64,000 nucleotides of DNA, from positions 21,406,628 through 21,470,627 of the forward strand of contig OZ037767.1 of the NCBI GenBank assembly GCA_964035545.1, written 5' to 3'. The stretch's first letter is position 1. Every line of letters begins with the position of its first letter. Under the pieces are notes generated by a model. It was not told the origin of the DNA, did no database searches, and worked only from the letters and a program-made list of their open reading frames with translations. The DNA is from Bugula neritina. Lineage: Eukaryota > Animalia > Bryozoa. The translations under genes and the position numbers were made by a program. Positions 1 through 64,000 of the stretch are shown here, piece after piece.

Positions 1-3000
1 TTTGTTATTCAAGGTACGTCATAAGTAAATGAGAGTTATAGCTGATATTTAGCCTCGTCAAACAATAGCTAAACTTATCAGCTTCCTGTTGAAACAATCC
101 AAACTTTCACCGGGTTGTTGAATAAAAGATATTTTATTCAAAGCAGTTTTTTATCCCGAAAAACATACTTTAGCGCATATGTGAAGAGATGTGTTAGGGG
201 ACATGTTGAGAGGATAAGTAAGGAGATGTGTTAAGGGGACAGCACACAAAGCTGATCAAAACTAATGAGTTTAGTGCTAAGGTCACCTAGCTGCCCATGA
301 GCTGCCCCTGAGATGTGCATGGTGCTGACACGCATCAACTGTAAATGTAGGGTAATTATGTGTATGTGTGAAGAACCTGGATTGATAATTGAGGATAAGT
401 AGTATGTTGAGATATAATTACATATGTAGATTTCTTGATGGCTTGTTTTATTTACATATGTCCTATAAACGAATACCTTACCTATATTTGTAATTTTCCA
501 ACTCTCTTGATTTTGCTTGCTGACAGCACTGGAATGTCACGGTGCTGTCCCTTGAAGAAGATCCCTCTCCTTACGGCGCCAGGCGAGATGATGCCATATG
601 CTCTCTTTGTCAGCAAAATGGAGTTCATGTCATCAAGCGATGCTCCAACACTCTCTATCCTATAGATAAGTGAGTAGTGGCAACACAAATGTCCATTTAT
701 AGAAATATTGTAGAATGTGCCATGTGATTTGTATTGTGATATGACACGTCATGTCATGTGGTATGGCATGTCACATGATGTGTCGCACTCAATTTCTATT
801 CTAGACTCGTCAACCTGTGCAAGGGTTTTAAACCAATCACCTTACAGAGATTTTACGGCGTCTTTGAAACTGCTGGCTTTCCAGAGTATTGCACTGAGGC
901 TATCGAATTCAACAAGTTGAAAATATCAGCTGATCAATCAGATCATGAAATGAAGTATGGAATATCTACACTAGAACAGCATGGTGTGTATATACTCTAT
1001 ATCTGCACTAGAACAGCATGGTGTGTATATATACTCTATATCTGCACTAGAACAGCATGGTGTGTGTATATACTCTATATCTACACTAGAACAGCATGGT
1101 GTGTATATATACTCTATATCTACACTAGAACAGCATGATGTGTATATATACTCTATATCTACACTAGAACAGCATGATGTGTATATATACTCTATATCTA
1201 CACTAGAACAGTGTATTGTAGGGTTGACCAAGTTGATGGGGTTAAGTAGTGCGTTGTGGCCAGGGGGAGAGACAGAAGCTCTAAGAAGGTTACAGAGTCA
1301 CCTTGAGAGAAGGGTATGTTTACAGTTAGCCTATCATATCTACTGTATGCACATCATTGCATATTTCTCTTGGTATGTTATCAAGTTTTCCCAGGTGTTA
1401 ACAGTTTCAACTGTTTCTATATATGTTCTCGTCACTCCATTCATTGCCATGGTGGGTTGGACACTCGTCGGTAAGTCATTTCTCACTGTATTTATGCATA
1501 GGAATCTACCTCTACCTCGGCCAGGTTACATTTCTAGTGCCTGTACTTGAGAGCAGTTCAACTAGTCTATTGCTAATGATGGAAAACAAATTGTTAATCT
1601 CTTCTTTTATCATTTCTCGATCAATTGAACTTAGATTTTAGCTTTTGTTCTGTATGTTTATAGATGTGGGTGGCATCTTTTGAAGAGAGGCCAAGGCTAA
1701 CACCCGCGTCCCTCCTGCCATCTTCTAATACTCTAACGCCTTACCTTGACCTCGGGTGTCTTTCAGCACGACGACTTTATTACGAGATGAATAACCTTTA
1801 CAGAAGGGTCAGTATATTCACATTGTATTCACGCTTCTTTCTATCTCCATCTTCTGTTTTCCCTCACAATATCTCACCTCTTCAGTTGTCTCCATTTATC
1901 ATGTTTTCACTCCACCTTTTTGCTGCCAGCTAACTTTCTTCTATTTTCTCCCCACATTTTCTTCTTCTGTTTTATTTCATATAGACATAACCCTTGCTTC
2001 CTTATGTTACAGTTGAAGGGTGGCCAGAGCAGACCCCCCACTTCTCTTCATGGACAGTTAGTGATGAGAGAATACTTCTATGTCGCAGCGAATCTGAATG
2101 AGAACTTTGACAGAGTGAAAGGCAACAGCATGTGCATGCCTGTACCATGGAAGAGCGTAGACGAGTTGTCTATGGAAAGAGTCACCTCTGTATGTCTGTC
2201 TGCTTCGCTCAACTATAGACTATTTCCTGTTACAATACCGTGGCAACACTTTTAGTGCTCACTTTGGTATAATTTTGTGGGCCCTGTTTTAGGCAACCAC
2301 TGGTTTTCCATGGATTGACGCCATTTTGAAGCAGCTGGTGTCTGAGGGCTGGATCCACGGTATCTGTAAACATGCTCTTATCAGCTTCATCACTCATGGC
2401 CAGCTCTTCTACTCCTGGGAAGAGGCAGCCAATGTAGGTCACTGCGTCATCATAATTCTCCTCATATACTCTCTATATAGTCTGGAAGGAAATATAATAT
2501 GTATTATATTTGTTTTATATATGTAATATAGATGTATAATATATTATGTCTTATATATGTAATATAGATGTATAATATGTGTTATATTCGTATTATACTC
2601 TACTTACAGCTGCTGGAACGCTATAGTCTGGAGGGAGATATCTGTACAAACAATGGCATAGCCATGCTGCTTTCTGGCAGCTGCTACTCTCGAGCTCTAC
2701 CTAGTGTGGTTCACAGCCCGGTGCTTAGCGGCAAACATGGCAATCTGGGTGTTGAATTGATCAGGTAAGTCTTGTTACACTCGCACTCTAGCAGCTGAAT
2801 GGTAATAGACTATGCATCATGTAATATATAGTGATGGTGTATGCCAGAGCACATGTATCACATTCAGGTAATTGTCTATATGTTGAAGTTGCGTCACAGC
2901 CAGGTGATGGTGACTATATTTTTCTCTGCTATGTCTACTACATTCTCTTTGCCGCAGGAAATGCACTTGTTCGCACATATTGGAGTTTTGTTCTTGTAGG

Positions 3001-3869
3001 AGGTATATTCCTTCACTGAAGTCTTTCCCTGAAGAGTTTATATTTGAGCCGTGGCTGGCGCCGTATGACATTCAGCTAGCCACTGGTTGTGTGGTGGCCA
3101 AGGACTACCCTGCACCTATGATAATCCACCACCAGGCAGCCCTCTCGGCCAACATCTCCATGCTACACCAGTTCATCAGATCTGCTCAGGAGAGAAAAGG
3201 TAGGTCTGTACATCTACTTTAAATCTTCGTTACTGGCTCAAGTGCAAATAACAGACCTTTTTTTACTTCATCACAGGCTATAGTATATAGCGGATATAGT
3301 TTTTCAGTATATCTAGTATACACTGAGTATATCTAGTAGACAGTGAGTATACCTAGTATACAGTGAGTATATCTAGTGGACAGTGAGTATACCTAGTATA
3401 CAGTGAGTATATCTAGTATACAGTGAGTATATCTAGTGGACAGTGAGTATATCTAGTATACATTGAGTATATCTAGTGGACAGTATATCTAGTATACACT
3501 GAGTATATCTAGTAGACAGTGAGTATATCTAGTAGACAGTGAGTATATCTAGTGGACAGTATATCTAGTAGACAGTATATCTAGTAGAGGGTGAGTATAT
3601 CTAGTAGACAGTGAGTATATCTAGTAGACAGTGAGTATATCTAGTAGACAGTGAGTATATCTAGTAGACAGAGAGTAGATATAGTATACAGTGAGTATAT
3701 CTAGTATACAGTGAGTATATCTAGTATACAGTGAGTAGACAGAGAGTAGATATAGTTTCATGCCTCTTGTCTGTTTACAGTAACTAAGCGCCGGCAGAAA
3801 CAAGCCATTCGCCCCTGTCCTTACCTGATGCCCGCACCATCATCTGACACTAAGGAGCTGTTTGATTGA
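1..3869 (+). CDS. CRY: Cryptochrome, vertebrate-type (CRY1/CRY2-like, invertebrate CRY2 class), 5'-partial, divergent FAD pocket
   Basis: Exons <1-13, 527-669, 805-983, 1222-1313, 1664-1807, 2013-2189, 2293-2433, 2610-2764, 3000-3199, 3781-3869 (TGA). All GT-AG and phase-consistent. Translation includes HWNVTVLSLEEDPSPYGARRDDAI, SSALWPGGETEALRRLQSHLERR, LTPYLDLGCLS, SLHGQLVMREYFY, TGFPWIDAILKQLVSEGWIH, RRYIPSLKSFPEEFIFEPWLAP and DYPAPMI, colinear with mammalian CRY1 as recalled. Intron positions (LFK|, LEQHG|, LERR|, LYRR|, EEAAN|, LIR|R) match those I recall for mammalian CRY1. Confidence 0.93.
962..1212 (+). repeat. 37-39 bp minisatellite (~6.5 copies) spanning the CRY exon/donor junction
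   Basis: Unit ATATCTRCACTAGAACAGCATG|GTGTGTATATATACTCT. It begins inside exon 805-983 and fills almost the whole intron 984-1221. Confidence 0.92.
3306..3750. repeat. ~20 bp minisatellite in the last CRY intron
   Basis: Tandem GAGTATATCTAGTAGACAGT variants. Confidence 0.9.
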
Positions 3870-4804
3870 GCTGAATGCAGTCCCCCGTCAGCAAAATTGA
3901 CTGCTGATTCATACTGACTCATCTAATAGATGTTCCGAAGTGCATATTCTATTACCTCTATAAACCAGTTTCTGTTATGATATTTCTATTCTATGTTTTC
4001 TTGTATTACTTCTACAGCATTTCTATAATGACATATCTACTAGTGACTAAAAGATTTGACTGGATATATATACCAGACTTGCTACATATGGCCTTACCTA
4101 TTTATTCATTAAATCAAAGTCTCTACACACATTATCTACATGTTATATAATGAATAGTCTGTAGGACACAACAGCATGACCCATGCATCTACCAGATCAA
4201 CCGTTTGGTAGGCTATGTCTAGATTAATCATTTTCCCAAAATTGCTGCTCTTTATTAATATTATAATAATATTGTCAAATTTTTGTTACAGTGTTGTACA
4301 GATTATTTTCTATTAAATCTTTATAATTCGTTATTTAAATTTTATAGCATTACATATTAATATTTGTTGATTCGTAATATAATCTTAAATATACAAACTT
4401 TTCGTACATGTTTTTTCAACTTCTACTCTTTCACTGATAACTATTTTATCTGCCATAAGTTAAGGTCTCGCAACATAAAGCAAAAGCTGTTTTCTATGAA
4501 AACCAGCTGTGGGAATAACTTGCCACACACTACATTGACAGTGGGATTCAAATCTAAGTGATCGGTTCTATATACCAATGACTTCATTGCCCAAGGTTTC
4601 ACATTGTAGATTTTGTTTTGAAATCTCACTATGATTCATGACAATATTTTATTAAAACAAAAGAACAAAACTGAAAGGTATCTAAGTGGATGAGCTCACT
4701 ACAGCACGTACTGTTTGCAATATTTGCTCAGCATGTTGCCTGCATGGAGATCACACCAAAATACCCCTATAAATATTATTTTGTCATATTTCATGTGGCT
4801 AGAC

Positions 4805-5143
4805 CAGGGGTGTTCAACCTTTTCAAACCGAGGGCCACAGAAATAAAATATTTCATGGTGAGGGCCACATTGTAAGCTTCAGCTTGTGCTGGGGGCCACA
4901 GCATCAGTATTTTTCAAACTACCTTATTCCAAAACTTTATGAATCATTACACAATTAAGTCTCAATAGTTACTGCCAGCTGCATTTTTTGTGTTATTTGT
5001 ATAAATAAGGCATTTAAAAGGTGGCTTTTCACTTTAATTCATGTAAACAGTGAAAAATTATTTTAGCTTTATGCCTTCGAGGGCCACATAAATGTAGGCT
5101 GGGGGCCACATCCGGCCCTAGGGCCGCCTGTTGGACAGCCCTG
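4805..5143. mobile_element. hAT (Charlie-like) non-autonomous element / MITE
   Basis: Termini CAGGGGTGTTCAAC and GTTGGACAGCCCTG form imperfect TIRs. Perfect 8-bp target-site duplication GGCTAGAC at 4797-4804 and 5144-5151. Internal repeated GGGCCACA motifs. An 8-bp TSD is characteristic of hAT elements. Confidence 0.9.
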
Positions 5144-6994
5144 GGCTAGACCTTTTATTAACTGGTGATCAATATTATATCTGCCATAAGTCGACTTGCT
5201 AGTGACTTGCATTGAGTTGAACCTGTCTTGGTTGCTAAGATATGGCAGATCATTTGAACCAATGCTGCAAGCTGCACACCCAACAACAAATTAATAACAT
5301 GACAATTCCGGCAATGAAAAAATCCTATGGTCCTGTTATGAGACTTGTGCGTAAAGAGAGTTGAAAGGCACACAGGTAGTTGTTGGCTTGTAGCACTGGC
5401 CATATTGAAACTCTGGCTGCATGCTCCAATCTTATTTAAAATTGCTAATATGTGGTTAATGTCAGCAAAAACTTACCTCTGATTAATGTAGAGATTTATA
5501 TGGTTTTTTGAAAAAAGATTATAGCTCAGTTTAATTATAATTTTTTCATCTCTGTAACTCCACTAAACTCTTCAAAATCACATGAGCATGGTTAACGACT
5601 TCTTAAGGGTACTAGACTTTTGTCACATGTCCGGATTACTTCATTGATACTTAGGAGTTGTGTCTCCACAAGTATACATAAATCTTGCTTATACCATTAC
5701 CAAAAGCAGTCTCATAAAATAGTATATTTGTTGAAGTTTAGTTGTTTATATAGTCAAGTCCAAACTATGCAGTCGGAATTTTCATCCAGAAGATAAATAA
5801 TGTGGGTCATTTTACTTAATTTAGTACACACTAGAAATCTTCAGTTTTTGGCTATTTTTCACAATTTAGCTGGTAATGAACATGGTTTTTTGGCTAAAAC
5901 TAGTAAAACACCAATAATTACACCTAAATAATCAAAGTTCTTTTTAATTTTGCTTCGTTTCCCATGTTTTTCCCTAATTATTCAGCCAGTTTTGGTTACG
6001 GACCGTTATGTTTTTTTCGTAACGGTCGCACATATAGAATATTAAGTGCATATGACAATGACCTGTGCTTTAATGTTGGGGAATCCCCTCCCAGCCTCTT
6101 CTGTTATGCGTAGTTAAAACCAGCACATAAAAATACCATGTATGGTAAATTTCAATGGATTTTGAGCAAAATTTAATGTTATGTCATAATTTGCGGGCGT
6201 GTACTAAATGAAGTAAACTGACACATGTCATTTAGGTAGCTTTGGTACAAGTGGCTTATGAATAGTCTCTACTGTAAATTTTGGACCATCTTAGAAACAT
6301 TAATGAAATTTACATACACCTAACAAAAACACTATAGGAAATTCTCTTTCAAATTGTGAATTTACCAAGTCTGTGTTTTTGCTGAAGGCTTTATCAAAAA
6401 CTCTACTAGTTGTTCACCCTTTTAAAGTACTGCACCCACAGTGTGTATGAACTAGCATCAGCTTGTGTTATACTGGGCCACCAGGATTAAACTTTGTAAG
6501 CACTGCTGAATTTGCTATCACAAACCTACTTGTTTCAAAGATATCATACATTGTCCAGACTGCTGAAAATCAATGTTTCCTAACATTCAGTGTGTCAAGC
6601 AAAAATTCTACAAAATTAACTCAAATAATTAACCATTCCTAGAAATCTCATTACATTACTTCTATTCTTTGGTACTGGTGAGTCAACAACAGCATGTAAC
6701 TAGTCCCTTCTTGCTTTGGCAACAGTCAGAAATTATGCTGTTATATGACCAAGAAAAGTTACTTGTGGCTGACAAATTTAGTATTTTTTCTTGTACATTC
6801 AATTTGAAAATAATTTCGATGGCGCCTTTCTAACAACTTAATCATGCTTTGAATTTGTCTCCTCATGCACCAAAGTATTGTTAATATTATACACTTCAAC
6901 ACCTCCCCAGCCCTGTAAGTGTTCAACAATTGCTTTGTGGAAAACTTCACCATTAAAAATCAGGCCAAATCTTTATATATGTAAGTTATATAAT

Positions 6995-7110
6995 GTACAC
7001 AGTGTAAGTTATATATACAGTGTAAGGTATATATACAGTGTAAGTTATATATACAGTGTAAGTTAAATATACAGTGTAAATTACATATGTAGTGGAAGTT
7101 ATATATATTA
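6995..7110. repeat. ~18 bp minisatellite
   Basis: Tandem CAGTGTAAGTTATATATA variants. Confidence 0.75.
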
Positions 7111-7292
7111 TAGTCTAAGTTATATGTAATATAAGTTATGTATAGAGCTATGCATAGGTATATTCAGCACTTAGTTTATACAGCTAGCTGTGGGTTCTAC
7201 TTGGAATTTAAACACTTAATAAATAATTGAGAGGGGTAAGATTAGCTGAGACTCATTAGGAATAAGAGTCTAGAGTCTAGGGCTATTATCGT

Positions 7293-7497
7293 ATATCATG
7301 TTCTAAGATGTACCATAGTATAATATCATGTTCTGAGATATACCATAGTATAATATCATGTTCTGAGATGTACCATAGTATATAATATCATGTTCTGAGA
7401 TATACCATAGTATATAATATCATGTTCTAAGATGTACCATAGTATAATATCATGTTCTAAAATATATCATATTATAATATCATGTTCTAAGATGTAG
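7293..7497. repeat. ~30 bp minisatellite
   Basis: Tandem TATCATGTTCTRAGATRTACCATAGTATAA variants. Confidence 0.85.
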
Positions 7498-8344
7498 CAT
7501 ACAAGTGATAGGTGAAGAGTGTTGCTGCTATGTAGATATTTTTAGCTTCACTCTGCTGTTCTGCTAAAAATATTTTGCAGGGCTTTGAACACAATACTTT
7601 GCTCAGTACCTGCAGCTGCATCTCAACAAAACAACATCGATCAACATTTTCTTTTTGATGTTGATATTTACTCGACTAGGCCCCAAGTTAGCTACTGCAG
7701 TGTGACTGCCATGTGATATATAGAAGAGTTTTTGAGAAGCGTTCTTACTTAGCCTTCCATCAACTGCATCAGTTATGCATTATCATTGGTTATTTAGTAA
7801 AGGAACAATCAATGATTCAAATATAATATGTAATTCTCTATTTTGAAAATCTTGTGTTCAATAAAGAGGAACATGGAAACTGTTGACATGTTTCCATGGA
7901 TATAACACACAGATCTAGAGAGGAAGATGGAGAATAGGTAACTTGAGTGTTGACTTAGCATTCCTGAAGAGCTATTTATTATGGTATACTGTAGCACACA
8001 TATTGTAATATACCGTTATATTTATTATAACATATTATAGTATGACATATGATAATATGATATAATATAATATAGTATATAATATAACAATATAAAATGG
8101 CATATGACAATATGGCATAATACAACATGACACAGGATACATAATAATAATAATGCACAAAAGCAGTAAAGATAAATAGAAAAATAATCCAAAGTCCTGA
8201 AGAAAAAATAAGAGGAAACCAGCAGTTGTCACAAAACTTTTAAAGAAAATATACAAATATTTTGTGGAAACAAACAAAAGCAAAAATAACTTAAAAACAA
8301 AGAAAATATAATTGCAGTAGTAAACATAAATTACTTGAGAAATA

Positions 8345-8635
8345 TTAACAGTAGTAGATAGTGATTAGTGAGATACTGACAGTAGTGAGTAGTAATATAC
8401 TAACAGCAGTAGATAGTGAATAGTGAAATACTAACAGCAGTAGATAGTGATTAGTGATATGCTAACAGCAGTAGATAGTGATTAGTGAAATACTAACAGT
8501 AGTAGATAGTGAATAGTGATATGCTAACAGCAGTAGATAGTGATTAGCAAATACTGATATAGTAGTTAATAGTGAGATGCTAACAGCAGTATATGGTGAT
8601 TATTGTGCTACTAACAGGGGTTGATAGTTAATAGT
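8345..8635. repeat. ~31 bp degenerate minisatellite
   Basis: Tandem TACTAACAGCAGTAGATAGTGATTAGTGAAA variants. Confidence 0.8.
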
Positions 8636-9325
8636 GTGTTGCTTGAACAAGTAATGTTTATATCTATCCCTGAATATCAAAATCTGGTGAAATTTCATCG
8701 ATTTGAAGCAGAAAAAATGAAATGACAGAAGATTAATAACAAAAGTCTGATACAGGTGCCTCCATATGTACAGGTACCTCTACATACAGGTACGTACAGG
8801 TATACGTTCACATAGAGGCACGTACACGTACCTTTATCAGACTCAATTACACTGTCGTATAAAATAATATAAAGTCATAATATAAAACAAAAAAGCCAAC
8901 TGAGAAATAAATATTCAGAAACAGTTGAATAACTGAAACATGACCCAAGGAAAAGCTACCATCACAGACTTATGCATATTATAAGAGAATTCAGTTTTAA
9001 AGTTCCCTCCACTACAAAATACATGATATAACTATTTATAGCTATTCTACTGCAGCAATCAGTGTTACTTACATTGCAAAGTGAATAGTGTTCAAGAACA
9101 GGAGTTGTCATCTCTACGTAAAAATTAAACTTCTTTATAAGCTACTGGCAGAGTGGGGGGGGGGTTTAAATGCCCATAAATTTAGAGAGCCATACAGTAT
9201 TGGGCTACAGGCTAGAGTTGGCCAGAACAAAAACTAGAAATTAAAACATCTAAGGCTAATAAACAACATAGCATAGCTTAGAATTCAACACAGCACTAGC
9301 GGACTAGCAAATCTAGCCAGTGTAA

Positions 9326-12300
9326 CTAGGAGTTGTCCACACTCAGCAGTTCCATGTTGGATGATTCTGGAATGTCGAATACTAACTTGCGGCGAACATT
9401 ATTTTTTCGCTGCTTCCGATATCGCTTAATAAGTCTCCTCGAGACAACTCCACTGAAACGCACCTTTTTGAGTTTACGAGTCGATGGACGAGAGATGACG
9501 ATGAATCTTTTGGGATGTGAAGTAGTGGGAGTGGACGGCTGTTCATCAGTGAGATTGTGGACAAGGTGGGTGACCTGTAACACAGGAGAGAAGATAACTC
9601 TAGCTGCTAAGTGCAGCTCAATACAATTATTTCCCCTTGTGAATATGCAATGCAAAAAAATCAACTCACACTCTTGTAACGCAAAATATGTAACAAAAAA
9701 AGATAACAGAATAAAACAAAACAAGATAATATAATGAGATAACATAGTATAACGCAGAGATAGAAACACATACTTTGCCACACACTCTATAGACCAGAGT
9801 AGAGATCCTCTCATGTATCTCCTCTGAAGTTAGACCGAGGGCAGAACTGCTCAGCAGCAAATAGTCGTTGGATCTGGTGATTCTAGGCCGGATGTACTCA
9901 ACGTATGCCATTACCACAGCCTTGGCTCTCTCGTCAAAAGCCAAACTTTTCTGCAGCTTACTAATACAAGCTGAGGCTATAGTTGGGCTGGGAATATCTA
10001 TGGCACTCATGCTAATGTACTTATTCGGTGTCACTGGAGACTGACTGTTAGTGTAGTTCTCGTGTGTGTGAGAGGGAGGGGGATCAAGGTCCCGCACCCT
10101 CACCATGTGCACGTAGTCGATGTGCTCAGGCAACAGACGGTACAAGTAGGCGCAGAGGTAGGAAGTGGCGAAGTCTATGTCACATCCCTTCTCCATGGTG
10201 CGCACGTGTTGGCAGTGTGCCAAGTAGTTTATGATGACGTCATACTGAGGGGTGAAGTGAGTCACCGTGGCTTCTATATCGGCCAGTGTGATTGGTGTGC
10301 TTGTGAGGTCAATGCTGATTGGTTGATTGAGAGTAAGAGCTGCTCTGTAATTGGACAGGAGACGTTCAGCTGCAGAATATCTGTTCTCTATAATCCCTAG
10401 AAGAGTTAATTGGTAATATAACATACAATATTAATAATGTATACACACATTTGCACGCACGCACACACACATATATATACATATAATAAAATGAATTTAA
10501 ACATATATTACACAATATAACGTAATATATAACATATTATGTATTATACAATATAACATTATATCTCTCTTGCAGCCAGTCAATGCAACTATGGCTGTTT
10601 CATAGATTTGGCTTGAATTTGGTTGCAGCTCTCCACACAACTCTGTTGTCAGCCGTCTCTTGCCAGAAACACAATGTTATATATTATACAATGAAATGCT
10701 TACTAACCTTTAATGGGAAGCTGGAACTTTCTAAACTCAATAAAGTAATGAAGGGCTTCACATATTCTGGTCTCTGTTTCTAAAGAGTGTCTATCCTGCA
10801 GTAAATAGATTTGTTACGTAGAATTCGCCATTAGCTTTTATATAAACACAAATAGCCGGAAATGCGCAGTGCATAGTGACAACATATACTATAAAAAGGT
10901 TAGTGCTCTGACAGCAGACACCAGTGCTCTGACAGTAGACACCAGTGATCTGACAGTAGACACTGGTGCTCTGACAGTAGACACAAGTGCTCTGACAGTA
11001 GACACCAGTGCTCTGACAGTAGACACCAGTGATCTGACAGTAGACACTGGTGCTCTGACAGTAGACACAAGTGCTCTGACAGCAGACACCAGTGCTCTGA
11101 CAGTAGACACCAGTGATCTGACAGTAGACACTGGTGCTCTGACAGTAGACACCAGTGCTCTGACAGTAGACACAAGTGCTCTGACAGTAAACACCAGCGC
11201 TCCGACAGTAGAAACCAGTGCTCTGACAGTAGACACCAGTGCTCTGACAGTAGACACAAGTGCTCTGACAGTAAACACCAGCGCTCCGACAGTAGAAACC
11301 AGTGCTCCGACAGTAGACACCAGTGCTCTAACAGTAGACACCAGTGCCCTGACAGCAGACACAAGTGCTCTGACAGTAGACACTGGTGCTCTGACAGTAG
11401 ACACCAGTGCTCTAACAGTAGACACCAGTGCCCTGACAGCAGACACAAGTGCTCTGACAGTAGACACTAGTGCTTTGACTACTGCAGTGCTGAATACATG
11501 CACATAGAAGTAGCCCAAGAATCCAAGTCTGTGGGTTAATCAACCAAGCAGCAATAATCTGAACCAGGAAAGTGTTATTATACAACCAAGCTCTGCTAAT
11601 TCTAAAACCAAATTTGGAAACTATAGAAAACATGTAGTAAATTATGGAGTGTAGAAGTGAACATTGTGGTATCAGATGTGACAGTGTACAAGTGAACATT
11701 CCAGTAAAGTATTACAATGGAGAAAATAGCATGAGATGTGGGCTCTGCACCTTTTATACAACTCTTTTCTTCAAGTAATGCAAGTCATGTGATGAGGATA
11801 CTGTGGTGAGGATACTTTGATGAGGGTAGTGTGATGAGGATACTGTGATGAGGATACTGTGATGAGGGTACTGTGATGAGGGTACTGTGATGAGGGTACT
11901 GTGATTAGGGTAGTGTGATGAGGGTAGTGTGATGAGGATACTGTGGTGAGGATACTTTGATGAGGGTAGTGTGATGAGGATACTGTGATGAGGATACTGT
12001 GATGAGGGTACTGTGATGAGGATACTGTGATGAGGGTACTGTGATTAGGGTAGTGTGATGAGGGTAGTGTGATGAGGATACTGTGATGAGGGTACTGTGA
12101 TGAGGGTACTGTGATGAGGATACTGTGATGAGGATACTGTGGTGAGGATACTTTGATGAGGATACTACGATGAGGATACTGTGATGAGGATACTGTGATG
12201 AGGGTACTGTGATGAGGGTACTGTGATGAGGGTACTGTGATTAGGGTAGTGTGATGAGGGTAGTGTGATGAGGATACTGTGATGAGGGTACTGTGATGAG

Positions 12301-14218
12301 GGTACTGTGATGAGGATACTGTGATGAGGGTACTGTGATGAGGGTACTGTGATGAGGATACTGTGATGAGGGTACTGTGATGAGGGTACTGTGATGAGGG
12401 TAGTGTGATGAGGGTACTATGATGAGGGTAGTGTGATGAGGATACTGTGATGAGGGTATTGTGGTGAGGATACTGTGATGAGGGTAGTGTGATGAGGGTA
12501 CTGTGGTGAAGATACTGTGATGAGGGTAGTGTGATGAGGGTAGTGTGACGAGGGTACTGTGATGAGGATACTGTGATGAGGATACTGTGATGAGGGTACT
12601 GTGATTAGGATACTGCAGAATAGGCTAGTGGACACAATAAACTCTATACTCTATAAGCAGGCAATGTTACAAGCACAGAGCACCATGAAACACCAGACTA
12701 TACTCACAGTGCCTGCCACTTTATTGGTTTCCTAGCAACAGAACAGAACATGTTGATGTGACAGTACACTAGACGTCAGTTTTGGTGAGACAGTGTAATA
12801 ACACTATAATAGTACTTTATATATCTAACCTTGGCCTGTAGTCTCAGATCCAGGAGAAAGCTGTACATGAGTTGATAGTCACAGAAAATTTCGTCACAGA
12901 AGTCATAAGAATTGCCGTTAGTCTGAGAGTGAGTGAGAGCATAGTCCAAGTACGAGGACAGAGTCAGCAAACTGGTTGATACTTGACCCTCAGTTAAATC
13001 TCCTCCGCAACGAGATCTCAGCCACATCTCAAAGGAGTGTCGGAACAATGCGAAGGGCGTCTTCGTACAGCCTAACAAGCAGAGTGAGAACTTAGTCTAG
13101 AATATGAGATATTTAACTCAACAACATGGTTAGTAATTGAGTACTAATCCAACAAGTCTATGAAGCTGGTGGAATTAAAACTAGCAGAATTCACAATTTC
13201 CAATGCTGACGGGTTGTTAGAGTAGAAAAAGCAAAATTTGATAATAAAAATCATATAGAATTATTGTCATATTTTTGAAAATGCATGAAAATGTATTGAA
13301 CCCCACACAACATACAATATGTTACAACTCTACACATAATATTATATATTATATTACAGTACAAGAAGTACTACAACATACATATTACAGTACAAGAAGT
13401 ACTACAACATACATAATACAGCACAGGAAACAATAGAGAATTGCGGCAGCACATGCAGTAAAAGGTCAGCAAGAGCAAACAGCCCAAAATTATGACATAT
13501 AGCTTAAGTTTCTAAAACAGATAACGGGTAGCCTATTATAGTGTCTCTAAGAACGGGGAAAATCTGAGTAGAATTGAGGTAATATGGAGTTATTGTGTGT
13601 TAATTAGCACCCAATATGTGTTGTATTTCAAAGGGTAGAGTGTTGAAGTGTATTGTTTAGGTGCATATGGTGGGTTATCTACTAATCTATCTCAGCTAAC
13701 TCCATTCAGAAGGATAGCGGAGGCCCAGTACACTCATTTGCCTGAGTAAATTCGCAGTTATGCAACACCTATTATGTAATCATTAATCATTTATTGAACA
13801 AAATCAATAGATTACTTTTCTTTATAGAAATGTTAAGAGTTGAATGGTGTATTACGATAATAAGCATTAATTATGTTCTGCAAGCCCTGCACACAGAGTG
13901 GAGTATATCTAACCATACCAAAACTAAACTATAATATAAAATATGATGAGTTGCATTGATGTCTAATAGTGTAAGGTAAGCTAGTATGCATGACTAACCT
14001 GAAGAGGTCCAAGTGACATTGTGGAAGCTACAGTAACTGTTATTCTCGCTGTGCCAAGACAAGAACCTGTTACATTTAATGCAGAGATCTTTTTGGATAG
14101 CATAAGATCCATCTGGATATAGCCCTAGTAATGTTCGATCTGTGAGGGACGGCCAGAGCCACTCCAACCAGTGGCTGGGAGTCAAATATTTAGATAACTC
14201 GGCCCAAATTCTGGTCAT
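9326..14218 (-). CDS. Uncharacterised ~473-aa protein; putative domesticated, inactive tyrosine-recombinase-fold protein with an N-terminal C-x2-C-x13-C-x2-H motif
   Basis: Exons (5'->3') 14218-13999, 13071-12830, 10795-10708, 10396-9774, 9574-9326 (TAG). All GT-AG, phases 1,0,1,0, total 1422 nt. The start ATG is uncertain: an AG acceptor lies immediately upstream, so an upstream exon may exist. Family assignment is inferred from motif resemblance (FEMWLRSRCGG; SYLCAYLYRLLPEHIDYVHMVRVRDL; AYVEYIRPRITRSNDYLLLSSSA). Confidence 0.8.
10903..11480. repeat. 21 bp minisatellite (~27 copies), intronic
   Basis: Unit AGTGCTCTGACAGTAGACACC. It explains the spurious ORFs 10869-11507, 10889-11518 and 10900-11448. 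Confidence 0.95.
11788..12616. repeat. 14 bp minisatellite (~59 copies), intronic
   Basis: Unit GTGATGAGGRTACT with variants. Confidence 0.95.
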
Positions 14219-15389
14219 TCTAAAGGAACGTACAGCTGTGTTACCACGGAAACCATACCAACATTGTAGGTCAAGGTAGAAGAGGTTGAATGGTGAATTA
14301 GTATTAAATATTACAAATACATACACAATAACTGCAGGATGCAGTGTTATAGCAATCTGACTTGACAAGAATGTAGGAGTTTATCAGTCAACTGGTCATG
14401 TGATGTGTGAGTGAGTAAGCTATGAACTATGTGATGATGAGTGTTGAATGAAAGTAGATTAAGACTTTGAGAGTACATGGATGAGTAAACACGATATGGA
14501 TAGACACTACAGTCTTGGAATAGAGCATGATGTCAGAGAATAATGTATTATTCAAAGTAAGACTGATTCATTACTGTGTTGCTATGGTTACCACTACTAA
14601 GAACTTTACTGGTGCCTTAACCTACTCACATCTCCTTCAAACATCCTCCTTGAAAGCTACTCACAATAAATACTGCATATATTACATGTAAACATAATTG
14701 CATAAATAAATACAATGGTATTATATATAAACATAACTGAGTACATACATGTGCATACTGTATGTATTCTTATACAATAAACTCTTCTGAAATAGCCTTG
14801 TGATAGAAACAATGGAAACAGACAAAGATGACAGCCCTAATGGGTCACACCCACGCACAATGTATATAATAAGTTTACATTTTAAGTCTGGTATATTGAT
14901 TTTATCTCATAGTGATAGTTGCCAACAGGTTTGCCACATGTGACCGTGACTTTAATAGAATATGTGTAAACAAGTTAGCAGTAATAGTATATATGTATAT
15001 AGGGTAGCATTGTTGACAAATTACTAATTAAAACTAAGGCAATAATATAAGTCAGAAACAGTAGCAGCAGCATTAAAAGCAGTAGCTTATACTTAAACTA
15101 CGTGTTGCAAGCATTAGTCAAAATCTAAACAGTTCTTTCCTAGTCTGAGTCCCCATTTAAGCTGAACAACTAAACAAGTTATGAAATTGAATGATATGCC
15201 ATTGTCTGAGGGGCTAAGCCTAAAGGAGGACAAATAATTACAAGCAGTGAACATGACTATTTGGCTTAGTCTTACAAGGAGTAGCACTATCAGTTATAGT
15301 TATTACTTAGTCAGTGAGTGTGACACTGTGATTAACACTAATTATGAGTACAGGCATTACTATAATTTACTGATACTTTTAGCCATTAA

Positions 15390-16157
15390 AGGATTGCTCT
15401 ATCTTAGTTTATTACAATCACATTATAATTATGAACTATAATCTAATGTGTATGCAAACAATTGTGACTTTGCAAAGGGATATATGCCTAGAAAACAGCT
15501 TTTCAAAATTCCAATTTTGAGGGAGGTAAAATTTTCAGCCATGAAAAAGAATAGCCTAATACGTGACGTGTGAACGCCAGTAACTATGCTGCACGTGCTA
15601 ACTATAACGCTAGTATTCAAGGTTGCTGAGCGCAACATCAACCAATAACGCTCAAGCAGTTACAGTGCGCTATATAGGTCAGCTTTGGTGCGCCCGTAAT
15701 ATTGCACAATCTGACCTAGTTTAGATCGATCGCAGGCATTCATCCTAAAGAATGCATGTTTTTGCAATGCTTTTTTCTATGTTTACAAGCAAAATATGGC
15801 CTAATGTTATCACATACATGTTATTTAACATGTCAAAAAACTATAGATTGAGATAATTCACATTTGCACTTCTATTAATATACAAATTACGAGCTGAAAG
15901 ATCACATCTCACAGTCATATTTCTATAGTTATTCATTTGTATAGTCACGTGACCAGCAGGAATGCTGGCGCTGTTACGTCACATTTCCCAGCTCATTTCA
16001 AAATCGGCGTTTTGGCTGTTACCAATCTACACCCTCAACTTCAACTAACTTTTTCTACCTTTGGTCAAATGCTTTTTGTCAATGCATGCTTAGAAAAACA
16101 CAATATTATGTGTGTTTGACCTAAATGGCCATTTATTAGACAAGATAGAGCAATCCT
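15390..16157. mobile_element. Kolobok-like non-autonomous DNA transposon
   Basis: Perfect 16-bp TIR AGGATTGCTCTATCTT / AAGATAGAGCAATCCT, flanked by TTAA at 15386-15389 and 16158-16161. TTAA TSD with purine-starting (AG) termini fits Kolobok rather than piggyBac (CC termini). No transposase ORF. Confidence 0.82.
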
Positions 16158-16419
16158 TTAAGCTTAGAGTTAATTATGACACATTGATTTTAGATTACAT
16201 GAGCTGCCACCAACTAATCTAATGCTTACATTTGCAGTAAGTTTGTGAACATACATATTTCAATTTAAAGTTGTATTTTCAAATATCTGATAATGATGCT
16301 ACCTACTCTAAAAGATAAAACTGCAAAAGATACATTGATTGTATTGATACACCCGACATCTTTCACTTACAGTTAAACTATAAAGTTGTAATTGGCTTTT
16401 AATAATTAATCACTTAAAA

Positions 16420-17470
16420 ACACGTATTACTACTAATACAAATATGAGTATCAGTATTACCATCAAACTAGGTGTGAGTATTAGTATAGTGGCATAATCA
16501 TAATCAGTTATTTTATTGATGGTCATAATTTGATACTATGATTATATTATTTATTTATTTATTGTGATTATCCTTATGAATGTCGTTCTAGGACATTAGT
16601 GAGTTATCATCAGACATGTAAATGTTTACCAGTACTTTTACAATTTAAGTTCACCACTTTAACTTGAAGTTTATGTACTTGTACTAAGCTTATCATTTTA
16701 AGTTTTATGATGATGATCATCATTTTAAATATCATAACCGCCGGCATCACTATTAGCATCATTATTATACAGTATTAATAATAATGATAAAATTCAGAAT
16801 TAAATTTGATACTAATCATAGCCATGATGATAACCATGATAAATAACTTCAAGTTGAACTTTTACTTTTAGAGACATATATATTAATATTTAGTTTTATT
16901 AAGTTTAACCTTTAGTTTTACATTGAGTTTAACATCATGATTATCATAATTATTACTATTAGTCATTATGATTATTATTTGACTAAAATTGTGAATGTTA
17001 ATCGTAACCATAATGATAATTATCATCATTATCATTGCAATTAATTTAAAATTTAATGAGTTATACCTATGCCTAGCTCCATGGTAACCAATATCACTAT
17101 TAGTATTAGTATTACTATTAGTTTTAGTATTACTATTAGTATTACTAATATTATTAATATTAGTAATACTTATACTATTAATATTAACTAATACTATTAT
17201 TATTAAGTACCTATACTACTACTAGTATTGCCTGTATTGGGTACTTACTTTTACTCTTATTCTTAGTCTTATCACTATCAGTTTCAGTTAGCATTAATTA
17301 TCAATATTAGTATGGGTATGATATTTCATACGATTATAATTATGACTAGTATTATGATTATAATTATCATCATGACTATCAATATCATTAATTCATTATT
17401 AAGAATAAGACATTATCATTTATTCATTATGATTATGTTAGTGTTACTGTTGGAATTTTATTAATTATTT
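16420..17470. repeat. Low-complexity AT-rich region (degenerate ATT/AGT/ATC trinucleotide arrays)
   Basis: Runs such as TATTAGTATTAGTATTACTATTAG and ATTATCATCATTATC. Confidence 0.6.
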
Positions 17471-20187
17471 ATTCTACAGAGTATTCAACTTTAGTCTTTA
17501 CTACTATAACAGCAAACATATTTAACAATTGCTATGCCTATACGTGCTGCTGAGCTGAATAGCTAAGCTTAATGAGATGTATTTAAATATTCTACTGCCC
17601 AATGAACTGGAAATGATATTTCTAGTTCGGTGCTGCTGCCTATTCAATGAAACATTTTCATTTTGACTTCACTGATTAACCACGCCTACTTATAGTTTCG
17701 CTTCTTTTCTTTCAAAAGAGAAGTGAACTCCGAATCTTAGAGAAACTAATCGCTTGTCCCATCACTCGTTTTAAGGCCCTTTTGAGCCCAATCTGCAGCA
17801 CAACTATACAAGGGCGGCAGTCGGCACGCTGATAGTTTTTGAATATTAACAGTTATGCAAGAAAGTGGTAGCCACTAGCCAGTAGTCAAAATTTGAAGAA
17901 AATGGTGGTGTATCATGGAAACTTAGCACCAATCTTAGAGTCGTAGGTGCTACAAGCCCTCAGGCATTTCACTCTCATGAAGTGAGACGCTAGAACAAGA
18001 TAATATTCTGCCATTCCCATTGCTTCGGATTGCGTAAATAAATTTTTCGCATTCAATGTCTGGGAACGCAGTGCATACACCAGCCTTCTGAACAATAAAA
18101 ATATTTTTGTTACTTTATTTCAAGCTATAATTTAAAATTATCTTTAAGGCAAAATACAGTAGAAAAAGGATAAGTCTACATATCAAGTTGAGAAATTATT
18201 CAACTGTCAGTTTTGAAAATAAATCATTAAATATAGTCATTTGTGGGTTGTATCTGCGCAATCTAAGGCTTTTCATATAGTTTATTACCTCACCTATCTC
18301 CGCTTTGTCCTGTTCGGACATATCATATAGTGCATCTTATATATTGCATAGTGTATATTATAATATATTACATCATGTATATTATTTATTGTATAACTTA
18401 TATATTATATGTATTTGACTTTTCTAAAACAAAGCATTTAATAGACGTCACAAAAGAGTGTGGAAAAGTAAAGAGCTAAGAATAGAAACTAAGCAATTTA
18501 GAAACTGGCTACCTTACTATAATATAATATGGGTATATAATTATGAATTACTTGTAAACATCACATTGGAATTTTTAAGTGATTTCATTGACATTGTCTC
18601 CAAACTATCCCCCGGATAAAATGATAGGACCATGTCTCTAGTCCATGTGATGGTGCTGGAAAAGTCAAAGCTACATCAAATTGCTGTTGCTAAAATATCA
18701 ACTGTGTTGGGTTGCTTATCTTTTTAGGATAGAATCGTATTGTTTGCGTTAAATTCGTTACAAGTAAGAAAACTTACATTTGCCTCAAAAAAAAAAGATT
18801 TATAAAGACTTTAACTCAAATGTTTTTAAAAACCCTATATGTTCGCCACCTCAGTTGGACTGAACTGCAGCTTTTAATTACGCCACTTGGCAAACAACCA
18901 TTCGCCATGCAGTGTCAGCATTGGTGTCAAATTGTAAAACTATTGCTGCTGAAAAACTATTTGAATTCTAAAAAAACCCTGGACTTTCACAATGAACATA
19001 GACCCATCATATCACTGTGTTAACTGTGCTTGTGCATCTGCTAGCTAGCAAACAATGAGCTTGCCAAAACTTGAATTAAACTGTCTTATGTTTATATCCA
19101 CACTTTTTGCTCCTCTACTTTTTTCACAACAGATTTTTGCTTTCATCGCATTTTCTTGTGTATAATTTTTCTACTATAACTTTGAGTATGAAGTTTTACC
19201 ATACTATACTGTTGTATGATATATGATATATATAATACACATATCACGCAATATACAATACGTATATACGTATTACGTATATAAACGTATATACAATATA
19301 TAGTATATATATACTATATATTGTATATACGTTATGTATTATGTACTGTATATTATATATATCGTATATTATATAAGATATAATGAGCTGTCAATTGCAG
19401 AAGTGGAGTTAATATCAGATTTTACTATTAAATATGCACTTAACTTATTAGCTATGGCATGTACTTTTAATGCATTTTAACATTAATCAAAATAATATAT
19501 AAACTGAAATGATAAAATTGTCTATATCATATATTTTTATAAGAGATATTATATATGCGGTTAATGTATATAATACAATCAGTACATGTTGTTTCATACA
19601 GTTTGCACACAAACAATATAAAAAACATCCATATGATTGAATGAACAATATTATTTGAATTATTGAATTATGCATAAAAAGTCATTATATAAGTTAAAAT
19701 TGCAAAAAGTTTCCTTGTTTATATTATACCTCTGTACACCTTTTTATACTCCTATTCACTTACGTAGATATCAAAATGCAGTATCAAAATAATAAAAACA
19801 AAATGCTATTCATGGTAAAAATTTACAGAAAATTTACCAGAAAACCACTTTTCAACAGTAACAGCTTTTAACTGATACTCAACAATAATATTATAATAAT
19901 AAACATATATAAATGGATAAAATTAATGCTTTAGGAAAAGAATATACTGCCTATATATACAAGTAGCAAGGGTAGAAAAATATCAGAAGTATCTGTTTTA
20001 TTGCATCATAGAAAATGTGGTGAATACGTATAAGTAGCTGTTAATTTTCTGGTTAGACATGATTTTTAAATATTATAAAAGAATAACTGTATTGGCAAAA
20101 CTCTGATGAGACTTGGAGTTGCTTATCCTCGCCATCATAGTCCTTATTATAACTAGTCAGCAGTGCATAGGCGGGACAAGGGGCGCT

Positions 20188-23100
20188 TCACATGAGAATT
20201 GTGTGTGTATCGTCAGCACTAGTTATACTAATCTTTGGCAGCCTAAATGGAGAGGCAGCTGGTGAGTTGTCGGCAGGCATCACAGAGTTCTCCTCACTAC
20301 TAACACCATCGGTAGCAGTAAGAGCAGCAGTTGTGACCTCAGCCAGTGCTCCAGTGCAACTGCCTGATTGGTCACTGACAGGGGAGGAAATCACACCGTT
20401 TTGGTCAAGTGCGGAGCGCGACATACACTCATTTTCTTCTCGGGTGATGAGACCGTTGGACTCCAACTGGGCAGGAAGTGATGTCACGACAGCAGTTGGC
20501 GGCGCAAAGCTGACACCAGTCTTGCAGGTTTCATCTTCTATAATCAGTTCAGTCTCTTGACGTAAAACTGGTGCTACTTTTTTAATGTCATGACAACCGT
20601 ATGCCATCTTATCATCGTTGCCATAATGACCATCTGCTGGAGGGATGTGGCGGTGAGGGAGGTCATTACTTCCAGGACTATCTTTCTCACTGATGTTTCC
20701 ACTATCATTTTCACCGCTGCTACTGGTGCTGTCATTTTCACCGCAGCTGCCTTCATCATCTTCGAATGCGGAATTGCTGTGACCTTGCGTGGCCTCTGTC
20801 ATCCTTTTGCCAGTCTCAACTTTACCCACATCTTGTTTGCTGCTCTGGTCAACTATGATTACACCGCTGTCAGTTCTATTGAATGCTGACTTGCTAGAAT
20901 TGGGGGCTGTGGTGTTGGACTGATTGTCTGCCGGTCTTTCTGTCTCAGATTCTGTAGTCTCATCTATTACTGTGTGGCGCTGGGCTCTGAGGGCAGCCTC
21001 CGCTAAGATGGGAGGTTCGTCATACACCTCAAACTCTATGTTAGACACTGACCCCGCCTATCAAATATACCAAGAGCATTTGCACGTGAGATGTGTATGC
21101 TAGAATAACAGTGACTGAACTAGAGTAGTAGCGACTAAACTAGAGTAGGAGTGACTGAACTAGAGTAGGAGTGACTGGACTAGAGTAGGAGTGACTGAAC
21201 TAGAGTAGTAGTGACTGAATTAGAGCAGTAGTGGCTGAATAGTAGTGGCTAGAGTAGTAGTGACTAGACTAGAGTAGTGTTGACGCAGAAATGCATTTGC
21301 TAAAGAATGAATGCAATTTAGACATACGAATACGCAGCAGACCCAAGTTTACATTGCTGGAATAAACTGGCAGCACCAAAATCTAACTCTAGTCTGAAGC
21401 ACGCAAAATCAAACCCAATCTGAATGCATTCAGCTCACGATTAAAACCTGCATGACATTGCCTTGAAGTACACAGCATCATGCAAATGTCACTCAGCTTT
21501 GTTGAAAATAATTACTTGCTGGCAGAACTGCGCGGATTAAACATGAGAACACAGGCTAAACTACTGAAACTCTTGATGCAGTGGAGAGAGCCAGGATCAG
21601 AGTGAAGAACTATGACATACATTCACTTGATTAACAATGGTCTGATTTTATGTAATAATAGTTTAGGTCTGTAGGTTTGAAAATCAAGGGTCAAAATTAC
21701 TAACCAACAAAATGATTTTCTACGGAGCTGTTGTTAAGAGATGAGAGTAGCGCATATAGTGGATACTAGTAGAAGCAATAATAAACTTAGTAGTAGATAT
21801 AGTGATGGATAGTTGTAGTATGTGGCCTATAGATATTGGACTGTATATTCTCACCAAAAGCACCATGCATTGCGATCAATCTTACAACACAACTGTTAAG
21901 CTACTGGAAGGGAAGAAAACTCAAACAAATAACCCATATTTCTACCAAGTACCTATACATCAATGTCATCAACCTCTTCCTCAACCTTCAACAGCCCCAC
22001 AACAACTTTACAGCAGGTAAATATGTGTCTATATACTATGATACAATATGTAATGCAGATATGTATCAAGCTAGCATGACACCTGGGACACGATATAATA
22101 TAGTATGATTTGTAATATGATATGTGATATGTACTGCGTTTCCATTGCTTCGAATGAATTCGTACCACGGTGCTTGTACGCATGGATTTGTGGTTGCGGT
22201 TTGCATTAAGTTATGATTGTGGTTTCATTCGATGCAACTGTTTCCAAACATCAAATGAAAAATCCATTCGGACAATACAAAACAATGGACTCACAGTGAT
22301 TATGCATGATGTGGTGCAGATATGATGCAGGTATGTAGCGGATAGGATGTAGCTCACACGGAACTCACCTGAGAAATCTTCCCAGAGCCAAACCTCTTTT
22401 TCTTCAGCTCAGATAAGCCGTCTCGAACTTTCTTAGAAATTCGGGTGAGTCCACCGGCATCACTGGCAGCTCTCTGTCTGAACTGTGAGCTGCCGGATTC
22501 TGATTGAACAGCTGCCACCTGCTTGAGGTCGTGACACATCGTCTCATCACCGATCATAGACGGTCTCCTTGACCTGTTGTATCCGGTAACGTTGAGTTTG
22601 TTAAGACTGGAGCAGGAGACACTGTGAATGTAATATAAGATACAATGTAATATAAGATACAGCACAATATAATATAATATACCATAATATAATATTAAAA
22701 TACAATATAAGATACAATATAATATAAGATACGATGCAATGCAATACAAGATATATGATATAGGATATAATACACTGTAAGATATAATATAAACATAATA
22801 TTTCATATAATAGTAAAACATAATATGGGATATATGTTATATAATACTCAATATAATGTACAATATAATCTATAATATAATAACGTATATAATATAGTAG
22901 TGTAATATTAAATATAAGGGTGTACTATAAAATGTAATAGAATATTTAATATCATATATACTATATTAGTATAATATAATATATACTATAGCTAAATAAT
23001 ATGTAGTAAAATATATAATGAAACAGTGCTATATAACACGTAACATAATAGTAGAGTAATGCCATGTATAATAAAAGTGCAAACTGTAAACTGTAACAAA

Positions 23101-26100
23101 ATTTATAATATAATAGCAAAAATATAGTAACATTTTAATGTAACATAATATAATATATATTATGATGTGAATATATTCCAAAGTGGAGCACAATGATATT
23201 ATAAGTGTACAAACTATTGTTAAGGAATGCACAGCTATTAGTGTCTCATATTGTATTGTATTACACATAATGTACTGCACACACTGTATTATAATACGTA
23301 GTATTACACACGATGTTTTACACACAGTATATTATAATAATATATAGTATTACACACACTGCACTAGACACACTACATTACACATATTGTATTACACACA
23401 GTATCACACATATTGTATTATACACACTGTATTATACACACTGTGTATTACACACGTGTCTATACATACTCATCATTTGCTTGGCTGGATGAAGCAGTGA
23501 GCTTAGACTTACGGCTAAAGTCAAAATGTCTGTAGTAGTTGATAATAAGTGAAACAGCTAAAGAATTTGCCTGAACAATACAGGAACTCTAACTAATCGT
23601 TTATTTTACTTTGAACTATAAACATCAATTTTACTAATATAACCATTTATCTAAACAATTCTTGTGAACTTTAAACTACGTGGCTTTAAACTTAATTTCA
23701 CCTAAATTTTTAACGAAATGCAGCCAGTCCTTCACAAGTTTCAATTCAACTTGTTCTATTAATTAAGTCAAGTTAGTGCTTTAGGCAAGTTGGTTTTTGT
23801 CAATTATTTTTAAACATTTGAGTTTTGAATATATTGCGCGTGTAACCAGCAACTTTTATTTATTATATAGAAGCCATAAAGGTAGGTAGGGTAGTAGAGG
23901 GTAGGATAGTAGAGGGTAGGGTAGTTGAGAATATTTATAAACAATGAGTAACCTATAATAGTTACTACGTTACGCTCTACTTACACTCTATCTACCACCA
24001 CATAGAACACAGTACAGAGATAACAGACGTGAAGGAAGCAAGAAAAAGATTAAATGGAAAAAGGTTCCGACCAAAAATAAAGTGCATTGGCACTGCAATG
24101 TGGGCTAACATTGACTGTTATAATATGTAGATCTAAATGATACAACAATCAACAGCTATGTAATAGAGCTATCTACTTGTGTCAAACTCTCCAAATTTAT
24201 ATTAGCGTTGGTTAGTATGATGTTGCTTTGTAACCCAGCAACCTACCAAACCGTGCCTGTATGAACAGCTATCTTTGGAACTAGGAGACAAACCAATAAC
24301 TGCATGCAGACCTACATAGTGTGACTATACAAAGCTAACCTATGCAGTGTGACTATACAAAACTATCCTACACCATGTGACCACACAAAGTTTATTTATA
24401 CCACGTGACATTACAAAGCTAGCATACAAATACCATACAGACATATAGGATACATATCATACAAAGATAACTTATATATAGTGTGACCAAACAAAGCTAG
24501 CTTATACAGTGTGACCATACAAAGCTGGCTTATACAGTGTGACCATACAAAGCTAGCTTATACAGTGTGGCCATACAAAGCTAACTTATACAGTGTTACC
24601 AGACAAAGCTAGCTTACACAGTGTGACCACATAAAACTAGCTTATACAGTGTTACCATACAAAGCTAGCTTATACAGTGTGACCATACAAAGATAACTTA
24701 TACAGTGTGACCATACAAAGCTAACTTATACAGTGTTACCACACAAAGCTAGCTTATACAGTGTGACCATACAAAGATAACTTATACAGTGTGACCATAC
24801 AAAGCTAACTTACGTGGCTATTTTTGTGTTTATGTGCAAGAGCTGAGCCATCATATTTTTGAGACCAGCTTTAGTTGAAGAGACGGAGGTTTTACTCAGC
24901 ACCTGTGCCGAAACAATCTCCTGCTCATCAGCACCGTAACTCTTAGCCAAACCTCTCAACCTCTTCACTTCGGCCTGCAGATCTGCGGTTTCCAGCGCAT
25001 ACTGCCTGTATTTCAATACATTATTATAATGAGTATGAAAACTTGCAGTGTTTACAGTCACTAGCCCTGTGAGAACATCATAATAATTATTATAATTCAC
25101 ACTATAATATAGTATTGTGTTATTTACAGTATAAAGTAGGTTTTATATCATAATACACAGTATATACTATTTTGAGATACCAACTAACTTGTTTTTATCC
25201 TCAGCAAGTTTTTTGGATTTTCTCAAGACTCGTAGTCTGAACATCGTCCTAGCTCTCGAGGTAAGCACCATCGCTGTAAAGTAAATATGATGTACAGTAA
25301 ATACCATATGATATGCTGTATAGTAGCTATTATATTATATGCTGTAGCCTATAGTAAATATACTATATTAAATGTTGTATAGTAAATAGTATATTAAATA
25401 CTGCACAGTAAATCATGTGTTATTGCGTATATACTGTACAGTGAATGTTATTGTGTATATACTGTACAGTGAATGTTATTGTGTATATACTATACAGTGA
25501 ATGTTATTGTGTATATACTGTACAGTGAATGTTATTGTGTATATACTATACAGTGAATGTTATTGTGTATATACTGTACAGTGAATGTTATTGTGTATAT
25601 ACTATACAGTGAATGTTATTGTGTATATACTGTACAGTGAATGTTATTGTGTATATACTATACAGTGAATGTTATTGTGTATATACTGTACAGTGAATGT
25701 TATTGTGTATATACTATACAGTGAATGTTATTGTGTATATACTGTACAGTGAATGTTATTGTGTATATACTATACAGTGAATGTTATTGAGTATATACTG
25801 TACAGTGAATGTTATTGTGTATATACTATACAGTGAACGTTATTGTGTATATAATGTGCTAGTAAACATACGCTCACCATTCAATATTCTGATGACCCTC
25901 CAAATAAGAAAAACTATGAGCACTGTTTGACCAAATCCTTGAGTGAAGTTAACATCAGTGACTGCCCAGTCCAATGAGAAAGATATTATGATGACAATGC
26001 CGTCTATTACCTGCATTATGTAATATATTATAATGACAATACCTTCTATTACATATTTTATGTAATATATTATGATGACAATACCATATGTTATAAGCTG

Positions 26101-29100
26101 TTTAATATCAGATAATTAGACAATGACTAGAAGAATTTAATTACCTCCCACTTGTTGGTAAAGTAAGACTTTCCATATCCAATAATTTTTAATAAAACCT
26201 AAAATAAATATTCAATAAAATTATCATGGCTTTGTTATTATACAAAAACCAATATTATATTAATTATAATACTATTCTTGTTGTATTTTACTAGACATGC
26301 GCACACACACACTGTATATATAACATGTAGATGTACAATGTACATGCACGCACGCACGTGCACACACTGTATATATAAAATGTATATAGGCTATACAATG
26401 TACACATAAGCACAAACATGCACCGCATACACTGCTCACCCGCACGCACATATAAACATCTATATTATATATTATATATTGTATATAGAAAAATAATAAA
26501 TGAATACAAATTACAATATTGCCATAGATACAAACCTCCACTACAAAGACCGCCAGTATAGCGATACTACAGTAATGAAGAACACTATTGGCGTTTAATG
26601 AAGTGTGAATTCGCTTTGCCAAAACATACGTGTCGTGTTGGCCAAAGTCTTCTCTTTGAGGTGGACCAGAACTCGGTGCTGCTCTCTTATGTCTGGTGCT
26701 GCCTAACAGTATATGTGACTAGTAATATAATAATATAACACATCCATGATCACTAATATACTATATAATTACTAATATACTATATAATTACTAATATACT
26801 ATATAATTACTAATATGTTATATAATTGTTAATATACTATATAATTACTAATATACTATATATTTGCTAATATACTGTATAATTACTAATATTAGTAATT
26901 ACTAATATGTTATATAATTACTAATATACTATACGATTACAAATATATTATATGAATACTAAAATGCTATATGAATACAAATATACTATATGATACAAGG
27001 GCACACCTGATAGAGTTCTGTTCAAATTACTATGATGTAACATTTCGGTATATGCCTCGTCTATACTCGAAACACTAACAATTTCTCGTTCGACATTTGG
27101 CCAAGTTTGATTTAGATAGTTCAGAACTTCTGCGCCTTTTTCCTTTACAAGATCCAGGTTTTCTAAAACAATAAGATTCAATCTAAATAATATCCAGTAT
27201 ATCTCACCTTCAGTTATATACATGTCTAGTACTACTCAGTATATCTCACCTTCAGCTATATACATGTCTAGTAGTACTCAGTATATCTCACCTTCAGCTA
27301 TATACATGTCTAGTAGTACTCAGTATATCTCACCTTCAGCTATATACATGTCTAGTACTACTCAGTATATCTCACCTTCAGCTATATACATGTCTAGTAG
27401 TACTCAGTATATCTCACCTTCAGCTATATACATGCCTAGTAGTACTCAGTATATCTCACCTTCAGCTATATACATGTCTAGTAGTACTCAGTATATCTCA
27501 CCTTCAGCTATATGCATGTCTAGTACTACTCAGTATATCTCACCTTCAGCTATATACATGTCTAGTAGTACTCAGTATATCTCACCTTCAGCTATATACA
27601 TGTCTAGTAGTACTCAGTATATCTCACCTTCAGCTATATACATGTCTAGTAGTACTCAGTATATCTCACCTTCAGCTATATACATGTCTAGTACTACTCA
27701 GTATATCTCACCTTCAGCTATATACATGTCTAGTAGTACTCAGTATATCTCACCTTCAGCTATATACATGTCTAGTACTACTCAGTATATCTCACCTTCA
27801 GCTATATACATGTCTAGTACTACTCAGTATATCTCACCTTCAGCTATATACATGTCTAGTAGTACTCAGTATATCTCACCTTCAGCTATATACATGTCTA
27901 GTAGTACTCAGTATATCTCACCTTCAGCTATATACATGTCTAGTACTACTCAGTATATCTCACCTTCAGCTATATACATGTCTAGTACTACTCAGTATAT
28001 CTCACCTTCAGCTATATACATGTCTAGTAGTACTCAGTATATCTCACCTTCAGCTATATACATGTCTAGTACCATCATGCCCAGCACCAACAAGACGTCT
28101 AAGACTACCAAAGACATCATGAACACCTCCACCGGCATCGTGTGCAGGAAATGCACCATTCTCTGCCTCCATCTACCAAACATTGTACATTACAAGATCA
28201 TATAAAGTAACCTGCATGTATATTACTTTATATTATAATATAGATATATTCATAAAAAGTAATAAGGTTCGTTAATAGGTACCTTTACTATTTTCAGTCA
28301 GAAATTCAATTTGGTCGAGTTTAAAATTTCACTGAGGGGCATTGCACTGTAAAAGCCATTAGTCAAAATTCAGGCTTGTGATAACTTGATCAATTGACTT
28401 TAAAATATTAATCAATGGAAATGATAAATCTTTCTAAATATAGGCATTTATTAATCACATTATAACGAAGAGACGTTTTACTTAAAAATTTGCTAAATAA
28501 CGCTTGAGTGAATCAAGGAAAAGCTTTATGTTTATAATTATATTGGCTACCTTTTTCAATTATCGCTTTTATGCTGTCAACTTTACTAATTTATTACGTT
28601 TTAAATGGTCTCATTAACGAACCAATATAAATATATATGATGTAATATACATGTAGGATATACCATTTTTGCCCATGTTCTACTTCTTAAGGCCAGTAAT
28701 TGCACTGAATTTCGCAACATGTTTTCATGTCTGTGATATGTGATAAATCAATCAATCAATAATTATAATGTCTGCTTATGTCGGGTACATGCAGACGTGT
28801 CTGTATCAGTACTCACGTTATAGCTCGCAAGTCGTACTCCTCGGACAGCTGGGCAATTTCTTCTCCTATAATCTTCTTGTCAACATTGTCTTCACCCAGT
28901 TCTTGCAGCAATTTAGTGTCCACTCCTTGAATTCCTTGCCCTTTCAGTTCACTTCTGTAAAACCATTGATTGTAAAGTCTTTATCCATCTACATTCTATA
29001 CAGAGTATACAATATATTATAGTTTATATATCCCTCTACACAGAGTATATGTGTTGAATGTTTATATTTCCATCTAAACAGAGTATATAATATATTATAT

Positions 29101-31984
29101 TTTTATATATCCATTTACACAGAGTATATATATTATCGTTTATATAAACTTCTATCTATCTATCTATCCACCGCAGTGCTATTTTATATCAATCACTAAT
29201 GTAGTAATCATTGATTTTGGCAGTTATTTTTTTAATTTTCAACTAGCTGACCAGTTATATAACCAGACTTTCTAGAAAACTCTCAAGCATAAGTTTGCTT
29301 GCTTTTAGTATGCACAGTCATTATAGGTATTGTTAGCTGTTTATAACACAGCTCTTGGAGGCACCCATACATAACTTTAGTTTAGTTGCATAACTGCAAC
29401 ATTTATGTGTTGATATTTATTCACAACTACAACATTTGAGTTACTTTTGCTTGAAGGATGAGATCATCTAAATGTTTTAAACTTTCTTGTGAATGCAATA
29501 CTTTAAATGATTACTATGATTTTAGCTCATTATAATTGATTTACTCCAATTTACCATGCTTTAATTTTTTCATATCAACCTTAGGTTCACTATTATATTT
29601 TCAGTATTAACAGTTTAACTATAATCGTAATTATAAAACAAAGTCAAATTAACACTTCACACATAGAAATAAATTGTAGGGGAATAATTGCTAGAATTAC
29701 GAATTTTGCTAAATTTTATGCTAATGACTTAGTTCATTTTATAAACCTTTAGACCAAATTAAACTCAAAACTTTCAATGAAATTCTAGATGCAAGCTTCA
29801 AATATTTTACAACTTTATAAATACTTTTTTAATTTTCAAAGACCTTGAAGTTTGATAGATATGACATTGGGAAACAAAATTCAAAGAAAAATTATTTCTA
29901 TTAGGAGGCGCCACCAGGTGCGTCTAACTGCAAGAATTTGGTACAAGGCGCCATGGTTTCAAAGGAAATATCCTCAACTTACTTTTTGTCTAAATATTTT
30001 GAATCATTTACAAATATGGGATGGGGCAGGTTTTAATAACCAAAATAAAAATTCCAAAACCAGATTACAAGAGGTAAAAGCCTATGTTTGAACCCAGACA
30101 GCATTTTAAAAGATGTATTGTTTACTAAATTAGATTGGCTTTGCATCTGGCTGAGAAAATCACCCACTGTAGGGCAGATCTTCAAAGTGAAACTTTCTCT
30201 TAACAAATTTATACTCAATTGGATGTCTCAGCCAATAAGCAAACTTTGATTGACTTTACTGTAAGAAAAGTAAAGCAAAACTATGTCCTCCGATAGAAAA
30301 CAGAATCAACTTCGAAACTTAAAAAAGATCGAAAAAAGATCCTGACTCTGAAAGTATTTCAAGCTAATGCAGATAGTATGGTCTGAACTATACACACCTT
30401 CCCCAAGACTGGTGTATAGCAAGTAGTGTTCAGCATTTTAGAATTGGTCAATCGCTACCCGAACAGAACAAATCGGAGACAGGTGAGAATAGGTGAGAAA
30501 TTCTAGAATTGGTCAAAAAGACCTTCCACAACACTATAGAATGTAGCTTCTGTAGCGCTAACTTTGGTTGAGTACATCATAAATAGTAGGATCTGTTAAG
30601 CAAAAGCCTACATATTATTCTTCATACACAATGCGGCATTACAACACAGCTTTTAAATATGGCTCATTAGGTAACCAAGACTGTGGCATAGCAATAAGCT
30701 TATCATCTTGTCTTTTTTCACTTAGTAAAGGCTTTTGATAGAATCCCCCATTAAATTCCCATTAGACAAGTTAGAGCTTATGATTTGCATGATATTGTGA
30801 AAGTTTATCTCTCGATTTTTTCGGTTTTTTTTGGCTTTTTAGAAATGTCATGTCTCTTTGTGGGAAAAACTACCTTTTGTAGTTTATATGTCAATGTCCC
30901 TCTATTAGTAGAGAATAATAGAGAGTGTAGGATAAGGGACTACAATATAAAATGTGACGACACTGTATGAATGGACTTTAAAATAAGACATATCTTTTAT
31001 TAAATAGAATAGAAGCATAAAGCAAAAGTATTAGGGTATTAATTAGGTTTATTACTTGTAAAGCAAGTTCACAAACTTTCAATGTAGTACTGGGTGATTA
31101 TTCTTGGAAAACGTGATTTGGTCGACTCCATATAGCAAATCTTTATTAATTAAATCAGAATTCTCAGCTTAAGGTGGTAAAATGGGCTTCTAGTCTCGGA
31201 CCACTAAACAACGTTGTAGAACGAGCAAAACAAAATGGTCTCTAATCGATTGAGATTAGTAAGTAAGATATAAATGCTAAATCTTTCATAACACTGATTT
31301 TGGCCTTCATGATATTTATTGAAATTTTATGTTAATTTTAAGGGAACATATTTTGCTGTAATAATATGGCTGCTTCGAATTTTCAAGGCAGTTCATTTAA
31401 GTTTTCTCTTTCTAACTGCTGACAAAGGGTCTGGTGACCAAAAACAACGTTGACATTTCAGATAACTTAAAATTATTGTGAGAAAGTATTTTTCTCTGGT
31501 GATCATGGCTGTTTACCTTATTACTAAATAGGTATATAACATTTACTTTTTACAAAAACAAATTATTTTATGTATTACCGATGTTTGCAATTTACGCCCA
31601 ATTCAACTTTAAAAAGAGCAACATAAAGTAGTAGCCTATGCTATTAATAATAAATGTCTTCATTAATATATAATGACGGTAGTAAAAGATTTACTCCAAC
31701 TAAAAATAATGACGATACTCATGGACATTTAGACTCCAAGCCTAAAGCAAAATTGAGAAATATATAATTCTTGTTTATACTTATACTGCCATGTGCCAGT
31801 GACTAACTAAGCACAATCCTAGAACTGAATCAGTAAACACAAAATAAAAATATCAGTGTGGTGGATATTAGTTGAAAACAAAGTTAATCTGGTGGTTGGG
31901 ATTTTAATTAGTAATACTAGAAGTGATACTATTAAACACAAACAACACACACAACACACACACACACACACACAACACTCACCC

Positions 31985-32043
<59 letters not shown>

Positions 32044-34415
32044 CACACACACAACACACACCCAACACACACAACACAGCACATTCACACAACACACACC
32101 ACACACATACAATACAGCACATTCACACAACACACAATCTAATTGTAATATTATTAGCATGAAACTCATAATTTTTCCTCTTCCTACATATTTCTGTGAT
32201 ATGGAATATAGCTTATGTAAACTTGATATTATTGATGTGATAGTTCTGTAATTACTTTTAATTAAACACAAGGAGATCTCTTTGAAATATTATACTCCTC
32301 TACTTACTTATAGGTCATATTGCAATATGATAACACAAGCCCTTTTGTTTTAGAGGTGAAGGAATAAAAAGCACTATAAGTGTAATAGTATGCATGATCT
32401 TATTGCATTTCATAATTCAACAATGTAACATAATTGAAAAGGACTTCAATTCTTATAGAAGCTAATTGAAAAACCATGAAGAGTTATTGTATTTTTTACA
32501 TTGCTCTCTACATTATAAGGTATGCTTTATAAAACAGCTTGGTTAGCGTATCCTGTTTAGATGCTGCTTAATTAGTCTATTGTGTATTATAATATCAATT
32601 AAAATTTTATCAAATGGCTAAATTGGCTAAATTGTGCAACCTTAAAACTGGAAGCATATTAAAATGTCCCTATCAATCTAAAATAGAATCATCTACTGGG
32701 CATGAAGTTGTACTTCAAGACTCACAAGTAAATGTTGTGGGTCTTGGTATAGGTTTCAGCCACGTTGTGGGAAGTATTCTGATTAGCCTCAGCATAATAG
32801 CACTAGTCTATAAATCTAAATGACACAGCTGTTCCTTCCTTAGCTTTTTGATTTTTCATTTTTTCCAAGATTAAACCATCTAATAATTGGTATAAAAATT
32901 ATTGACCTCATTTATATTGAGGGATTAGGTTATATCACCAGTATAATTTAGTACGCTCTACTGATTGATTCCTTGTTAGACCAAAGACTGTTAAAAGCAA
33001 ATGACTGTCGGACTATTTCCCTACAAAAATTCATTTGGTTTTGAATAGTAAATCTGCATGAATTTGGCTGCCCTATTTCTAGTTGCTACTAAACTGTTAG
33101 ACACAGCATATTTATATAGCCATACTGCTTTGAGCACTAATCTACTTCGACTAATTATTAGGCAACAACAACTAAATAGGAAAATAATTAGAAAAATAAT
33201 TTCCATGTTAAGATTATTTAGCTAATTGTATCTGTTACCTAGCTTGCTTTAAATGAAGTCAAATCTGCTAATAATTTGTTATGCCAGATTCTCATACTAT
33301 CTCACTAAATCTCCTCCCATATCATAGCCTGATAACATACATCAAGTGTGCTGCTGCATGAGTAGTCTAATGCTTTCTAGTTGTGATAATTCTATTTTGA
33401 ATAAACTTTTAAAAATTATAATAATATATTGGCGTTAGGGCATACATACAGGTTTGCATACTCGTTTAGCCTAACTTCCCCCAATTAACAAAGTAATAAT
33501 TACTGTCAAGTAACTCCTAAACACACTTTGCCGCATCGAAAGCTGCAGTAGCAACTGACAGTCATTTTTAAAACTGCCCGAGCTTCCCGTATGGCATTAC
33601 GGTACGTCAGGATCAAGCACTGCTTGATTAAAAAAAGTTTCTTAGGTCATCTATTGGACAGAAAGACATTCGATTCAACTCTTTGGATATAAATATTCAA
33701 TGAGGTGTCATAGATCGTACCCAATAGCGGACTTTGAGAACTTCAGTCCAGACACATTAAAAATGGCCGAAATTCGACGTTATGGCCTACGTTAGGTTAA
33801 AGTGTGTTTAAGGGGTTAGTTAGACTACTAGTGAACTGCATGCACCACACCAGTACTGTGTATCCCCTCTTAGAGTTTTGACTCCCTATTATTCACCATT
33901 GATATAAGAACTCTGCTCAAACTTCCCTATTAGCTTATAACTGAGACACAGAACTGCATATTGACATTGCAAAGCTCTGATGGGATTCAAATGCAAGACT
34001 CATCTATACATTTATTTGTAGTACAAATAATGTGTGATTATTAACATTATTACTTCTTCTTAGAGACTAATTTAGTACATCTTCACTAAACGTAGTACTA
34101 AACATAATTCTAACATAGATTCCTCTATAAACTTTACATATACCCTTTTTTCAAAACCTTACTATTTTATTATTATATGAACGGGACATCTATACAGGCA
34201 ACCTCTACCCACCGTAATGTTCTTTGTAAGGCTAGTCTAGTTCGTAAGCTTGGATAGTTGTCCTCCGACTTTTTACATCGACAAAGCAGTATGTTAATCA
34301 ATGAGAATTTTCCCTTTTCTTCAGTCTCATAGTCAGAGAGATCGGATGTGACTGGATTAGCTGACTCAATTATATCCTTGATTCCTTTCACTTTGGCCTG
34401 GCGCTTCATCTTCAT
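20188..34415 (-). CDS. HVCN1: Voltage-gated proton channel Hv1-family (voltage-sensor-only) protein, ~811 aa with first exon A
   Basis: Exons (5'->3') 34415-34213, 28954-28817, 28172-28048, 27162-27007, 26702-26536, 26198-26145, 26010-25878, 25273-25189, 25005-24814, 23529-23470, 22621-22369, 21057-20188 (TGA). Total 2436 nt, all GT-AG and phase-consistent. S1 MMSLVVLDVLLVLGMMVLD (Hv1 D112 equivalent present). S2 VLHYCSIAILAVFVVEVLLK (F150/E153 equivalents). S3 KWEVIDGIVIIISFSLD. S4 LIVFLIWRVIRILNA, followed by a coiled-coil-like segment (LQAEVKRLRGL). No S5-S6 pore domain. The symbol denotes the family; exact orthology is unresolved. Confidence 0.88.
21108..21280. repeat. 20 bp minisatellite, intronic
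   Basis: Tandem GTGACTGAACTAGAGTAGKA. Confidence 0.85.
24310..24812. repeat. 28 bp minisatellite starting at the Hv donor site (24813) and decaying distally
   Basis: Unit TATACAGTGTGACCATACAAAGCTAGCT. Copies are homogeneous near the exon and degenerate below ~24480. Confidence 0.88.
25425..25855. repeat. 28 bp minisatellite with a 56 bp higher-order dimer
   Basis: Unit ATACTRTACAGTGAATGTTATTGTGTAT, with R alternating G/A in successive copies. Confidence 0.92.
26750..26945. repeat. 19 bp AT-rich minisatellite
   Basis: Tandem TACTAATATACTATATAAT. Confidence 0.85.
27195..28072 (-). repeat. 42 bp minisatellite (~20-21 copies) built from the Hv S1-exon 3' end plus its splice donor
   Basis: Minus-strand unit CTAGACATGTATATAGCTGAAG|GTGAGATATACTGAGTASTA. 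It explains the antisense 327-aa ORF 27222-28205. Confidence 0.96.
31935..32140. repeat. (CA)n compound microsatellite
   Basis: Visible directly in the sequence. Confidence 0.95.
33514..33815. mobile_element. Degenerate piggyBac-like MITE (tentative)
   Basis: Left end CTCCTAAACACACTTT versus right end AAAGTGTGTTTAAGGGG (imperfect TIR). Flanks GTAA and TTAG resemble a decayed TTAA TSD. Confidence 0.4.
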
Positions 34416-37400
34416 ATTCACTGCGTCTCTTTTGTTGTCATCTAAATAAGCTTCAGTTTTTATACTCCAGCTTTTTGAATCCCAAATTTTATTGGTTATC
34501 CAACTTTGCTCCGGTCCATTTAATCTAAACTTGAAAAGTGACTGTAGTTGGTGTTTCTATGACAACAGTTGTTGATTGTTGAGGATTAGATGTTCAGTTG
34601 TCAGTTTCATTCGTTGACTGGATGATGTACTTCTTAGGAGTCTCAAAGACAGCTGCTGAATGAATTTGAGCTGTTCATCAGGATGACTAGGGCTGCTCAG
34701 GTTTCAGTACTTGAGTAGCTCAAACAATTGATTCTATCATTAGCAACTACGATTGCTGCCACAGTATCTGTTCGATTTTGCTGCTCTTTCATTCGCTCAT
34801 TCACAACAGCACATTCTCACTTTTCAATAGCCACTGCTCTTTATCAACATTGAATTTCTTTGCTTATATTGAAAGTCTAACTTCTTTTGGCAAAGTGCAG
34901 CAAAAAATTAGCTATTTCATGGTTGGCTTCATTTGTGATAACGGTATATTATTATAGAAACAACAATATACTTTGTGAAACTTAGTTGAACATGCTACTA
35001 TTATTATTGTGGTATTGTTTACTACAAACAGCAATAGTTCTTTACGCTACTATAACCAAAATAAAGTCTAAGAATCTAGGACCTAGGCAAGGCATATGCT
35101 ATATTAGTCACACAATATACTATGTTCTAGTAGTCATATTAAGATAGTAGCTATAACTAGCTATAACATTTTACGTTGCGGTATACGGTGCAGCAAAGTT
35201 TGTCTAGGGGGTAACTAAGAACTATAAACTGCTAATACATATCTACAGCAGACACTAAAGAACACGCAGATAAGCTACAAAGCTAAATCACCAAGAATAT
35301 TCTATAAGTGCACGGATAATTGATCTTGTGCCTTGTTACTTATGGTAAAGGACTGGTAAAAGAAAATACATTTTCACCTATAAATCTTACTTTAGAAGAC
35401 AGCCTTAATGGAGATTATAATGAACACTTAGAAGCACAGTAAATTACAAGTACACGTAGGTCGCTGTCCGCTACGGTCCGGTGATTTAGGTTCAAAGTAA
35501 TGATGAATATTGTTTCATTAAAATAATGTTATGCAGTATAATTTAGCATTCTATTAGATGACTTGCTGTAATTATAGATTATGACATAGGGCAATCAAAT
35601 TATTGACTGTAAATATAGATGATCGCATAATGCAATTAAGATGCAGTGTGAATCTACTCTGTAATGTATGGTCATTTATGAAAATAAAGGCATAGCATAT
35701 TGCCAGCTCATATACATTTTGATGTGCTACAGTTTAAAAAATCAGACCTGGTGCAATACATTGTATTCAACTGCAAGTTTGTTTATCTACAACTACATTT
35801 GTTTACATTCTCTACAAGCATTTTTTATCAACAACTTCCACAGGACGAGAGTTAAAGATTATTATTGAAAGTTGTCTTCTTTCTCCAGACATGGTCAAAC
35901 AAGATACAATTGAAGCATGCTCCAAAATACCTAAACCACTATGCTGAACAATTAAGTTGAAATTTTTTAAGCAACTATATACAATAAAGATCAGCATGCT
36001 ATATAAAGATTTAAAACATTACTTCTATTAATTTTTCTACTTCCTTTTTCACAACGCTTTTCTATCTATTAAATTTATAATTTTTTGTATGCAAAATTAC
36101 TTTCACTTTCCTGGATGATACTATTTAAATGTTTTGAAAATACAAATATATACACACTTATATACTTATAAACACTTACAGGCACATAGACACATAGCAT
36201 TATAAGGCAGAAAGTGTGGGTCATCTAGGATTTCTTTGGTCACAGTACAGTGGTACGCATATGCAGTCTAATTAATCTACTGCCTTGAAGCTATGAAAGG
36301 GCTACAATGTATTGTATTTTAGATTTTGCATTTCTAATTTGCAGTATGACATTTGCAGCTGTTGTCACAGTTTTTAGTTTTAAACTAATTAAGGCTCTAT
36401 TGTTATGTGAAACCAGAAGAGCTAAATTGCTTCTTTAGAAGTAAGTTTATGGTAAATTAAAGGGCAAGTTGAAGTAACTGAAAAAGCCAACAACCTTCTA
36501 ACTAGCAAAGAACTCGACCTTACTTTGTTAATAAACTGGATAAGATTCTATAGCTTTTGTGTTTTGGTAAATGATATCACTAAAATGTTTACATAGCTTC
36601 CAAAGCATCAATTACAACAATTCTAAAACAACTAAAGATACTTCTAATTAGTGCAACTCTGCTATGTGTTTGTTTTCACTCTATAAACAGTGCCTAGTTG
36701 TTGTCAAATTTTACTTATTAGACGCAAGCAAGAGTGTAGAAAATTTTTGTAATATCAAAAAATTATTAAAGCAATTGCAGAATAAAATATATTACCTCTT
36801 AGGTTTATGATTAGCAATTGAAAAATGAAAATACTTTCAATATATTTTACATCTTGCAATATTTTTGCTTACCTATATCAGAAAAATGATATCGGGGATG
36901 ATGAGATATAATTGAATGCTAAAAAATTGAACTGAACTTAAGAATTAGTTCTAGCCTAACGCCTTAACTCATGGCTAAGTTATAACCGATGATTATAATA
37001 GTTTGCAATCTGTATTGTTTGACACTACAACTATTAGTCTTTGCCTCCTGCACAAAAGATGTCATTAGGCTATGTTGAATCACTTGTACAGGGCACACTA
37101 GTTTCAGAGTTATAACAATGGTTGTAAGACACAAGGATACAACAAGCAGTCCTAATTCCTGCTACTCATAAATGAAGAGCTGGAGGTTTTTCTCTATTGC
37201 CAGTAGGTATTTGTGGCAAAATAGTGAGAAGTTGTCTTTTTGTGAAATAAGACAACTTCTCAAGCTCAAAATTAAAAAGCCATGCAGTACCTCTGCAGTA
37301 ATCTATACAGAACATGTTCCAAGAACTAATCTTCTCATTATGACTTTCTATTATTATGAATCACCAAGAAATATTACATGCATGAGGCACCAGCTATTTT

Positions 37401-40400
37401 CTAAAATAGGTTTTTTCTATTGCAATAACTTCATTAATTATTGGTATGTTTTCTAATTCATTGAAATACAATATATGGGAGTTGATATTTGATAATGCTA
37501 TTTTCAATCTCTAAAAGTCCTGTGGTCAGATTATTCTTTTATCCAAATACCAACAGAAACAATTTATGTAAACCCAATTTCTAGACCAAGCGGGATAATT
37601 TCTTACAAGCTGTCACACTATTGACATCATAAAGGCCATTGCTAATAAAATAGCCGATCCATTGTTAGTTTTACTTGATAGTGCTAGGAACTTGTAGCCT
37701 TTTTACTCTTTTAATAATAAATTTATGATAATTTTTGTGAAATATCTTTTTGAAGTGTTTGTTGTGTTCTCTTGATCGAAACTGATATTATAATAGAAAG
37801 CTCAACACACAGCATACCCACACTAACTGTTGGCTGTACAATATAAGATATACTATAACTATAAATGACAATATAAATACAAGAACATATATAATATAAC
37901 TATAAAAGACAATATAAGATTGATAACTTATAATAAAATACAATCAATAAACGTGCTAACATAGTGAATAGGTATTATTGTACTTATAAATATGATTATC
38001 GAATAGTATAATGATGATTATTCTAATAAAATGTAGTGTATACTAACTTTAAATTCCACCATTCTTCACTCTCTTTGGATAACATACGGATTAAGGATAG
38101 ATTTTTTCTTACATTCCATCTTTTAGTCATTTTGAGTAACAAATTGTATATTAATTTAAAATATTACATTGCACACAATCCCACCCAACAATGAGATGTT
38201 TATTACTACTGCAAGTGTTGCTTGTGTGGAGTCTAGAAATAATGTGATCAACCATGCTAGTTAACTTGTTATGTCACATAATGTGCACAATGCACATGCA
38301 ACTACTGTATAGTCTTCACTATGCCCGTACTTGAACTTATATAATAAAATGCAGCATAGAATAATTGTTTAATTTTTATTAAGAGTCCTCTCTTAAGTAT
38401 AGTCGTAAGTTGAGATACTTAAATAGCTACTACAGATTTACATAGTTGGTTCTCTCATTTGTGTAGTGTGTTGGTTATTAGTTATAATTATTCTTGGAAC
38501 ACTAATGAGAAAAATTCAGCCACTACTTGTCATTTCCAAGAGAAATTTGAGTATTATTTATGGATGCATTCACTATAATTGATGCATTTATTAATGAATA
38601 CATTCATGTCAATTTCTTCTATCAAATTGTATAGCTGGTTAGTGAACTTATATTGGCCAGAAAACTATACTTTGTATAGGTGCTGATTCCTTTGATTTGC
38701 TCCATGTGATACAATTTGTGTTGAACAGCTTTTAACCCCAATATTATGATGATGTATAGCAATTGATGCTGTCTTCTGTATTAGCTATTGAAACAACTTT
38801 GCTCACAAATATTCAATATTTGACCTTCAATCTAAACCTACCAATAAAAGCAAGCAATTTTAATGGTTTACAAGTTTTTGATCAACTAAAGAAAATTGTT
38901 GAAATTTATAGTTTTACAGTTATTTTATCAATTCAATGAAGTTCACTAGTTCTGGTCTAAGTTTGGTATGTGGGTGATGCAGTTTAGCCAGGAACTTTTC
39001 TTTGTGTGCATAAGATCAAGATTAAAGTTAAAATGTAAATAGTACATGCAGACTTTTTTAATATCTAAAGCTGAGGCTTTGAGCATTACTTGTAAAAGTT
39101 GGTTTAATAATGACTTATAGTCAACTTATTTTCTATTTAGAAACCCGATTTGTTAATCAGGTTGCTAATAATTTAGTTTACAGTCTATAATTTACTATAA
39201 TGAATTAATATAACAATTCAACTTTTACTGTCAATAAATTTTTTATCAATGATTCAAGTTTTATGGATAAGAGGAGAGCTTTACTAGAGTTTTACAGTAC
39301 ATCAGCAGAGTCAACGTTATATAATCTAAATTTGAATCAACATTTAACAATTAGGTTTGAATAAAAGAGTTGATATATAAAGCAAACAATGCCCTGAGAA
39401 ATACAACAGTGTCAGAAAGTGTAATTCATTAGTACCAAAAATCACGTGCTCACTCTAAGCTATATACTAACATTCTACGCAGTTGCAGTCTGAATGAAAG
39501 AAGCATTACGCTGTTACCAATGAGTTGTGTATTTCTACGTCCAAATTTGTGCACACATCAGTTTGGTTATAACAGGGTGTTAACGTAGCTACCTAAGTAC
39601 ATAATGCTATCAAAATAGTTTAATTTTTTATGTTTGATTGTTCTTCTTGTATGGGTAGAATAATTAAGCACTCTCTAATAAATTTGTGCGATTTCCTTTT
39701 TACAATTCTCAAAAATACTCCCTTCACATGTGTGTTATGGGTATTTTCAACTTACTTCCTTAATAGGAGATTTACAATTTTCTTTATATTACTTTCCTAT
39801 TCAGCATTTAGTATTATGGGTGTGCTCTGTTGAGAAGTATAACACTGTACTAGTACAGCACATACCCGTCCCCCCCTCAGTCTACTGCTTTAGTCTATAC
39901 TGCTATATACTAAATTTACACTCCTTCTGCATTGCCTCATGTGTGATGCAACTGTATTATCAACATCTCTTTACACACTAACACAGGACAGCATGCATGT
40001 ATGCTGTATAGTTGTAGCATTACTTGAGTATTGCTTGCGATGCACCACTCAACACTTCTGCTACAGTTTATATATGCCGTCAGCAGAAGCCCTAGAACTA
40101 TCACAGTCACATGACTATTTCCCTGCTCAAGTCTCCTCCCACTATCAACAGAGTGTGTACTTTTGACTCTCACAAGTATGACTCAAGGTCTGACCCTATT
40201 AATTAAATATAGCTATGAAATGCCAATACAACTAGTTGCTACTATTTTTAAATATAATAAATATATTGTTATTCAAGTCATTGCCCTATTGTTTTTGTGT
40301 AATTCAAGACTTGATATTTAAGTTAATATGCATAACAACTCAATTAAACAAACTCAATGTTGACCTGAAGCTGAAATAGAATATAAATGTTATACGAGCC

Positions 40401-40469
40401 AGCGCAGTATATATAATATATCATCACAGCATGCTGTACAGCATATATTATATTGTACAGCATATATTA

Positions 40470-40638
40470 TATTATACAATGTATATGTTGCCATACAGCC
40501 TTTATTATACAGTGTATATATTGTACAACGTTTATTATGCAGTGTATATATTGTACAACATTTATTATACAGTGTATACATTGTACAGCATGTATTGTAC
40601 AGCGTATATATTGTACAACATTCATTATGCAGTGTAAA
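40470..40638. repeat. 30 bp minisatellite
   Basis: Tandem TTTATTATRCAGTGTATATATTGTACAACA variants. Confidence 0.8.
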
Positions 40639-41466
40639 TTGTTTCTTTTCCTGAAAGGACAACTATTGCAATCCTAGATTTTTATATTCAAAAATTGAAC
40701 TAAAGTTTTCACTCAACAACATAACAATTATATAGCTATGATAGGAATCTTCCGACAAGTTTAGTTTAGTTAGAAGAGCTTTCTGTACATTGTGATAAAT
40801 ACACTCTAGCGTACGGTGTTACTATAAGTATACAAGTGAGGCTCTTAACTATCCCTAAGTTATTCTGTTAAGTAATTTACTTTTTAGCAACATTTTGATC
40901 AACTGACTCTAGTAAGTCAAGCATTACCTATACCTAGCCAACATCCAGCTCTAGCTATTTACACTGCACACATGGTAAACACAAAACAACTAAATCTTGT
41001 CACGTATTTTTTCAACTCATTCATGCAGAATTTTTGCCGATTAGTTATTCTATGGTTGATAGTCAAGTACAATAACATTGATTATTGTTCTTACAATGTT
41101 ATTATCAACACAAACCTTAGTTCAACTACCAACGATGAGAGTTAAACTAAAACACAGCATTGTGTTACCTGACAGGTAATACAGCTTAGCTATTATATAG
41201 TACTGCATTACAGCTTATGATATTTTATAACTTTTATAATAAAAATAATGAAAATACAGTGAAATAAATAGACCTGAGAAAGTTCAGTTTGCATATTATT
41301 TGCTAGAACAAATTAAATCTACCAAGTAAATTAGATCCTACTTATTGATAAACGAAAGTTTAACATAAATAAACTACGCACACATTATATACTCTCCAGT
41401 TTATGGTTTAATCAAAGCTCAATATCTGAAGGAGATGCATTCTCGTCATGTTATACATATTGCTTA

Positions 41467-41808
41467 GCCTAGGGCCACACTGTGCATATTTTCGCATGCG
41501 AAAATTGAAACCACAAGTAGCAAAGGCGTCCACTGTAGCGTCAGTGATGCGTAATAAATAAAGCTTTCATTTTTAAATCGCACTCGCTTTCAATAAAACG
41601 CAATTTACTGGAATGTAGCACCAAAATAAAGAAATTGGGCTCGCTGAATAACTATCAGCCAATTAGGTGACGACGACAGAGATGATTCGCACTTGCGTTG
41701 AGAATGCTGAGCGACAAGCGAATGTTTTCTCAACGCGTACAGTGGACACCTTTGCTACTTGTGATTTCAATTTTCGCATGCGAAAATACGCACGGTGTGG
41801 CCCTAGGC
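41467..41808. mobile_element. PIF/Harbinger-like (Tourist-type) MITE
   Basis: ~70-bp TIRs (GCCTAGGGCCACACTGTGCATATTTTCGCATGCGAAAATTGAAA... and its reverse complement at the right end). 3-bp TTA TSD at 41464-41466 and 41809-41811. Confidence 0.85.
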
Positions 41809-42213
41809 TTAGCCTTTTCTTTATCTCATATTCAGGTATTGGAAATATTTACATTATAATATTTTTGGAAGCAGTAACTGAAGTGCAGATTTGATAAATT
41901 TGAAGAAGAAACTCGTAAAAGTTCCTTGGTATTTAAATTTTAGAGTGATTAAAAATTTTGATGAGCTGGGTGTTACTACATACAGTTATACTCTACACTC
42001 TACACTCTACACTCTACAATACAGTTTACTTCCTACATAGAACTACCACGAGCAGCTGTCTCCTTCTCTTCTTGTATTATAGCTTGGTGTTTAGGTTAGT
42101 ACTAATTCTGCTACCCGAACAGGAGATAGGAGATAGGCGAGAATTAGGTTAGTACTAATTGCAAGAAATTATAAATGTTTAATTTATACTATGCTGTTTT
42201 CCTATAAACTCAC

Positions 42214-42347
42214 CGACTTTGCGTCGCTGCCTCGTTTTCTTTGCTGCCCACAACTAATAGCTTCAGGATGGTCTCTGGAGGCATGTCCGGGTAGCCGGTG
42301 CCGTAAGTACAGCAAAGGAACTCGTAGCATCTTCCTTTTAGACTCAT
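42214..42347 (-). CDS. Candidate alternative first coding exon B of the Hv channel gene
   Basis: Encodes MSLKGRCYEFLCCTYGTGYPDMPPETILKLLVVGSKENEAATQS+CG and ends in a strong donor CG|GTGAGT. Phase 2 matches the acceptor at 28954. An in-frame stop lies 15 codons upstream, and CCAAT motifs occur at ~42448 and ~42481. Confidence 0.65.
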
Positions 42348-43552
42348 TTCGTTTACCAAAGATATATGTCGGTTCTTCTTGTCTGTGTTTTACCAGAATT
42401 GTGTTACGAAGATGTTTTCCTCAAAAATCCGCTTTCAATTCAGCAATCCAATCACAGGCAAGATGGTATGTGTATATTTCCCAATCACGATTGATATGAC
42501 ATGTACGTAGACCAGTGTTGAGTTGTGGCAGGTAATGCAATAACTCTGTTTGTAAACATGTAATGATATCCTTCCTTTCCCTGCATAAGCTTGACAGATA
42601 TATTGCTTCTTATTTATAGTAATGAATTCCGTGTTTGTAGATATTTATAGAAACAGCACAGGTATGTTTCTATTCATAGTAGTAGTGCTGGACTGATAGC
42701 CACCTCTCCCATTAACAGTGTCAATCTATTGTTTCCAGGTCAACTTCTAAGTTCACATCTGATGCTTAAGGTCAACACACAGATCCTATTCACTCAACTT
42801 TTAGCAAAAATAATTCTACTTGGTTGCTTTAATTATCTCGTATTCTACAATTGTTTCATAATTTCCTGCTTATATAGTTATTGATTAGCGATATTTCTAT
42901 TTATTCTATATAACAAATGAATGAGAAGAGACTAAATTGTTGATATCTCTAGAAGCTTATTATCTCTCATACTCTTGCATTTTTCAGCTAATTTGTTTCC
43001 ACCTTCACCTTTTATTTCCTCTCCGTACGCTGTATGCCCGCATGTTGGAGTGAATTATAACCATTACTACATACTTGTTGTATTAGACAAATTACTACCA
43101 GTTAGTACTTATAGCTGCTTACTATATTTTATCTACAAAGTATGCTTATAGTATAACTTTGTGTGTTCCCATCATAAACTAAAGTTTATGGCATAAAGTG
43201 GGGGTTGTTTCATAGATGTTTGCCTTAGAACTTGTTATATACAAATGCATGGTAACCCTCCCTTCGTCAATTATCTATTCATCTCTCAATAGCAACAACA
43301 TCTAACATTTTACTGCAATGTTTTGTAGCTTTTGCAAGTTTTAATTTGATATAATAAAAATTTATATTGTATATATGTAATATATTATATATATATTATA
43401 GTGTAAAAAATATTTTATAGTATATATAGCATACCGTACAATATATACAATGTATTACATATTACAAATAGTAGAAATACATATTATGATCATTATATAT
43501 AACTCTAAAACTAAATGTTTGAATGATATTCAATAATTTATGTCCTTTAATA

Positions 43553-45259
43553 CCGTAAAATGGGGTAACATTGGCCGTTTTGAGACATATTTTGGGTGTC
43601 ATATGAAAGGATTACAATATTCTTTAAAATTTTTGGATGCTAAATGAAGCTTATCAACATATGCACTAAATGAAAGAACCATTTGCAGTTTGGGACTGCT
43701 AGATCTCCTGTGGTATTAAAAAAAGTAGGTGGCCAAAGTTACCCTATTTTCGGGGTAACTTTGGCCGGTGTCGTTATTCTCCATGTAGCTAAAGTTAGCA
43801 GCACTTGGAGCTTTTTTAGCCAGTTAGAAATTAAAGAACAACATTATTCAACTTCATTACTACAAAAAAAAATTATTTTAGACAAAATGCAAGCTATAAT
43901 AGTGTAATTATTGCATTGAAACCACAGCTATTCGAGGTACATTGTTAATAAGTGTAAAAACTTTTGTATATGTATAAAAAATCATGTATTTTGCTGGCAA
44001 CATTGAATAAATCACTGTACAAGTTCAAATTCCATTGAATTTAATCTTAAATTCAAGTCTGCCCTTTCAAACTATAGGCTGTGGCAGTTGTCTGTAGATT
44101 TTTTAAATAATGCGTAATGTCTTCAGAATTAACTGTTGCCCATTCCGGTGCTATGTTTTGGCACAACCTGTGAGACAAGCTATCTTTATGTCTTGACATA
44201 AAACTGAGACTCCAGTGATCTTGAGGGTAGTTGCTTTTGAAATGTTGCACTCTTCTCTCACATTTGTCAAAATAGGTCTTGACTATTATTCGAAAGTCTG
44301 TTTTATCTAATGGAAAGCCCCATTGAGCCAGCTTTGTAGTAGGTATGGTCAACAATGGCTACCTCCTCTACTTGTGATAACACAGTTTGGTGTCCAGGCT
44401 TCAGCTTGTGTCTTCATGCGGCTCTGTTTTGTAGTGTTCCTTTGGTAATATCATATTTCTAGCCACTTCTTGTCAAGACTTTCCAGCTGCCAATTCTTGT
44501 GAATAAAGCAAAACCAATGATCTCCTCAGATATACCATTTCTTGGAGATGTTACTTTTCTTTAATATTTTCTGAGTATAATTGTCTTGAAAAATACATTT
44601 TACAATGCATGGTCAAATTCTTATATAAAAAAAAACATTAAACACAAAATTGCTGTCTGGGAACAAAAATGCATAATTCCCCATGTAATTATTTCATATT
44701 TCGGACTCTAAGTTGTTTCAAAAGCATTGGGTATAGGTGAATCAAATGATTGTGCCTTTAGAGAGTAATGTACTATGTGTCTGAAGTAACAGGAAATTCG
44801 CAGCGCTGCCAGAAACCTACTTTGGAGTACCATTTAGTCATGGCCAAAGTTACCCCAAATTCGTCAAAAATTGTACACAGTGAATTCAAAACACATATTT
44901 TAATTTTGGATTTCAATTTATTTACCTAAATTACAAATATCCTGGTTAAATACTTACCAAAGTTCTTTAATACAAAAAAGAAAATGAGTCCAGCTTTTCT
45001 AATGCCTTCAAATTGATTAAAGTTGGACAGCGCTGAAAATCTTGTTGTCAAACAGGAAATTGAAAATGGCTGACAGCAAGAAGCAGCAAATAAGTATATC
45101 AATTATTTTTCAGGAATAGGATGCACCAATCTACACTCAGTGCATATATACAATTAAAATATCTTTAGACTTCATAGATATAGCACCAGCTACATTTTAA
45201 ACATTTTTTCCAAAGTGGCCAAAGTTACCCCAAGTGGCTAAAGTTACCCCATTTTACGG
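43553..45259 (-). mobile_element. pogo/Tigger-like (Tc1/mariner superfamily) element, internally deleted
   Basis: TIR CCGTAAAATGGGGTAAC / GTTACCCCATTTTACGG with TA TSD (43551-43552, 45260-45261). Minus-strand transposase remnant at ~44053-44500 with frameshifts and stops (YDITKGTLQNR..., LAQWGFPLDKTDFRIIVKTYFD...WSLSFMSRH), resembling psq/CENP-B-type HTH domains. No DDE domain is visible. Confidence 0.88.
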
Positions 45260-45710
45260 TATGTAATTATTTCTAATAGTCTTTTAGCAATTGCAGTGTT
45301 TTTAAACACAGTTATATCGCAATTAGTAGGTGTAATGTGAAAGTTTTACCTGCATAGATATATTTGAACTCAAAATATTCAAACATGCTATCTATTAAAG
45401 TAATTTTTACTGAATGCTGAAATCTACTTTGTTTTTATTTATGCTTTATAATGAATGGATACACTTTCTCTGTAATTACTCACAAGTCATGAAATGCTAG
45501 AGTTGTCTACTCTTTTTCTCTGCATAGCTCTTGGCATACCAATGTAAAAATTTACACGTCTGCATACACTTATAGTGTTACATTATTTTAAGGGCTGTAC
45601 CAAATCTCATTATATTTCTATAAAACTAAGTTCAAAAGTGGGTGCATACATTATTAGTGTATTACAATATATCTTATACACTAAAAAGGGTTACATTACA
45701 GGAATTTCGT

Positions 45711-45838
45711 ACACACACGCACACACGCACACACACACACACACACGCACACACACACGCACACACACACACACACGCACACATGCACACACGCACACAC
45801 ACACACGCGCGCACACAGGCACACACACACACACACGC

Positions 45839-45877
<39 letters not shown>

Positions 45878-45970
45878 CACACGCACACACACACACACAC
45901 GCACACATGCACACACGCACACACACACACGCGCGCACACAGGCACACAGGCACACACACACACACACGC

Positions 45971-46017
<47 letters not shown>

Positions 46018-46029
46018 CACACACACAGG

Positions 46030-46069
<40 letters not shown>

Positions 46070-46118
46070 CACAGGCACGCACACACACACACACACACAC
46101 ACACGCGCACACACACAG

Positions 46119-46149
<31 letters not shown>
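45711..46149. repeat. (CA)n/(CG)-interrupted microsatellite
   Basis: Visible directly; source of six spurious ORFs. Confidence 0.97.
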
Positions 46150-46150
<1 letters not shown>

Positions 46151-49100
46151 TTCATATTATATTATTTATGATTACTATTCCAAAATTTCTTCAATACAAA
46201 AACAAGTTCAAGTAAGCAACAAAAACTTAACTATATGCGTATATTAGGCTATTAATATATACTAGGTTAAAGAGGTGAATGACTGGTTTATTATTCTATA
46301 GCTCATGTTTATACCCCAACATTAATACTAGTATGAATCTTGTTATGACCATAGCCTTGCTTGCTGCTTATGTGTAGAGGCTGACACTTATAGCTGAACT
46401 GGTGAACTATTGGTAGTATCTTACAAATATTTATACTTATACATGTATATATATACTTACACTCAATACTATGTTTATATTATATATACGTGATGGTATG
46501 TACATATTGGCTATTGTGCATTTCTCAACATAATAATCTCCTAATAATCATACCTACATCACTTATATGTTACAATACTGAAACTATAATTAACTAATGT
46601 ATGTTTTTATTGATGATTATTTGAAGTTTGCCTCTTTGCTAAACACTTCACAATTGTGATTCATAATATAGTGAATACTGTATAATTTCACACCTTGCAT
46701 ATATATTGACTGTAAGAATATTATAGGCTTACAACTATCAGACACTACCAGACCATCAGATATGTATCACTATAGCATTCCCATTGCTTGGTTTTTGCAG
46801 TGAATTTTTCACTCTATGTTTGGGATCAGGTCCATCTAATGAAACCACAACCAAAGTTACTGCAAACCGCAGTCACAAATTCATTAATGTATGGAAATGC
46901 AGTGCATACCTTCTACACAATAGAAATTATCTTGCTTTTGTAATCTTATGTCAAGCTGCAATTTAAAACTATTTTTATGGCAAAATACACTAGAAGAGAC
47001 CCATTTCATGTTATATATGGGAGTGTACGAGACAGCATCAGACAAAGCTGTGGTTACCAGCACTCCCTGCCCACGCTCATGACCCACACAACACACTTCC
47101 CATCCTATTCCCTTGCCACCAAACAGCAGGTACAGAAACAGAGTGTACAGAAACCTTATAGTGCAATGAACTTGGCCAGTTCCTTTCATGCAATTTAATC
47201 CTCTGCATATAGTATATTCTCAAACAATGACTAAAGTGATAAATATTTCATGCCAACATTTGCTACTTTCTAAATGTTTCAACAGGTAGATATTATTTGC
47301 AGGTATCTTTATCCTTCAACACGTAATACTTGCCTGCTGCTTTAAAACTTCAAACTAATCATCAATATGTGGATATTTTACAGCAAATTACAGCTGAAGC
47401 TTTGAAATATTAATACTAGAAAAAAATTCCCCATATCAGATCTTAAATAGCACACTCTACTCTATATACTGCATGATGTCATTATACACTATTCTGTATA
47501 TGAATTTATGGAGATAGACATTATTATATGCTACATTATACTAGCATTAGCATAAACTATGCTTTCAAAATACAAGTCACTATAATTACAAATAATATTA
47601 TGTGGAATTGTCTACCCAAAGGTTAATACTGCAGCTGTATGTAGGCTACAGTTAGCTGCAATTGTGGTAATAACTAGAAAATGATGAACTCTAAAGCTGT
47701 CTGTTTTGATTATAGTGAAGAACTCAGACTGTATTGAATGTTAGAACATGAGCCTCACCAGGCTGTGAATATGAGCTATAAATTATGGTCTGCTGGAACA
47801 GTTTTCCAGCCAGTATTCATTAATAAAAAATATTGATTATGCAATCAAACTAAATAATTACATGCAATTACATAATACGGTCATGCAGCTATGGCAATTT
47901 ACTTCTTACAACCTACTTAGTTAGGTAGGGGGTTTGCATTAGTCAAAATCTACATGCTTTACAATGTTCAATCCAGCACTTGGTGCCAATTATAGCAATT
48001 GCATCAAAATATAATAAAATTATGGAGCTGTCTATTTAAATGCGTGTTTTTTGATTGTTTTATACGCTTTTAAGGCTACAATTCATTGCTAGCAACTTTC
48101 TAACCGACATTATAACATTATAACATTATTAAGTTTTATTTATTTTCTCAACAGGTGTTGCTGTTGTTCTTCAACATCATCTCAAATGTTTATCAAGTAC
48201 CTGCTACTAATTTGGTCAGCATCCATTTATGAACAACAACTACACAACTACCTTGCGGCTGATGTCTAGACATGCAATACTGTTTACTAGGTTTTATCTG
48301 TAGTTGAACTGGCCCAATTTTAAAGCTCTGAATACATTAGCTAAGGTTACATATTTCTGCTAATTTTATAGCTGCAGCAAAGGCAAGAATAATTATCTTC
48401 ATAATGGTACTGACTGTATAGCATGCTTTCCTACTAATTGTCACTTATGGTACGATTACTGCTATTGTTTGACTATTAGACGTGAACTAATTGATCAGTA
48501 TTTTCAAATATGCATTCTGGTATTAAATACTGATTCTTATGGCTTTCTTTTATTATTTTATCATCTTTCTATTGTAGTCTAATAGTAATCTTAATAAGTT
48601 TCATCATTATAAGTTAAAGGAAAGAAACGTGGAATAGTTGTTAAGAATTATACCATTAACCATACTAGGTTCATCTGTACAAAAACGGATCAAATAATAG
48701 CTAATAAATAATATTAAAAGGAAATAATACTTTATAAATTTTATTTAGATCAAAATATAGTGCTTGTTTTAGTTTGAGCAATATAAAAGTACTGAGCAGT
48801 GAGTCGTGAAAGGTGAAATGTTGCTAGGTACACTAACAGACTAGCTGGTTCTAGAGTCTAGACAGAATGGCTTATTGCCCAACTGTACACAATTTGTACA
48901 TATAGTAGCCCATGCTGTGCAATATCTCTTTGATCTTGTGGAAGGTTTAAATAATGTTACCAAATTATTGGTATGCACTGGCCTTCCTAAAAATCTTTTT
49001 ATAAACACAGTCATGTTATAGCCTTGACTTGTCTAAACACTCACTGGTGTCTGGGAATAAAACAATAAATACAAGTTTTCCTGTTTATACTATCTAGCAG

Positions 49101-49817
49101 ATATCTTGATATTGTGATATGTCATATATGCACAGTAGCCTAATGTGTCTACTTGCAACTGGGGGGTGATCTATAATCTAGATTTTATCTGCATATGAAT
49201 ATAAAAATCATTACCGCATCACTACTTGATATTGTGGTTATTATACACTTCTTCTGTGAACTGACTATAAGCTTGCCTGGGGCCACATTAGACAAATTTC
49301 CACATGACGCAAACTGCATGCGGAAAATTTGCTGCTGGAGTTACCTGGCACGTTGTCAGCAGAAGTGAAAATTTACTATAGCTAATGATGCTTGTGTTTA
49401 ACTCTATTGCTTATCTGCAGCACTTTGTTTTCATAGCTACTCAAGCTGCATTTGCGTTGTACCGCACGAAAGTGCAAAAAATCAAGAGGCAAAAGTCAAA
49501 AATGAAAACTCGAAACGCTAGAGGACTAAATAGTAATCAGCCAGTAAAACTGCTTTTCGAACTCTTCAGCACAAAGCTGCCAAATTTTTCCCTAGTTTAG
49601 ATTTTCATCTAATGCGGCATTCAAGAGTAGTAGTGGAGAAATTGAGACAGCCCAGGTTTTTAAATTTCTATATACATTTTGGTGCTGGTTGAAATTCTTG
49701 CTTCTGCTACATTTCTAATCTAGAATAGAGGCTTTTCTCAATTTCTCCACTACTGCATCTACCTTTAATGTGGTGCTATGTAAAGTCAAGATATAGAGCT
49801 ATTATAATCGAAATCAT

Positions 49818-49967
49818 CTATAAGCATGTTTAGGGTGACTGAGTGCATTAGTTAGGAGTTTTGAGTTTTAAGTTTGGGGTCCAAGGCTTTATCCTAAACC
49901 TCCAACCCCAAACTCGAGAACCCAAACTAATGCACTCAGTCACCCTCTACTCTGAGCTGCTTATAGA
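49818..49967. repeat. Inverted repeat / small fold-back element
   Basis: AGGGTGACTGAGTGCATTAGTT (from 49832) pairs with AACTAATGCACTCAGTCACCCT (to 49946). Outer arms CTATAAGCA / TGCTTATAG and inner arms AGTTTGGGGT / ACCCCAAACT also pair. Confidence 0.75.
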
Positions 49968-50054
49968 AAAATTCATTATAGTCCGGTACTTTAGCCATGC
50001 CCTTTACCACTCCCCCTCCCCCTCCACTCCCCCTCCCCTCTCTCTTTGACTAAC

Positions 50055-50251
50055 CTGAGATCTGGCTTCTTGCGGTGAGCTACGGAAACAAGACCAATGT
50101 TCAGAGCACTTGCTAGAGATCCTGCTATTGTTGTAGAGCTCGTGGAGTTCATCGAGTCATTGTCGTTTCCAGTAACTTTCAAAGACTTCTTGAGAAATTG
50201 TCTTCTCCGCAAAGAGCGAACATTGAATGGTTTCTTAGTGTGAGCAGTCAT
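50055..50251 (-). CDS. Candidate alternative first coding exon C of the Hv channel gene
   Basis: Encodes MTAHTKKPFNVRSLRRRQFLKKSLKV...AHRKKPDL+AG with donor AG|GTTAGT. Phase 2 matches the acceptor at 28954. The frame stays open upstream to a possible acceptor at ~50497. Confidence 0.55.
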
Positions 50252-50619
50252 TTCTGTTTCAGTTATATAATCCTCCAATAGACAGCTTGACTTTGTGCGT
50301 TGTATGCGCTGTGTGTTGTGTGTTGTAAGTGTTGTGTGTTGTAAGTGTTTTGTATTGTAAGTGTTGTGTGTTGTAAGTGTTTTGTAGTGTGTTGTATGTG
50401 TTGTGTGAGAGAGATGTGAGAGAGATGTGTGTGGCAGAGTTTTCCTACAAGGCTCCTTGTAGATGTCATATACAGATGATGCCGACACTGATTTCACCTG
50501 CCAATAACAGCTCCTAGTGCTGCCAAGTGATTGCTCTCATTGGCTAGATTCTGTTATATGTGGAGTATTAGCTTGCTGAGAATGTATGTAATCATCAATT
50601 TCTCTGTCTATAATGGGAG

Positions 50620-50786
50620 ATGTCTATGTATACAGTATATTATGTATGTGTATACAATACATATGTATGTGTATACAGTATATGTATGTGTATATAGTAT
50701 ATGTATGTATATATAGTATATGTATGTGTGTATACAGTATATTATGTATGTGTGTATACAGTATATTATGTATGTGTGTGCGTGTG

Positions 50787-50862
<76 letters not shown>

Positions 50863-50875
50863 TGTGTGTGTGTAG
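50620..50875. repeat. TA/TG-rich repeats and (GCGT)n microsatellite
   Basis: Visible directly in the sequence. Confidence 0.9.
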
Positions 50876-51454
50876 TTATATGCATATAAATACACATAGG
50901 TATAGCCACTATATATAATGTTTCCACTGTATATGTGTTTGTATTGTATATATGTTATATGTAACTGATATGTGCACATACATATGTACTGTATATGTAT
51001 ATGTGTAATGTGGCTGCATATATATCTGTATTATTATATAAACATTATTTATAACTAATTAGTTAATGCATTTACAGCTGCGTAGAGTGCAAGCAGTCTA
51101 TTTTTACAGCTACTATATGTTAACTGCTTATATGGATGTTTTACTTACTCTCACATCATTCAATTCATTAGGTAAACTGGTGTTTATAGGGTGAGTTGAT
51201 GTTGTTTGCCAGGTGCTTCAAGTTTACCAGTGATTTAATAGTGGAATAATTAAAACACTGCTATAGGCTACACTTTTTACAAACTCTTCTATGGACACTA
51301 CTGTACGATACTGTACTAAATTTTGTGTTTATTGATATAATTTTTAGGATAGCTTGTGACCTGCTACCAATTACCAATTACTCAAACAACACTGAAAGAC
51401 ACTGCATGAGGGTATTTACTGACAGCACTACTACACTATGCAGACTTTACACTA

Positions 51455-51705
51455 TGTAGACTGTAAACTGTATAGTGTAGACTGTAGACTGTAAACTGTA
51501 AACTGTATAGTGTAAACTGTATAGTGTAGACTCTAGACTGTAAACTGTATAGTGTAGACTGTAGACTGTAGACTGTAAACTGTATAGTGTAGACTGTAGA
51601 CTGTATAGTGTAGACTCTAGACTGTAAACTGTATAGTGTAGACTGTAGACTGTAGACTGTAAACTGTATAGTGTAGACTGTAAACTGTAGAGTGTAGACT
51701 GTAGA
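51455..51705. repeat. 7-bp-based satellite (TGTAGAC/TGTAAAC/TGTATAG)
   Basis: Visible directly in the sequence. Confidence 0.85.
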
Positions 51706-53093
51706 GCATAGTATTATGTTTACAATATCACTGGTTAACCAAAAATAATAACAGTAAACACTGTCAGGTATAAATTATGGTTGTTTTATAGAAATGTAGA
51801 CAAAGTTTTAGTTGTCAAACTAAAGTCTATGCAATAGTAATAGGCTAAAGTTAAAGTTTGCAGTTGTCTTTCCTATGCTAATTCTTCGCACAAGATTAGA
51901 CAACTCTAAAAATACTAGCCAGTATTACTAAATTGGTAGAGAAATTATTGCTATTCAGCAGCTTTTGGAAATTGCAGTAAATTTTAAGTTATATACTTGC
52001 AGAATATGCCAAGACGTATAATGTATCATATATATGATAATATACTATATAATATAATACTATGTAGCATGTTATGTAACATATTGTTTAGTACATTTTA
52101 GTATATTATATACTATGATATTATAAAGTCTTTACTGTATAGTATATTGTGTAATACAATAATATATAGTATTTTATGCAGTATATTGTATGATATATAT
52201 TGCAAAATAGATTGTATAGTATGCTATATCGTGTATTACATTATACATTATATTATAAAGTAGGTTGCTCGATACAATGAATTTATAACATATTATAAAA
52301 AATTACTATATAACATGTAATATATTATAACATATTATATTATATATTATTATGCTACTCGTACAAGACCACAGCGTCTAGGTAATAAATAGAACATATT
52401 ATAGAGATGCAGTTATTGAAGCATTAGCTGCAGGTCTTTATAGCTATTCTATGTAATACATATGACTTGGATTTTCTTTCTCTTTGAAACCAACTGTGGG
52501 AACCCAGTAAATTTTTTTGCTTACTTTCAGCCTTTATTGCTTATATACAATACTATAAAAACGAGTAAAAATACGTTTTCCTCACTTCAGTGTAAAGCAA
52601 GCTGTTTAACTTGTATCACTCTTTGCGCAGGCCTCCATTTCCTAACGTAAACAAAAGCACGTGGCTACGCTTCTACGCTCATTATTAATTAATATTGCTG
52701 GCCTCTTCCAATCGCGGGAGTTCGTATGCTGGGATTCAATACAGCATTTCATAATAATATTATTATAATCTGCGAGTAGTGATTGTACTGATTAAGATGC
52801 GTAATATTAGAATACTACTAATAGACTCCGCTGACAGCTCACCTGTACCAGTGCTAGTGAGTTAACTGAATTATACTGATCAGAATACCACTACCAGCGT
52901 GAGTGACTTTACTGAGTTATACTGATCAGAGTGCTACTGCTAGGGATTTGACTGAGAACCAGTGCTAGAGATTAGTGACCAGCTGATATTGACATGTATT
53001 GAAAACTAGAAGCTCAGCTGCCGGAGCATTGGGTACTCAGTGCGTATTTTAACTATAGGCATAAAGTCAGCAACAGACAGGCTGCAAGTGAAC

Positions 53094-56000
53094 ATGGGCA
53101 TCTTACTTGACGTGATGTTCCTAGCCATTCTTATGGGAGATGGTGTTTCTACAAGTGGTAAGTGCATCATAATTACTACTACTAGTACTACTAGCCCTAG
53201 GATGAACTGGTACTAGTAGTAGTTGGGCACATCATTAACCTGGTGTTGACTGTTGATCTGTCTTTGGTGTTGCTCATGCTGATATTCGTTGCAGGAGTTA
53301 ATGTAGCACGTTAGTATTACATAATTCAGTGTGGAGTAAATACCAAATAACATGCAGTTATACTTATATCTACTCATTACTGTCATAGTGTTATACTTAT
53401 AGTTATACTTTCAGCCTTAGTCTTGTAAATTTAATTTTGCAATAAATGCTTTTAACTTACAAATAACATTAACATTGCCAAGTACAGTTCATCAATGTAA
53501 TTAAGTTTATTTAACAACGTAACTGCTGTAAGTTTATTGATCAGTGGATAGGTTTGGTAGCCTTTTTCTTCTAGTTGCTCTACTCACTGCTTGTAATGTG
53601 CCAGATATCATGTAGATACTGGGATCTTTGCATAAATATGTTCCTACCAGTGTAGTGCAATATCACATTGTAAATATATTCCCATATTTTAATAAATTAT
53701 CATACCCTAATACATTATCATATTTTAATGCATTGCTATTATATATTAATGCATTGTTATTATATATTAATGCATTGTTATTATACAATAATAGTAATAG
53801 CTGTTCCCATGCAGAGTAATCTGAAGTTCAATCAACTACGAACTTGTGTGGTAATCCATCACCTCTGTGCTGTGTACCACGAGCACTACTTGCCACATTT
53901 ATCTTGGGTGTATATGCATATAGTGGTGTAATCAATATTAACATCTTGCGTGTTTAGTTTCATTCATAAAAATACTGCTGCGGCCTCCAGGCTTTGGTTG
54001 ATAACTAGAGAGTAATTACTGGACAAAGTATACACATTATCTCTTCAGAATGTGCTAATTGTTTTGCATGTTCCCAATATGTCTCCCTCTTCCACAGAGC
54101 TAGTTGGACTTGTACTAGGGAACTTACTTGGAATCAGACTATTTTAGTTACTTGAGCTGAACTTATCAAGTTGCTTAGACTTAAACCAGTGGAGTTACTC
54201 AGATTTGAATTAGTGAAGTTCCTTTAGTTGGTAGGACTAATTGAATTACTTGGACTTTGTACTAGTGGAGTTACTTGTAGAGTTACTTGAACTAGGGGAG
54301 TTACTTCTAGAGTTACTTGGACTAGTGGAGTTACTTGGACTAGTGGAGTTACTTTGTACTAGTGGAGTTACTTGTAGAGTTACTTGTAGAGTTACTTGGG
54401 CTAGTGGAGTTACTTTGTTCTAATCTAGTAGTCTAGCTAGTGTAGTATTCTATGTACTCTACCAGTTGCACTGTAAACTCAACATCTGTTACCAAATGGA
54501 TATCAACAGTTAACAGATAATTGATATATAGCTGGCATCTGCCTTGCTAATTACTCTGTAAAACATGTAAAAGCTGGAGCCGTACTTCGCTGTTGATATG
54601 TTTCTAGGCTTGGGAATAGTCGATTTCACAGACTCTGCGTGCTTCGTGGGTGATTGAATTTACTTGAGGGTTTCTATGATATGAAATAAACACTCGTCTG
54701 GAGTAGATGCTTTCCATTGTCCTGCTAACTCGTTTCTTAGCAAACCTCTCAAATAATTCTCCCTAGCACTCTTGAACCATAGTACTAGCACCCTGTAGCT
54801 GTGGTAATAGCACCCTGTAACTGTAGTACTAGCACCCTGTAGCTGTAGTGCTAGCACCCTGTAGCTGTAGTACTAGCACCCTGTAGCTGTGGTAATAGCA
54901 CCCTGTAGCTGTAGTACTAGCACCCTGTAGCTGTAGTGCTAGCACCCTGTAGCTGTAGTACTAGCACCTTGTAGCTGTGGTAATAGCACCCTGTAGCTGT
55001 AGTACTAGCACCCTGTAGCTGTGGTAATAGCACCCTGTAACTGTAGTACTAGCACCCTGTAGCTGTAGCGCTAGCACCCTGTAGCTGTAGTGCTAGCACC
55101 CTGTAGCTGTAGCGCTAGCACCCTGTAGCTGTAGTACTAGCACCGTGTAGCTGTAGTACTAGCACCCTGTCGCTGTAGTACTAGCACTCTGTAGCTGTGG
55201 TACTAGCACCTTGTAGCTGTAGTAGTAGCACCCTGTAGCTGCCGTACTAGCACCCTGTAGCTGTAGTACTAGCACCCTGTAGCTGTAGTACTAGCACCCT
55301 GTAGCTGTAGTGCTAGCACCCTGTAGCTGTAGTACTAGCACCCTGTAGCTGTAGTGCTAGCACCCTGTAGCTGTAGTGCTAGCACCCTGTACCTGTAGTA
55401 CTAGCACCCTGTAGCTGTAGTACTAACACCCTGTAGCTGCCGTACTAGCACCCTGTACCTGTAGTACTAGCACCCTGTACCTGTAGTACTAGCACCCTGT
55501 AGCTGTAGTACTAGCACCCTGTACCTGTAGTACTAGCACCCTGTAGCTGTAGTACTAACACCCTGTAGCTGTAGCACTAGCACCTTGTATTTGTGATATC
55601 TGGAGGATGAGTAAATTGATGTTCCAACATTGGATACTAGTATAACTTACTTTTACTTACACAATAACCATTAAACCAACTTTGCTGAGTCTGAAAAACT
55701 GACTACACATAATTTATACAAGGTGCTGTGTCTTTACTGTTATTACATATTATGTTGATACAAGAAATTAGTTAGCACTGCAAATATTTGCATAGAGCAG
55801 TCAACAAGGCTGGGCTATTGTCATATATGGCCTTATCCTTTCTCAAATTGTCAGCTTGTAATTTTATTCTGCTGAGACTTTGACTCCTGGAGCTGGTGTA
55901 TTCTGCACAGTTTTTGTTTGGTTGTAAAATATTTTTGTTAGAATAGAATAATATAAACAAAGTGCTGCTTGAATGATACAATGAGCAAGGTATGCCCACA

Positions 56001-59000
56001 TTGCATCATTCTGTTACATAACAGCACAGTATTCCTTCAGCTTTAGCTCGCTCTACAGTAGCTCTAAGTACTCAGTAACTCCAAGTACCCAGTAGCTTCA
56101 AGTACTCAGTAGCTTCAAGTACTCAGTAACTTCAAGTACTCAGTAACTCTAAGTACTCCGTATTTTCAAATACTCAGTAGCTTCAAGTACTCAGTAATTT
56201 CAAGTCTTCAATAAATTCAGGTACTCAGTAGCTTCAAGTACTAGAAAGGTTTATGTACTTCGTGATGTGCTCCTCAAACACTTAACCTATCAAATGTTTA
56301 TTGAGTTTATTTACAACTTTTTGATCAAGTTTATGCTCTTCAAGTCTGTATAGTCTACCCACCAGGTGTTAGTCTTTGCTATAACACAGACATGCAATCT
56401 TAGTTGTTTCATCTTTTTCAACTAAAATTTAACTATTTTATTTTAAAAAACCATTTTGCCGTCTTCAAGAGATGATAACTTCTTGAAGCTTTACCTGCAT
56501 TTTACTTGATGTTCCTCAACATGTTGCAATCTGCAAGTCCAGAATATCTGCAATGATGCAATCTACAGTTCTGTGAAAACTGCTAGATTGTCATAGTTTT
56601 GTTAGGAAAAGGAGTAAAGATAATCTTGAGGTAATAAATGCCAGGGAACCTCTTACTGCTGTTTATACTACTAATTGACTATGTTATAATTTGGAGGATA
56701 GAATTTCTTTCAAACTGCGTTTTCTATTCATTGTTTGAGCTAGCAGTGAAGTTATGTTTATTGACTTAGCTTGAAGAGCTTGAATTTCAAGCTAGTTGAT
56801 AACAAGTGGTGAGGATTGTGTAAGCATTATAGCATTATGTGACTATAGCTAATATTCAGATTTTATTGGATTATTAGAGAGAGAGAGGGGGGGGGGGTGT
56901 CAGACAAGTTATAGCTTAGAGTGAAATTCATCTTTCTACTTTGCAAGGCTAGAAAGATGTCACAATAAAAGATATTTGCCTCTGCATATTGCACCTTGAG
57001 AACATAATTGAGTTTTACTAAAAATCTATCAACTTATCGTGACTAGCTGAAGTTTGCTTGTGATTTAGAAAAGCTGATATTTGAGCTTGTTTGTAGCTTT
57101 CATTCTCCCAGATGGTCACTAGAGCCATTGTTATAATGCCACACCCTACAAAACAATCACACATGTGACTATTTATAAACTCAGCTAGAGGCAGGTGCTG
57201 CTGTTTTGTATGCAGCTATCTAAATTGTTTGTACAAAAAGAAGTCATTAACAACACAAAAGAAGTTAATATTGAGCAGATTCTGGTGTTGATAGTTAAAT
57301 TCATGGAATTTCTAATAACAGATAATCAGCTTGCTTATAGTTTTGTCTCATTTATGTTGAGTTTCAACAAATTGATGAGTTAATAGATAAATCATTGCAT
57401 ACAGGTGGTACAAAGTATAGTTTATGAATGCACTGTTATAGTATTACATAAAATGTACAGTACAATGTACAATGTATTATAATATATTGTAATTTAATAT
57501 AATATAATGGTATTGCAGTATAAAATATTGCAATGTGTTGTAATATATTGTCACATAACATATATATCAGTATTGTCATTGTCATCATATTATCTAGATT
57601 CATGTGAACTTGTTTTCATCCCATTTTTTATCTACCATACGTTTTAAACTGTCTTGTGCATTATATCACGTGCTATGTTACACACTACAAAGTTTTTCGA
57701 TTTAATTCAAAGTTATCTTACCTTACCCCATTGTACAGACAACTCTGAAATTTCATAAGCATCTGTTAAAGTAAGACATAGAGAGTACCAATAGCTCTAT
57801 AAAATTGACCGACAGCGGGTTATCATCAGCAGTATACACATGACGTATGAAAATCAACATATTATTGTGAGATACAATATTTTTTATGTGTGTTTTAGTT
57901 ACCAGTGATAGCCTGAGTGAACTAGAGTTCAATGGATGTGAAGGTTGGGAGGCTGTGCTGAGGTGCCCGGCCAACATGACCTTGAATATATTGGCAGCAG
58001 AGTTTGGGAGGAAGCTGCCGAGCTCTGTAATGTGTCCATATCAACATTTACCTAAGTACCAGTCCCTACCCTGGGATCCTATGACAGAGAACTTGAACTG
58101 TGTATACAGTGACGCCCTTCAGGTAACTATGCTGCCGGTATGCCAGTACAGAATATAAGTAAGTTTATAGTGTAAGTAAGTAGTGTAACTGTATAGTGTA
58201 AGTATATAATATATAGTGTAAGTATGTAGTGTAACAGTGTATAGTGTAAGTATATACTATATAGTGTAAGTATGTAGTGTAACAGTGTATAGTGTAAGTA
58301 TATAATATATAGTGTAAGTATGTAGTGTAACAGTGTATAGTGTAAGTATATAATATATAGTGTAAGTGCATAGTGTAATTATGTAGTGTAAGTATATAGT
58401 GAAATTATATAATGTAAGTATAATATATTGTGAGTGTGTAGTGTAAGTATATAATGTAAATGTATAGTGTACAGTGTAAGTGTATAGTGTAAATATATAG
58501 TGTAAGTACGTGATGTAAGTATATAACTTGTATTTGTTAGAAAGTGAAAGACCTGTGTGAAGAGAGAAAGGATTGCAGGGTGAAGGCATCATCTGACAGC
58601 ACGTTCTCCCCTGACCCCTGCCCTGACACTGGGAAATACTTGAAGATAGTTTACAAGTGCATCCCTGTACAGAGTGAGTGTATCTATACACTGTTACATA
58701 GGTACACTGTTACATAGTTACACTGTTACATAGTCACACTGTTACTTAGTTATACTGTTACATGGGTACACTGTTTCATAGTTACACTGTTACATAGTTA
58801 AACTGTTACATGGGTACACTGTTTCATAGTTACACTGTTACATAGTTATACTGTTACATAGTTACACTGTTACATAGTTACACTGTTCCATAGTTACACT
58901 GCAACATAGTTTCATTTTTACGTAGTAACACTATTACAGGGTTATACTGTTACATAGTTATACTGTTACATAGTAACACCGTTTCATAGTTACACTGTTA

Positions 59001-62000
59001 TATAGTTACACTGTTACATAGTTACACTGTTACATAGTAACACCGTTTCATAGTTACACTGTTATATAGTTACACTGCTACATAGTAACACTGTTACATA
59101 GTTACACTGTTACATAGTTACACTGTTACATAGTAACACTGCAAGCCGCACAGGTGGGTAGCTGAAGGTATAGCTGCACATTATAGTCTTCACAGGGTTC
59201 TCAGTTTATTGGTATGTCACAACATATTCACAGCGGCCTGCTTTCATTTAAATGTTCGTATCAGATACTCTTCTCATAGCAAATACCCTAATGTGTTATA
59301 CTATATTGCTTTTCTGAGCTGGAACTAGTAACCAAACTGCCAATTTCTGATGGAGAAGGAGGGAATGTTTTATTGTTAACTGCTAGCCATTCAAAAAGTA
59401 GCCTGTATATAATCTATAGAAAATATAGCTGGAATATTCACAGTTATAAGCTGAGTTAGAGTAGTTGTTTGTGTTCTACTAAATTAGGGTCTAAGTGTCA
59501 GACTGTCTGCTAGAATGAATCATACGAATTAACTATTGTCTCTAACCACCAATAAACAATGCTGAGAATAAATAGCAGACATCACTCCCTTCTCCTTCTA
59601 TCTCCCAGGATTATCAATGAGATTGGTTTGTTCGTACTGCAAGCATGTCTTTAGTCAACAATCAGTCGAGTGTTTTGATTTTCAAGAAAACAGCACCTTA
59701 AACAAACACCTGCAGTTCGTTTTATTAGCTATTAATTTTATGATAAGAACTTAGTCGACATTGTTAAAAGTTCAATCAATATGATGAAAGGTATAACGCT
59801 GGTTATTTCCCTTTAATCTTAGTGATAGATAACAGCCAATCAAAAGAACGGATTTGTAGATAGATTGACAGTTAGGCCAATAGGAGTTTGGAGTGGTACC
59901 GCTATAACACACAATAAGACGCATCATGCTGCGTTCGCTCATTCATTCATTCAACAGATAATTCAGTGGGGATTAGAACATGGTCAGGGCGATTGGTGCT
60001 TAAGTGAGGAGGGAAAGAAAACGGGTGCCCATATTTCTGCAGAGGATACAGCTACAATTCTAACGAAACTTTCTTTGAACTCTTCCAACCATCTTGTGAA
60101 GTAGTATAATATATTGATTAACCAACCACAGTTACGTGGCATTACTGGACATTCAGTCTCCAAGTACATCATGTCAGCATTGTAAACTGGCAGAGTAGAA
60201 ATGGTGTATAGATTGCTGATTTTGCTGCTGCTCGTCTGTTCAGCTGCTGTCGTAGTAGCCAATCTCACCAAGGCACCTTTTTCTACTACTAGCACTTACA
60301 CCTACAGTGAGTTGATTACCTTCAAACTATAAGTTGATATGTTATTAGGTCTAAGGATGGGAGCTTCATTTGTTTTTCAAACCTTGGAGGACTAAACCTT
60401 TTGAATTGTTGCAGCTCTAAGTACTTACCCTTATCAGGGGTGTAACTGAGGATTGTAACTCAGGGTTGTAACTCAGGGGTGTAGCTAAGGAGTGTAACTC
60501 ATGGGTGTAGCTAAGTGTTGTAACTTAGGAGCCAACCTAAATGCTAATCACTCAGTAACATAAAAAGGAAAGGATTTAGAGCTTTCGGCAAACATTAATG
60601 GAACCTAATACTTGCGATATCTTAGAAACAAACTTTTTTTTTTACATAGTTGAAATTCAAAATTCCCTACACTTATAATAAGCTATCTTCAACTTGCTGG
60701 ATTTTAGCTGGCCCATTTGGCTGCGCCATTTTGGATGTATGTATTTTTGGAATGACATTTTCGAAAGGTGGTGTTACTATAACTCAGGGGTGTGACTCAG
60801 CATGCAACCCGTTGAGTTAGCAGGAAGGACGCAGGCAACAGCAGATAGAGTATATTTGCGTACACCCTGAGTTGTTTTTCTCAGCTGCATGAATGATCTA
60901 ACAGTCCCATTGTATTTCCTTTTCTCTCAAATAATGTGAATGTGTATTCTTAGCTATACTTATTTATAACTTATACATCAAGTTACTGCCAATGCTTTTC
61001 CCAGGACCCAAAACTATGTGCTGTTGACAAAGTACACTCTACAGTGTAATGTATGCCCTCCATCAGGTGTGTTAAGTGGTTTATAATTAGTACTTGGACG
61101 CCAGTGTGTGGTCGAATATCTACTACGTATGTAAAACACTGCCATTTAACGGACCACATTTATATTATAGTATAGCTTACCTTTTATCTTCATGAATCTT
61201 ACCTGGAATTCTATGCTTACAGCAAGTAATATTTTATTGTCTGGTCCCTTTACTCCTACCCAGTCCCTAGTCCTCCTTTTATCCCTAATCTAGTTCTCAA
61301 AATTACTCCCAGGCAATAAAAAATATTGCTACTTTACAGACATTCCCTGCATTCTTTCTCATTTAATGCTTATTGCTGATGAATTTATGTATTATAAGAC
61401 AGGAATAACAATAAGAGCTAAGAGTTAGCTGTATTAGTTCTCATGATAAGCAGATGAGTCATTAGTAGGTGAGTCATTAGTAGGGGGGGGGTCATTAGTA
61501 GGTGACCCCCCCTACTAATGACCCCTTACATTAGTAAGGGGGGTCATTAGTAAGTGAGTCAACTAGAGTAGGTGAGCTAAAGCTGGAACTAATGGTGCAC
61601 AAAAATTGTTAGGAAACCAATTTGCTTTAGCTAAGATAGTGCTGTGCAATATTTTATTACCTCGTAAAATAATATGGGGCTCGACAGCCAACTGTAGGCT
61701 AAACTTCACCCATGATAAACTAGCAGTATCATGGGTGCTATTGTGGTGTATATTATATCATGTATCATGTATATCCTGTAGACAAGGAACAGTCAGAGAC
61801 GGTGTGTAAAGACGAGACGTTACAGCTATCATGTGACAAAGGAAGGCGACTTCTCATATCTTCAGTTCGATATGGATTTGATGACATGATACCTCAGGCC
61901 TGCACATCTCCCCACTTCTTGCTGTCAAATAAAAACACAGGTTAGTTAAAATATCTACATTGAGAACACAGGCTAGTTAAGTAATTATTTAGAGTTCAAT

Positions 62001-63073
62001 ACCTATATATTCAACAACAAATTTATGCTTATATAAAAACTCATGCAAGTTTATAGTCGTCATCCCTATGAGAAACCCCTGATGGAAGGGTTTTTTTGTT
62101 AAATCAGGCTAAGGACTTATCCATATGTGGCACAGGAGCAATTATGACCGGATGCTCTTCCTAAACATCACCAATGGCCTTTATCCTTCGAACCCATGAC
62201 TTCATGTTTACTAAGTCTAACACTCTAACCCCTAGACCACTGCTGCTCCCTTTCTGCTTATATGTTCAAGGCATGGCGTGTGTTGAACCATTGAAACATA
62301 ACTCTAGCTACTGATAATGCTGATACTTTGCAGAATGTTTTTCCACCAATGCTGCCATAGAAGTTGGCAACTTGTGTCACAACAAGAGGGCCTGCAATAT
62401 TAAAGCCAATGCTGAAAACTTTGGTAGTTTTTGTCCAAACATTGGGAAATATCTCAAAGTCACCTACAGTTGTGGTAAGAATGGTTATTTTGAAAAAATA
62501 TGTAGTCTTATTCGTATGTACCATATGTAGTGGTGTGTGTAGTAGTGTGTGTATTACTGTATGTAGTAGTGTACTTGGTACTGTGTGTAGTACTGTGTAG
62601 TGCTATGTATGTAGTATTGTATATAGTAGTGCTGTGTGTGATACTGTGTGTATTCAACAGTGATAAATCGCTGACTAAGTTATTACCCTATAACCATGTG
62701 ATCTGAGCATAATCTGAAATACATCATATTTACTATTAGTAACTGTAGTGTTGTTGAACCAATAACTGGGTGTTTTAGTGGATGCTACAAACTTGTATCA
62801 ATGTTTGGATTCATATAGCCCTGCAAGTTTTGTGCATTGAGAGTCAAGAGAAAAGTCAATACTATATCATTAGATTGTTTGTTTTCTTGTTGACTCTAGA
62901 TGCCAGCTATTAAATCTTAACACAGTAGCATAATAGATTCTGCACTCCATTCTACAACATTGGGAGCTGCTTTGTGGGCTTTAATTCGAATCTACTACTA
63001 ATTTATGTTTTTATTTCAGTACCAAAAGGGCTTGTGAAACCAGACACAGCAGTCAAGGTTTCTCCTCTGAAAG
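53094..63073 (+). CDS. EVA1C: EVA-1/EVA1C-like protein: signal peptide plus two SUEL (Gal_Lectin) domains; 3'-partial
   Basis: Exons 53094-53157 (MGILLDVMFLAILMGDGVSTS, signal-peptide-like), 57899-58122, 58541-58673, 61782-61940, 62334-62474, 63020-63073; the gene continues beyond the window. Phases are consistent. SUEL motifs GCEGWEAVLRCP..AEFGRKLPSSVMC..DPCPDTGKYLKIVYKC and VCKDETLQLSC..FGSFCPNIGKYLKVTYSCVPK are colinear with EVA1C as recalled. The transmembrane region is not in the window. Confidence 0.82.
54245..54420. repeat. 12/18 bp degenerate minisatellite
   Basis: ACTAGTGGAGTTACTTGG and GTAGAGTTACTT units. Confidence 0.75.
54780..55590. repeat. 22 bp minisatellite (~36 copies), intronic
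   Basis: Unit CTGTAGTACTAGCACCCTGTAG. Confidence 0.95.
56062..56243. repeat. 17 bp minisatellite
   Basis: Unit AAGTACTCAGTAGCTTC with variants. Confidence 0.85.
58165..58525. repeat. Compound AGTGTAAGTAT minisatellite filling an EVA1C-like intron
   Basis: Visible directly in the sequence. Confidence 0.85.
58686..59140. repeat. 16 bp minisatellite
   Basis: Unit ACACTGTTACATAGTT, starting just after the donor at 58674. Confidence 0.92.
59615..60000 (+). promoter_or_regulatory. Putative internal promoter (cluster of four CCAAT/ATTGG boxes)
   Basis: GATTGG at ~59621, AGCCAATC at ~59834, GGCCAAT at ~59875 and GATTGG at ~59991, upstream of the signal-peptide exon at 60201. Confidence 0.4.
60201..60306 (+). 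CDS. Candidate alternative signal-peptide first exon of the EVA1C-like gene
   Basis: Encodes MVYRLLILLLLVCSAAVVVANLTKAPFSTTSTYTY+A with donor A|GTGAGT. Phase 1 matches the acceptor at 61782. Confidence 0.68.
62095..62246 (-). mobile_element. tRNA-derived SINE (partial)
   Basis: Minus strand GCAGCAGTGGTCTAGGGGTTAGAGTGTTAGACTTAGTAAACATGAAGTCATGGGTTCGAAG contains an A-box-like and a B-box-like (GGTTCGA) motif. It is followed by GGAAGAGCATCCGGTCATAA, resembling SINE core sequence. There is no complete tRNA cloverleaf. Confidence 0.6.
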
Positions 63074-63129
63074 GTGAGTACCATGTATATACAACATGAT
63101 ATGTATTGGTTGTTATATTAAAATGAACT

Positions 63130-63348
63130 CCTAGTGAGTTACAGTGAGACTAGTGAGTCATAGTGATAGACAAGTGAGTGATAGTGATAGATGAGTAAGT
63201 TACAATGATAGTATATTAGTGAGTCATAGTGATTGATGGTTAAGTGAGTTACAATGATATAAGAGTCGATCATAGTGATAGACTAGTGAGTCATAGTGAT
63301 AGATGAGTAGTTTATAGTGAACATGAGTAAGTAATAGTGATAGATAGT
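63130..63348. repeat. ~22 bp degenerate minisatellite
   Basis: AGTGAGTCATAGTGATAGACT variants. Confidence 0.75.
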
Positions 63349-64000
63349 GCAGCACATCTATGGTAATTGGCTGAGTGCACAAATTAGCTTTTCAATCACA
63401 AACATCTGGGGCTACGCTGACATTACTAACACCCAAAGTCAAATGCTGTTCATCTATCAATGGCTGTAAACATTTCAATAATTCTTGCACCTGGTTTTGA
63501 TTATGATGCCTTGTTTATATATATGTTACTTTTGTTGTCAAGCTAAGTACTCACAGCAGGTGTTGTGTGCCCCTTGCTTATCTCTATGCAGTGCATGCTC
63601 AGTTCTTTATCCTGGACTAATTCTAACAAACTTAAATGTGCCAGCAGCCGATAAAGATTTTCTGTCAATTAACTTACATTATAATTTTCCCTGTGAAGTA
63701 TGGTTTCATTTCTCCATAGACAGACAACTTCTCATGTTACTAGTGCCAGTTGAAAAATCTGCAATCCTGCAGGTACTGCAATAAGCCTTTTAAATTTTAT
63801 TTTATTAAAGTTGTTGTAATGAAAGTTTAGTTATAATCAGAGTTCGTCAAGTCTGACTATGGATGTTTACGCTGTTGGCAGTTCTGCTATAATCGTAAAT
63901 AGGTATATCTTGTACCCCTTAATTTTGATCACTGGTTCATACTAGTGTTGTAACAGTTAATACTAGAGAGTAGAGTAGTAGTAGTAGTTGATAGCAGGGT

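What the first reader, a model, noticed from the sequence alone, without database searches (positions are those of the whole stretch)
25878..28172. Proton channel with a two-arginine S4 (LIWRVIR) and co-loss of the S1 countercharge
Seen: S4 reads LIVFLIWRVIRILN versus the canonical LILLRLWRVARIIN, so R1 (human R205) is Leu (25888-25908). In S1 the E119-equivalent is Met, while the D112, D123, H140, F150, E153, D174, D185, W207 and N214 equivalents are kept. Established: RxWRxxR plus the S1 Asp define Hv1. I recall a molluscan paralogue (Aplysia Hv3) with an LPWRxxR S4 and leaky gating, so this may be a related lophotrochozoan subtype. Inference: the paired loss of R1 and E119 points to an adapted, weakly voltage-dependent or leak-type proton channel.
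Basis: partly seen in the sequence, partly recalled or inferred. Interest (0 to 1): 0.8.

Follow-up and report, generated by a model that had tools for sequence, protein, structure and literature searches.

The report
Bryozoan two-arginine proton-channel paralogue

Summary
On the minus strand, 25878-28172 holds five exons of an Hv1-type voltage sensor. S4 reads LIWRVIR, with Leu at R1 (25906-25908), and Met replaces E119 (28076-28078). D112, D123, H140, F150, E153, D174, D185, W207 and N214 are kept.

The full model has eight exons with AG/GT borders and a 350-codon open frame. A metagenome contig has the same exon plan at 55% identity, with synonymous sites saturated, so the gene is under purifying selection.

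The genome is a bryozoan's and holds five Hv-like genes: two keep R1 and three have Leu there. The window gene forms a clade with one R1-less paralogue. By motifs read by eye, it matches the 'unconventional' lophotrochozoan Hv channels without the S4 proline, as listed in a 2023 review.

The 'paired loss' is not a rule. This genome has R/E, R/S, L/M, L/M and L/E at R1/E119, and Aplysia AcHv3 keeps E119.

The most likely function is proton conduction with shallow voltage dependence and possibly a leak, as in AcHv3 and human R205W. This is inferred, not shown.

All three R1-less paralogues and the metagenome orthologue carry a furin-type site in the S1-S2 loop.

The scan had already noted two other Hv-like genes of this genome.

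The parts
32308..32318 (-). Speculative first coding exon (ATG plus 8 nt, then a gtaagt donor, phase 2) that would supply Met-Thr-Tyr-Lys before exon E0
   Evidence: Regex scan of the upstream minus strand. It is the only candidate whose phase fits E0 without a stop. No RNA or comparative support.
28817..28954 (-). Exon E0: cytoplasmic N-terminus with the ED-N-VD ... EE-I motif
   Evidence: 59% identical to the collinear exon of L009. AG/GT borders, with a phase that fits E1.
28048..28172 (-). Exon E1: S1 helix with the selectivity-filter Asp (28097-28099), Met at the E119 position (28076-28078) and Asp at the D123 position (28064-28066)
27007..27162 (-). Exon E2: first half of the roughly 97-residue extracellular S1-S2 loop, with two N-x-T sequons
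   Evidence: A weak (31%) but collinear match in L009.
26536..26702 (-). Exon E3: second half of the loop, beginning with the furin-type site R-H-K-R (26683-26694) followed by Ala-Ala-Pro, then S2 with His140-, Phe150- and Glu153-equivalents
   Evidence: An R-x-[KR]-R then Ala-Ala site is also present in L009, C1a and C1b.
26145..26198 (-). Exon E4: S2-S3 linker (18 codons)
   Evidence: 72% identical to L009 and 67% to L011.
25878..26010 (-). Exon E5: S3 (Asp174- and Asp185-equivalents), an S3-S4 loop with an N-F-T sequon, and S4 reading LIWRVIR-ILN with Leu at R1 (25906-25908)
25189..25273 (-). Exon E6: basic helix that continues S4, the most conserved part of the protein
   Evidence: 90% identical to L009 and 88% to L011. 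The donor was chosen by comparison with L009 and L011.
24810..25005 (-). Exon E7: coiled-coil-like C-terminus with the GL-x-N-MM motif. The stop codon at 24810-24812 is conserved in position in L009.
27195..28071 (.). 42-bp tandem array (20.9 copies, 98% matches) that fills intron 1 and runs 24 bases into exon E1, so the exon end and its 5' splice site are repeated about 20 times

Best explanation
The stretch is the voltage-sensor core of an intact gene of about 353 codons in a cheilostome-type bryozoan. The gene is a compact member of the 'unconventional' lophotrochozoan branch of the Hv proton-channel family. Shown: it has four transmembrane helices and no pore domain. It keeps the S1 aspartate that makes Hv1 proton-selective, the charge-transfer centre (Phe, Glu, Asp), the S4 Trp, R2, R3 and Asn. 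It has Leu at R1 and Met at E119. Its S1-S2 loop is about 97 residues long, with sequons and a furin-type site, and a basic helix and coiled-coil-like tail follow S4. Inferred: it forms dimers and conducts protons through each voltage sensor. With only two gating arginines per subunit it moves less charge, so conductance should depend only weakly on voltage and may persist at rest (a proton leak). This is what was measured for Aplysia AcHv3 and for human Hv1 R205W. The Met at E119 removes the partner that R1 (or, in R205W, R2) pairs with in the activated state. Together with Thr at the H193 position it removes two of the four Zn2+ ligands, so weaker Zn2+ block is expected. The loop may be cut by a proprotein convertase on the way through the secretory pathway.
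For: Gene reality: eight exons, all with AG/GT borders, join into a 1053-nt open frame. L009 has the same exon lengths and phases and a stop at the same place. The two are 55% identical in protein, with pN 0.29 against saturated pS 0.80. Family: the only PDB matches are Hv1. The in-script spliced model is 31-37% identical to canonical Hv1 from S2 through the coiled coil. All key residues align. Subfamily: it forms a clade with L009 (100/99) and with the R1-less paralogue C1a (98-100/99). A clade of all four R1-less sequences is not rejected (p-AU 0.53). By eye, motifs are shared with the no-proline relatives from Lingula, Eisenia and Dendrobeania. Function by analogy: AcHv3 lacks R1, and its proton conductance changes e-fold per about 60 mV, against 4-6 mV for AcHv1 and AcHv2, with a proton-selective leak. 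Human R205W leaks when closed and loses voltage dependence, and R1 pairs with E119 in the activated state in molecular dynamics. R205A lowers the effective charge from 0.90 to 0.57. Zn2+ ligands are E119, D123, H140 and H193 in human numbering; here they read Met, Asp, His and Thr.
Against: No current has been measured and no transcript was seen. A search of 1.84 billion cluster representatives found only unspliced exon fragments of orthologues. AcHv3's odd gating may owe much to Pro430, which is Ile here. Single Arg-to-Ala mutants of Hv1 were reported not to leak. The hydrophobic-gasket positions that I recall (V109, F150, V177, V178) read Val, Phe, Val, Ile here, so a leak through a breached gasket is not predicted. 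HVRP1/TMEM266 did not conduct even after an Asp was put at the D112 position, so keeping that Asp does not prove conduction. Grouping with AcHv3 rests on motifs read by eye from a machine-read PDF, not on a tree.
Confidence: 0.55

Rival explanations
1. It is a voltage-sensor protein that no longer conducts protons. It would act as a TMEM266-like sensor or as a partner or regulator of the canonical channel through its coiled coil. The extra hydrophobic residues (Leu at R1, Met at E119) would thicken the outer hydrophobic layer and close the water wire.
For: TMEM266/HVRP1 shows that an Hv1-like sensor with a coiled coil can be non-conducting, even with Asp placed at the D112 position. The TMEM266 homology model has a thicker hydrophobic layer above the charge-transfer centre. 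NCBI names the similar Lingula protein 'C15orf27 homolog'. The paralogue C1b has also lost E153, which suggests that the branch is drifting away from channel function.
Against: The window protein keeps Asp at D112, plus R2, R3, Trp, Asn and the whole charge-transfer centre under strong purifying selection. It has none of the TMEM266 marks: Val at D112, three Arg, Glu118 and a tail of about 300 residues. The only tested member of the R1-less branch, AcHv3, does conduct protons.
Confidence: 0.22
2. It is an ordinary voltage-gated proton channel whose gating is close to normal. R2 and R3 would carry enough charge, and the Leu/Met pair would be a neutral or merely kinetic change.
For: Human R205A still gates with voltage, and Arg-to-Ala mutants did not leak. 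The gasket and the charge-transfer centre are intact here. E119 varies independently of R1 in this genome: C4b has R1 with Ser at E119.
Against: Both natural and engineered hydrophobic replacements of R1 that were measured (AcHv3 Leu, human R205W) gave weak voltage dependence and a leak. The loss of R1 has been kept in three paralogues and in several species.
Confidence: 0.18
3. It is a decaying or unexpressed gene copy, and the odd residues are simply damage.
For: There is no transcript evidence. Tandem repeats have invaded almost every intron and reach into exon ends.
Against: The frame is open across eight exons with canonical splice sites. The structure and stop codon are the same in a relative at saturated synonymous divergence, with pN 0.29. 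The odd residues are themselves conserved.
Confidence: 0.03

Closest known systems
No-proline 'unconventional' Hv channels of Bryozoa, Annelida and Brachiopoda. They are listed, not characterised, in Chaves et al. 2023 (PMC10377628): Dendrobeania fruticosa GJXY01243660, Eisenia fetida GIUK01058977 and Lingula anatina LOC106155662.
   Same: Leu at R1 with no Pro after it. A long S1-S2 loop with a polybasic site. An N-terminal ED-x-[VI]D motif. A basic helix after S4 and a C-terminal G-L/I-x-S/N-M motif (compared by eye). The Dendrobeania sequence is the orthologue of this genome's paralogue C1a, the sister of the window gene in the tree.
   Different: The window gene is much smaller, at about 353 residues, and stops right after the C-terminal motif, so it lacks the 'large intracellular domains' named in the review. 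This gene type is not among the three Dendrobeania sequences printed there. The review counts three Hv genes in Bryozoa, and this genome has five.
Aplysia californica AcHv3 (LOC101855857), the only measured R1-less Hv channel (PMC10911540)
   Same: R1 replaced by Leu. S1 Asp, Trp, R2 and R3 kept. An enlarged S1-S2 loop holding a polybasic site (RRRKR in the printed sequence). A predicted coiled coil.
   Different: AcHv3 has Pro after the Leu (LPWRxxR), keeps Glu at E119, has a 299-residue loop and a 535-residue C-terminus, and is 980 residues long. The window protein has Ile instead of Pro, Met at E119, a loop of about 97 residues and a tail of about 90.
Canonical Hv1 (HVCN1; the bryozoan copy lies at G000:C4:23136090-23136716)
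   Same: A four-helix sensor without a pore domain. D112, D123, H140, F150, E153, D174, D185, W207, R2, R3 and N214 are all present. Homology runs through the coiled coil.
   Different: R1 and E119 are lost, the H193-equivalent is Thr, Gly215 is Ala, the loop is eight-fold longer, and the gene sits on a long separate branch in the tree.
Human Hv1 cancer mutant R205W (PMC11853527)
   Same: A hydrophobic side chain at R1.
   Different: It is a single engineered change in an otherwise canonical channel that still has E119, and R2 takes over the E119 contact.
TMEM266 / HVRP1 / C15orf27
   Same: An Hv1-like sensor plus a coiled coil. From my memory of Musset et al. 2011, not checked here, it also has Ala at the Gly215 position.
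   Different: TMEM266 has Val at D112, three S4 Arg, Glu118, a disordered tail of about 300 residues, and is reported from vertebrates only.

Membership tests
Hv (voltage-gated proton channel) family | Four-helix voltage-sensor domain with no S5-S6 pore domain | tested here: met
   Four hydrophobic segments in the spliced model. The frame ends about 90 residues after S4 at a stop conserved in L009.
Hv (voltage-gated proton channel) family | Aspartate in mid-S1 (human D112), the selectivity filter | tested here: met
   GAC at 28097-28099, aligned with D112 in all canonical rows.
Hv (voltage-gated proton channel) family | S4 signature RxWRxxR | tested here: not met
   It reads LIWRVIR. Trp, R2 and R3 are present and R1 is Leu. 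AcHv3, a measured proton channel, fails this feature in the same way.
Hv (voltage-gated proton channel) family | Charge-transfer centre and inner countercharges (F150, E153, D174) and Asn214 | tested here: met
Hv (voltage-gated proton channel) family | C-terminal coiled coil continuing S4 | tested here: inconclusive
   BLASTP homology to canonical Hv1 runs through the coiled-coil region, for example residues 171-327 against 88-242 of a nemertean Hv1. No coiled-coil predictor or fold was run.
Hv (voltage-gated proton channel) family | Proton-selective, pH-gradient-dependent current | not testable with these tools
   Needs patch clamp.
Molluscan Hv3 type (AcHv3) | R1 replaced by a hydrophobic residue | tested here: met
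   Leu at 25906-25908; AcHv3 has L429.
Molluscan Hv3 type (AcHv3) | Proline before the S4 Trp (xPWRxxR) | tested here: not met
   Ile here, and Met, Leu or Ser in relatives. The review says bryozoan members lack it.
Molluscan Hv3 type (AcHv3) | Very large S1-S2 loop and large intracellular domains | tested here: inconclusive
   The loop is enlarged (about 97 residues, against about 12 in human Hv1 from my knowledge and 299 in AcHv3). The termini are short, at about 50 and 90 residues.
Molluscan Hv3 type (AcHv3) | Grouping with AcHv3 in a tree | not testable with these tools
   No AcHv3-type sequence could be obtained by reference. The length filter of the word search and the listing limit kept them out. 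Only a by-eye motif comparison with the printed sequences was possible.
TMEM266 / HVRP1 | Non-acidic residue (Val in human) at the D112 position | tested here: not met
   Asp here; Val111 in HVRP1.
TMEM266 / HVRP1 | Three S4 arginines and Glu118 kept | tested here: not met
   Two Arg, and Met at that position; TMEM266 has R208, R211, R214 and E118.
TMEM266 / HVRP1 | Grouping with vertebrate TMEM266 in a tree | not testable with these tools

The most novel reading that the evidence does not exclude
The R1-less Hv branch may be made as a precursor that a furin-type convertase cuts in the extracellular S1-S2 loop. The mature protein would then be a split voltage sensor (S1 held non-covalently against S2-S4), or it would shed part of the loop. 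The site R-x-[KR]-R followed by Ala-Ala(-Pro) is present in all four R1-less sequences read here: window RHKR, L009 RRRR, C1a RNRR and C1b RSKR. It is absent from both R1-bearing paralogues. Polybasic sites also appear in the printed loops of AcHv3 and of the Dendrobeania and Eisenia relatives. Neither of the two Hv papers I searched for these terms mentions cleavage of these channels.
Probability: 0.25. Interest if true: 0.6.

Novelty: new member of a known kind. Interest (0 to 1): 0.4.

Why it matters
R1 and its outer countercharges are central to current models of how Hv1 senses voltage and stays shut. Only one natural R1-less channel (AcHv3) has been measured, and its phenotype is confounded by an S4 proline and by very large extra domains. 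This bryozoan gene offers the same loss of R1 in a small, nearly canonical framework, without the proline and with the R1 partner E119 also gone. The same genome also provides the other natural combinations: R/E, R/S and L/E. That set would allow a clean test of what R1 and E119 each contribute to gating charge, closed-state leak and Zn2+ block. It also raises the count of bryozoan Hv genes from three to five. The shared furin-type site in the loop is a lead for a processing step that the Hv papers I searched do not mention.

Tried and rejected
- **Pfam on single exons.** This gave nothing. Only the contiguous canonical paralogue reaches PF00520.
- **Exhaustive representative search with the 44-residue S3-S4 exon.** It returned five unspliced exon fragments and one spurious ankyrin protein. 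No full-length or spliced relative was found.
- **Word search with the canonical paralogue and with alignment A1.** Both returned canonical Hv1 and Hv2-like proteins only. AcHv3-type and TMEM266 proteins were not listed, so no tree with them could be built.
- **Third word search.** It was not spent. Alignments A2 and A3, meant to make an 'unconventional-only' profile, were misaligned (fragments piled on S2-S3) and would have given a meaningless profile.
- **ESM Atlas search with the S4 exon.** It was uninformative, with a best score of 0.87.
- **Contigs of three further orthologous fragments.** They were too short to hold the S1 exon.
- **Joined model.** It was never sent to a search or folding tool, so there is no structure prediction. 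It was joined only inside scripts, from window coordinates, for the frame check, dN/dS, BLASTP against fetched proteins and the trees.
- **Rejected readings.** A TMEM266 orthologue was rejected because the defining residues are not met. A pseudogene was rejected because of purifying selection.
Full report
**What is there**

The window is AT-rich (65%) eukaryotic DNA full of tandem repeats. On the minus strand, 28172 to 25878 holds five exons with AG/GT borders. The finding's two ends are exactly the acceptor of the first exon and the donor of the last. Translated exon by exon, they give S1, a long loop, S2, the S2-S3 linker and S3-S4 of an Hv1-type voltage sensor.

The only solved structures that match the S3-S4 exon are mouse and human Hv1 (3WKV and 5OQK). 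Their E-values are weak (0.13 and 0.4) because the query has only 44 residues. In an alignment with six canonical Hv1 proteins, the exon pieces fall cleanly into place (A1).
- S4 reads LIWRVIR-ILN. Its Trp and Asn are aligned to W207 and N214, so the two arginines are R2 and R3 and the R1 position is Leu.
- In S1 the D112 and D123 positions are Asp, and the E119 position is Met.
- The equivalents of H140, F150, E153, D174 and D185 are all kept.

The codons were checked one by one.

**The whole gene**

I compared the window with a metagenome contig that carries an orthologue (L009, found through fragment P0001). This showed three more conserved, collinear exons: an N-terminal exon, a post-S4 exon that is 90% identical, and a last exon whose stop codon sits at the same place.
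- All eight exons have canonical borders and join into an open frame of 1053 nt.
- L009 has exons of 138, 125, 150, 164, 54, 133, 85 and 196 nt. The window has 138, 125, 156, 167, 54, 133, 85 and 196 nt, in the same phases.
- The two proteins are 55% identical. The proportion of synonymous differences is 0.80, which is saturated, against 0.29 for non-synonymous differences.

The gene has therefore been kept by purifying selection over a long time, and Leu at R1 and Met at E119 have been kept with it. Three further orthologous S3-S4 exons from other assemblies also read FLMWRxxRILN.

The start codon lies in an unseen upstream exon. One candidate at 32318 fits the phase but has no other support. 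I joined exons only inside scripts, from window coordinates.

**Whose genome, and how many relatives**

Earlier notes of this scan call the genome a bryozoan's. [quoted passage not shown]

Searches of the window's own genome with the exons and with profile A1 found five Hv-like genes:

| Gene | Position | S4 | E119 position | Other changes |
|---|---|---|---|---|
| C4a | C4, 23.14 Mb | RLWRIGR (canonical) | Glu | none |
| C4b | C4, 24.08 Mb | RLWRFVR | Ser | none noted |
| Window gene | C3 | LIWRVIR | Met | none |
| C1a | C1, 18.05 Mb | LLWRILR | Met | Met at F150 |
| C1b | C1, 32.70 Mb | LSWRVVR | Glu kept | Asn at E153 |

The scan had already noted C1a, and probably C1b, on other windows. 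The 2023 review of Hv channels counts three genes in Bryozoa. The three Dendrobeania transcripts printed in its supplement correspond to C4a, C1a and C1b. The window gene's type is not printed there.

**Where it belongs**

I built maximum-likelihood trees of the spliced model with canonical Hv1 from sponges to mammals and with Hv2-like gastropod proteins.
- The window gene groups with L009 (support 100/99) and then with C1a (98-100/99). This clade sits on a long branch outside all canonical Hv1, including the bryozoan one.
- Holding all four R1-less sequences together costs no likelihood (p-AU 0.53). Long branches make this weak evidence.

Instead I read the sequences printed in the review's supplement by eye. 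The text is machine-read, and highlighted letters in S4 are often dropped. The window protein shares these features with Lingula LOC106155662, Eisenia GIUK01058977 and Dendrobeania GJXY01243660:
- an N-terminal ED-x-[VI]D ... EE motif;
- Leu at R1 with no proline after it;
- Ala or Gly then a basic helix after the S4 Asn;
- a motif like LRGL-x-K/R-x-YGA;
- a C-terminal G-L/I-x-x-M motif.

This is the group the review describes as Hv channels of Annelida, Bryozoa and Nemertea with large loops but without the S4 proline of molluscan Hv3. The window gene is a short member of that group. Its loop has about 97 residues and its tail about 90, and the protein ends right after the last shared motif.

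NCBI calls the Lingula protein a 'C15orf27 homolog'. The window protein nevertheless fails every residue that marks TMEM266: Val at D112, three S4 arginines and Glu118.

**The 'paired loss'**

The two changes are not coupled, however.
- This genome alone has all four combinations of R1 present or absent with E119 present or absent (see the table above).
- In the printed sequences AcHv3, two other R1-less Aplysia genes, one Lingula gene and the Eisenia relative keep Glu at E119.
- One Aplysia gene has Gln there and the Lingula 'C15orf27 homolog' has Leu.

The simplest reading is that R1 was lost once, early in this branch. E119, freed of its partner, was then replaced several times. That is relaxation or fine-tuning, not a concerted adaptation.

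**How it probably works**

Shown:
- The selectivity-filter Asp, R2, R3, the Trp, the Asn and the charge-transfer centre are intact and conserved.
- Two of the four Zn2+ ligands are gone: Met at E119 and Thr at H193.

Inferred from measured relatives:
- AcHv3 conducts protons, but conductance changes e-fold per about 60 mV instead of 4-6 mV. It also has a standing proton leak.
- Human R205W leaks when closed and loses voltage dependence.
- R205A lowers the effective charge.

I therefore expect a proton-conducting dimer with shallow voltage dependence, perhaps open at rest, with weak Zn2+ block. Like AcHv3, it is perhaps used in internal membranes.

Cautions:
- The proline suspected of shaping AcHv3's behaviour is absent.
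- Arg-to-Ala mutants did not leak.
- The gasket residues are intact.
- HVRP1 shows that an Hv1-like sensor can be silent even with the Asp.

I put 0.55 on the conducting, weakly gated reading. I put 0.22 on a non-conducting sensor, 0.18 on near-normal gating and 0.03 on a dead gene.

**A lead seen on the way**

All four R1-less sequences read here have a furin-type site followed by Ala-Ala in the S1-S2 loop, 20-40 residues before S2. The sites are RHKR in the window (26683-26694), RRRR in L009, RNRR in C1a and RSKR in C1b.
- The two R1-bearing paralogues have none.
- The loops carry N-glycosylation sequons, as expected for a luminal or extracellular segment.
- Polybasic sites also stand in the printed loops of AcHv3 and of the Dendrobeania and Eisenia relatives.
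- The AcHv3 paper and the review do not mention furin or convertases.

Cleavage would give a split voltage sensor. This is untested.

**Verdict**

It is a new, compact member of an already reported invertebrate branch of the Hv family, not a new kind of channel. Its value is as a clean natural variant for testing the roles of R1 and E119. No RNA evidence, no fold and no tree with AcHv3 or TMEM266 could be obtained.

Noticed in passing
window 27195-28071 (also 25983-26085 and 24310-24813): Tandem arrays start exactly at exon borders of this gene. A 42-bp array (20.9 copies, 98% matches) includes the last 24 bases of exon E1 and its 5' splice site, so the donor is repeated about 20 times. Only the first copy gives an open frame. 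A second 42-bp array (2.5 copies) includes the acceptor and the first 27 bases of exon E5. A 28-bp array abuts the stop codon.
   Followed up: partly
window 26683-26694; L009:4182-4193; L014 within 861-1172 (minus strand); L028 within 9045-9404: A furin-type site, R-x-[KR]-R followed by Ala-Ala(-Pro), is conserved in the S1-S2 loop of all three R1-less paralogues of this genome and of the L009 orthologue. It is absent from the two paralogues that keep R1.
   Followed up: partly
G000:C4:24080059-24081530 (L017, L026, L030): A second Hv gene with a full RLWRFVR S4, but with Ser at the E119 position and Glu at the D123 position. It lies about 0.95 Mb from the canonical gene on the same contig. 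With it the genome has five Hv-like genes, against three reported for Bryozoa.
   Followed up: partly
G000:C1:32697600-32700300 (L028, L029): A very divergent R1-less paralogue (S4 reads LSWRVVR). It has Arg at the H140 position and Asn at the E153 position but keeps Glu at E119. It is the orthologue of Dendrobeania GJXY01200275, whose printed S4 looks worse than it really is because the machine-read PDF drops highlighted letters.
   Followed up: partly
G000:C1:14144995-14145345 (L025): A weak match (E = 7.5e-4) of the Hv profile to another voltage-sensor-like stretch with two in-frame TGA codons. It is probably an exon pair of a different ion-channel gene.
   Followed up: no
L009 and L010 (JGI metagenomes 3300022223 and 3300022205), L011 and L033 (ENA), L031 and L032 (Logan): Environmental 'metagenome' contigs carry intron-bearing animal genes orthologous to the window gene, presumably DNA of bryozoans or similar animals in the samples.
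   Followed up: no
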